Positions 1 to 64,000 of a DNA stretch of 64,000 bases are shown piece by piece. Both the position numbers and the translations under genes were made by a program. Under the pieces are notes generated by a model, which was not told the DNA's origin, did no database searches, and saw only the letters and a program-made list of their open reading frames with translations. The stretch is taken from assembly GCA_000388065.2 (NCBI GenBank), contig KB932201.1; one strand, written 5' to 3'. The number at the start of each line of letters is the position of its first letter. The first letter of the stretch is position 1. Source of the stretch: Fonticula alba ATCC 38817 (lineage: Eukaryota; Protista; Nucleariida).

Positions 1-3000
1 TGTTGTGGATCACAGTCGAGACACAGGGCGGACGCACTTCCCTGTCGTCATAAAGCGGCGTGTCTGTATGGGGGGTGCGTGCGTGCGTGCGTGTTTGTGT
101 TTGTGTTTGTGTGTTTGTGTGTGTGTGTGTGTGTGCGTGTGAATGGATGTCTCTCTTCGATGCTGGTGGTTCGAGGCGTGCGTGCTCTTTTTTCTTTTTC
201 TCCTTCTCTTCCTCTCTGTCTCTCGCGCGCGGGCACTCGCTCTCTATCTCTCACTCGCAGGGGTTCGCGATGTCACCGTGCTCTTTCTTCCTCGAGATGA
301 GCTGGCGCAAGGTCTGTCTCTCTCTCTCTCTCTATCTCTCTCTCTCGGGCTCTCTCTGTAGCCCGGAACCGCGGCAAGGAGCATGGGTGTGGGCGGGAGG
401 GAAGGAGGCGGATGCGGCGACGCGGAGTCAGACACATGTCCTGAGACACGGTATGCTCGGCGCGAAGGGAGGCCACGTACCCTGGCTAAGGCTTGACCGG
501 GTGAGAGATCGACGACGTCTTTCTTATTGGCCCCGGAGGGCGGGAATCGAGAAGAGGGCTGGGAGAGTCAGTCTCGATGGGGCATTCAGTGTGCGTGGGA
601 GGGCCACTCGACGTTTGAGGCGCATGCACACCCACACCCACACCCACACCCATACCCACCCACCCACCCACCCACACACACACACCTAGGGATGCCACTG
701 CGACAGGGGTGTCCTTCTGGGTGGCGCTGAGCATCGGTGTCAGGGCGGCATTCGAGTGTGAGGGGCTTCGTCCCGGGGGAAAATGCAGGGGGCGCGGAAA
801 GGAGACAGGAGAATCGAAAGTACATGGTGTCGGCGGCCGAAGCAGGGAGGATGATGATTCTCCGGCGGCCGAAGGGCTCCGAGAGAAGGCGTGCGCAGGC
901 CGATACTCGTGGCCAATGTGAGGCGGCGCGTATGGGTGTATGGATGTGTGTGTGTGTGTGTGTCCGGCAATCGGGATGCTTGGGTGGGGGGCTCCGCTGG
1001 ATGGACACCAAATCGGTGCTCGCGCCTGCCGAATAGGGGGCCGCGAGGTGTGTGTGCACAAGTGGCCGAGGGCGGCGAGGCAGTCCAGAGGCAAGTGCAG
1101 GGGAGGTGGAAGAGGGGCGGTGGGGCACAGAAACAGAGAGAACTTGGGAAGGTGGCGAATGTATGTATGCGCGTGGAGGATGTGTTGTGGCGGGGGTGAG
1201 TGTGAGTGTGTTTGTGAGTGGGTGTAAGAGTGGGTGGTTAAGGAGGCTGCTGCCCAGCAGGGGGAGGGTGGATTTCAGATTTTTATACCGCGCCTCACGG
1301 CGAAGATCGTAATTGCCAGCCGCCGGTCCCAGTGGCTTCGGGTGCAAGGCAGGTGCGTGTCTTTGCTACCCCCGACTTGCCGGCTCGACGACTCGATGCC
1401 CCCGGCCCCCGGCCCCCGGCCCCCGGCCCCCGGCCCGCCCCCTTCCCCCTCCTCTCCACCGTGCGGACGCCCGATCACCGGCGAGTAGCCTCCTGCCTCC
1501 CGGGGCCTGATGCCCGGATCCATCGGCGAGGGGGGCATTGAGCTGGCAGGCCGTCAAGGGCTGCACGGGCCAAGAGATTGTGGGCCAAATGCTGGGGGGG
1601 GGGGGGGGGGGGGGAGCCTTGTCGCAGTACGATCGTCCTCCGTTCAAGTGAGCGGGGGCGGCCATGCCGTTGGGACCCGGCCCGGTCGGTGTCTGAGCGG
1701 CTCCGCAAGTCTGGACAATTTGCCCATTTGGACGGCTGCTCAACGTGCGCAGATGCACATTTGCACATGTGCCCGTCTGTGCGGCGAGATGCAGGCATGT
1801 GCGGTGGTCAGAAGGCGGGAGGGGGGGGGGGGAGAGAGAGAGAGAGGCTTCTTCTGGTCTTTCCGCCGGCCTGCTCGGGGCGATCTTGTCCGGGAGCGCT
1901 ACCGGGCGCAGTCGGCCTCGGGGTCTAGTTCCCGAAGGGGGTGGGCATACGCGCGCGCGCGGGTATCGCAACCACAGGCACCCGATCGCTCGGCCTCCAG
2001 GGCCGGAGGCGCTCGCCCTTTACAACCGGCACCTGCATTATTCTTCTCCCCATCTCCCTCCCTGTCTCGGTGTCTCGCGAATAATGCCAATTACCACTGG
2101 CCCGCAGGTGTGACCGGCTCTGTGGTGTGCAAGCCTTCATGCTGGTACAGGCGCGCTTGCCTCGTCCCCCCTCGCCCCCCTTCTCACGCCATTTGGGCTG
2201 GCCTCCCGAGGGATGGCGACTAGCATCGTGTCGCGCCCCGTCCCAGTCGCTGCCCCCCCCCCCCCCCCATCCCTCGGGCCCCGTCCCTCGCCCCCCGGCC
2301 CCGGCCCCTCTCTCGCCCCTTCCCCTCCCTGACCCCCCGGCCTGCCGAGTGGGACCCCCTCCTCGGCCCTCGACTCGCTAGAAGGGGCTTGGCGCGGCGG
2401 CCGGGCCTCAGTGATTAATTCGACTGGTCACCGGGCGCAAGTGCAGCCGAGCATTCCTGCCATGTCCGGCGCCGGGGACCTGCTGACATCATGGGCGGAT
2501 GTCCTGGCGCCCCGGGTGCTGGGGGTGGAAGAGGCCGGCGTGGCGCCTCTGGGCCCAGTTGTCGGGGAGGACGAAGTGTGCTCGCCGCCTCTCGCCCGGC
2601 GCCCACGCCGGGGTGTCCCACCCTTCTCCCTTCCTTCTCCTCGATCGTGCGCCATCATGATGTCTCTAAGCACCGAGTCCTCGCCCCCCNNNNNNNNNNN
2701 NNNNNNNNNNNNNNNNNNNNNNNNNNNNNNNNNNNNNNNNNNNNNNNNNNNNNNNNNNNNNNNNNNNNNNNNNNNNNNNNNNNNNNNNNNNNNNNNNNNN
2801 NNNNNNNNNNNNNNNNNNNNNNNNNNNNNNNNNNNNNNNNNNNNNNNNNNNNNNNNNNNNNNNNNNNNNNNNNNNNNNNNNNNNNNNNNNNNNNNNNNNN
2901 NNNNNNNNNNNNCCCCCCGCCCCCGCCCCGCCCCTCCGCCCTCCCACGTGCGAAGACGCCAAAGCCCGGCGGCCTCAGTCGAGGGGGCAGGTGTTGGCCA

Positions 3001-3284
3001 CCGGTGGCGTCGTCGAACTCTGCCGGCTCCGGGGCCACTTGACACATATGCAAGCGACATGCTGCCCTGACCCGGGACCGGTGTGATGCCTTCCCAGTGG
3101 GGGAAGACTCACGAGCCGGCCCCGGATTCCGGCACCCAGCCCCGGGGGAAGCCAGGCGCGAGTTAAAAGCATGTTGGCGTTTTTATTTTATTTTCCGCCA
3201 GCCCACTACCGCGCCCTGCGACCGCGCGCGAGTCCGGCTCAGCGTGCGCGGTGGCAAGCGCCGGGGGGAGGGGGGGCGCCGGCA

Positions 3285-3327
<43 letters not shown>

Positions 3328-3661
3328 CCTCTGGGGGCCAGTGCCGGGGGGCCGTCCGCGCTGGCCGGGGGCGCAGGGGGGCATGCGCCGGGGGGCCGAA
3401 ACAGACCGGAAAGATGCACGCACATGGGGGCGTGCATGTGCGTGTGTCTGTATTCATCTGAGTGGGTGGCTGCTCCTCGTCGGGGCGGGCCGCGCGTGAA
3501 TGCTTCTACGAGAATATGCACAGACCCAGCGACTGGCCCCCCTCTTCGCGCTTCGAAATCCACGCAATTATAGTGGCCCATAGCCGCGTGCGGATCCGGA
3601 GGGGCGGCGAGCGAGCGAGGGAGAGAGAAACACACACACACATACACACACGCACGCACTT

Positions 3662-3927
3662 TGTGGCCGCCCTCCCGCCACCCCTCTGCCCTCAATTGAG
3701 GCTGGCCGAGGAGGGTCCCGGTCGGGCTGATATGTCTCCCTTGACGGGTGACATTTGGCTGAGCTGATGAGTTTCTCTCGCCAGGAGATCGGAAGAGCAC
3801 ACGTGTGGCCGCCCTCCCGCCACCCCTCTGCCCTCAATTGAGGCTGGCCGAGGAGGGTCCCGGTCGGGCTGATATGTCTCCCTTGACGGGTGACATTTGG
3901 CTGAGCTGATGAGTTTCTCTCGCCAGG
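3662..3927. repeat. 124-bp direct duplication (3662-3785 and 3804-3927) around the adapter; probable mis-assembly
   Basis: The copies are identical from TGTGGCCGCCCTCCCG to TTTCTCTCGCCAGG, separated by adapter sequence and close to a contig end. Confidence 0.85.
3786..3804 (+). other. Illumina TruSeq adapter sequence embedded in the assembly (contamination)
   Basis: Exact AGATCGGAAGAGCACACGT at 3786-3804, sitting between two copies of the same 124-bp sequence. Confidence 0.95.
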
Positions 3928-5047
3928 GGGGCCGAGGGCTGGGGGGGGGGGAGGGNNNNNNNNNNNNNNNNNNNNNNNNNNNNNNNNNNNNNNNNNNNNN
4001 NNNNNNNNNNNNNNNNNNNNNNNNNNNNNNNNNNNNNNNNNNNNNNNNNNNNNNNNNNNNNNNNNNNNNNNNNNNNNNNNNNNNNNNNNNNNNNNNNNNN
4101 NNNNNNNNNNNNNNNNNNNNNNNNNNNNNNNNNNNNNNNNNNNNNNNNNNNNNNNNNNNNNNNNNNNNNNNNNNNNNNNNNNNNNNNNNNNNNNNNNNNN
4201 NNNNNNNNNNNNNNNNNNNNNNNNNNNNNNNNNNNNNNNNNNNNNNNNNNNNNNNNNNNNNNNNNNNNNNNNNNNNNNNNNNNGCCTGCCCGGGGGGGGG
4301 GGGAATGAACAGGGGAGTAAGCCGGCAGTTGGACAGACGCTCGGGCCCGGGTCTGGGGGGGCGGGGTCAATGCTACTACCAATGGATGGGCCACCATTCA
4401 CGCTGGACGTGACGGCGTGCCTGTTTCCTTCCGGCCCCCCGCCCCCCCCCCCGCCGGCCCCAGTTCCCGGCCTTGGGCCCCCTGGTCTGCCGCCGCCTTT
4501 GTACCCTGCGGGCCGCGATGGAAGCGCGCGCGCGCGCGCGATGGCGGCCGCGCTCGTCCACCGCAACGCCGATGTCGTCCCCGGGTGTGCCCTGGTAAGC
4601 AGCTGGCGTTTCCAACAGTCAGCGGGGGAGGGTGTGGGCAAGTGTCCGAGTGAGCGAATGGGTGGGTCTAGAATTTCTTTGTTAAGGACGCCTCTGGCTC
4701 GGGCGGACCGGCATCATATCCGGGCTTTGGCGATATCGCTCTTCGAGGTGGCCGGGTTTGTTTGTTATCGGCTGCCGGAAGGCCGAGCGGGGGCTGCTAC
4801 TTCCGGCTGGAGGTACACTAGCGACACCCACAACAATGGCGGTGGTGGTGGTGGCGACGTCGAGCGAGCTGCCGGCCGCCGGGGCAGCAGCCACAACGAG
4901 GGTCAAGGCAGTCACCCCGTCAGCAGGAGGTGCCGAGGCCGGGGCTGGGCACCAAGGGGGAGGGGGGGGGGCTGGCATGACATTCATGAAGATCCCCGTG
5001 TCGCGGTCTTCTGCCACGCTTTCGAGAGCCGCAAGCATCCGATAGAG

Positions 5048-5050
5048 AGC

Positions 5051-5109
<59 letters not shown>
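5048..5109. repeat. (GA)n microsatellite
   Basis: Near-perfect GA run with two AAA interruptions. Confidence 0.9.
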
Positions 5110-5440
5110 CCCCTTCCTGACACCTTGCCCCGGCAGGCCCTTCTCAACAACACGCCCGACGCCGGAGCCCATGGGTTCCCCACTGGAGCAAGATCATGGC
5201 CCTTCTCTCCTTGGGCCACGCATGTGGAGGCCCAAGCCCAAGCTTCGGGGCTTGGGAGAACATCGTCATGCATTTCCTCTTGAAGTGGCAGCGCATGCAG
5301 ATCGCGGGAGAAGATTCTCTCGCCCGAGGACGCCTCCTCCCTTCGCCCTGGAGCAGCACGCGTTGATAGCTCGTGTGCCTGTCCTCCTCGGGTCGGCAAA
5401 CAGGCCGCCAATGGGCGGCCGGGCAACCGACCGGTCGGCA

Positions 5441-5538
5441 CACACACATGCACCCATGCACCCATGCACCCATGCACCCATGCACACATGCACACATGCA
5501 CACATGCACACATGTACACACACACACACACACACACA
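5441..5538. repeat. Compound repeat (ATGCACCC)n to (ATGCACAC)n to (CA)n
   Basis: Octamer units grade into a CA dinucleotide tract. Confidence 0.85.
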
Positions 5539-5844
5539 CTCCCACTGTAGGTGACGGCGATCCCCCTCGACCTGCTTTTCGGGCCGGACCCGGCCGGATG
5601 AGATGCATCGTCACCCATGCGCAAAGACTCGATTAATTGATCAAAATTTCTCATGAAAACCATACCCAGTTGCAACACGGCTGACCGGCGGATCTGTGCA
5701 AAAACCCTCTCTGCCCCTTGCGGGGAAATGTCAGTCACTCGCCGCAGGACAAGCGCCTGGTCGGTCAGGCGCCCATACACACGGGAAGATATCCACACTC
5801 CCACCCACACTTACAGACACTCGCCAGAGACCACCCGCGCCTCG

Positions 5845-5875
<31 letters not shown>

Positions 5876-8488
5876 TCTCTCGCTCTCTGTCTGTCTCCCT
5901 GCCCCTCTGGGATCTCCTTTTCTGAAACATGGGTCCCCCGAAACCCCGGCAAAGAAGGCAGACCCCGCACGGGGCCACATTGCGTGCCCGCCCGCGGGAG
6001 GGTGAGAGGGGCGCAGACGCGAAGGGGGAGCCGCATCCCTGCTCTCCTTGGCTGTTGGCATGGTCGCGCGCGCCCTGGTCCTGCCGAACTACGAGGCACG
6101 CCCCTCGCCCGATCCCGGCCCCATCCGTGCTTTGGCTTGGGGAGAAGGCGCTCGCGACCCGGGCCAGGGGAGACGGCACCCGTGTCTAGGAATCAAGCGG
6201 GCAGCCGAGGGGGCGTGCCCCGGTCGACGGCGTGCCCGGCCGCCCAAAGGGCACCTGGCCAGTCGAAGGCCCCGCCGAGGGCCGGAATGCACTGCCCCGC
6301 CAGGGGGCCCTTCCGGCCCCTGCTCCAGAGGCACACATGGGTTGTTGGGGATATCCGGCCGTGAGGCTGATCATGGCGCGCCCAGGCTCACCGGTGTCGA
6401 GCCCGACACAGGGCGTGGTGGGGGCTTGGTGGAGGCGTGGGGTGGACCTGGGCCCGGCCTATGGGCGGACATGGGATTGGATAGGGCCCACCGGGCCGGC
6501 CGTGCGACCGTTCTCAGCGGCCGCCGGGTTTGCCGATGGTGCATGCCGTGTGCCGCGCGTAGCCCTTCCCGTCTGGGTTCCTCTCTTGCCCGAATTGCGC
6601 CAGCAGGCGCACACATGTATACTGCTGGCATCGGCGCCTGCCAGGGCGCGGCCCTCCCCCGCCCGGTTTCTCTCGCCCGCCCCCCCCCCCCCCTCCCGCT
6701 CGGCCTGACGCATACGGGGTCCGGCGGGGGCCCTCCCAGCCGGGAGGACCCTCATGCAGGCAGCGCGCCTCTTCAAGGGAGAGAACCACTTCCAGCTGTG
6801 ATGGGGCAAGTTCAATACCAGGTGTCATATGGTTGTCCGGTTAACTACGAGGGCGCGCCACCGGGCGCATCGAGAACATGCGGTCTGCTTGCCCCGCCAA
6901 GCAGACACCCACACACCCACACACACGCACCAACTGGTGGGGCGCGAGGCCGGGGCCGGAGCCGACGCCCAACCGCCCGGGGCCGTCTGCCACCCGGCCG
7001 GCCGGGCACACTTGTCGTCGTCGTTGTCGTGGGCGCCCATGGCGTCGGTGCCCGGTGCCGACATGCCTCCTTTCCCTGGTGACCGGCTGGTCTAGGCGCA
7101 GCCGGCCGACGCGGAAGCATGCCCGGAGGTTGGGCCGCCCCCGGTCGGGCACCGGGCACCGGAGGGAAGCGCCGCGGCGACAGATGATTCATACCGACAC
7201 GCCGGGTTGCAGCCTCGGACCAGGGAGGGAGCTGTCTATGTCGGGCTCTATGGGGCAGCACATGAGGCGGGCTCTCTGCCGTGATGAGCCATCAACTGGG
7301 GCTGACGGGCCGGGGGGGGGNNNNNNNNNNNNNNNNNNNNNNNNNNNNNNNNNNNNNNNNNNNNNNNNNNNNNNNNNNNNNNNNNNNNNNNNNNNNNNNN
7401 NNNNNNNNNNNNNNNNNNNNNNNNNNNNNNNNNNNNNNNNNNNNNNNNNNNNNNNNNNNNNNNNNNNNNNNNNNNNNNNNNNNNNNNNNNNNNNNNNNNN
7501 NNNNNACGCATTCCGGGTGGGTCTATGGGAGGGGGCCTCTTGCAGGCATGGTCGACACTCGGAAGCCCGGGCGGAGGCAAGGGCCGGAGGTGAACACAGC
7601 CTCGCGGCCGGCTCGTCTGTATGCAGGTAACGCCGACCCGCCAAAGAGTGGGCGTGTATGTGTATCTTTGTGTGTGAGCGCGCGCGCGCGCGCGCGACTT
7701 GATCCAGGTCTCCTGGCGTAGTGACCGATCGGTGGAGAGAAAGATGGAAGGGGCTCATAGAGAGAGAGAGAGAGGGAGCAGGGGCCGCACTCAGCGCACA
7801 CACAGAAGTTTCCCCCATGTGCTGCCCGACCTCATGGAGCTGATAGCCATCATTCGGCTAAGCCGATAAAGTTCCCGCGGGACGAACAGCACCGGGGATT
7901 TCGGCCGGGGCCGGCTCACGAAGAGGGGGCATCCGGGTCGGGTCCGCTCCGGGAAGCTCCAAGCGGTGATTCGTACGGCTAGGTGCGCCTGTGCCGCGCC
8001 CCAACGGGGGCCCCCTTCACCGGCGCCCATTTGTCCCGCCCCGGGGACATGGACCCCGGCGCAACCAATGAGGAAGAACGCTCCACGCCCCCCCCCCCTC
8101 CCACCCTCGGTCTTGGTCCCAAGGCCATGCACCCATGGACGGATCCGGGCGTGTATGTGTGTCGGCGCGTACGACCGCAATGTCCGCACTTCGACACCCA
8201 CCACATGGGCTGCCTCTAGCGCAGGGCGGCCAGAGAGGGAGGATCCTGGAGCCGTTCGTCGGCAGGTGCACCGCACCTTCTTACGTCCGCTCACGGAGTG
8301 CTGTTTGCTCCCAGTGGAGAAGCGGACCCCAGCCCGCCTGCCCCCTGCCCCCTTGCGCCTCGCCTCCAGGGGCGCTTCCCCAATGGGAGGACTTCCTCGA
8401 AGCGCCCAAAAAAGCACACGGAAGCGCCTTCTTCTGGAGAAGCGTCCGATGGAAGAAGACAGATACACACACACACACACACGCACAC

Positions 8489-8539
<51 letters not shown>

Positions 8540-9696
8540 CAGACAGTGACCCTTCCCTCCCGAGGATGTCGTGTTTGCTGTGCCTAGGGTGGTGCCAGGA
8601 AACCACCGTGGATAGCACGCCAGGAGCCCCTCCTCCCTTCCCCGGTGGTGTTGGAAAGCCATGCGCCGGGCACGCGCCGGGGAGTGGTCGCGCCAGAAGG
8701 TGAGCTTCCTCCAATGTGGGACATGAGGGTGCCCATGTGTGGAGAGCTGCCCTCTTCTCCTCGCATGTGTGTGTGTGTGTGTGTGTGTGAGGATGTGGTC
8801 GTCGAAGGGGGGCTACCCTTGAGGTGCGCAAGGGATACGCCACGTGCAAATATCAGGCCGAGCCATATTCGAGTACATTGAATCGCCCAGGCTCGGCGCG
8901 GGTTTCCAGGCAACCGNNNNNNNNNNNNNNNNNNNNNNNNNNNNNNNNNNNNNNNNNNNNNNNNNNNNNNNNNNNNNNNNNNNNNNNNNNNNNNNNNNNN
9001 NNNNNNNNNNNNNNNNNNNNNNNNNNNNNNNNNNNNNNNNNNNNNNNNNNNNNNNNNNNNNNNNNNNNNNNNNNNNNNNNNNNNNNNNNNNNNNNNNNNN
9101 NNNNNNNNNNNNNNNNNNNNNNNNNNNNNNNNNNNNNNNNNNNNNNNNNNNNNNNNNNNNNNNNNNNNNNNNNNNNNNNNNNNNNNNNNNNNNNNNNNNN
9201 NNNNNNNNNNNNNNNNNNNNNNNNNNNNNNNNNNNNNNNNNNNNNNNNCAACGTCTTTTCCGGTCTTCCCCCCTGTTAGCGCCCCCCCCCCCCTCCCGGG
9301 TCGCGCGAGTGAGACATCTGAAAACGGCTTCCCAAACCAAATGCACCCAATTGTGCCCGAAAATGGCTTTTCCATTAAATGGATCTACATTACCAGATCA
9401 GGCATTTCTCGGGCCCCCTCGAGATTGCGCCTCTCCGTGGGAGGAGCAACACGCGGAAAGGGCAGCGAGGGGCAAGAGAAGCCAACAATGTCCATGTTCG
9501 AGGGTGAGAAGTGGCGAAGAGGGGGCACGAGAAATGGACGCAGGCCAGGCGGAGCGGCGGAAAGGCCCCTGTCCCCGCCCCTTTTTCACACTCACTCTTC
9601 CGGATCTCTCCCTCGGTCCTCCTTGGCGCTGCTCGGAGCCCGGGGGGTTTCTTTCATCCCCTTCTTCCTCCCCAGCCAGGGCGATCGCGGCACCCC

Positions 9697-10641
9697 TCAT
9701 TGGCTGAGCGCAGCCCACAGGGTGTCTCCTCGAGCAGCCCCACCGCCGAAGGCCAAGTGCAGGCGATATGCGGCCACGGTGGCCTGGTCTGGCATGTCGA
9801 AGTGCGCCAAAAGCAGGAGATGCGGTCCGTCGGCCGCCAGAGCCTGCGGGGTGGTGCCCGGGGCCTGGTCACTTGAGTACACCCCGGCCAGGTAGGACAG
9901 CAGGTAGGGCAGCCAGATGGTGTCGTCCGGCCACATGGCCGAGAAGGGCACCTGGTCGGCATCCACCCAGAAGGGCCGCATTTCGGGAGTCTCAACCGGC
10001 GAACCGGTGAACTGCCAGGCCACAAAAACATGCACATCCAGCAGGCGGTTCGGATCTGCGGAGGGCAGGTTGAAATTCAGTCGTCCGACGAAGGAAATAC
10101 TTGTGGCGTGAAGGTGCGCCTCCTCGGCAAGTTCTGCCGGGTTTTTTTTTGGCCCCCCCCCACCCCCGCCCCCGCCCCCAGAGACGCAAGGCACGACGGC
10201 TTTTCGGTCAGTATGGGGCCAGGCAAAAGTGCGAGAGAAGAGGGACAAGAAGCGGGGAAGGAGGAGGAGGAGGAGGAGGCTGCCACAGCATAGGTTGATG
10301 TCCGCACCGCGAATCGCACATTCCTCCGACGTCTCGCCGGGCTCGATCTTGCCGCCAAATCCATTGATCAAGCCCTGGCCGAGGCCACGCTTCTTTTCGC
10401 CAAGTAGCACCTGGAAGCGCCCCGGGGCGTCCGGCGCCGCGCGCAGCGGAAACACCAGAGTGAACCCCTTGCGCGGGGCATCGAGCGGCCGAAAGTTCGT
10501 ATCCCCCAGGGTCGGGGGATGGAAGACAGCAACGCCGGCGCCCCCCGGGTCCAAGCGGACGGCGCCACATTGCGATACGAGGTGCCCCTTGGAAGCAGGG
10601 TCGAAGGTGAAGTCCGAGTCGGGGATGCCAGCGTGGGTCAT
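9697..10641 (-). CDS. NUDT1: Nudix hydrolase, MTH1/NUDT1-type oxidised purine nucleoside triphosphate pyrophosphatase; join(10641..10308,10133..9697), 256 aa
   Basis: VLLGEKKRGLGQGLINGFGGKIEPGETSEECAIR|ELAEEAHL gives an MTH1-type Nudix box once GT-AG intron 10307-10134 is removed. MWPDD corresponds to the human MTH1 Trp117/Asp119/Asp120 motif. Confidence 0.92.
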   Translation of the reverse strand: MTHAGIPDSDFTFDPASKGHLVSQCGAVRLDPGGAGVAVFHPPTLGDTNFRPLDAPRKGFTLVFPLRAAPDAPGRFQVLLGEKKRGLGQGLINGFGGKIEPGETSEECAIRGADINLCCGSLLLLLLLPRFLSLFSRTFAWPHTDRKAVVPCVSGGGGGGGGGPKKNPAELAEEAHLHATSISFVGRLNFNLPSADPNRLLDVHVFVAWQFTGSPVETPEMRPFWVDADQVPFSAMWPDDTIWLPYLLSYLAGVYSSDQAPGTTPQALAADGPHLLLLAHFDMPDQATVAAYRLHLAFGGGAARGDTLWAALSQ

Positions 10642-11988
10642 CGTCGAGGGTATTGCCTGGGGCTCGGCCGGGAGAGAGGGGAGGGGCAGAGAAAGTCGAT
10701 CGTCGCCGGGGGGGGGGGGGGGGGGATATTCGTGCCAAGGAGCAGACGACCCCCCGCCAGGCGCGGCGGCCGAAATGGGGCACTCTGGTCAGAATCGCTG
10801 GCACTTGGGTGGCCTGATCAGGTCCCGGGATCAGCGCCAGACCACGCCGCTAGCTCGCCTTCGGGTCCCGGCTATTCCCCAGGCCCTTTCTCCCTCCCTC
10901 CCTTGTTGTATCTTTTGCGTGCTTGTGGTCCTCACCCGGCGGGGAGAGGGAGCACAGGCTTCCCCAGCCAGGAGGACAGAGGCGGGCGAGGTCTGTCAGC
11001 AAGCAGCCAACTCGTCCGGTTTCCCTCGCTTGGTTTAAATGATGCGGGCCGCATGAGCTGGGGTCCGGTGGCCTAGGGGGGAGGGAGGGGGGAGCGGCGC
11101 GCGCGCGCGCGCGCGCGGAATTCGCGGAGCCCCCCACCATCGGGCTCCTTGGCGGGACTTTCCGTCTGCTTGGAGACGGGAGGGCAGAGGCAGCAGGTCT
11201 CTCGCGAATTTCCCCATCCTCGGCATCGATGCTGGTCCTTTTTTTGTTAGAGAGCCTGCTTCCGGGAGCGGGCCCCAAAACAGCGGCCATAGCATTGGGA
11301 GCCGAGTGCTGCCGGCGTCTGCCCTGCCCCCCCCCCCCCCCCCCCCCCCGGGCACGCTGGAATGGGCGGAGGACGCATGCTTGCACCATTCATTCGCCCG
11401 TGCTTGCCAGATCCCAGCGCGTGTAGCATCCCCCGGGCGCATGCTCCTCGGGGGGCCGATTGCCCCGACCCCGGGGCGCGGACCGGTTTTTCGGCGACAC
11501 GGCCGATTCCCGTTCTGCAGCTTCCTGGGAGCTGGCTGCCGATTGTCGCGGGCTCGTCCGGGGGGCGGGGGCAACCGTATCCGGCGAGTCAGGGGCGCAG
11601 TGGGATTCCCCCTGCGCCCCCCCCCCTCCCACATACCCATGCGCACGGCCACAGGCCAACTGCCGCTTAGATTGCGGCAAGGCGCCCGGCACAGGGGTCC
11701 CCCAGGCCCGGGGGAAAAGAGAAGGCCATTCGGGTAGCCAGAGGGAGGCTTGCCAAAGGCCCCCTCCCTCTCTTCTCCCGCCCGCCTGCCTTGCCCTGCC
11801 CTGCCCTGAACAGCCTCCGCTCTGCTCTGGTATAGCACTCCCCTCCGGCTGGCCTTTGCCCCCTCCCTCGCCCCCCTTCCTTCCACCCACGCCCCTGTTC
11901 CCCTTCCTCCTGCCACTCCTGTGCCCCTCGGTTGCCGTTCTTTTCCCGGTCCCTCCTCGCGCCCCGGGTTGCCTTCCCTCTCGGCGGC

Positions 11989-14900
11989 ATGGCTCCTGCA
12001 TACCCCGAGAGCGGGAGCTCCTCTCCTGGAGTTCTCGGCTCCCTGAACCGATCACTTGCCGAAAAGCAGGCCCAGAAGTATGATACTGCCGCAGAGCGGC
12101 TTGTGCGCGATTGGCTGGCCACCGCCCTGGCCCATGACCCAGTACGCCGGACAGCGCGTGCACGCGCCTTCACGCCCCCCCCCCTCTCTCTCTCTCCCTC
12201 TTTCCTGCCCCTCCCCCATGCCTCTCGGCCAACCGCCGTGCAGCCTCTTCCCTGACTCTCGGGTTCCTCCAGTCCTTCGCCACCGAGGTTCAGGCTCTCA
12301 AAAAGCCGGTCTCCTCGCCACAAGCCTTTCGCGACATCCTCATGAAGGGCGATGTCCTGTGTGCCGCGATCAACAGCATCGCCGGGGCCCCGTTGGTGGG
12401 GAAAAACCTGCGGGACGCCCGGACCTGCTTTCCCAACCCCATGACCCCCCCCCCCCCCCCTCCTTCTGCCCGTCATTCCTGTTCGTCTTGGCCCCGGCCT
12501 CCTATTTACACCCTCCGATCCTGATCCTCATCATGAGCGCAGGAAAATATCGAAAACTTTCTCAATGCCTGCCGCAGTCTTGGGGTCTCTTCGTTGTCGC
12601 TCTTCCGGTCAATTGATCTGGTCGAGGGAAAGGACATGGTGGCCGTGCTAGCCAGTCTGGACTCCATCCGGCTTTTTACTTCTCGCAAGGACCAGCCAGT
12701 ACGTTGAAGCCAAAAAGAAAAAGAAAAAAATGGGGCGCGAGGGGGGAGGGGGGGGGGGGAGGGGCAGCAAGTTACATGTAACTTGTCGCGGGAACTTCGT
12801 GGGGTCCTCATCCCGACCGACTCACCATCCTCTTCCCTGTGCTTTTGTGTGCTGCGCTTCTCCTCTTTCCCCCCTGTAGGCCGGGAAGCAATCGCGGCCG
12901 CCGGCTGCCAAGTCCCAAGCCCTCCCCATGGCCGAGGCCAGGCCCGTGCGTTCGGTCACCGAGCCGACGCCCACCAAGAAGCCCCCCGCCCCGGGCAAGC
13001 AGTCCTCCACGCCATCCAAGCCCCCCCAAAGTGGGGCCCCCACTCGGCGGTCCTCCATCCCCGTGCATCCGCCTGGCCTTTCGGTGGTGGTGCCGCCAGC
13101 TCACCATGCCCACTCCGTGTCGCCTGTCTTCCGGCCTTCGCCGCTGACAGCCTCGACCGACTATTCGGACATGAGTGCCACGGCCAGCCCGGACGCCTCG
13201 ATGCCGGAAATGGCGATGCACTTGCGCCGGCGGTCTTCCGGGGCGCGTTCCACCGATGGAGCCTTCTTGGGCGGTGGCCTGCGTCCGGAGCCCTCGGTGT
13301 CCTCTCTGCAGCAGGACCTCCAATTGAAGGCCATGCTCAAGCATGATCCAGCCCTGGAGGCGGCCGCGCGCAACTGGATTGTCGCCGTGCTGGAGCAGAT
13401 TCCGGAGGGCGCGCGACCTACCCGTGACGGTGGTGTGCCGCTGCTGCCGCTGCTGCCGGCTGGCGGGTCGCTGCACCAGCAACTCAAGAGTGGCGAGGTC
13501 CTTTGTCACCTGGTGAATGCTCTTCGGCCTGGCACCATCCCCCGGGTGCACAAGCGTCCGATCGCCTTTTCGCAGATGGTGCGCCTACTTGTCACCTCCG
13601 GCGAGCCGGCATTGGTCTTGATTTCCTTCCCCCCTTCAACGCCCCCTCGGTCCACACTGACTGACCCGGTGTGGCGTCTCGTTTTTGCTCGCGCTTTCGG
13701 TTTATTTCTGGCTTTTCATCGTCTCCCCGCGCTTTTTTCGCGGCAGGAAAACATCGAGAAGTACCTGGAATCATGCGCTCTCTTCGGCCTCAGTCCTGCC
13801 GACCGCTTCAACACTGTTGACCTGTTCGAGCAGAAAGGCATGAACCAGGTCCGTGCGCTGCTCAGTCGGCCTCCTGTCCTTTGCAGCTCGTGCTGCCGAT
13901 GTCTTTCCCCGTGTCCGGCGTCCTGACGACCAACAACATCCCCTCCCCCGCCCCCCCCCCTCTCTCCCTCTCCCCCTCTATTCTCTTTTTGGGTCCTTCC
14001 CCCTCTCAGGTTGTGGCGAACATCCACATTCTGTCAAAGCATGTGCAGCGCATGCCCGGCTACCAAGGCCCGGCCATGGAGGCTACCCAACGTGGGAATA
14101 CCCTCTTTTCGGCGTCCCTTGTCGAGGGGTACTCGCTGGAGATGCTGTTTGATGATGGCCTCGATGAGGAGATCCCCCTGGAAGGTGATGCTGGCATCTT
14201 CAAGCCCGGTAGCCAGCTCCCAGAGCCTGGCTCTCTGGCCGAGCGCCAGTCTATGCTGCGCTGGGTGCAGGAGTGCCTGGCCTTGCCCCTTCTCCCGGGA
14301 AGTCAGCTGGGTGATGCACCGGCTGAAACTTTCCGCATCCGGAACTTGCGCGGGTCCATGCGGTCGGGTGTGGTCCTGCTGCGTCTGTTCGAGGTATGTT
14401 GTCTTTCAGTCCCGGGGCTTCGAAGGGGCCTTTTTGTCAGCTGCCTCGTCCCTCCCCCCCCCCCTCCCCCCTGTATGCTCTGCTCTAATATTCCCTTCGA
14501 ACGACTCTCACCACCCCGCGTCGACGATGTTACACACCATCAGGCCGTCTCCCGCACAACGGTTTACTCCAAAGTAAACCCCGAGCCGACGGAGCTCTGG
14601 CACTGCACACTCAATTGCGACTCTTTGATGTTCGCCATTTCGTCGCAGATGTTCAACCAGTTCGACAAGTGCACGACCCATGGTATGTGGCCAATCCCGG
14701 GCGGCGAAGAGGGGACCCCCCCCCCCCCCCCCCGCGCGCATGTGCTCTCCGATCTTGTCTCCATCCCTCCCTCTCCATTGTCCATTTTCCTCTTGTGATC
14801 TCCCATCGGCCCCGGCTGACATATCCTTCTGCCCCCTTGATTCTGTCTTCCCATGTCCCCCTCCCCTCCCTTCTTTGCCTGACCCGGTGTCTTGCAACAA

Positions 14901-17138
14901 GACATTATCACCGGCAATCAGGACAAGATCTTCGAGCTACTGAAGTACATTCGTGGCTTTGATGATGATTGGGTGTATGCACAGTTGCTCAGCAACTCGG
15001 GGGACCCCGTCGGATCAAGTGCCACCTCGGGTCCGACTCACTCGCAGCCGGCAGCCGTCACTCAGCCTGCTGCCGGCCCCAAGGCCGATGCATTGCCCTC
15101 GGACTTGCCGGTCCTCCTGGAAGCCAACTACCTGGAGGGCACGCCCATGAGCGTGATCGAGTCGTTCCTTCGCCAGCGGGTGGAATTCGAGCTGGACCCT
15201 GCGGCGGGTAAGCCACCACGCGAGCCAGCCGGGCTGAGCTCCCTGCGGGCGTCCCTTGCCGGGGTCGTGCTTTTGGATTTGACCTTCACGGCGTCGACAG
15301 CCGCGGCGGACCCGCTGCCCCGGGAGCCGCTGAGCCCACAGACCCCCAAGCCTCGGAAGGACACCAATTCCCAGGACTCCCCCTCGGGGGCGAATGCGTC
15401 TTCGGGAATGTCGGCCAAGCGTGTGGCCAAACGCTTGGGGCAAATTTTCTCCCCCTTCGGTCGAAAGGCCACCCCGACGGCCAGCGACACCGGCTCGGCG
15501 GAGCATTCCCTCCCACCGGGTGATGCTCTGCCGAAGAAGCAGCGCCCACATTCGATGCATGTTTCTTCGACTCCTGGCCTGGGCCTGAAGACCCTGAGCC
15601 TGTCGAAGACCATTGTCATCCAGCGCACGGCTGGCATCACCAATGCCGTGCGTCCTCTCATGCGTCCCCCGCTTGCCCGCTGCCAGCCTTTCTCCCCTCG
15701 GTGCACCTCCTCGGCATTCTCCTCTCCTTTCCTTTGCCCGCCGACCTCTCGCACCGCTGTTCCCGGCGATCCTCACCTTCGTCTCCGTCCTTCCCCCCCC
15801 CTCTCTCTCTCTCTCCACATTCTCTCTCAACAGCTCAACCAGCGCCCATCGCTCCGCGAGCTGAAGGCTGCCCTCCTGGCGGGCACCCCCTCCCAAACGA
15901 AGCCCTCGGTCCCGCCGACGACGGCCCCTACGGCAACGTCAGGCCCCAGCTCGAAGGCCGACCACACCATGGCCCGGAATACGGCCGCCGAGCTGCTACA
16001 AACGGAAAAGATCTACTGCGCCAATATCGGCCTGGTCATCGAGCACTTCTACGAGCCGCTCCTGGAGGCAGCCCTTTCCCAGCCCACCGAGAAGTCCTCC
16101 AAGCGGGGCATCCTCTCCGCGCATGAGCATGACATGCTCTTCACAAGCCTGAAGGGTATGGACCTCTCTTTCCCCATGTCTTTCCTGCCCATTCCCTTCG
16201 GTGTCTCCCTCCTTTGCCTTCCCTCCCTTCCCCCTTCTCGCAGGACTCTCTCTCTCTCTCCCCCTCTCTCGCTAACCCGTCCGCTCTTCGCGCTCCTGCC
16301 GTGGCAGAAATCTACATCTTCCAGCAAACGTTCCTCCAGTCGGTGGAGGACCTCCTTCGTGATTGGTCGGAAACCTCCCACATCGGCACCATCCTGTCGG
16401 ATATGGACACCCTGGCCACCATGGAGCGTGTCTATGCGCCGTACATGGCTGGGTATGCTCAGTCGAGCCTCTTCCTGGAGATCATCCGTCGTAAGAATCA
16501 AGCTTTTGCACGAGCGGTGACGGTACGTGTTTGGTGTTTCCTCTGGTGCCATTGTTGCTTGCCCTCCTCCCTTTATCCATCTTCTCCCCCTCTTCCCCTC
16601 TTCTCACCATGTCCGCCAACATATTGGTGTGCCCATGCGCCCTGCCTGCATCGTTGGACCACCATAACCCACACCCCAGGCCTTCGAGTCGAAGCACCTT
16701 GCCCCCTCACGGCTCAGCTTGTCCATGGTCCTGGCCATGCCCTTCCAGCGTCTTCCCCGCTATGAGATGCTTCTGGCCAAGTTCGACAAGTATGCCTCAC
16801 GCCTGCCCGGCTTCCGGCCGGAGGAAGGCCGCGCCGCCACGCAGGCCCTGAAGTCCTGCATCCAGCGCGTCGATCGGAACATCATCCGCGAGGTGACGGA
16901 CCGGTGCTCACGCATCCAGCACCTGGTGGAGACCATGCCCGGCGAGTGCCCAGTCCTCTTGTCTACCTCCGAACTGTCCGGGTCCGTGCTGGATGTCATT
17001 GAGGCTGGCCCGCATGCTGGTGCTCTCACCAGCGGCATGGCCACCCTGGCGGCTCTGATCAACCCCGCGGCACGGCTGCTTCGCGAGGGCTTTGTCCAGG
17101 TGAAGCGCATCATTGAGCCGCGGAAGTCGTACGTTGCT

Positions 17139-17174
<36 letters not shown>

Positions 17175-17960
17175 TTTGCCCCCCTTCTCTCTCTCTCTCT
17201 ATCACGGCCGCGCTTGGCCGAGGAGCCTCCCTGTATCTGACCTCTCCAATGGCGCAGACTGCTTTCGCCACTGCGCTCCGGCACATACTACCTGCTGGTG
17301 TTTGAGAAGATCGCCATCTTCGCCAAGGCCACGGACATCTCCGCCAAGCAGACCACCGGCCGGCCAGTGGGTGGCGGGTCTTTGCGCCTGGTGGCCGCTC
17401 TGCCAGCCAGCCTGGTGACCGGGGTGGGCCAAAAGCCAGATCGACCGACTCTATGCGTCACATATGGGCGGCTGACCGGGCTGTCGCGCTCGCCCTCGCG
17501 CAATGAGGACCTCTCGAGTGAGCTCTACCCGACGGCTGGGCGCTTGGCTTCGGCCACGTCGTATGCATCGCTGGCTGAGGCCGCTTGCAGCGGCTCCTCC
17601 CGAGCCGAAGCCGACGCCGGGTCCTATGCCGCTCCGTTGAACCCAAATGGCCCCACCTTGCGGGCATCTTCCTCTTCCGGGACCTTGTTGAACTTGATCG
17701 AGGCCGTTTCCTCCTCGATTGTCCCCTCAGCCGGGGCTGCAGGCCAGTCTCCTGGACATGCGCGATCCCTCTCCCCCTCGGCCTCGGTGGCTGGGCTTTC
17801 CCGCAGCAACTCCCTTTCGCGATCTCTCTCGGTGTTGGGCCTGGCAACGCCAGCCCAATCGGAGATTCAGCTCAAGGCTCCGAAGACAGTGTCCAACCCG
17901 ATGTCCATTGTGGAGGATTGGCTGCCGACCCTGCGTGAGTTTGCGGATCCTGTCTATTGA
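11989..17960 (+). CDS. Rho/Rac guanine-nucleotide exchange factor with three CH domains, then DH and PH domains; about 12 exons, roughly 1400 aa
   Basis: CH1: QKYDTAAERLVRDWL...KGDVLCAAINSI...ENIENFLNACRSLGV...FRSIDLVEGKD. CH2: KHDPALEAAARNWI...KSGEVLCHLVNALRPG...ENIEKYLESC...DLFEQK. CH3: MLRWVQ...MRSGVVLLRLFE...DIITGNQDKIFELL. DH: ELLQTEKIYC...PFQRLPRYEMLL. PH-like: LLREGFVQ...YYLLVFEKIAIFAK. In-frame GT-AG junctions include 12698/12880, 13578/13747, 13848/14010, 14393/14544, 14682/14902, 16155/16308, 16522/16680 and 17128/17258. The junctions inside CH1 are unresolved. Confidence 0.88.
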
Positions 17961-18057
17961 GGCGGAAGGGGGCAGTTCCCTTTCCCCTGTTTGGGCACAC
18001 ACCACCCTCTTTATACACATGTACACGCGCATGCAAGCGCGAGCGCACTCTCTCTCT

Positions 18058-18128
18058 CTCTCCCTCCCTCCCTCTCTCCCTCTCTCCCTCTCTCCCTCTC
18101 TCCCTCTCTCCCTCTCTCCCTCTCTCTC
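18058..18128. repeat. (CTCTCTCC)n minisatellite
   Basis: Tandem octamer CCCTCTCT units downstream of the GEF stop codon. Confidence 0.8.
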
Positions 18129-18904
18129 GTACGCCGCTTAGAGGATGCGCTGGTAACCGCGGGCGCGTGCCCGCCCTGGCCGCCTGGCGCCTGCGTATCA
18201 TATGACATAATAGACCGATCGCATGATCAACGGACCGGCAGTGCCGACGCATCAGCCATCTCTCCCCATCTTCCCAAGACATGACTGGAGATGAGAGCCA
18301 GGAGGGCCCAGGGGAGCGCCTGTGTCACCTGCCGGGTGGCTTGGGCCTCCCAAACAAGGTGACAGTCCCCTGCGCGCATGTCGGGCCTCGTGTCGCGGAA
18401 CCCCCCGTTCCCATGGGGGTGGTGGTACGGCCTTCGGGGGGGCGGCGGGCCGTTTCTCTTGCCGCCTGCGGGCTGGGACACGGCCTGTGCGCTAGTGGCC
18501 AGCTGGGGGGCTGGTTTTGGGGTGGGCCTCCTGGCCAGGAGTAGTTCCCCCCCCCCCACCCCCCACCCACCCGTTCCCCGCCCAGGTGCCGATGTGGACC
18601 AGGCATTGTGAATCAACGGGTATCCACCCCCGGAACATGATCGGCCGTGGCCGATCACCGCCACGCATCCCTCTAGCTGTTCCTTCTGTCATTTCGGTCA
18701 TTCCCCCTCATCCCCGCCCCAGCCACCACACACTCACACACTCACGGAACTGTTAGGTGGATCCCGCGTACACATATTTTTCAACACACACCATTTTTCC
18801 TGCCGCCCACGGCACTGCCCTCCTCCCCTCCCCTCCCCCTTCCCCCCTCTCCTCTGCTGCTCTCCCGTTCCCCCGCCCACCCTACCCGCCCGCACTTGAC
18901 CAGG

Positions 18905-21425
18905 ATGGCTGCTCCGAAGAATGTCCTCCGCTACCTGCGCGCACCCCCGAGTACCTTCGCCTTCATCGACAATGCCTATATCTGCCTGAGCAAAAGCGCC
19001 AGCACGGCCTCCCTCTCTGGCTTGAACGAGGAGACCCTGCCCCCTGGTGGCGGCAACACCTGCGACCGGTCGCTGGTCATGGTGGATCCGGCCACCGGCC
19101 TGCATGTGGCAGATGTCCCGGCCGCCGGGGTTGATGTCGTCGACCGGGCTGTGAAGGCAGCCCAGCGGGCCTGGTACCCGGCCGAACAGCCAGCCACCGG
19201 CCCTTCGGTGGGCTGGCGCTTCTCCACCGGCCATGAGCGCCATTCGATCTTGACCCGGCTCGGGGAGCTGATCCTCGGCGACCGGGAGCGCCTGGCCCGC
19301 ATCGAGTCTCTGACCATGGGCAAGCCCATCGAGGCGGCCCGTCATGATGTTGACGAGACCGCGGCCACCTTCGCCTCGTACGGCCGCCTGTCGCAGCACT
19401 GCTTCGCTGACAGCCATGCCCACTGTGCCATGGACGCCGGCCCCGGTGCGGCGCCCGACTTCGGCAACGCCTTCCGCGCGGCCGTCGGCGCCCCGTGGAT
19501 GGCCGACATGGAGGGATTCCTCTCGCAGGGTGCCTTCCGCGCGCGCATTCTCTCCGAGAGCGTGGGTGTCGTCGGGCAGGTGCTCCCTTGGAACTGTGCG
19601 CTCCGCTCCACTCTCTACTGCCGACCCCTCTTCGCCAAGGAATCCATTCTCCTCTGTCTCTCTCTCTCTCTCTGTCTCTCTCTCTCTCTCTGCCTCTCTG
19701 CCTCTCTGCCTCTCTCCTTCTTGGACTTCTTTCGCCTGACACCCCTCGATGGTTTCTTCTGGACACCCAGTCCCCCTCACCACGGCTGCTTGGAAGATCG
19801 CCCCGGCCCTGGCGGCCGGCTGCTCGATTGTTGTCAAGGTGCGTTCATGCTGGGGCTTTCCCCCTTGCATCCGGCCCTTGTGCGCCCTTTGTTCTGCCTA
19901 CTGACACGCTATTGGCCTTCGTAGCCGAGTGAGTATTCGCCATTCTCCCTTTTGGAGCTGGTTGGGCTGGCGGCCAAGGCTGGCCTGCCGCCCGGTGTGC
20001 TGAACGTCGTCATCGGCGAGCAGGCCACCGGCTCGGCCCTTGTCAACCATGCCGGTCTGAACAAGATCTCTTTCACCGGCAGTGGTCGGACCGGGTCTAT
20101 TGTGGCTTCGGATGCGGCCAAGTGTGTCACTCTTGTTACTGGCAAGGGATTTTCTTTCTTTTCTTTCGCCCAAACTCTCTCCTTTTTTTCTCCTTTCGAC
20201 TTGTCCTGACATGGGTGCACTCGATGGAACGGCCGACGGAACCCCTCCCCCCCCCCCACCACCACCACCACCAACAAAGAAACCTCATCCCCTGCACCAT
20301 GGAGCTCGGCGGCAAGTCGCCGATTGTCGTGTTCGATGATGTTGACATTGACAAGGGTACGATCGCAAGGCGAAGCCCTTCCATATTTTCACACACACAT
20401 ACACACACACATTTATCCATCTCTCTGTATATGTATATATATATACACACATTTATGCCCCCCTCTTACCCATCATCCTCCTTACTCCGCTCTCCGGGGG
20501 AAAAACAACCGAACAAACCCCAGCCGCCCAGACGGTCCTCGACGGCTTTGTCTTCAACACGGGCCAAGTGTGTACGGCCACCACGCGCCTCATCGTGCAG
20601 GATACCATTCGCGACCGGTTTGTCGCCCGGCTGGCGGAGCTGGCCGCCCAGGTGCAGACCATCCATCCGCTGGAGGTCCCGGCCGCCGGGGCCCCGAAGC
20701 AGACGCGCATCGGGCCGGTGGTCTGCCGCAAGCAGGTGGACTTCATCCGCGCGCCGATCGAGGCCGATATGAAGACCGGCCACTCGAGCATCATCTTCCC
20801 GCCGCTGCCCAGCACCGAGGGCACTCCCCTGGATCAGTGGCATGCCCTGTGTCGGTCTGGGCACATCAGCTTCGAGCAGACCGAGCGCCCGGCCCGCGAG
20901 GCCACCCTCCTGGCATGGGACATTGCCGAGGACTTCGACCCGGCGTCCCCGGCTACCGCGGCCCCGGAGCCCCTCCCCTTGGCCGATGGGAACTTCGTCC
21001 GCCCGGTCATCGTCCAGGTCAACTGCACCCAGTCCAGCCGGATCTGGAAGCAGGAGGTCTTCGGACCGGTGCTGGCGGTGGCCTCCTTCTCCGATGAGCA
21101 GCATGCCCTGGCCCTGGCGCATGATACTGAGTTTGGCCTTGGCGCGGCGATTCTGTCCGGTGTGTCAGACGGCCAGTCGCAGCTGCTGCCTGGCCTCGAG
21201 CAGGTCGCCTGCGCCGATCGCCAGCGGCGCCTGGCGCGCATCGATTACATGGTGCGCAACCTGCGCTCCGGCTATGTGTGGGTCCAGAATAGCCAGACGG
21301 CCCCGGTCTTCTTGCCCTTCGGGGGTGTTCTGCACAGCGGCTATGGTCGCGAGCTCAGTATCCACGGCTTGCAGAGCTATCTCGTGGAGAAGAGCGTCCT
21401 CGAGGCGGTTGGTCGTGCGGACTAA
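18905..21425 (+). CDS. Aldehyde dehydrogenase, betaine/aminoaldehyde dehydrogenase-like (ALDH10-like); join(18905..19595,19771..19838,19925..20121,20280..20356,20524..21425), 644 aa
   Basis: VGVVGQVLPWN|FP, WKIAPALAAGCSIVVKPSE, SFTGS, catalytic Glu in ELGGKSP, catalytic Cys in FNTGQVCTA, EVFGPV, PFGG..SGYGRE. Exon lengths sum to 1935 nt with all junctions GT-AG and in frame. Confidence 0.93.
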
Positions 21426-21824
21426 GCCGAGCCTCCCCCCCCCCCCCCTTGGGCACATACCCGCGTGCGCCCCTCTCTCCAGTGGCCAAAGATCCCTCAT
21501 CCTCCCCTGTGCTCTCGTGAGAAATATACGAGTGTGAATTTGTTTGCGAACTTGTGCGTGCGAATCTCCGTCAAAAAGGGTGACCATGTGTGTCTCTCGC
21601 GCCCCTCCGACCAATTGAATGGATGATGTGAGCGACCTTCACCAGGCATTTATCATCAGCAGTCTATTATATGGAGGCCAGAAGGCCCTGGAAAGAGGGG
21701 AGGAGGGATGCTGTTGTGGAAGCTACACCAAGGAAGGGGAGATGAATTTGGCACCAACACGGTCGGGGCCCCATTCCCTCCCCTCGCATAACCATAGCCG
21801 CCAGTTGCGCCCGAGAGCAAGCAT

Positions 21825-23509
21825 TTAGCGCGTCCGGCGCTTTGGGCGGGCAGACTTCCCCTTGGACGAGGTCGAGCGCACGGTGTTGATGATGGACCCG
21901 CTGGTGTCGACGGCAATCCGGCGTCCGTGACGCAGCTCCTCCAGAGACTGGGACAGCAGGGCACGCAGCTGATCATTAAGATGCGCGAGGCGCTTTTGCT
22001 CGCGACCCGACAGGGCATGCATCTCAGCTCGGCGGTTCTCCTCATCCTCATCGGTGAAGCGCGACCGCTTGCCAGACGGAGCATCATCGTCATCATCATT
22101 GCCCTGGCGACTGGCCGCGCCGCGCCGACGCTTCTTCGACAGGGTGAACACCTTGTCCACGTCGTCATCCGAGTCGACATCCGAATCCTGGTCACTGAGA
22201 ATGATGTCCATCTCCTTGGCCATGTTGGCGAACCAGCCCTTATCGGCGTTCTTGCGGCGGTGGCGGTGGTGCGTGACCTCGATCTCGGCAGCGATGCGCA
22301 GTCGGTCGCGCAGCCGGTGCACCACAATCTCCTCCGTGGGATGGGGACGAAGGCCACTCTGTTTGGGAGGGAAAGGGGGAGAGATCAGAGAGAGTGGAGG
22401 TGCCTGGGTGAGTGATGCGCGCGCGCACACATGCATGTGTGGATGTGTGGATGTGTGTGTGTGTGTGTGTGTGTGTGCGGGAGAGGCGAAGGCGTTATGT
22501 CCGACGATCATATGCGCGCGTGCGTCCGTACCGGCTCATCGAGGGCCTTGCAGATGTTGTGGTAGACGTCCAGCTCGGACGGACCGACCAGGAGAACCGT
22601 GTTACCAGAGGTGTTGGCACGGGCCGTTCGGCCGGACCGGTGGACGTACGTATCGGCGGTGCGCGGGAGCTGGTAATGCACGACATGATCAACGGCCGGG
22701 ACGTCGATACCGCGGGCAGCGACATCCGAGGAAATGAGGACGGTGGCCCGGGGGGCCTTCGGGTCGGCCGACCGGAAGCGGTCCAGGTTCTTAAGACGCT
22801 GACGCTGGGGCATCTGCGCGTGGAGACCATGCACCTGGACGTCTACCAGCGTCAGCAGGGGAACCAAGCGACGAATGGTGTTGATACTATGGAAGTCACC
22901 AGCAAGAAGGGTGGATGTCAGGCTCAGTGCAACACCGCGGTCCTGGAAAGCGGAGCGTGATAAAACCCAAAGAAACGGAGAGAAAGAAAGCCAGCTGAAG
23001 AGGGCACATGTGTACGCGTGTGCGCTTGTGTGTGCGAGAAAGAGAGAGAGAGAGAGAGGGGGGGGGAGAGAGAAAGAGAGGGGGTGTGTTTGTGTAACCA
23101 CGCACCTGTTCACAAAGACCATGACCTTGCCGGTAACTGACAGCAGCAGGTAGTACAGGTAGAGGTCCTTGTCGCCATCCTCGCAGAAGATGCGCGTCTG
23201 GGTAAGACCGGCGGCGACAACGCCCTGCCGGCCGAAGTCCACACGGATCGGCGCCTGCGGGCCGCGGTTGAAGCGAATCCGGCTCATCAGGTCATCCAGG
23301 CCACCGGCAACGTGCTTTTTGCGCCCGTGCAGGTTCTTTTTGAAGTTCCGATCCAGCGCCATGGTAGCTGAGAAGACCAAGGTCTGACGACGGAAAAGGG
23401 CTTTGTCGGCGGCGGAGTCTGTGGGGCATGTGGAAAGGAAGCCGGTTAATCTCAGCGATTGAATGAGCATGTGTGCGCCCCTGCCAGCGGATGGGAAGCT
23501 CCAACCATG

Positions 23510-23586
<77 letters not shown>

Positions 23587-25692
23587 ACAGGTGGGGGGAG
23601 GAGGGAGAGGGGGGGGGGGGGCAGCATGTATGTAGGAGCTGATGTGCCGAGCCCCTGTCGCCCTCCGCCTCGGCAATTCTACCACGCACCGGCACCTTCA
23701 GCCTCGGGAGTCTCCTCGGAAACTTCTGGCATGTCCAGGTAGTCGTCCTCATCATCCTCATCATCGTCAGCGTTGTCAGCCTGCTCGGTACCCTTGGTGC
23801 TGGGCATGGTGGTCTCCGACTCCGCAGGGGCATCGGACTTCTCAGCATCCTGCTCATCGGCGGTCGCAGGGGTCGATGTGGGCATTTCGACGTCCCAGGT
23901 GATGACGGTCGGCGTGCGCTGGACCCGATCCAGGATTTGGTCCAGCTCGCGGAAGTGGCCGGTCTCCACCATGCGATCGGCCTCATCCAGCACCAAGAAG
24001 CGCACCGACGAGTAGAGATCCTGCAGGAAAGGATGGCGGTCCTCGATCAGCTCCCACAGACGGCCTGGGGTAGCCACGATGACCGACGGCCGGGCGCGCA
24101 GCTGGCGATCCTGCTTCTGAGTGGACAGGCCACCCACGAGGGCCATGATGCGCAGGTCGGTGGCGAACTTGGCCACGGCGCAGAGGTGGTCGCGGACTGC
24201 CCGCGCGCATGGATGTGTATGGGTCAGTGACTGGACCAAGCAGCAAGAAGGAGCACGAGACCGGATATAGAAGACATGAAAGGGGAGGACGAGGGGGCGA
24301 GACAAGTCAAAGGGAGAGGCAGAGGGCCGGAGAGGCGGAGAGGGAGGGAGGGGACGCACCCTGAAGGGCCAATTCACGGGTGGGCGTGATGATAAGGAAC
24401 TCCGGGCCACGGAGAACCGGCGGAGTGGCCAAACCATCGCGCAGGTTCAGCAGTCGCGAGAGGATGGGCACACCGAAGGCCAGAGTCTTACCGGAGCCGG
24501 TCTCGGCAGAGCCAATCAAGTCGCTGTTGAGGGAAGGGCGGAGAGCAAGGGGGGGGGGGGGGGGGGGAGAGCGAGAGAGCACGCCCGGGAAAGAGGTGGG
24601 GAAACGGACGGAAAGGATATCGGTTGGCACATGCGCGCAAAGGAAAGGGGAAGATACATCAGAGACGGGGAGGCCCCTGGCGACGCACCGACCATCACGC
24701 AGAGCCACACGCAGAGAGGCCGCCTGGATGGGCGTCGGCTTGAGGAACTTCAGCGCACGCAGGCCGTCCAAGATCAACGGGTGGATGGCCTCGCCGGTGG
24801 GGACGGACTCGACGCTGTCATCCAACTGGACAATCGAATGCTGAGTACGGCGCTGGTTCTTGGGGCCGCGGGCCAGCGCATGGTCCACATACTCCAGCTC
24901 GGCCTCGGAGGGCGGCGCGGTCAGGGCCTCGACCCAGGGCGAGACATCCACATCGTGGAGAGTCTCGCGCTCGGCGGCCAGCTGGTCCAGATGCTCGGCC
25001 CAGGTGACCTTGGGCTGCTTCTTCTTGGAAGAGGTGCTGGTGGCGGTGGCATCAGCGGCAGAAGCAGAAGCACCGGCATCGCTGCCGGCAGGGGAGGCAG
25101 CACGCTCGGCCCGGCGCTGGCGCATCGCACGTGCGCGCTCCAGCAGGCTTTGGTGGTACGCGCTCAGAGGAGCCTCGGGCTCCTGGGGCTCCTCAAGGGC
25201 GTCGACGAATTCCTCCTGGTCGGAATCAACCTCCCCGGCGGGGGGGGCAGGGGACTTGGTGTCGAGCTCGGCCTCCGGCGGGGTGTCCTGCTTGGGCTTC
25301 TTGGGCTTCCTCTCCTTCTTCTTCTTGGGCTTCTTGGCTTGCTTGTCTTGCTGCTTGGGCTCGGGGGCATCCTCGGACCCGGGGCCGGCCTCGGGGGCAG
25401 CCGCGGCCGGGGCATCGGCCTTCTTGCCGGGGGCTTCCGGCAGGTTGATGCCATAGAAAGCCGTGAAGGCCTCGGGACTGAGCTCCTCGATGCCGGTGAC
25501 GCAGGACCCATCATCTGCGCCTCCAAGGAAGAGGTCCTCCATGTTGCCGAAGGAGACCCACGAATCGTCGGCCATGCTCAGGTAGCCCTTGTTGGTCGGG
25601 ACGCCAGACCCGGCACTGGTGGCGGCCTTGGGCTTCTTGGCCTTGGTGGCTCGCTTTTGGGGGGCGGCAGCCTGCCGTTTGGTGCTGCTCAT
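21825..25692 (-). CDS. DDX24: ATP-dependent DEAD-box RNA helicase DDX24/Mak5; join(25692..24689,24523..24360,24196..23690,23418..23106,22886..22532,22358..21825), 958 aa
   Basis: Q motif [32 protein letters not shown], long acidic insert before [27 protein letters not shown] (DDX24/Mak5-type motif VI) and a basic C-terminal tail. Exons sum to 2877 nt. Confidence 0.9.
23512..23585. repeat. (TG)37 microsatellite in DDX24 intron 3
   Basis: Perfect TG run. Confidence 0.95.
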
Positions 25693-28600
25693 GGCTCTTT
25701 CGGCTTCGAGGGAGGGGCGGCGGGAATCCGCGGGGAGGGGGGGGGGGAGATAGAAGGGGTGCCAGAAGGAAAGAACGAGAACAAGAAAGAGAGAGGGAGA
25801 GAGGGAGAGGGAGGGGGAGGGGTCGTGGGCAAGGTAGGTGGTGACTGGTTCAGGAAACGGAGAGAAAGAAAGCCAGCTGAAGAGGGCNNNNNNNNNNNNN
25901 NNNNNNNNNNNNNNNNNNNNNNNNNNNNNNNNNNNNNNNNNNNNNNNNNNNNNNNNNNNNGGGGGGGGGACTTCATACGGGAAGCATGGCCTTCAATCAC
26001 TCTCCTCCGGAGGGCAGGACGCCGGGCAGGCACGCCCGGGGCAGCCAGCATGTGGCAACACCCTTTCCGCCAGAAGACAGGGCATCACGAACGGTCTCCT
26101 CCACCCGCGAGACCCACTTGGGGCCACCCAAGGATGTTCGGCACCCGACGCAGGGAATCCGCCTGCTGGGAGCCCCCCCCCCCCCCCGCCCCTCCGCCGG
26201 GGGGGGAGGTGGTCCTTCCCTGATCGAAAGCGCCCATGCAACGCGCCATGCTGCGACCGGGTGGGTGGTTCGAGTGTCCTGTTCGTTGGCACCTGGAGGG
26301 GTGTGAAGGAGACTCGTGGCTAGTGATGGCGTGATCATCAATCAGCATCAGATGCCGACATGAAGTCGGGCCGTTGTTCTTGAGCCTTTGGATCACATGG
26401 ATGGTTCTGATGGGTTCGTTGTTCCTCCCTTCATTTCCGACATGCTGGAACCGTGAGGCGGGGCCCGCACTCGAGCGGGGCGGAAGGCGGGCAATGCGCC
26501 CCTAGGGAGGCAAGCCCGCACGGATCCCCCCCCTCCCGCCCCCAAGCACAAGGGGCGGCTGGGGGGGGGGGGGGGGGGGGCCTTGACAGATGTGTGGCCG
26601 AGGGGGATTGCCCAGCCCCTCCTGTTGTGGGGGCAAGCGGGGCACAGACCCCGGTCTCTCTGCCCGCGGCCCTGGGCAGTGTGGCGGGCCGGGCCGGGCC
26701 GGGCCGGGCCGGAGATCAGAGCGGGGGCCGCCTTTTCCGGGATCGACACGTCGCCCTGACAGCACGCCCAACCCGGCGGGCCGAGATCCGGTCGAGGGGG
26801 CCGACCCCCCAGGCCCGTGAGCACGCGCCAGCCACCGGAGCGAACTCCATATGACGGTGGGCAAGCGCGAATGTTCAACTGACGCCAATGTGCCGTGGGC
26901 TCAAGCGCCCGCCGGGGCAAGGCGAGTACAACGAGTCCGCCCCGGCCCACGCGCGCGCGCGCCTGCCCGTCAGATCTGTCCTTCGCGTTGCGCAAGTCGG
27001 CGCAGCTTCGGGCCATGATCTTCTCTCCCCGACATCTCAAGGGTGAAGGGGGCCTGGGCCATCGGACCACCGCCGCGAGCGACAACCGATTCCCCTCGGG
27101 CCGCAGGCCGGCCTGGGCTCGACCGGCGCCGGCCAGACCGTCAGAGGGGGCTCAGATGGCATGAGCCTCGGACCACGGGCGTCGCACTCGGTACTGATGC
27201 GACGCCACACACGAGGCGGACCATCTTGCCAGAGTCTGGGGGGGGGGGGGGGAGGCAGGGCGGGGACAAACGACGTTCCAGCCTGTACTGGCCCCCGGAC
27301 CCCTACTGAAGCTGGGAGGTCTCGGACACGGCCCCCGGGGTGCCGGGACACTCCCGCGTGCCCGTGCGAAAGAGGAGCCCCAGGCTGAATGCAATCGGCG
27401 AAGAGCAGAGTGGGAAATTGAATTCCGCAGTGCCGCATGTAAGTCAGCTGAGGCATCGGGGGCAGAGGCGGGGCAGTGGAACCGGTTCTCCCACCACCTG
27501 GTGCGTGGGCCTCGCGGGCCCGCTGGGGCCCCCAAACGCACGGAAGACAGAGACGGGGCGGGCGGGCGGGGGGGGGGGGGGGGGGGAACAGATCGGAAAG
27601 AGGCAAATGATGATCCGCGGGGCACCGGCTCTCGGACCGATGGACGATGTCAAGGCCCAAGGCCAGTTGGTCTGGAGGGGGGGGGGGGCGGACCGTTGGA
27701 CCTTGAAAACGGGGGTTCGCCAGCGCCACGAGCCGCACCCCTTCCCAACACGACCAGGGCCGTGTTTGTCGCAGGGCGGGGCGTGTAGATGCCTCTGCGC
27801 GCCCCGGCCAGTCACACCCTTTCCGGAGCAGCTCAACACACCTGCAGAACCACTCGCCCTTGCGCCCCGGAGTGGGAGGGGGGGAGGGGCGGAGGGGCAC
27901 AGAGGCCGGGTCGGTCGCGCGGGCTACAGGTATTTGAAGGACCCCAGGGAGCGCGGCCCGCTGGCGGACATCGGCCAGGGGGAGATGCCATCCCACGCAA
28001 CAGGGTGGTGCTGACTTTTTCTTCTTTTTTTTTTTTCAGACCACCGCTTGGGGAGGAGGCTGGGAGATTGCCCCGAGACATACTTGCCGCGGCGCCGAGA
28101 GGCCTGCCCTTGGCCGGCACTTTTGTTCCTAGGGTGCCTGGACCCGCCCCCCCCCCCCTCCCGAAGCGGCCGCGTGTCTTCGGTTATATTCCCCGGGGCT
28201 GGGAGGTGCCGCCGAGCCGGGCAGGGCCTCTCGTGCCTCCCCAGTCCTCGAGGCCCCGCGGGACGGGCATGGAGCGCGCGAACGGGCGGCGCTCGTCTGG
28301 GGAGGCCCCCCCGCCTCACATCTTCCGGTGGGCATGCGCACGTACGCGCGCGGATGAAAAACTCGCGCCCGGGAGGGGGGGGGGGGGGCGGGGCTTCCTA
28401 GCCTGGCCGAGAGAACCGGCCCGGCAGTTCTCGGCCCCCTTCAGCCAGCTCAGGCGAAAAACGCGCACCGAAACACCCAGGCCGACAAGATGCCCCTGCC
28501 TAATCGAGCGTGGCGGCATGCCGAGCACGAGACGAAGGCCGGAATGCCGGCACACTCTATTCTCTCACGACCGTCAGGCCGCCACCGAACCCGGGGGAGA

Positions 28601-30176
28601 CAGGGGGGAGGGGGACAAGGTCTCGGCCAAACTCCAGGCCCCAGTCACAGTCGCGGCCGCCTCGGGGGGCCGGGCATCGGGGCGACGTTGCGGGTCCTCG
28701 GGGACGCCAGGATCCGGCGGGCCGCCCGACCGGCCGCCGAGCGATTCTCGAGGCCCGCCCCCCCCCCCCCCGCATCTCCCGGCCCCGCTACGAACAGAAG
28801 AGGGTGCGGGGGGAGGGGGGGGGGCACTGCTCGCGCATGGGCCCAAAATGTGGATATTGCCGCCAAGCCCCCCCGGAGGGGCAGATCGACTCACGCCCAA
28901 CGGCCTGGCGCCGAGTCGCGCCCCTCTCCTCCACAAGGTTCCGCGCGCGCGCGCGCGCGCGCGTGGAGGGGGGTGCAAAAATAAAAGCAACAAACTGGCG
29001 GATCGCCCCCACCTTGCGCCGGCCAGGCCGCCCGGCCTCAGCGGCAGGTCGTCCGGGGGGGGGAGGGGCGGGGAGGGACCGCTCCACGCCGGATCCGGCG
29101 ATCCGCGCCCGGCTGACACCGCCGAAGAGGCCCCGGTGTGGCCCCAGGGTCCAGGCCTCCTCCCGAGGAAAGGAGGAAGACAGAACCGCCCTCCCCTCAA
29201 GCAGCCCTGAAACGGTGATGGCCCGGCGGGGAGTCGACGCGAAAGGGGGAACATTCAACGAGAAATGAAAAAATATATATTGTTTTATGTTTTCTTCGCA
29301 AGATGGGTGCATGAGTTGGAGGCTGCTTCTGGGCCTTCGGCTGGCCTGGCTCGTCCCCACTGCGACGGGCAGCGCTGGGCTGCCTGCCTGCAGAGGAGCC
29401 GGCCGGGGGCGACTGCACAACACGTCCAGGCATACCACTCCCGCGCGGCTCGGTGCTCTGCCCTCCCCCCCCCCCCGCCGCCCCCTGGCTGGAGACCCCT
29501 CCCTCAGCGAGGGGCAGGAGCCCGGAGAAAAAGGGGTCCCAATTCTTAGCCCCCCTTCCCCGCCCAGGTCTTCTCGTTGTGGCTCCCATCTGTGGGGGCG
29601 GGGGGCGGGGCCGGGGGCCAGAAGCCGCAAGTCCAGGATGCGTTCTCCCTCGGCCTCCCCCCCCCCCCCGACCCGATGATGCGAGGAGGAGGCACAAATG
29701 CACAAACGGGCGGACGGATGAAGCGGCGAGGGGGGGGGGGGGGGGTAATGCACCCCACCAGGTGGGCCTTGAGATCCTGGGCCCCACTTTTCCGTGTGCG
29801 CCCTCCCTGACCGGGCGTCGCGGCAGATTGCCATCTACCATCACCATTTCCCTCCCCCTCTGTCCCCTCCCCTCGGCCTTCCCCTATCCGTCTCCTCTGT
29901 CTACTCCCCCCCCCTCTCTCTCTCTCCCCCTGCCCCTTTCGTCCCCCTTCCCCCTCCTCTCCTTCCCTCTCTGTCCCTCCCACCGCACCGGCCTTCGATT
30001 GTCCCCGCTCCGTGTGCTCCTCTCCTCCCTCTCTTCTCTTGAGAGCCCCGCGCTCCACACGGCACGGAGAGAGCGCCTGCTGGCTGGCTGCGCCGCTGCT
30101 GCCGCTGCCGCCCCCGTCTCCCCCCTCTCCCCACTGCACTTGCCGATTGTAGGCCTTCTGCCTCTCGCCGCCCACC

Positions 30177-30548
30177 ATGTCGTCCGAGCGGCGACTCCAA
30201 CGCGCCTCGGCTGAAGCTGGCGGCCCTCGACTGGCGTCTCCCAGCTCGTCCATGGCCGCGGCTTTGCCCGGCTCCGGCGGCAAGCAGCCAGCCCCGGCCG
30301 GCGACTCGGATCCGATCGCCGATCCGTCCATTCCCCGGGCCTTCGGCCACACTGCCCCGGATTTCCTGGACCTGGCGGCCACACTGCTGCTACAGCTGCA
30401 CCGCGACGTTGATGAGGACATTTTGCAGATCGCCGCCCAGAACCTGATTGCCCGGTCGCAAAGGTGCGTCGTACCCCCTCCTCTCGCCCCCTTGGCTGTG
30501 TGCCGTCTCCTTGGCGACACACCTTTTTGGCTTCCCGATTGTCCACGC

Positions 30549-30580
<32 letters not shown>

Positions 30581-33500
30581 CCCGCCCGCTGTGTCTCTCT
30601 AATGTGCCTGCCTGCCATTCCATTCCCATCTGCCTGGACGCATGCTCGGCCGCTCTTCTCAAAGTGCCTTCAAGAAGCAGTCACACTGGCTGCGGCGCGT
30701 GTCCGGGCAGCTCAATGTCGGCCCGCATCTGTCCTTCAAGAACCTCCTCGAATCGGACTTCATCCATCTGGAGACCTTTCTCAGTGATTTGACCATCTTC
30801 TCCAGCCGCACGCTGGATCCCGACGCCATCGATGCCGTGCGCAGTGCCGCCAGTCGCCTCATTGTGGCAAGGTATGGTTTCCCCTTCCCGTGCTGGGCCC
30901 CTTCTCCCGTCCCCCCCCCTCCTCCTCTCCTCTTGGTGATGGCCATCGCTAACCTCTCCCCGCCTCTCCATCTCGCTCCCTCCCCCCCTCCCTCCCTCCC
31001 CCCCTCTCTCTCTCTCTTGCCTGTATATCGCCTCTTTTGTAGCTGCCTGGCCGTGGATGTGGCGCACTTCACCTTCCTCTCGATCCTGCCCCGCGACTCA
31101 GATCTCTGCCTCTACTTTTGTGCCCTCTGTAATGAGGCCCTGCTGGCCGTCGTTTCGGCAACCGCCAATTGCGAGGACACGCGCCATGTGAAGGAGAGCC
31201 TGGCCGTGTCTTTTAACAAGGCGTCGGTCTTCATCGCTCGGTTCGTGCCTGCGCCAAGCACCTCGCCCCCCCTCCTCGCTCCCTTCATGCTCCTTGGCTT
31301 CCTGCGTGCCTTCCTCTCCCCTATCTAGCTGGATCTCTCCTGCTGACTGCGTGCCTCTTTCGCCCACTGCTCCAAAGGCTGGCCGAATCTTGCTCGCTTG
31401 TGTCGGTGCAGACCACCAGCACGCCGGCCCTCGAGTCCGAGCTCAACGGCTTTTTCGATCGGCTGAGTCTCGTCAACAAAACCCTCATGCGCAACATCGA
31501 GATGTACGCCGCCATTCCCAACATGCCCAATGCCTCTTCCTCCCACCTCTCTCTCCCTTTCTCTCTCTCGGTCCCTCTCCCCTCTTTCTTCCTTTGCGTG
31601 CCCCCTTCCCTGCCATCCCCCTCCCGCCCGGTTGCTGACACATCCATATGCCTGTCCACAGCTATCTCTCCGACAAGAGCGAAAATCCGAGCACGCACCG
31701 ACAGGTGTTCCGCACCATTCAGGTACGTCTTTCCCTGCGCCTCCTCCTGCCCCTTCCGCCCCATGCTTGTCATTTCACTTGCTGTCCCTTCTAACACCAG
31801 TCACTTTCCCCCCCCCCCCCCCCCCCCCAGGAAATCCATCTTCTCATTTCCGATCTGCACGCGGTGGTCCAGCGCGAGCTCCAACGCTTGCGGCACTCCG
31901 GCTTCCTCGGCTTCTTCCTGCATACGCTCGAGCACTCGGGCCGACTCCTCGATCGCCTCTCGGCCCGTGAAATCGCCACGCGCATGGAGGAGATCCGTGC
32001 CATTGCGGCCACCCTGCAGGATCGGCGCTTTGAGCGGTGCCGCTCGGCCCTGGCGGCCGTGGCCCAGGCCGGCTCGTCCACCGTGAACCTCTCGCATTTT
32101 TCTCTCTTCAGCAGCAGCACCGGCATCAATGCCCTGGGCTCTACCTCGCACCTGGGGTCCAGTTTGGTTCTGTCATCGCTTGCAGCCATGGAGCCAGCTG
32201 GCAGTGGGGCTGGTATGGCCCAAATGGCCCCGATCCGGCCGCTGGAAAAGGTGACCACCATTCCCGAGGAAGAGGAGGAGGAGGAGGAGGACGACGGTGT
32301 TGCCGACGAGGAGGACGAGGAGGAGCATCTTGCCTCGACGGCTCCCGAGTCCGACAGTGCCCCGGGGAGTCCGTACATGCTGGCGGGCAGCGGCCATTTG
32401 GCCGCCATGTCTCGCGGCGTCCCGGGCAGTCCCTCGGTTGCCATCTCCTCCATGGCCGAGGAGGATGGCGAGGAGGATGACATCCGGGCCTCTCTCCTGG
32501 TGCAGTCCCATGCCCCGGCCGCGGCTTCGGCTCTGCCCCCGTCATTGCGCGTCAAGACCTCGCTCGACCCACTGGCCGTGGCCGCGGCTGCCGGCAACAC
32601 ATCGAACCCCTCGTCGCCGGCCATGCGGCCGCCGAATCGCTTCCCCGGGGAGGATGACTCACCTTCCGGGGATTCCTTCTCGGCCACAGACTATGACAGT
32701 CAATTGTCGACCCCGATGCTCGGTGTTCCGGAGCACCTGCCCCTGGCACCGCATCGAAGCATGAGCAATCACTCGCTCAAGGACACCGTGCGTGCCCCTG
32801 CCCCTCCTCTCCCCCTGGCCATCCTCTTTGTGCCCTCCTCCGGCCTCTTTATCCGTGCCTTTGGCGGCGGGCTTTGGCTCTCGTGCACGCGCTAACTTGC
32901 CCCTCCCCATGTGCTCTCCATCATGGCAGGCCGGACTCGTGCCGCTGGTCGCCTCTTCAAACAGCGCGGAGCACTTGCGTGCGTCCTCTCCTGCGCCGCT
33001 GTCCCCCGGCAGTGTGTCCCACTCGCAGCGCGTGCCACGCTCCTCGCTGTCCGGGTCTGTGTCTCCTTCGCCCTCCAGCGGGGGGCTGGTCCTTCAGTCC
33101 TCCAGCTCGGCGGCCAGGCTGGACGACTCGCGCGGGGGCGCCCTCACCCCCGGGGGGGCCTCGCCTGGCAGTAGTTCCTCGCAGCTGCTGGCTTCGGTTC
33201 GCTTGGCGTCCAGTGGCTCGGAGCAGTCTCTCTCGATCGGTGGTGCTCCTGAGACTGCCGTCGGCAGCCAGCTCAAGCGCCGGCGGTCGCGCGTGTATGT
33301 CCTCGGCCGGGCCTCCGCTCGGCCTGACTTGGGCCCTTCGCCAGCGCCCATCATCACCATCCCCCACTCCGGTGGCGATGGCGCTCCCCTGTCAGCGGCC
33401 GATCTTCCCCCGAAGGTGTCCAGCCCGACATCCATCACTCGTTCCATCACTTCGCCCAGCAGTCCGATCACCCCTCTGGTGTCTGGCCAACTGATGGGAT

Positions 33501-36500
33501 CCCATTCGACGGAAGCCCTGCCTGGGGCCCTCGGCGGGGTGCCCGGCAGCCCGCGCACGCCATCCGTCCCGACATCCGGCCTCAGTGCCCGGTCAACCCC
33601 CTCGCTGCCACTGCGATCGCCATCCCGCCACTCGTTGGACTCGGATCTGGACCTGCTTGATGGTTTTGGCGGTACCGCCGGCATTCCCGGAAGCGGGCTC
33701 ATCTCCACCGCATCATCCACCACCAACCTGGCCGGAACCTCCGCCGAGTATGCCACGCTCATGAGTGCGGACATCGAGCGGGCTCTGGGTCAAGGGGCCC
33801 TCCTGTCGTCCGGTGGCTGTGTCGGCTCGGCTGCCACCTCGGCGATCAACACCGGCGTGACGGCTCCCTCCTCCGACATCATCCTCGAACGCGGGGACCT
33901 GGAATTCATGAATGTCGTGGCCTCCTTCCAGCAGCAGTCGCAGGAAGGGACCACCATGCCCCCGGAGCGGTGGTACCTGCCGGGCCTCGGGCCCAACAAC
34001 ATCTGGAATGAGACGGACTCGGTGCAGATCTTCCACCCGACCACGGATGAATGGGCTGTTCACTCGGCCAAGTTCAACAGCCTGGTCATCTTCCTGACCT
34101 CGCCTTATCATCTGACTTATGCGTCGAGCCAGAACTTCCTGAATGTCTTCCTGCTTACCCTGCAGTTGTTCTCGTCGCCGAGTCTCTTCCTGGAGAAGCT
34201 CGTCGAGCGGTGCGTGCTCTGTTCTCTTGGCTTGCTCCTCCTCCTTCTCTTCTTCTTCTTCTTCTTCTTTTTGGCCACACGTGCCCCTCTCCCTTTCCCT
34301 GCCTTTGCATGTCCTGACGTTCGCTGCTCTTTGCCCGGCTCTCCCTCTCCAGGTTCAATGTCCCGCCCTGCCCGAGCCACATCAACCCTGTTCTCTATCA
34401 GATTCAGGTCGTTGATCCGGTCCAAACGCTGGTCTGTAACATCCTGTGCGTTGTGGCCTGCTCTTTTGGCCGTTTCTCTTGCCCGCCAGAGTCCCCCCCC
34501 CCCCCCCCCGGTGCTCTGTCTCCGGTTCATCTGTCCATCTCTCCATTTCCCAGCTGGACCAATCTCTGACCGACATCCCTCTGCCTCCCACCCCCTCCCG
34601 CTCGCTCTTTTACCTTGGCCACACAACTACGCACGCACACTCTCATGCAGTGAGCGCTGGATCGCGGAGGGGCTCCAGTTTGATATCATCCCCCTGCCGG
34701 AAATCATCGACGACGTGCGGCGTTTCATCGCCCAGGAAATTCACAGTTTCGAGCCGGATCGAGCCAAGCGCATCTCCAGCTCCCTGCAAAAGATGGAGGA
34801 TAACTATGCCCATGGCTTGGCCCAGTTGGACTCATTGAAGCTCTGCTACCCGGAGCTGCGCCCGACGTCGCCCTTCTGCTCGACCTCCTTTGTCATGAAG
34901 ACCGGCCCTCGGTCGCTGGCACACCACCTCACTGCCATTGATGCGGATCTCTTCCGGGCCATCCGCCTGGCGGAGTTCACCGCCATCACGGACAAGCAGA
35001 GTTCCCCGAATTTGCAGCGCCTCATCACGCACACCAACCAGCTTACCAACTGGGTCATGCGCTGCATCCTTCGGGTGGACCTGGTTGAGATCCGCCGCAA
35101 GATGATCCTCTGCTTCTTCGAAGTCCTACAGGTGCGTCCTCGTCTTTCTGACTTCTTGCATTTGTGTGTCTGTGTGTGTGTGTAGACGTGGCTGCATGGC
35201 TTGCATATTGACTTTGCCTTGGCTGCCTCCGTTCCCTTGCATTTTCCTTTTCCTCTTCCCCTCCCCCCCCCCCCCTCGGCTTGATGCAGGAGCTTTATCT
35301 CCTGAAGAACTTCAATTCGCTGTTTGCCATCCACTGCGCCCTGTCGCACACATCCATCAGCCGTCTGGCACAAACCTTCCGCGGGCTGCGCACCCGCCAT
35401 ATGGCCCCCTACCGGCGCATCTCCGAGGTCTTCGCGATGGATAGCAACTACCGGAACTATCGGCCGATGCTGGCGTCGGTTCTCTCGCAGCCGGATCACT
35501 GCCGGCCGCCCGTCATCCCGGTCATCCCGATTCTCATGAGTGACTTGACCTTCATGCTGGAGGGCAATCAGACGCTGACAACCAAGCGACGCATCAACTG
35601 GCAGAAGTGCACCCTGCTGGGGAATGTCCTGCTGGACATTTCCCGTGCTCAGGCGGCTTCCATCTCCTATCGGAACATGCTGAGCCTCAATCTGCCTCGC
35701 ATCCTTTGGGAGCACATCCACGGGTCGTCCTCCTCGGATGCCGAGCTCTACCAGATGTCCTACGCGCTGGAGCCCCCGGACAATGGGTCCCACTCTCGGC
35801 AGTCATCCAGCAGTGGGTCCGGCATCCGGACCTCCCCTTCGCTCTCATCCTTGACCATGGGCGCGACCTTCAACTTGGGTGAGGGATCGCGCTTGAGCTT
35901 TGCCGGCTCCGGCTTCGGGTCCAATGGCGGCAGTGTGGCGCAGCGTGGTGGCAGTGGCTCCCACGGAACCGGCGGAGCCGGTGGCAACAGCAGCGGCTCC
36001 ACCTCGCGCCTGGGCTTCCTCACCTATCGCCGCCGGCCGCGGGCCTCGGTGGATGGGCTTTTCGAAGGAGGCGGCAGTTCCAGCGCTGGCGCCTCCCCAG
36101 TGCCCCCGTCGCCGACCGTGTCCGGCACCGGTCCCCACACCCCGGACCATGGTGCCAGCGACATGGTGAATGGATCTTCGGCCAGCGAAAATAAGCTCCG
36201 CCGGGCCCTGTCCCACTTGAATGGTCGCTCGCCCGGCTCCGGGCCCCGTGGCCCGACGCACCCTCCTCCCCCGGTGGCTGTACACGCCCGCCGGGTGTCG
36301 GAGCCGGTTTCCTCGCGCCCGCGTTCGGTCTTCATGATGGGCGGGTCGTCATCCTCCGGGCCGAATGCTGCACCGACGGCCACCGGCCGCACCGGATCCT
36401 TTGGGTCCTCCTCTTCCTCCTCCTCCTCAGGTGCAGGAGCCGGCATTGGCGGGGGCAGCACCCTGCGTCGGGTGTCGGAGCCCTCACCACGCCCAGCCTC

Positions 36501-37436
36501 GGTCATGCTAGCCTCGGACCACAATGGGGGAGTCTACTCGTCGCCGGTGGCCGATCCCTTTGGCAGCCCGGCCATGCCGGTCGGCGGGTCAGCCGCGGGG
36601 TCTCTCTCGGACCTGGGCAGCTTCGACCGGACGTCGGTCTTCTTCGGTGGCTCGGGTAGCGGGAGCGACCCCTTCCTGGCCACAGATGACTCGTCGGTCT
36701 TTTACTCGACCCCAAGTGGTGGCATGCCGCCGCCGGCCTCGTCCGGAACCTCCCGACTCATGGGCCCTGCCGGGACCTCCTCCTCCTTCCGGTCCGACTC
36801 TCCGCCGATGGTCATCACCAGCTCCCCCTCCAACTTGTCACTGGCCTCGGCGGCCGGCACCGCCCCGGCCTTGAGCCGGACCAAGTCCGACCACCAGCGT
36901 CGATCATTGTCTGGGGCCGCGTCCACTGGGGATCTGCCGCACATGGCCTCGGAGACCCTGCCGCGGTCACGCACCTCGGGCGTCAGTCTCCGGTCAAGCG
37001 GGGCCTCCAGTGTGTCGGTGAACCAGCCGCCGCCGCCCACGGCCACCCACGGTGGCGGAGCCCCCGGCCCGCAGCTCCGGACCGGCACCAACTCAATGTA
37101 CTCGAGCCACTCGTCGCTCCATTCACAGCGGTCCACCGCCACCACGGCGTCCGACCGGCCGAGCTCTCCCTCAAGCAGCATGGGCACAATGTTGAATGCC
37201 CTGGGATCGCTGTTCGGGTTTGGCCGCCGTGACCAGTAGTCGCGCTCCCTCCCCCCCCCCCCCCCCATGCCCTGCCACGCCATGCTAACAGGCCCCGGCG
37301 CGCAGATGTCGAGAGCGGCTCGGCCGCCCAGATCATCGAGAACTTCGGCTTCTTCCCGGAGCCCCTGGCCGCCTTCCCGCAGCCCGCGAGCGAGGCCGAA
37401 GCTGGCTTTGGCCCCCTCCCCCCTCGCTCTTGTTAG
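30177..37436 (+). CDS. Ras guanine-nucleotide exchange factor (REM plus CDC25 domain) with an unassigned helical N-terminal region and long Ser/Gly-rich linkers; multi-exon. Stop at 37239 if unspliced, or 37436 with a terminal exon
   Basis: REM: VHSAKFNSLVIFLTS...FLNVFLLTLQLFSSPSLFLEKLVER. CDC25: LAHHLTAIDADLFRAI...HTNQLTNWVMRCIL...RRKMILCFF|ELYLLKNFNSLFAIHCALSHTSISRLAQTF...PVIPVIPILMSDLTFMLEGN...INWQK. GT-AG junctions include 30463/30665 and 30871/31043; some N-terminal junctions are uncertain. Confidence 0.88.
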
Positions 37437-38149
37437 ATTCCCCCTCTCTTCAGATTTCACACCCCTCCTCCAGTGAGTGTCCCCCCCCCCTTCCCTCGCG
37501 CATGCGCCTCGGAGCTCGAATATAGTTTTGTCCTTGGAACTGGCCCTTTTCTTCTGGCATTATTCCCCCCCGGGAAGGGAGGAGGATTACGCGATTTTTC
37601 GTGCCGCACATCAACACATCCACAGGCGGCCTCCTGATGCCACGAGGGAGGAGGAGAGACACGGAGAAACAGCAAATATTGGGTTTATTGTTTGGAGGGG
37701 AAAAGATGAGAATACTGAACTTGCACATGGATGTATATGAGGTAGGCAAATGCGCAAATGTAAGCACAGCAGAATGTTAAGGGAGTTGTGGCTGGTCTAA
37801 TGGGTAAAACCCGATCCGAGAAAGGAGAGAGAGAGAGATCGGGCGGTGGGAGACGTCGCTGCCTCGCGTGCATGCACAAGACAAAAGGGTACACACAGGC
37901 GCACGGCGCGAGAGAGAGGGAGAGAGAGAGAGAGAGAGAAAAGTGCCAGGCCACGGGGAGAGGACGGCACACATTCGCCTTCCTCTCCCCGCCTGTGGTC
38001 CTTTTTTATCCTCCCCTTCCGGTGCAAGGCACTGGAAAGAGAAAGAGCCCCCCTCTTGGGGGTCGTCGCACTCTTTTTGTCGCTCAGCCGGAGGACCCCC
38101 TCCTCCTCTTTCTCCCTGCCGATCTCTGACCCTGGCTTTGAATCTGACC

Positions 38150-40649
38150 TTAGTCGATGTCCATGTCGGTGGCCGGGGCGGAGGAACCCTCGTCGGTGGT
38201 CTCCATGGGGGAGTCGGTGGTCGGGGGGGCGGCCTCCGCACCCTCGGGAGCGGCGGCGGCCGGCTCCGGCTCAACGGGCTTGGGCTTGGGCTTGGAGAAG
38301 GTGCTGTTGGCCAGGAGCTGGAGCTGACGCAGGGCCGCGTCGACATTCTCCGACAGGAGGGTCGGGTGGGCATGCTTGGGAGCCGCCTGCTGGGCCAGGA
38401 TGCGAGAAGTCATGTCGGCCAGGGCGGCGGTGGCGGCGGACATGACCGCCTCACGGGCCTCGGCGTCGATGTGCTCATAGCGCTCCTCCTGGGTGCGGGT
38501 CAGCTCGACGATGGAGGTGACACCGGCCTGGAACTTCTTCTTGGCCTCCTCCAGGGCCTCGGCCTGGTCGAAGCGGTACTGAGCCGCGTCGCCGAGCACA
38601 CGGACCTCGCTCAGGCGGGCCTCGTAGACGCTCTTGGAGACGTTCTCACCCTCGCCGTACAGCCAATCCTCGGTGTCACGCAGGAGGGTCTTGTAGGCCT
38701 CCATGTCGGCCTCGGCCACATACTCGGCCAGGGTGGTGTCCAGCAGGTCACGCATGCGGTAGATGAACTCCTCCAGGGAGTTCTTGCGCTCGAGGGTGTC
38801 GAAAACAAGCTTGTCCTCGGCGATCATCTCGTTCTCGCGCTCGCGCAGGAGGTTCAGCTGCTCGGCCGACAGCGAGGGGAAGGTGTACACCACGGGCAGG
38901 GTGATGGCATCGCGAACGGTGGTCGGGCCGGCGGGGGCCTCCTCGCCCTCGGCCGGCTCGGCGGCCGGGACGGTGTGGCGGACGTAGAACTTGGTGAACT
39001 CGAAGACACCATCGAGGTTGATGTGGGACAGGACCTCCAGCTGGTTGAACTCGGTGCCCTCCTTCAGCGGCTCGGCCGGGGTGATGAAGTGGGCAATCTC
39101 CTCCGGGGTCTGGTGGGGGAGCTGGGCCGGGTTGGCGTAGATGGCAGACACACGCGAGCCCAGGGCCGGGTCAAAGGCAATGGAGCGCTTCTTGCCGAGG
39201 AACTGCTCGCCGGCGGTGAGCACCACACGGGTCATCTCCTCGCCAGCGGGGTTGGTCCAGCGCAGGGCGATGTCATGGCTGACGGTCTGGCGGACGACAT
39301 AATCACGGACGCTGAACATCGGGGACTGCATGGCGCACTGGAAGGCGGCACCACGGGCAGCGGCCTCATCGAAGTTCAGGGTGGCCGAGAAGGTGACCTC
39401 GCTGCCGAAGAAGTTCTGGACGTGCTCCTTGACGATGGGCACACGGATGGACCCGCCGACCTGCTCGACGAAGTTGACCTCGGCCTTGGTGATCTTGGCC
39501 TGGGCCAGGGCGGCGGCGATGGTCTCGTGGACGACGGCAATCTGGGAGCCAATCATGGCCTCGAACTCCTCGCGCTTGAGCATGGCGCTCAGGTCGATGG
39601 TGTCGGTGAGGCACTCGACGTTCAGGGCACCGATCGGGTTGGAAGAAAGGATCTTCTTCAGGCGCTCGCAAGCCACGGTCAGGCGCAGGATGGCCTTCTT
39701 GTTCTCGAAGATGTCGTACTTGTGCTTCTCCTGGACGATGGCCGCAAAGTGGCGGACCAGCAGGCTATCGAAGAAGCGCCCGCCGATGGCGGTGGTGGTG
39801 GCCATGCCGATGATGGAGGCCTCCTTCTGGGTGAACTTCACCACGGACACGGTGAAGGCGGTGTGGCCCATGTCGGCGAAGACAACATAGCGCGGGGCCT
39901 CGGTCTCCTCGGGGAGCTCACCCTTGCGGGTGATACCGTAGAGCAGGGCACAGGCGGCGGGCTCGCTCATCAGGCGGGCAACCTTCAGCCCGGCGATGGA
40001 GGCCGCATTGTTCAGGGCAATGCGCTGACGGAAGGTGTAGTGAGCCGGCACGGTGAGGCAGACCAGCTCGACCGAGTTCTTCAGCTCGGCCTCGGCGGTC
40101 TGCTTGACCTTGGTAAGCAGCATGGCCTGGAGCTGGGTGAAGTCGAACTCGGTCTGCTCGCCGAGGAAGCTGACCGACGCGCCGGGAGAGCCGTCCGGCA
40201 TCTCGACCAGGTTGCAGGTGACGTGCTCGGCCTCGGCCTGGACGGCGGGATCGTTGAAAGAACGACCGATCAGGTGCTTCATGTTGCCGACGGTGTTCTT
40301 GGCGTTCATCACCTCACCAGCCTTGGCGGTCTCACCGAGGACACGGTTGGTCGGGGTGAAACCGACGAGGGTGCTGTTGGGGGATGAGAGAGGCGGGGGG
40401 GGGGGAAGATGAGCGTGTGAGACGTGGAAGGGCAACAAGAGCGAGAGAACGAGAGAGGGAACGAGAGCGAGAGAGGGGAGGATAGGGGGGGGGGGCGAGG
40501 CGGGGGAGCGTAGAGGGAGAAGGAGCGGGCAAAGAGACGCACGGAGTAAAGCGGTTGGAGACCTCATTGACCAGGATGTCAATGCCGCGGTTACGCGCGG
40601 CGGCAATGACGGTCTTGTAGGTACCAAGATCAACACCAACGGCAGCCAT
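38150..40649 (-). CDS. HSPA4: Hsp110/SSE-family chaperone and Hsp70 nucleotide exchange factor; join(40649..40543,40373..38150), 776 aa
   Basis: VGVDLGTY..., [16 protein letters not shown]|TLVGF, Hsp110-type [46 protein letters not shown], and C-terminal DMDID with no ER-retention signal. Strong C/G-ending codon bias. Confidence 0.96.
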
Positions 40650-40848
40650 TCTGTTATGGGCAGTCTATATGGCGGGGAAGAGGGGGCGAGGAGGGAGAAG
40701 AGGAGGTTGGGAGCAAGGTCAGTGTCGGCCGGAAAAAGAGAAATGGGCCACAAGAGGCCTGTGCGCCCAGAGGAGATCGGAGGAAGGGGGAGAGCAGGAG
40801 AGGGACAGGACAGCACTCGACAAGGGAGGAGGGGAGGAGAAAACAAAC

Positions 40849-41109
40849 CAGAGACGGGTCGCGACTGGCAAGCGGATCGTCATTGGCATTGGCCGAGAAC
40901 CGGAAGGAGGGGAATCCGCTTCCCGCTGCTGCCTGGCGTCGATGCCAGAGAGTGAAGAGCAGCCCAACTAGCGAGCCGACAAGGGCAAGGAAGAGCGGAT
41001 TGGCCAGCAGGGTGTCGAGGCTGTTCACGCGCTGGCTCGCCAGGAATCCCTGGATCGAGGTCTTCACGGTGGAAAGCGCCTGGCACCACGCCCCTTCACC
41101 GCACGCCAT
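40849..41109 (-). CDS. Putative upstream coding exon with one transmembrane helix (87 codons); candidate N-terminal extension of Hsp110, or a uORF/small membrane protein
   Basis: ATG at 41109 in AGCATGG context. Encodes MACGEGAW...LANPLFLALVGSLVGLLFTLWHRRQ...RDPSL and ends at donor CTG|GTTTGT. Pyrimidine-rich 184-nt interval to acceptor ATATAG| at 40665, after which 15 nt (TAHNR) lead in frame to the Hsp110 ATG. Confidence 0.55.
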
Positions 41110-41172
41110 GCTTGCACTGGGTGGGGGAAGGAGAGGGATGGAGGAGGAAGGCCTTCGGCGTGGCCTGGGGGC

Positions 41173-41203
<31 letters not shown>

Positions 41204-43782
41204 AGAGAAAGAGGGAGAGGGAGAGAGAAAGAGGGGGGAGGAGAAGGGGGGGAGGAGAGGAGAGAGCATCCGAAAGGAGAGGAAATGCAGAAGGGGAGAA
41301 GGGGGTTCGCCATGGCATTGGACCACAACGATGGAGGAGAGAGGGAGAAGGAGCAAGCCGGAGAGGAGAAGATCAGTGACTAACTCATCTGGGTTGGGTA
41401 GGTGGGGGGATGGAGAAGAGGAGGGATGGAAGTGCGTGTGCGTGTCTGAAAAAATGTGTGTGTGTGTGCGTGCACATGCGTGTGCATTTGTGTGTGCACA
41501 GGTGGGGTAGGTCGCACTTTGGGGGAGGAGGAGGAGGAGGAGGAGGAGGAGGAGGAGGGAGAAGCGACGCAGGGGAGAGGATTGTCACAGGGAGGATATC
41601 GGGAGGGGGGGCACACAGCACAAACACCACTTAAAGAGGGAAAGTGGCAAGACGGACAAACACACATGGGGGGAAGGAGAACACTGGCAAACAGGGGACA
41701 CAGGAGAGAAGGAGGGGGAGAGGGAGAGGACACAGCACTCGGGAAAGTCTAGAGGGAGGAGAGACGCATGGAGGGCAAAGGGGAGGCAGGGAGGCATGGT
41801 GCAAGGGATGGGTGAAGGGGAGGAAGGGGGTCGTACGGAGAATCTGGAGGAGGGGGAGACGAAGCAGGGGCACAGATACGCGGGGTCAGAGACCGAGGAG
41901 ATATAGATGAGAGTGTGGAAACGGAGGGAGCATCAGTAAACAGTGAGATAAAGGGCGGGGGAGGGGGGGGGGGGATAGGGAGGCAGGCGACACAATCATG
42001 CACAGCACACGGGCCCCGGAGGAGCCGGGCTTGGGTTTCCAGGGGCGGAGCGACACGGTGCGACGGGGAGAGGAGACATCGTCGCGCGGGTGTGACCGCG
42101 TGTCGAAGCCGGCTCGACCCCGGGCGCAAACGTCACATGGGGGATAAGGGCAGGAAGGAAAGAGAGAGAGAGAGAGAGAGAGATGGGGACAGATGGGAAA
42201 CGAACCAGAAGCGGTGAGTTCTTCTGAGAGGGAGAGGGGAGAGGGTGGGGGAGAGAGGGATTCCGCCGATTTAGATTTCGCGGCCCCAGAGGAGCCGCCC
42301 CACAAGGCACGCCCTTGAAAAAGGCGGCCCCGACCCCACACTTGCACAGGCACACACACACACACAAGAGACACACGCGGGGGGGTGGCACGGAGCGGGC
42401 CGTTGCCGGGTCCACCCGCGCGGAAAGGGCTGTACTCCCTCTGACACCCACACACGCAGACACAGGCACCTTCAGGTCCCCCACCCGTGAGTACGGCGTG
42501 CGTGTCGTCAGGCGCACCGGCGCCTCTGCTCAGTGCCAGGGAGCAAGAGTGACAGGGTCATAGAGTGAGGAAGCTAGACCACCCAACCGCACGGATGCTG
42601 CGAACTCGCGCCGTCCGCCCCCATGGCCCCTAGGGCTGGAAAATGTCGGCCCCGCCCTCGCCCCCCCTCCGGCGCATGTTCGGGCGCGCGGGCGAAGCGT
42701 GAAGAAAAATCCAGCGTGGTCCCGGGAAGAAAAAAAGGGGCTTCCCAACGGCAAGTACCCAGAGAGATGAGAAGGGCTGGGGCCGGGGGGGGTGGGGCTG
42801 TACCATGCCCCTCCGCCCCCCGGGGACAACGGGGAGGACGCACCAGGGGGCCGCGAGCCCCACCCGGCGAGGGCTCCGCCCGCGCGTGCATCCATCTGCC
42901 AGGCCTCGAGACAGAAGAGCAGCGACTCGCGGACCCGGCCCAGACGCCTCGGGCACACCCACACAAACTCACCGAGCCGACGCCGTGACTGACGGCCGTT
43001 TTTCCCGAGGCTCTAGGCGGCAGGCTCCACAGACTGGCCGACGGGAGCCGGCCACTGCCCTCGGACAGGCACACGGCCAAGGGCCTGTCCACACATCCCA
43101 GCCCAACAGTGGTGACCTCCAGAGGCCCCGCCCCCCGCCCCCCCCCCCCCCTCTCCCGAAGGAATCTCCACAATCACCTCGATTAGCGTGGAAGGCGGAC
43201 ACGCGCCCACCACCCGCCAATTGTCCTTTGTTCCAGTATGTTCTGGCTTTCCAGGGCTGCCGCCAGCCTGCACGTCGTCTGACGCGCCGGGGGCGGCCTT
43301 CGTCGGGCTCCTCAGCCGCGTACAAATGCCCTCATGACGATCCGCCCGCGACGGATCTAGTTTGGCCTGGATGTGCGCACGCCTGGGACAGGCTGCGCTG
43401 GTACGTGGGCTCCGGCGCCGGCCAGCCCCCTGGGGGGGGGGGGGGGGGGCGGGGGCGGGGGCGAACAAGCGGGATGAGGGAAGAGGGCCGAAAGGGGGAC
43501 GACGTTGACTGGCGATTACTGGCAACGGATCCCCCGCCCTCACTGGTGCCCGACAGACAAAAGACGGAGCCGGGAAGAAAGGGAAGGAAGAAAAGCGAAC
43601 TCTCGCGCTCCGCCCGCCCCCCCCCCCTGACCCGCCACCGCTGCCACATTACCCCACACACGCTGCCCAGCCATGCGCATCCTCCCCCCCCCCCCACCCC
43701 CCACCCGCCCAGCACGACGCGCGCCAGGTGCGTAGTCAATTCTAGAAGGTGCCATGATGGCGTGTGGGGCGTGATCTCGGTC

Positions 43783-46700
43783 TCAGGTGAGATCAACTGC
43801 CCACGCACGCTGACCCTGCTGGTACGGGGCCGGTGGCAGCGAATACGGCAAGGGAAGGAGGAAGGTGCCTGGAGGGAGGGCCTCGGCCAGGACCTGGGCT
43901 GGGGTTGTTTTTGTCGCGGGCCAAGCGCCGGCAGGATGCGATTGGCATGGTTCGCCCTTGATGTTGGCGAGTGCCGCGCCGGCATCTTGTGAAGGAGGGG
44001 AGTCCCTGGTGGTGGGGGCGATCCCGGCCGGGGCCGGCTCGGCGGCATCGGCTGGGGCAAGGAAGCCATCCAATCGCGGGAGCAAATCCTGGCGGGGGAC
44101 CATGCTGGACATCTGGAAGGGCATTGAGAGAAAGCTCGAGGAGGAGGAGGAGGAGGAGGAGGAGGAGGAGGAGGGGGAGCAGGAGGGGGAGCCTGTCCCA
44201 GGCTCGTCCTTGATGTTGTCCCCCGGGCAAACTGGCGCCGGATGCAGCGGCCGCGAGGGAGTGCACGAGAAGGACCACAGCCGGTGACCTATGCCGCAGC
44301 CAATCGCATCGAGGAGGGGAGCGGCGGGGGGATGAGTGGCACGAAGGGGAAGGCAGGAAGAGAGGCGAGACTCGGCCAGATGTGGCACGCGCACCGTGGG
44401 CCTTCAGCTGCTCCGGCGTGATGAGCACTCCCGCTTCGTAGCTGCGAATCATGCACCGGACTGAGGCCGTGCGCGATTGGAATTGAACCTGCCCCCAGGC
44501 CGCGCGCGACATGTTGGCCGACGTGAGCAGGACCCACTCGATGGTGGTTTGCCCCAGGCCATCCAGATGATCAAGCCCCGGGCCCCAGAGCTCGGGGTCC
44601 AGGGCCAGCGAAGCGCGTGGCAGGGTGACATGCTCCGGGGTCAGACGATACCGGATGAATGTCTTCAGGTGCGGCATGTGTCGGCGATAAAGGCCCAGGG
44701 CCCCGCCATCGTATTGGTGATAGAGATCACGCTGCGGGACACGACGGGGACAGGGGGAAAGGACGGGCAAACAGACCGCGGAGAGGAGAGTCAGAGGGGG
44801 CAGGATGCCGGACGAGCACGATGGCGAAGGCAGGCGCCCCATGCACGTACCCCCCGGTAGTTTCGTAGCAGAGGGATGTGGGACTTCTGGCGGATGGGGA
44901 TCGAGAAGCCAGACAGCCGGCTGCCGATCGACTCGAGAACCACGCGCTCGGTGGGGATGACAAATTCCATGTCGCTGGGCAGGGGGCATTCCGGCGGGGG
45001 AATCAGTCAGCCTGGCGGAGATGGAACACGGGGGCATGGGCACGCGCTGCCGGCTGGCGGCAGCCAAGGCGAGGACATGGGAAGGGGCGGAATGTGGCGC
45101 ACAGGGCGGCTGGTTGGTCGATCGGGAGTTGATTGGACGGCCGAAAGGCGGAGAAGGATTCCGACAACTCCCGCAGCCAGGATTCCGTCAGGGAGCCCAT
45201 CGAGGAGAACTGACAGACCACACGAGCTGTTGGAGCACCGTGTGGGGCAGGGGGGAGGGGGAAGAGAGAGGGAGGGGAGGAGGGAGATTGGATCCGGGAG
45301 ACGGGATGAGCATGCCGAAGGGGAGGGAGAGCAAGAGGGGGGTCCGCGAAAATGAGGGGCAAACGGGGACACAGGGAGCGAGAGACCGAGAGGGGGGAGG
45401 AGCACATACATTGGTCCAGGGTTGCCGGGCTCCGAAGACGGCCATCCGGGTAGTCAATGGCCGCTGGATTGAAGGTGTCCTGGAGGATCTGCCGCAGCAT
45501 GAGGTGCCCCCATTGGGGGGGGCCAGCTTGCACGCCAGCCTGGGCGCCCCTGCCAACGGCCCCGGTCCCGGCGCGGTGGCCCTCGATATGGGCATTCGCC
45601 TCGTCGAAGACGCGCGCGTGGCAGCCGGCCCGGCGCCGTGGCGGCCCGGCAGGCGGGACCGGCTCCGTGCGTGTAGCCGCCGCCGCCGCCGCCCCAGTCG
45701 GCGTGTGATGCCGGATGAGATCCGGGAAAAGAACCGGGTCGACTGGGTGATAACCCGGAACCGAGGCGACAAAATGCCCGCATGCGCCCGATAAATCGTA
45801 CAGCCTCAGGCGCTCGATGAAGTGGATGGTCGACGGCGGGAGGAGGACCTGCAAGAAACGAACCAATCCCCCGAAGAAGGGGGCCGGCGGCCGGGAGGCA
45901 TATGGGCCATCGACTCCGGCCGATGGGAGCAGGGGGAAATCCTGTGCCCAGACGCCATTCACCATGCGATCATAGTCTATGGGAAAGGCCCGGGGGGGGN
46001 NNNNNNNNNNNNNNNNNNNNNNNNNNNNNNNNNNNNNNNNNNNNNGGGGGACAGAGGAGTGGCGCATCGGCCGTACCTGGAGCGACCAAATTTCCCGTGG
46101 AGATGCCAATTCGCACGCCATTGCGGAAGAACAGGATGAAAAGCTTCGAGTGCTGGCTGCCGAAGCTGGGCAAAGGGGGAGGCGGGAGGGGGCAAAGGGG
46201 AGGCGGGTCAGAGGATGCCAGGTGGACGGGCATGCTTCTGGCCCATGTCGCGGGAGGAGGCAGAAGCGCAGGGGAAGAGAATGGAGGGAAGAGGAGGACA
46301 CACCTCAGGACATTGGTACGCGGCACGAAGACGCGCAGGTTGGCCGGGGCATCGGGCAGGAAGACCTCGCGGCTGGAGGAGGGCCCCGCCCGGGGGGGCG
46401 GTCGAGCACCGGGGGGCGGCGACCGGGGGGGAGGAATGCCGGGCGGCGACCGCTCCAGCGGTGCCTGGAGCGCTGTTTCCGGCACGCAGCCGGCGTCCAT
46501 GATGATGGCCACCTCACGCGCACGGCGCAAGAAGCGCGACTGGCCGAACAGCCAATCGGCATCAAGGTCGAAGGTGGTCAGAAGAGCGGCGTCCAGGGGC
46601 CCGCTGGTGTCATCCGAGTAGAAAAGATCCGCCAGGCCGATGGCCGACGAGTGGATGGTCGACGCCAGACCAGCGTCCATGGCCGAGGGGTGGGTCAGTC

Positions 46701-46980
46701 GGAAGAGCGTCGGGCAGGGGCGCAAGTCGACCAGCGGCGGCGGGGGAGCGGGCTCCTGGTCATCCGACAGGCTGATGACAATCTCATCATCCGCGTGTGG
46801 CGCTGGGGAGGTTCCCGAGCTTGAATGATCGAATTGCAGCCGGTGGAGGTGCCCCTCATTGGAGCAGGCCCGACCGCTGGGGCAGCATGGAGCCGGGGCC
46901 CGGCGGGCAGCCGGGGGATTCGCATCGCCGGGAGACGAGGTCAGGTCGATCAGAAGCCCATCATCATCACCCCGTTCCAT
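43783..46980 (-). CDS. TDP1: Tyrosyl-DNA phosphodiesterase 1 with an N-terminal PBZ zinc finger; join(46980..46304,46165..46077,45976..45410,45226..45103,44974..44851,44731..44395,44288..43783), 807 aa
   Basis: Both HKN catalytic motifs are present: FGSQHSKLFILFFRNGVRIGISTGNL and MPHLKTFIRY...LLTSANMSRAAWG. Also FVASVPG, CQFSSMGSL, IRSYEAGVL and PLPYSLPPAPY. Seven exons sum to 2424 nt in frame; the N-gap at 46000-46046 lies inside intron 2. Confidence 0.93.
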
Positions 46981-49900
46981 AGTATCAGCAAGGTGGAGAG
47001 GAGGGAGAGGGGAGGAAGAGGAGAGGAGGGAGGAGAAGTGCTTGGACGCGGGGGGGGGGGGGGATCATGAGGGGGTCTGTCAAGGCGATGCTCTTGGGCA
47101 CAGGGCCCCGTGCAGGTTGCCCAAGAGGCGGGGAAAAAAAAAAAACAAATGAAGAGAGACAGGCCGCCGAGTGAGGGGGCCGTGAAAGGTCACATCCCGG
47201 AGAGGAATGGACCGAGAGGAGGAACCAGGGCGCCGGGAAATCGCGCGCGAAGTAGCCCGGAGGGCGCCGGAGATCGCCCGGCCAGCAGGACCGCGCCACC
47301 GATCGGCGTTTGCGAACTGATACTCCATGTGGCGTGATCCGACATGGGCGTGATCGGATATTATTGAAATATCCGACATCGTGGCGCTGGCGCTCCACCG
47401 TCTTCCGGTGGGCTTACATAAGGCGGGTCCCCGGGGGGCGGGCGATTTTTGACTAGAATAGCGCTCACTATTCAGGGGCCGGATCTCGCGGCCCGGGGGC
47501 GAGGTCCGGCGTTTGTCCCGCAATCGGCGCCGGGGCAGGCCCCCGGCCGGGTCCCTGTTGCCGCCTCCCTCACCACAGCGCGGGGCGAGCTGGGCGGAGG
47601 CGGCTCGCCCGGCACGAGCGAGGAAACCCGAGGGGGCGGGGGGAGAGACGCTCCCGGGAAACTTCGGGCCCCGAGCGCCGGGGACCTCCTGGCAAACTCG
47701 CCGAGCAGGCGAGAAGAAGGCAAACGGGGTAATAAATATTCCCCGATGTTAATATCCTGTGTCGCTGGTGGTCGGATATCGTGCGGCGCGGGACTATTTC
47801 GGGCTCGGATTCATCCGGCGGTGTTCTTCCCCCCGCTGGCGGCTGTAGCCAGGTAGTAAAGCGCCGTCCGGCTGTGTGTGAGTGTGTATGTGTGTGTGTG
47901 TCGTCCTGGCCGCCTGGGGTACTCTGGTCTGGCACCGGGCGGCGACCTTCCATCCTGCCTGCCAGCAGACATGTGCCTCTTACTGGCCTGCCAGATGTCG
48001 CCCGAGGGGGCTGGGCGTGGCTGCGCAATCCCACGATCGGCGCCACCTCTCTGTCGAGACCCTTCTGTGCCGGTCCCCTCCCCCCCCCATTCCCATCTGC
48101 GCCCATGCGCATGCACGCTTGCAAGGGGAGTTCATGGGCCGGGCGGGCCCTTGCAACGGCCGTACACCACGGCGCGCGGCCTCTACCTGTACCCCCCCCC
48201 CCCGCATCGTCGGATTATCTTCGGCTATCGCACTGTTTTTTCGTCAGTCTCGCCAGGTGTGGACCGGAGGAATGCCCCTCATTCTTTGGTCGCGCCCCCC
48301 CCCCCCCCCCCCGGCACAGGCAGGCGGGCCCAGGCCCAAGGGAGAGGCGCGGGGTTCCCCAGATGGCCCGTGCGCCTCCACCCCGGTTCCCGGTCTGCCA
48401 CCCTTTTCCCAGGCGCCGGGGGCGGGGGGGGGGGCCGGCAGCCACACTTGTGCACCCGGCCCCCGTGCGTCGCGCCTGTTCCCGCCTGCGCTTCTCAGGT
48501 GGGGCACGAAATTTCCAGGCCGGCCCTCGGGGCTGGGCGAGGGCGGGGTCTTGCGCCCCAAACACGAGGCCCACGGGCGGTCCCCATCAGCAGCCCTCGC
48601 CGGCAGCCCCCCACCTCCCCGTGGTACCCCCGCGAGCCTTGCGCCGCGCCACTCCCCCCCCCCCCCCCTCGCCCTGTTGTGCCGTGGCGAGGTGGAACAG
48701 CACGAGGGGCAAAGAGGGACCACCGCGCCGGCGCAACGCCCCGCGGATGCCCACGGATCTTACGCACGCTCTTCAACAAGCGCGGAGCACCTCCCCCAAC
48801 CCCTGGGCTGGGGGATTCCTGGACGGTGTTCCTCCCCCCCCGAGCGTGTCGGTCTCGGCGGACGCGAGTGGCGGGCCCTCCGGCCGGCTGTTGTCCGAGG
48901 GATGTGCCCATGTATGCGCCTATGCGCCTATATGCCTGTGTTCCTGTGTGCCTGTGTGTGTGTGTGGGGAGGGGGGGGGGGGGAGTGTCCTGCATGTTCG
49001 CCTGGGCTGGTGCTTACGGGTGCATTGTGCACGCGTGCATGCGTTCGGTCCCCGGGGGGATACGCCGAGGGTTTCGAAATCGTGCGATCCTCGTGCCGGG
49101 GCAGGGGGTCGGTGCGTTCTCCCCAGGGGGCACACAGGCCCCGGCGTGTTGTTGTTTCCCTCGCTCCGGCGGCCCTCCTTTGCCGGCCCCTTCTCCCGGG
49201 CGCGGCTGTAATCCGCCCGGCGAATTACCAGCACAGGGACGATCGATTATATAATCACCGACGCGCGTCCCTCCGGCTGTTTGCCCCGTCTGGCTTCGGC
49301 CCGGGTGCTGGCCTCCCTGGCTCTTGGTTCCACCGTGGCCCGAGCACGTCGCTCCTTTTTTCTCGCGCTCTCTCTCTCTCTCTCTCCCTCCTTTACGGCC
49401 GTCCGCTTGCCGTTTCCCCCACGCGCGCGGCCTTCCTCTGCATGTGTATTTCGACTTCAGCATGTAGGTCGGCCGCTGATCAGCACTGCCTCGCGACCAC
49501 GTCACCGACTTCAGGGCTTCCAAACGGTCGATGGAGAGGAGGCACGGCGGCTGAGTGTGTCCGCCCACGCCACCACCCTGCGTGCCTGGGGTGGGGGGGG
49601 GNNNNNNNNNNNNNNNNNNNNNNNNNNNNNNNNNNNNNNNNNNNNNNNNNNNNNNNNNNNNNNNNNNNNNNNNNNNNNNNNNNNNNNNNNNNNNNNNNNN
49701 NNNNNNNNNNNNNNNNNNNNNNNNNNNNNNNNNNNNNNNNNNNNNNNNNNNNNNNNNNNNNNNNNNNNNNNNNNNNNNNNNNNNNNNNNNNNNNNNNNNN
49801 NNNNNNNNNNNNNNNNNNNNNNNNNNNNNNNNNNNNNNNNNNNNNNNNNNNNNNNNNNNNNNNNNNNNNNNNNNNNNNNNNNNNNNNNNNNNNNNNNNNN

Positions 49901-50721
49901 NNNNNNNNNNNNNNNNNNNNNNNNNNNNNNNNNNNNNNNNNNNNNNNNNNNNNNNNNNNNNNNNNNNNNNNNNNNNNNNNNNNNNNNNNNNNNNNNNNNN
50001 NNNNNNNNNNNNNNNNNNNNNNNNNNNNNNNNNNNNNNNNNNNNNNNNNNNNNNNNNNNNNNNNNNNNNNNNNNNNNNNNNNNNNNNNNNNNNNNNNNNN
50101 NNNNNNNNNNNNNNNNNNNNNNNNNNNNNNNNNNNNNNNNNNNNNNNNNNNNNNNNNNNNNNNNNNNNNNNCGCCCCCTCCGCCTGCCTGGTACCTGTTC
50201 TTTTTCGGATCTCCGGCCAGGAGTGGCTCGTGGCGAAGGCGTGGGGTGAGCCTCCCGAGCGATCTCGCCACCTCGCCCCCCCCCGCCTCGAGCGCTGCGC
50301 CCTTTGAAGAGACCCATCCCCCCTGGCCTGTTCCCAGAGAGGGCAATTCCTCTCTCAACATTCCCCCGACTCGCCCCCCACCCCCCCTCCCCTGCCCCAT
50401 CGCCTCTCCTCAGATTGATCCCCCCTCCCCCTCTCTTCCCCCCTCCCTCTCGCCGCATCGCCGTGAGAATGTCCGTCTCCCCTCCTCCCTCGCACCTCCC
50501 CCGCCCTTCCTCGTCTTTCCTCTGCCCTTTGCGAGCGCTCGCGTGAGCTGACACCCCTCTCCCGCTCCCTCCCTGCTCCTCGCTCCTTCTTCGTCCCTCT
50601 TTGTGCCCCCCCCCCTCTCCCTCTCGCACAGGCACCATCCGCCCTTGTGCCCCTCCCACGTTTGATCACTCCACCACACATCCTACGACCCCCTTCTCGC
50701 ACCTATCCACCCCTCCGCAAT

Positions 50722-53250
50722 ATGGCCACAGCAGCGAGCTTTGCCGGCCTGGAGCAGGCACGCGGGCGCAGCCCCGCGACTGTCCCCCGGCAGAAGCCCC
50801 GCGATGGCCGCCGCCACCAGTTCTGCTGGGAGCACCTCCAGGAGGAGATGGGCGGCCCGGCCAGCTGCTCGCCATCCTCATCGGACCTCCGTGTCGCCGC
50901 GGCCGCGGCCACCGCCGCCCCGGCTCCCCAACGCCAGCCCTGCCGACTGTCGGACATCCTTGCCAAATTGCTGCCCTTCTGCCCCCAGGCCTCGGCCCTG
51001 GGGACCACGGCGGCGGCGGCCTCGACCCGCGCCCCTGGCTCCCGGTCTCGGGCCCCTGCATTTCCCCCTGGCCCGGCCATTGCCGCCGTGGTGCCACACC
51101 TTGCCAGCTTGGCTCTGTCTTCCTTGACCGGGGCCGGCTCCACCGCCGACCCTGGCCCCCGGTCGACCACCGCCGCCGGCCCGACTGTGGCCCCGGCTCC
51201 AGGCACCACCACGCCCGGTGTCCTGTCCACTCTGTCCACCCTTGGCACCCTGCCCTTATCGGAGCTGGTCGACTGTTCCCAGGACATTCGTACTTCCTGC
51301 TTCGATTGGCTGGCCGACAGTCGGACCCTCTCCCTTCGCGGCCGCGGCTTGACCAAGCTTCCCCTGCGCATCCTGGAGGCCTTTCCCCAAGCCCGGCGCT
51401 TGGACCTCAGCGAGAATGCCCTGAATTTGAACCACTGCACGGTCGACTGGTCGACGCAGGTTTCCCGCTCGGCCGATGCCACCGCCGGCCCCGGAATGAC
51501 CACCACCCTGCGCAGCCTCTTTCCCGAGCTCGAGTGGTTGGACATTAGCCGGTCGGATTTGTCGGCCTGGCCCCGGTGCGGTGTGGCCGGTCCCTCTGCT
51601 GCCCCTGCGCCGGGGGACTCGTCGTCCGTGCCGGCGGCCGCCCCCCCGGCCGGGCCTTCCTCTGTGTCGACCGAAACTCTGGCCGCCCCTCCGGCGTCCA
51701 TCTGTCGTTGTCGCTCATTCTGGGTCTTCCCCTCGACGCTGCGGCATCTGCGTCTGGCTGGGTGCAATCTAACCAGCCTCTCGGATCTCGGCCTGCAGCA
51801 GCTCCCCCAATTGGACACCCTGAACCTGGCTGGCAATCGCCTGGTCTATCTGGACCAGGACTTCACCCAGCTCTCGCGGCTGGCCCACCTGAATGTTTCG
51901 GACAACCACCTGGAGCACTTGACCCTGGCCACGCCCTTTTCCACGGTGTGTCGATGCGGCCGCCCGCGCTTGGCCCCCCCGGGGCCGGATGGGTTTGGGT
52001 CCCTCGTGCGCAATCGCCTCGAGACCCTGGCGCAATTGCAAACGCTCCTGGTCGCCGGGAATCGCTTGACCGACCTGCCGGCGAGTCTTTCGGGCCTTGC
52101 CCAGCTGGAGGTCCTCCATGCCAGTGGCAATCGCATTCGCGCGCTTCCGGCCTCCTTTGGCGATCTGACTCGCTTGAAGGTGCTCAACCTGTCGCGCAAC
52201 CTCCTCGCCGCGCTGCCTTCCCGACTGCTGTTGGCCACGCACCTGGAAATCCTCCACCTCGAGGACAATCCCCTGGTGCCGGTGCACCGGCCTCTCGGCC
52301 GCATCACCCCGGCCGGCACCGTGGAGCTGGTTTCTCTCCCGCGTGTGGCGCTTTTCCCCCATTCGGCGGCAATCCGTGCCGCCCGTCCCAATGGCATCGG
52401 CCACCAGGAGGAAGAGACGGCCGATGGTTCTCCGGGCCCGGAAGCTACCATCGATGTTCCGCTGCTTCGGACCCGGGACCTCAAGGCTCTCGAGCAGACC
52501 CCGGCCGTTGCCTCCACCAAGCGCCAGCTCCCGGCAGAGGACTGGCTCCTTCCGGATGTCGGTTCGGCGACTGTTGGCACCCTGGCCACCACTCCGCTGG
52601 CCAAAGCTCCCCGCCTTGCCACGGGCTTCCCCCCTCCTTCCCGGCCTTCTGGGCCCCTGTCGACCGATCAACTTCTGGCCCTGGTTGGTGGCCGCAGCGA
52701 CATCCGGATGTCCGCTTCGGCGTCCTCTCCCACCGCCAGTGGGCTGGGAACCGCCGCCGCCGCCGCCGCGGCCACCGTCGGCAGTCGTTGGCTTCCCTCC
52801 TCCGATCCGGCTTCCCTCCTTGGCCGAGTGGCTGTTGCGGCTGCCTCCCGGCTACGGTCCTCCTCCTCCTCCTCCTCCTCCTCCTCCTCCTCCTCCTCCA
52901 CCGCCCCCCCCTCCCGTGTGAGCGATGGATCGCTTGTTGGCGGCCTGTCTGCCCGCTTGGACCGCCTGTTGGCCGATGACCCGGTCACCTGCGCCACCTG
53001 TCATCGGGAATTTCTCCTTCGTGACTTGTTAGACTGCGTGCATGCCGGCTCTTCGGCATACACCGGACCGCGGCACTCCTTCCGCGGTGTTCCCCGCGAG
53101 CTGGCTCTCGCCTTTTCGCCTGTTCACATTCTTCCGGTGGACTTCGCCACGGCCTGTGCCGTGCCGATGGTCTTGGCCACCTGCTCGGCTGCCTGTGCTG
53201 CCGGCATCCTCCGCCCGGCCGATGCTACTCTTGACATGACGGCTGTCTTT

Positions 53251-53281
<31 letters not shown>

Positions 53282-53925
53282 ACCTCGCCACCCGGGCCAC
53301 CCCGTTGCGTGTCACCGAGTCCCTGGTGGAGGAGTGGATTGCCGAGCACTTTGCCGATTCCCCCCCGAGCCACCGGGAATCCCTGCGCTTCCTGCTGCAG
53401 CCCGGGAATGCCGCTGCTTTGGCCAACTGGGGCCGGCTACTGCGCATCCGCAAGGCACATTGGCCCTCGGCCGCTGACCCGGGGCTCCTGAACCAGTTGC
53501 TGTCTTCCACACTTGGCGGATCCCATTGGTCGCAGTGCTCTTCGGTGGCGGTTTCGGGCGGCCTGGCCTCCGGTGTCCCGGTGCCAGCCACTCCGCCCTC
53601 TTCTCCGTCGGCGGGCGCCGGCATCGCTTTTTCTTCCCTCCCCCTGCAGTCGGCCAAGTGCTCGATTCTTTCGTGCTACATCAATGTCATGGGCCAAGCT
53701 GTCCCCTCGTCGGCGAACGTGTCCTCGTTGGCGGCTACCCCTCCCCCGTCTTCCTCATCTGGCGAGGAGGAGGACGAGGATTGGGAAGCAGCGGTGTTTG
53801 TCCACGAGGGACAGATGTCGCAACAGGTCCCGGATGCACGGGCTCCTTCTCTCACCTGCTTTGACCGGGCGCTCCTCCATCAGTTCCTTTTTACGGAGAA
53901 GCAGTCCCGTGAGTCGACAGTGTGA
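50722..53925 (+). CDS. Intronless leucine-rich repeat protein (1067 aa) with a C-terminal Cys-rich motif
   Basis: Single open frame with about 10 LxxLxLxxN repeats (e.g. LDTLNLAGNRL, LAHLNVSDNHL, LQTLLVAGNRLTDLP, LEVLHASGNRI, LKVLNLSRNLL, LEILHLEDNPL), followed by CATC...CSAAC. Confidence 0.88.
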
Positions 53926-54445
53926 TGTGTCGGTGGAGGAGCCAATCATCCCCCCTCCCCTCCCTCCTCCCCGTTCCACCCTGCCCATTACCACGCAGAT
54001 GTGCTCCCCCTGGTGGGGGCAGCCAGGAGGAGGAGGCTACGAGGCCGAGTGTAGAAAGTGCGGGCATGTACCCGGGGGAGGAAGACTCTCAGCTTCCCCC
54101 CTTTCTCGTCGGGCTTCGGTTGTGTGGCCCGCGCGCTCCCTGTTTTGTCCGTGTGTGTGTGTGTGTGTATGTGTGCCCCCCCCCCACCCCCCAGCCACGG
54201 TGTACTTCCTGATGACTTTCCGGCTTCCTGCTCCTCTCTTCCTCGTTTTCCCACTCTCCCTCCCCTTCTGCGTTTCGGCGCGTAGAGCGGGTCTCTACAC
54301 CCCCCCCCCCTCCTCTCCTGTACATTAGTTCAATATATCTCCCCTTCTCCCCGTGTGCCCCGCCTTTCACCAGCCTTGGAGGTAGGCGAGAGAGACGTGC
54401 TTGGTCACCGCGCCCCAAGTTAAGCCGAGGACATCTTAACGGGCG

Positions 54446-54455
54446 GTCACGTGAC
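54446..54455. promoter_or_regulatory. Palindromic extended E-box GTCACGTGAC upstream of RPN11
   Basis: Perfect 10-bp palindrome matching the bHLH-zip (USF/TFE/Cbf1-type) site, about 650 bp upstream of the RPN11 ATG. Function not shown. Confidence 0.3.
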
Positions 54456-55017
54456 GGCACCCACTGTTCCGTATCTTATGTGAGACGTCAGTTCCTCGCC
54501 CTTTCTGCTCCGGGCGGCCGGCCCCTTTTTCCCCGGGGGCCCCTTGGTGTGTTCTCCCGGTGACCGCCATTTGTCAACACGTCTCTAGTGGGAGTGCGAA
54601 CTTCCGGCGTCCGGTCCCCGTCCCCGTCTTCTGGTCTTTCCAGTAAACCGGCCGCAGCTTTCCCGAGAGGGGGGGGGGGGGAATTTGCTAGTTCGTTTGA
54701 ATGGCTCTCCCTTCGGAGTTACGCAAGTAGGCCTGTTTGAGTGGAGATCCGCCTCCCGCTGGCTTGTCCCTTCCTTTCGGCTATCCCAGGCGGGAGGGGG
54801 GGCTCAAATCGGAGTGCCCTTTCTGACAGGGGTGTCGATGACCCTTGTGGCATCCCTCTTCGCTTGTTTCTCCCCCTCCCCTTTTCCCCTCCCGACCTTC
54901 CCTTCCTTCCCTCCCCCCCCCCTTCTCCTTTTTCCGTCTTTGTGGTGATCTCCCCCGCCCGCCGCCCCTGTTTCAGGTGCGCCCCCGGCTGCTCGCACAC
55001 TCCTTCTCCTTCGCCCG

Positions 55018-55070
55018 GCCGACCGACCGACCGACCGACCGACCGACCGACCGACCGACCGACCGACCGA
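55018..55070. repeat. (GACC)n tetranucleotide repeat just upstream of the RPN11 start codon
   Basis: About 13 tandem GACC units. Confidence 0.9.
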
Positions 55071-55109
55071 CTGACCCCCACCCCCCGCCATCTCGCCCCT
55101 TGTGCAGCC

Positions 55110-56382
<1,273 letters not shown>

Positions 56383-59300
56383 GGAGAGGGCGGCTGTCGG
56401 ATGCGCGCATAAGCGCGACAGCGCCAGCCAGCGGCCAAGAGGCATGACACTGTGCAGCAGCGGAGCATGATCATCCGGAAGGTTGCATGCCGCGCGCGCG
56501 CGTGTGTGTATTTCATCGCCTGGCAAGATGGTTTCCCCTCCCCCTTCCCCCCTTTCTCCCCTTGCTGCGAGAGGGCATCGTCTCGGGTCCCTCCTCCTGC
56601 CCGGCTATTACCACCCCCTCCTCCCTGCCCGGGCGCATTTGTGTGGCCACCATCATGGGCAAAGCGTAAAACAAAATAAACATACTTCTCCTCCCTTTGT
56701 CGCTTCCACATTTTCTTTCCCTCCTCCTTCTTCCCCTCCTTCTTCCCAACACGGCGATATAATCATATGTTCCCATGCGCCGTCCCGCTGACTCTCCCCC
56801 TCTCTCTTACTTCCTTTCTTTGTCCTAGACCGCGCCTCGTCATTCCCCCCATGGTGGCTTTTCTCTCCGCTGTGCAGGCTTGGGGTGTTCTTGGCAAATT
56901 GCGTTGCGAGAGGGCTCCCTCTGTGGGGATGGAGGACTGGGCCACCCGCGAGATAGGTCCCGTGACTATCACATGCATTCCATCACACGATCGGGAGACA
57001 TTCGATCGTGGGCTTTCCACAGGGGACGCTTGAATGTCTGTGCGTGTGTTGTGTGTTGTCTGTTTGCGCAAGTGTGCGCACGCGCGCGCGTGTGTGTGCG
57101 TGTGTGCGCGCGCGCGCATCCGCGGCCAGCCGATTAACAGCTTTCCAACTTGCCTGTCGGGGAGAAGGGCATGTCTGTGCTGTCGTTGGTTTCTGGACTT
57201 TCTGACCCGGGAGGCCTCGGGAAGGCGACCCTCCTTCCAGAAGAGACACCGAAGAGGACATGGGGATGTGTCTTGACTCGTCGCCAGTCAGCCTCCAGTG
57301 AATCCGGTCGCCTGGTCTATTCGGGACTTCCGCTCCCTTGCAGAGTTCTTTCACTGGATTTGGTCGGTGCCCATGTTGCAGGCGTATGGGTGGGCAAGGG
57401 TACACTGTTGCGGGGAATTAATGCACCCCGGAGGGTGAGGACAAAATGCGCCCAGGCCACAGGCAGGCCATGGGGCCGGTTGATCCGGGATCCGGGACCG
57501 ATGCTCGGGTCTCTGCGACGCCCATGTTTCCTCTAGGCTGGGGAGTGGGGGGGGGGGGGGGGGGGCCTGCAAGTGCCCCTTGCGGTCTTCAGCTCTTTTT
57601 TGGACGAAAGGCCGGCCAGGCCCACTTGAGAATGTGTTTTGCGTAACGCCGCATGCGCTTGGGGAGCCCCCCCACTCCCCCCCCCTCCGCCCGGCGAGCA
57701 GCACAAACGAGGCGGGGAGAGGGGCTTGCCTTTTCGTTGAGGACCGTTTCCAGGATGATATGGCTTTGGGGCCATTGACACTGGCTCCGGTGGGAGTCCG
57801 CCGCATTTGCTGCACCTGGGCGAGCTACTTTCAGGAAAGCTATCCCGGGATCGGGTTCAGCGGGAGGAAATGCCTGTTCTCGATGCATCTCGGGCCGGGC
57901 GGACTCCGCCAAGGGGCAACTCCTCGGGGTCCCGGCGCGAGCGAAGAAGATCGTGGGAGCTGAGTGGGCGTCAGAGCCCCTGTCCCTCCCTTGGCCGGGG
58001 CCCCCTCCTGCCCATGGCCCCTGCCAGCCGTCGGGCGTGAGTGTCATCTTGGCGCGTGTTGCCTAATGGTACATGATGTGGGCTCCTGTGAGCTCTGCGT
58101 CTGGTCTGCCTGTCTCTCTCCCTCTCGCTGACACTATGCCTCTCCCAGTTCGGGCGGGGGGGGGGCATGTATGCAGCCGCGAAGGCGCTTTGTTTCTTGC
58201 GATCGGTTCAGCCTCGCCAACTGACTGAGGTCGGTCTCGGGTGACTGGGGCCCGACCCCGGACAGAAGAAGAGCCCGACCGCGGAGGGCATCTTTGGAAG
58301 GGCGCACCCGGAGGAATGCCCTGTGGCTTGGCGGGTGGGGCGGTTCCTTGACTGTCGAGGATTCACCTCGGTGTCTCTTTGCCCAAATGTTCCCAGACAG
58401 GACCCCGGGAGTCCGAAGTCCGGCGGGGATCGGTGTTGTCGGACCAGGCGCGCCGACGCTACGTCCGTTTGTCGATTGCCAGGGTCCCAGTTTTTGGCCA
58501 TGGGTGTGGGGTCCAGCCCAGACAGGGTCGGTGGCGGGGGGCGGGGCGGGAGCTTCCTGTCGCCAAGATTGCGTCCCGTCGCCTAGCTCTCGCGGACGGC
58601 AGGCGTCTCGGGGCGGGCAATGGGAGGGGTCTGGCGAGGGGGCAGAAGACGCCGGGTGAAAAGAACCCCTGGGCCGCCTCCTGTCCCGAGCGCTGGCGGG
58701 GCCAGTCTAGCCTGAAGGCATGGGCATGATTGCTCTTTCCTCCTTACAATGCGCGTGCCGCCTATCGAAGGCGGGCGCCGATGACTTTGCCGGTGACCAG
58801 ACAATGGGACGTGATGGACGGACGGACGGACGGACGGAAGTGTATATGTGTGTGCGTGGCTGGCGGTCGTGTGCGACGAAGTGCCCCCTTGTCCCGAATA
58901 GCACATGATTATCGAGCTCGCAACCACAGCGAAGAGGCGAGCAAACATCATGGCCGAGGGCCCCCGCCAGTCGCGAGGTGCATGCTTCCGGTGCCACAGA
59001 TCTCCCTTTCCCAAGAGCGCGGTCAGCACGCGACCAGCCAAACGGCCCGACATCCATTCGGCGTGGCGCTCGTAGGGCTCGTGCTTAAGCAACGGGCCTG
59101 GTGGCTTGGCAGGGGGATGCATTTGGGGATCTGTGAAGGGAAAGCTGAATTCCTGGGGGGGGGGGAAGCAGGGCTCCGCAGGACCAGGCATGAAGTGTCA
59201 GACCTCCCTCTTTCCCGCCGGGACCCGGCTTCCGGCCCATGGATTCTGTCAAGTGCCCCGAAGTTGCGGCCATCTGTCTGTCTGTCCGTCGGTCGATCGG

Positions 59301-59811
59301 TCGATCGGTCGGTCGTTCGGTCGGTCTAGCTGACTGAAGGCATGTGCGAAGGATGCACTCATGTCTTCGTGCACATGTGTTCATGGGAGAGGGAAGCAGG
59401 GGCGCTTTCCGTGGGACCGGAGCCCCGGCCCCATGGACCGCGTGGGGCGGGGCGCGTGCGGTGGCGGGCTCCCCATCCCGCGCCAGGATCTGCCCAAGCG
59501 AATGCGCATCCTGGGCACCCCCTCGCGTTCTCGCCGGGAGGAGAGCGGGGGACAATTGGACCCTTTGGTCGCTTGGTAACTGTGCCGAGCTTGAGATCAT
59601 GGGCGGAACGCCATGGGACCGGCTCATGGTGCGCGAGGACAGCCGGTTTCAGCCTCCCGGATGCAAGGGCGACGCGCTGGCCCGCCTCGACCGTTCCGTT
59701 GCTGGGGCCATATATATCTGTGCGTATCTGTGCGGGTGCGTGCGTGCGTACGCGCGTGCGTGTGTGTGTGTGTGTGTGTGTGCGGGGGGGGGGGGGGGGG
59801 GNNNNNNNNNN

Positions 59812-59842
<31 letters not shown>

Positions 59843-60383
59843 GGGCGACGGGCGACGGAGCGCGGCTCGAGCGCATCCCACCAGCACCAACGGAGTAACA
59901 GAGATTTTGAGGCCCATGGCTCTGCCCACCAAGGGTGCCAGCCAATCCAGCTACCGGGCGCATCCTTGCGGGATCATTTCTGGCCACCGTTCCACGGGGA
60001 GGGGACCATGCAGGGGAAGACACCAACCTTTCCGGGAGGATGGATGGGGGGCTGACTTCAAGCGAAAAGGGCCCCGAGGTGCAGGGGATTCCCGGGTCCA
60101 GACCATCGAGTGCGCACCGCCGACCGACATGGCGCACTACGCGCCCCCCGGTGCCCCCACTAGCCTACCCCCGGGGGTCCGTCCCGGGAGGGCCCATCCC
60201 TGGCCGATGGAAGGGGCGCTGACGATGCAATTGCGCTGCCCCGGAGGGAGGGGGCCGGCAGGGCCAGGGAGTGGCGCCAAAGTGCGTGAGACCTCCCCCA
60301 TGATTCCTCGACCTGTGTATGTCCCTGGGCAGCATCACAATCGGATACACACAGCCAGTGAGGAGGTCGAGAGAGAGTGAGGG

Positions 60384-60422
<39 letters not shown>

Positions 60423-62929
60423 GTGTGAGAGAGAGGGAGGTGGGAGCTCGGTCGAAAGGCGCGCTCGGTCCCTGTCCGGGCCGGGGGGGGGGCTTGCGTC
60501 TGTTGTGCGTGATTGGCTGTTCTGAGCTTGCAGGCCGGCTTCTCGGCAGCACCGGGTTCAGGTGCCTCGGCACTCGGGCGCCCCGGTCTGGCGCGGATAA
60601 ATGCACCATGAGTTTGGAGGCGCCCCTGCAGTGGGGCTGGGTCGTGAACCGAAAAAGGCCCTCCCAGCGCCCGTGCCACCCCGGGCGCGGCGCCACGCCC
60701 GGGCCCCTCCCGGACAAGCGAGGCGCGCCACATGCAGAACCGTGTGCTGGTTAATGATTCGCCCTGGCCCGGCCTCGCTGCTGTTTCCGAGGGCGGCCTC
60801 AGGGTGGCGGCTTGTCGCCGGTCCCCCTGCCGAGGGTGAGCCAGCCCGGCGGGGCGCGGGGGCCCTCGCGAGCGGAAGCACGCCGTACCCTTATGCAATG
60901 GCAAATGCCACTACTCACCAACTCCGATGGGGGTGAAGGACCATTTTGTTCATGTATTCCCCCCCGGTTATGGGCGGGCAGCGGGGGGCCAGCCAACTCG
61001 GTCCAGAGGGCGGAGGGGGGGGGGGCAGGGAGGGGGGCTGCTACATGGGTCGCTCCGTTCACTCCCCCCCCCCCCCTTCCCGGCCGCCGCCACCGAGACC
61101 ACGTCGAAGACACCTATACTGACATGTGGGCCGGCTTCCATGGAACAAAGGACAGGGGGGTCGTCGGCCAAGGGTGGAGGGAGCGGCGCCCTCTTCTGCC
61201 ACGCCCCTGGCGTGACCACTCTCTGGGCCCTTCGAGGCTCGAGGCGAGGAGGCGCCTTCGGGCGGCATACCGGTGGACGTGAGCCTTCGAAAGGGAAGAG
61301 TGGGGGAGCCTCGCCGTAAGCCATGGGAGTCATATATGTCGTGCGGCTCTGTGAATGGGGAGGAGGGCGCAGAGGGAAGAAATATGCTCGGCCGCGAGTC
61401 ATATTTTCCGGCTGCCCCATCCGGGGGATTGTTTTTTCCCCTCACCAAGAGCCTGGACCTATGGGTTCCCCGTGCAGTCGTGGCCTCCCCCCCCCCCCTT
61501 TCCCCCATGAGAGCACATGGAGGGGGCACTCTCCAGAGCAGTGCCGGAGGCTTTGCTCGCTGCCCCCCCTCGCCTGGCCCCGATCGGCCCACCAGTGTGT
61601 GGGTCTGGACACGCGCACCCTGTGCGGGCCCCGGCCACCCCAGAATGCAAGGGGGACGGGGTAGAGCAAATCGGCTTGAGGCCCATGCTGGGGCCGTCAC
61701 CGGCCCACAGCCGGGACAAGGCTCGTGTGCGTGTGTATGCTGGCTCGCAGCTGTGAGTGGGCTTGGGTGCATATGGATGTGCAAGCGTTCTTGCCCGCGC
61801 CCGGGTCGCCTTCCGGGAGGATGCTCGGAGGGAAGGCATGTCTGTGGGAGAGTCTCCCGAGACCCCACAATCAAGGAACTTGGCGGACTCACGCCCAAGC
61901 ATCTTGGGAAGCGCGTAATCCCGACACAGGGGCACGGACAGGGAGGTTGCAGGGGCACAGCGGGACTGCCTCTGTGCGACATGACCGCGCGGTCCTGCGG
62001 TCCAGCAGTAGCCATGCCGGGAATCCTCCATTGGACAGAGGGCTCGGCGGCGAGGGAGGCCTTGAGGCAGGGCATGGGGGAGGGAGGGGGGGGGGGAGGC
62101 CTGTGAAAGTGGCTCTCGAAGGGGAGCAACGTCCTCCCCTGGCGGTGGCAGCCCTCCTGGGAGGGCGCCCCTCTTGCGCATGCGCGCGCATGCTTGCGCC
62201 ATCTCGCCCCGGCTATTCTCGCTCTTGGCCACAGGCGCGCCCTTTTTGTCTTCGGGAACGTCGGCACCGCCCCTGCCGGCCCGGCGAGAAGTCTATGTGT
62301 TCGACCCCGGGCCCCCTCCGTCGCCTTCGCCCTGCCATGCCGCCTTGTCGCCCCCCTCCCCCCCCCCCCCCCCCCCCGGGGCTCGGTAAGCATTGCGGGG
62401 CCGGTTCTTGGTGCGCTGCGCAACGGGAGAAACCCTGATCATGGTGGCACCGCGGGGAGGGCCGGGCGGGAGCGAGGCCGCGCATCATGGTTTCGGTGGA
62501 GGCTTCTTCACATGCGTGGGGGGCGGCCGAGTGGCTCACCACTGTGAGGCTGGGTACAAATGTGTGTGTGAGGATGTATTGCCCCGGTGTGCGTGTGTGT
62601 GTCGTGTGTCCGCGAAGGGCCCGCAATCGAGCGCACGAAGCACGCGACCGGTGTTAATAGGCTCGGTCAAATCGCGCGGTTCCCAAGATGCACATGCATA
62701 CCCCCCCCCCCCCCCCCCGGACAAAGGACAAAGGCTGCCCCAGGTGCTCGGCAAGCCTAAGTCACAAACTGCGATGCGGGTCCCCGCGAGGCGGGGCAAA
62801 AGGAGGGGGCCACTGGTGAGGATGACATAGGATCGAGCGGGTGGGTTCCGATTGCCGGCATGTCGCCAGGTGCGGCTGCTGCCCGGGCCCGAGTCACCAA
62901 GGGGATAGCTATATGCCGGAGGCCCGAAT

Positions 62930-63147
62930 GGCATTGAGCCATACTCGAAGAAAAGTGCGAAGCCGCGCCCCCCCCCCCCCCCCTGGGGATTGTGTCGATA
63001 GCAGCCGCGGTGGAAGTGTCCGTGACCTCGTCCNNNNNNNNNNGGCATTGAGCCATACTCGAAGAAAAGTGCGAAGCCCCGCCCCCCCCCCCCCCCCTCG
63101 GGATTGTGTCGAGAGCAGCCGCGGTGGAAGTGTCCGTGACCTCGTCC
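62930..63147. repeat. 104-bp direct repeat either side of a 10-N gap (62930-63033 and 63044-63147)
   Basis: Copies differ at about three positions near the C run; typical of overlapping contig ends in a scaffold. Confidence 0.8.
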
Positions 63148-63884
63148 AACGGGCGTTCCTGATATTGCGATACCACCCTCGACAGGGATTCACCGCGTGT
63201 ATTCTTACCTAAAGATGCGCTTACATACATATATATAAAAATGTGTCTGTGTGTGTGTGTGTCCGCGCGCGGGCAAACGCATGTGCGGAAAAAAGGCCCC
63301 GAAGCAAAAGCATGGGCACCCGAGGGCCGGAATATGCAATGGCCGGTGTGTCCAAGCGACGGGCATGTGAGGTCTCAAGTGCCGAACTGCATGCCCGGAA
63401 TCCTCTCATGAGGTGGACTCCGGTGGCCCGGCATTAATTCCCCACTCCGCCGGGGTGGCCCCTTGGGGGAGGGGGGGGGGGGGGGGGGCGCGCGCGCGCG
63501 CGCGCGGGAGAACTGGCGTCCCGGGGACGCCGGTGGAGCGCCGCAAGCTCTCCCTGCGACTTGGTCCCCCCTAGCCCGCCGGCACCGCGGCGCTCTGTCA
63601 GGTGTTCCAAATGTGGTCCGGGCGCTCCGGGAGCAAGCGGGGGGGGGGCGGGGCGGGGCGGCAGGCGATTTGAGAGAGTGCGTGTGCGAATGGAAACACG
63701 AGCTTTGGGCCTGGGCTGCAGGTGTGCCCGCCTTCCGAAGCTGGTTGTGGGGTTATCGCACAATCAGTTGTGGGGTAGGTCTTAGGGTTCGGGCGGGTTT
63801 TCCGCGCACAGTGCACTGTGTTGCTGGGCGAGTGAAAACCGCGGGACCATCAGCGCAGGACCGCCAACGGCGAGGGGGCGGCGG

Positions 63885-64000
63885 GGGCTTGGGTGCATAT
63901 GGATGTGCAAGCGTTCTTGCCCGCGCCCGGGTCGCCTTCCGGGAGGATGCTCGGAGGGAAGGCATGCCCCCTCGCCTGGCCCCGATCGGCCCACCAGTGT
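63885..64000. repeat. Rearranged copy of the 61565-61840 sequence (63885-63966 = 61759-61840; 63967-64000 = 61565-61598)
   Basis: Exact 82-bp and 34-bp matches joined in permuted order. Confidence 0.85.

Follow-up and report, generated by a model that had tools for sequence, protein, structure and literature searches.

The Hsp110 gene of Fonticula alba ATCC 38817 is transcribed into two mRNA forms that share a leader exon and differ by the skipping or inclusion of a cassette exon. The main mRNA skips the cassette exon and encodes a soluble protein of 776 aa. The minor, exon-including form would encode a protein of 868 aa, in which the chaperone is preceded by a 92-residue head with one predicted transmembrane (TM) helix. 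That the longer protein is a real, functional, membrane-anchored minor isoform is proposed tentatively, its probability being judged to lie just short of even. What is new here is only the interpretation of an annotated isoform as a candidate membrane anchor on an Hsp110, offered as a hypothesis drawn from sequence.

The gene, H696_00594, lies on the minus strand of contig KB932201.1 of assembly GCA_000388065.2 (100% database match), and positions are those of the 64,000-nt stretch of this contig that was analysed, hereafter the window. By homology its product is a cytosolic-type Hsp110/Sse protein. In a profile search of the Hsp110 body, residues 2-592 of exon 2 matched the Pfam HSP70 profile (PF00012) at 3.4e-107, and exon 1 aligned to profile positions 1-33. 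The closest PDB structure was yeast Sse1 (7e-136, residues 4-647), a far longer match than that to canonical Hsp70 (~1e-75, NBD only); the human Hsp105 NBD was also among the best solved relatives, and the top named database relatives were fungal Hsp88/Sse1 proteins at 37-44% identity. The 776-aa form has the same architecture as the cytosolic Hsp110/Sse proteins (Sse1, Hsp88, human HSPH1/HSPA4): it begins MAAVGVDLG at the NBD, following the canonical N-terminus MxxVG(I/V)DxG, has no signal peptide and ends, as the first-pass annotation had reported, in DMDID, without a KDEL/HDEL-type retention tail. Nucleotide exchange on Hsp70 is its putative activity, on the basis of Hsp110/Sse membership.

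Two products are on public record. The 868-aa product (XP_009492747.1 / KCV73046.1) is identical to the spliced model of the first-pass annotation, including the in-frame 92-aa extension, and the gene model is therefore already public, though unnamed; the 776-aa soluble product (XP_009492748.1 / KCV73047.1) is filed as "hypothetical protein, variant". Both carry the name "hypothetical protein" only. No paper was found that mentions the locus or its accessions, and an exact-protein look-up returned no match to the 87-aa product of the cassette exon, nor to the 776-aa form, since the index covers just the longest product per gene. According to the public annotation, the upstream neighbour on the same strand (window ~43783 upward) encodes 807 aa with no Pfam match. 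The downstream neighbour (window ~34150-37239) is a 1879-aa RasGEF_N/RasGEF gene on the opposite strand, convergent with Hsp110.

Skipping and inclusion of a cassette exon

The RNA data consisted of four small transcriptome assemblies from 2012 (runs X1-X4), from two samples of a single study; assembled contigs of this kind demonstrate presence, not absence. The contigs represent spliced RNA, because a 169-nt intron within the Hsp110 coding sequence has been removed in all four runs. Together with the sequence they define the following features, listed in the direction of transcription:

42202..42249, minus strand: non-coding 5' leader exon, in both mRNA forms (first 27-48 contig letters in four runs, and the minor contig)
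41165..42201, minus strand: intron between leader and cassette exon in the minor form (no contig on the interval except 18-19-nt chance pieces)
40849..41164, minus strand: 316-nt cassette exon, alternatively included (contig of X1 record 4, and composition)
40945..41010, minus strand: codons of the predicted TM helix, residues 34-55 (LLANPLFLALVGSLVGLLFTLW), followed by HRRQ (hydropathy)
40665..40848, minus strand: 184-nt intron, GTTTGT...ATATAG (no contig on the interval; splice implied by the 868-aa public protein)
40543..40664, minus strand: first canonical coding exon (all four major contigs start their match exactly at 40664, with 0 mismatches)
40374..40542, minus strand: 169-nt phase-2 intron, GTGCGT...AACAG (transcript-confirmed, joint 40373/40543 in four of four runs)
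37949..40373, minus strand: last exon, with the remaining Hsp110 coding sequence and at least 200 nt of 3'UTR (contigs, 0 mismatches over 2425 nt)

In each run the dominant contig, at a depth of 67-81, is composed of 37949-40373, 40543-40664 and 27-48 letters at 42202-42249. In all four dominant contigs the leader is followed immediately by 40664, with the TM exon left out. The acceptor at 40664 is therefore real, but its usual partner is the leader ~1.5 kb upstream, an exon that the first-pass annotation had missed. From the acceptor (40665/40664), 15 nt of UTR lead to the canonical Hsp110 ATG at 40649 (MAAVGVDLG...). The 169-nt intron has CT..AC ends on the plus strand, i.e. GT..AG in the sense of the gene. 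The Hsp110 stop codon is at 38152-38150, and over 37949-38149 the contigs reach about 200 nt beyond it, ending at a masked repeat (37900-37948).

The leader has its 5' end at or beyond 42249 and occurs in one copy in the window, on which ground an origin as a spliced leader or from a paralogue within the window was rejected. Its best donor motif is CTG/GTTCGT at 42206/42205, and the contigs align on to 42202 with one mismatch. Around this point (42199-42206) the alignment of the leader overruns the best donor by 4 nt and is followed by three unaligned letters, in both isoforms and in all runs; apart from the leader 3' end, the mRNA shows 0 mismatches in about 2,500 nt. The simplest reading is that the discrepancy may be a local assembly error or a polymorphism beside a CT repeat, and an unusual donor may be a further possibility. 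A scan of the window for heat-shock elements gave six matches against 7.1 expected, with none near the leader.

The inclusion form is represented by one minor contig (X1 record 4, 348 nt), which was assembled in one of the four runs and is missing from the second run of the same sample. Its depth of 4.9 against 80.7 for the major contig corresponds to about 6% inclusion, as measured by contig depth in one run. It carries the same 30 leader letters as the major contig and then aligns to 41161-40849 (41164..40849 by arithmetic). Thirty common letters would be k-1 for 31-letter assembler words, as expected of two branches of one graph. The minor contig departs from the genome exactly at the predicted donor 40849, and its final two letters do not fit the genome. 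The 5' boundary of the exon at 41164 (ccccag/G) was inferred by arithmetic, because repeat masking covers 41162-41265 in the read comparison.

Upstream of the exon, 41165..42201 forms part of the roughly 1.5-kb intron of the major form. It is CT-rich, with a purine fraction of 0.05-0.32 in most bins, and contains CT, CCT and CA simple repeats; CT dinucleotide runs, (CCT)n and CA/TG repeats are found at 41162-41265 and 41442-41569.

Both forms are thus present in RNA, skipping contigs in four runs and an inclusion contig in X1, and the isoform switch is the skipping versus the inclusion of a cassette exon. This differs from the toggle proposed by the first-pass annotation, which relied on a choice between alternative 3' acceptors or start codons; that mechanism is unsupported, and the toggle is a cassette exon entered from acceptor 41165/41164. 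The second acceptor on which the proposal drew, at 40651, does exist in the sequence, but it was used by no contig in the four runs. Retention of the 184-nt intron was likewise seen in no contig of the four runs. The exon frame stays open across this intron by chance of composition as far as a stop at 40654 (frame 40654-41328), out of frame with the Hsp110 ATG and ending 4 nt ahead of it; a stand-alone 151-aa TM protein arising in this way is unsupported by any contig. The interval at 40848-40665 is pyrimidine-rich, as first described, with a purine fraction of 0.18-0.25 against 0.10-0.20 in the transcript-confirmed 169-nt intron.

No contig spans the 40849/40664 junction, as the minor contig has only two letters after 40849, too few to show their destination. 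A join to 40664 is nevertheless indicated by the annotated 868-aa product, whose public sequence across the exon junction agrees with it, and by 40664 being the only acceptor seen in use. Alternatively, the donor at 40848 might be spliced elsewhere, for example to 40651 to give an overlapping uORF, or the minor contig might be an assembly fragment and the 868-aa model a construct of the annotation pipeline, in which case the exon would be at most a translational damper of Hsp110. The shortness of the contig beyond 40849 leaves room for such an outcome, and a splice to 40650 would bring translation to a stop after seven codons, but every observed transcript of H696_00594 uses acceptor 40664, 40651 occurs in no contig, and the public annotation has exactly 40849/40664 as one of two transcript-derived isoforms. 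This alternative is considered improbable.

Coding character and predicted topology of the 92-residue head

The coding content claimed for the exon is present on the minus strand as first described. After 55 nt of 5'UTR, an ATG at 41109 opens 87 codons to 40849, which read MACGEG...LLANPLFLALVGSLVGLLFTLWHRRQ...DPSL, include the hydrophobic stretch LANPLFLALVGSLVGLLFTLW followed by HRRQ, and end in phase 0 at CTG/GTTTGT (40849/40848), the donor at which the minor contig leaves the genome. After ATATAG, which ends at 40665, ACTGCCCATAACAGA (codons ACT GCC CAT AAC AGA) leads in frame into the Hsp110 ATG at 40649. The context of ATG 41109 is strong (AAGCATGG; A at -3 and G at +4), and no ATG precedes it in either the leader or the cassette exon. 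Downstream of 41109, out-of-frame ATGs are found in GCCAATGCCAATGAC, so that leaky scanning would be unproductive. With a first AUG in strong context and unproductive leaky scanning, translation of the exon-including mRNA is expected to give the long protein.

The coding part of the cassette exon is exon-like in composition. Its purine fraction is 0.38-0.53, against 0.05-0.28 in the flanking introns, and its base composition by codon position follows GC3 0.75 > GC1 0.64 > GC2 0.53. In a codon model trained on Hsp110 exon 2 the exon frame scored -0.39, the best of six, the other frames lying between -0.81 and -2.01; by the same model Hsp110 itself scored +1.0 and the RasGEF ORF next to it, a real gene of weak bias, -0.45.

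These properties bear on the principal alternative, namely that the exon is splicing noise or a young neutral exon, whose mRNA exists and is perhaps translated but has no selected role, all Hsp110 work being done by the 776-aa form. This is quite possible, at somewhat below an even chance. An exon-like coding part between CT-rich introns, coding periodicity in the best frame of six and a strong AUG context all speak against it, and the codon score of -0.39, well below the +1.0 of Hsp110 though close to that of the RasGEF ORF, weighs against an anchored isoform. When the exon was shuffled 20,000 times with dinucleotides preserved, 8.9% of the shuffles gave an in-frame extension of 60 aa or more, as might be expected of a neutral exon, but in just 0.015% did such an extension also reach a KD19 of at least 2.0. 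Of all 87-aa stretches free of stop codons in the six frames of the window, 2.3% reached KD 2.17, and these were mostly translations of TG repeats. A TM-grade helix with charge asymmetry is very rare in shuffles (0.015%) and occurs in about 1-2% of random open frames of this genome, which argues against neutrality.

Membrane anchoring of the 868-aa form is predicted from hydropathy and flank charges. On the Kyte-Doolittle scale, in 19-residue windows, the maximum is 2.17 at residues 34-52, and the next best value in the whole 868-aa protein is 1.38. The head has a single TM-grade hydrophobic segment, 22 residues in length (residues 34-55), and of its 15-residue flanks the N-terminal one has a net charge of 0 and the C-terminal one of +3. 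The positive-inside and charge-difference rules leave the more positive flank in the cytosol. The N-terminus is therefore predicted to be translocated and the chaperone body to be cytosolic. Two acidic and two basic residues occur among the first 33, and the head is unlike a mitochondrial presequence because of these acidic residues. The signal-anchor extension of the first-pass annotation stands in so far as there is a single hydrophobic helix with a more basic C flank; it does not stand as the main product, the TM exon being included at ~6% and seen in one of four runs.

A cleavable signal peptide of the Grp170 type was found in neither form, the major form having none and the long form having a helix at 34-55 with a basic flank. 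The reverse topology, in which a type II signal-anchor or uncleaved signal would place the Hsp110 body in the ER lumen as a Grp170/Lhs1-like exchange factor for BiP, is very improbable: SRP and Sec61 can recognise a hydrophobic segment at the N-terminus, and a membrane-anchored protein would not need HDEL, but the flank charges of +3 and 0 predict the opposite orientation, the body is nearest to cytosolic Sse1/Hsp88, and DMDID is not an ER retention signal.

Relatives of the head and comparison with known systems

The extension is an orphan. A word search among Hsp110-sized proteins found no relative of the head, and an exhaustive phmmer search against 1.84 billion representatives found no credible one, its one match being spurious: the protein concerned (P0122, E 1e-5) was rejected as a relative, as it is a 295-aa protein with four 65-aa tandem repeats that each match weakly, an example of a repeat-inflated false match. 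In the ESM Atlas there was no usable feature match to the head, only generic helix matches, and a Pfam match to DUF5671 was sub-threshold (0.072) and was set aside. Metagenome contigs held no relative of the head; the whole Hsp110, used as a positive control, found no close relative there either, and the missing head relatives therefore say nothing about conservation. Close relatives of Fonticula are unsampled in present data.

Across the family, 115 of 127 other Hsp110-family proteins, mostly fungal, start canonically at the NBD, as the 776-aa form does, and a further ten, with gene models that are odd or truncated at the 5' end, do not have the NBD landmark motif. None of the 127 has a hydrophobic N-terminal head; the only clear N-terminal extension among them consists of 29 hydrophilic residues. 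The search for a TM-extended Hsp110 in relatives that the first-pass annotation had suggested was thus negative within this set, and no paper was found that describes an Hsp110 with an N-terminal TM isoform.

Returning to the neutral exon, the evidence in its favour includes the depth of 4.9 against 80.7 in one of four runs, the orphan sequence of the extension and the canonical N-termini of relatives. In addition, non-animal eukaryotes in general skip exons infrequently and show no bias towards events that preserve the frame (PMC6142364), which lowers the prior that any single event is functional and counts in favour of splicing noise. For the anchored isoform, the case draws on transcripts, annotation, start codon, composition, helix, chance estimate, family and the precedent of Snl1, and leaves it only slightly short of an even prospect. 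It is opposed by the low inclusion, the orphan head, the canonical N-termini of relatives and the position of the helix, which begins at residue 34, later than in the classic anchors of Tom20, Tom70 and P450.

The candidate anchored isoform may be compared with several known proteins. Hsp105 alpha and beta isoforms differ internally, not by a membrane anchor. By comparison with cytosolic Hsp110/Sse proteins, the Fonticula 868-aa form would gain a 92-aa TM-bearing head from a 5' cassette exon. Isoforms of Hsp105 produced by alternative splicing or initiation are known, and the Hsp110 family is portrayed as exchange factors that are soluble in the cytosol or nucleus, with Grp170 as their lumenal ER counterpart (PMC4753570). 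Grp170/Lhs1/HYOU1 proteins belong to the same superfamily and are ER-associated through an N-terminal hydrophobic sequence (PMC4753570). In Grp170, however, the signal is cleavable, the protein lumenal and the tail of KDEL/HDEL type, whereas the Fonticula protein is of Sse type and ends in DMDID; a typical signal peptide would have a shorter helix lying nearer the N-terminus, and the charges of the Fonticula head predict a cytosolic body, unlike Grp170.

Tom20, Tom70 and cytochrome P450 likewise have one N-terminal helix with basic residues after it and most of the protein in the cytosol. Their helices begin within the first 10-20 residues; in the Fonticula head, 33 residues, two of them acidic, precede the helix. 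The closest functional parallel is Snl1, a yeast BAG-domain Hsp70 exchange factor held at the ER by an amino-terminal TM region with its catalytic domain in the cytosol (PMC3962485). The logic is the same as that proposed for the Fonticula 868-aa form, although Snl1 has a BAG three-helix bundle, an unrelated fold with no sequence similarity, and its anchor is a constant part of the protein, whereas here it would come from an optional exon.

Proposed role and significance

In the favoured model, transcription starts at the non-coding leader exon near 42250. In most transcripts the leader is spliced straight to 40664, and these encode the soluble 776-aa Hsp110. A small fraction of transcripts include the 316-nt exon (41164-40849), and a join of this exon to 40664 would put its first AUG, at 41109, in the reading frame of the chaperone. 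The minor product would be an 868-aa protein with an orphan 92-residue head and one TM helix at residues 34-55. Judging from the basic C flank, its short N-terminus would cross the membrane and the entire Hsp110 body would remain cytosolic. So oriented, the 868-aa form may be anchored in the ER or in the outer membrane of mitochondria, the two sites favoured by the first-pass annotation, and may serve cytosolic Hsp70 as an exchange factor concentrated at that site, like Snl1 in yeast. The fuller proposition, that regulated inclusion of a lineage-specific 5' exon places part of the sole cytosolic Hsp110 of Fonticula alba at the ER or mitochondrial outer membrane, on the side facing the cytosol and in convergence with Snl1, is rather unlikely.

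The significance of the isoform is tempered by its being already annotated, rare in RNA and not conserved in anything sampled. If real, it would be the first membrane-anchored Hsp110, supplying Hsp70 exchange where proteins are imported or where the quality of membrane proteins is controlled. It would also exemplify how exon skipping can diversify the proteome of a unicellular relative of the fungi, where such events are thought to be mostly non-functional (PMC6142364). Furthermore, if an optional exon tethers Hsp110 to a membrane, this would be a new means of bringing Hsp70 cycling to the membrane surface.
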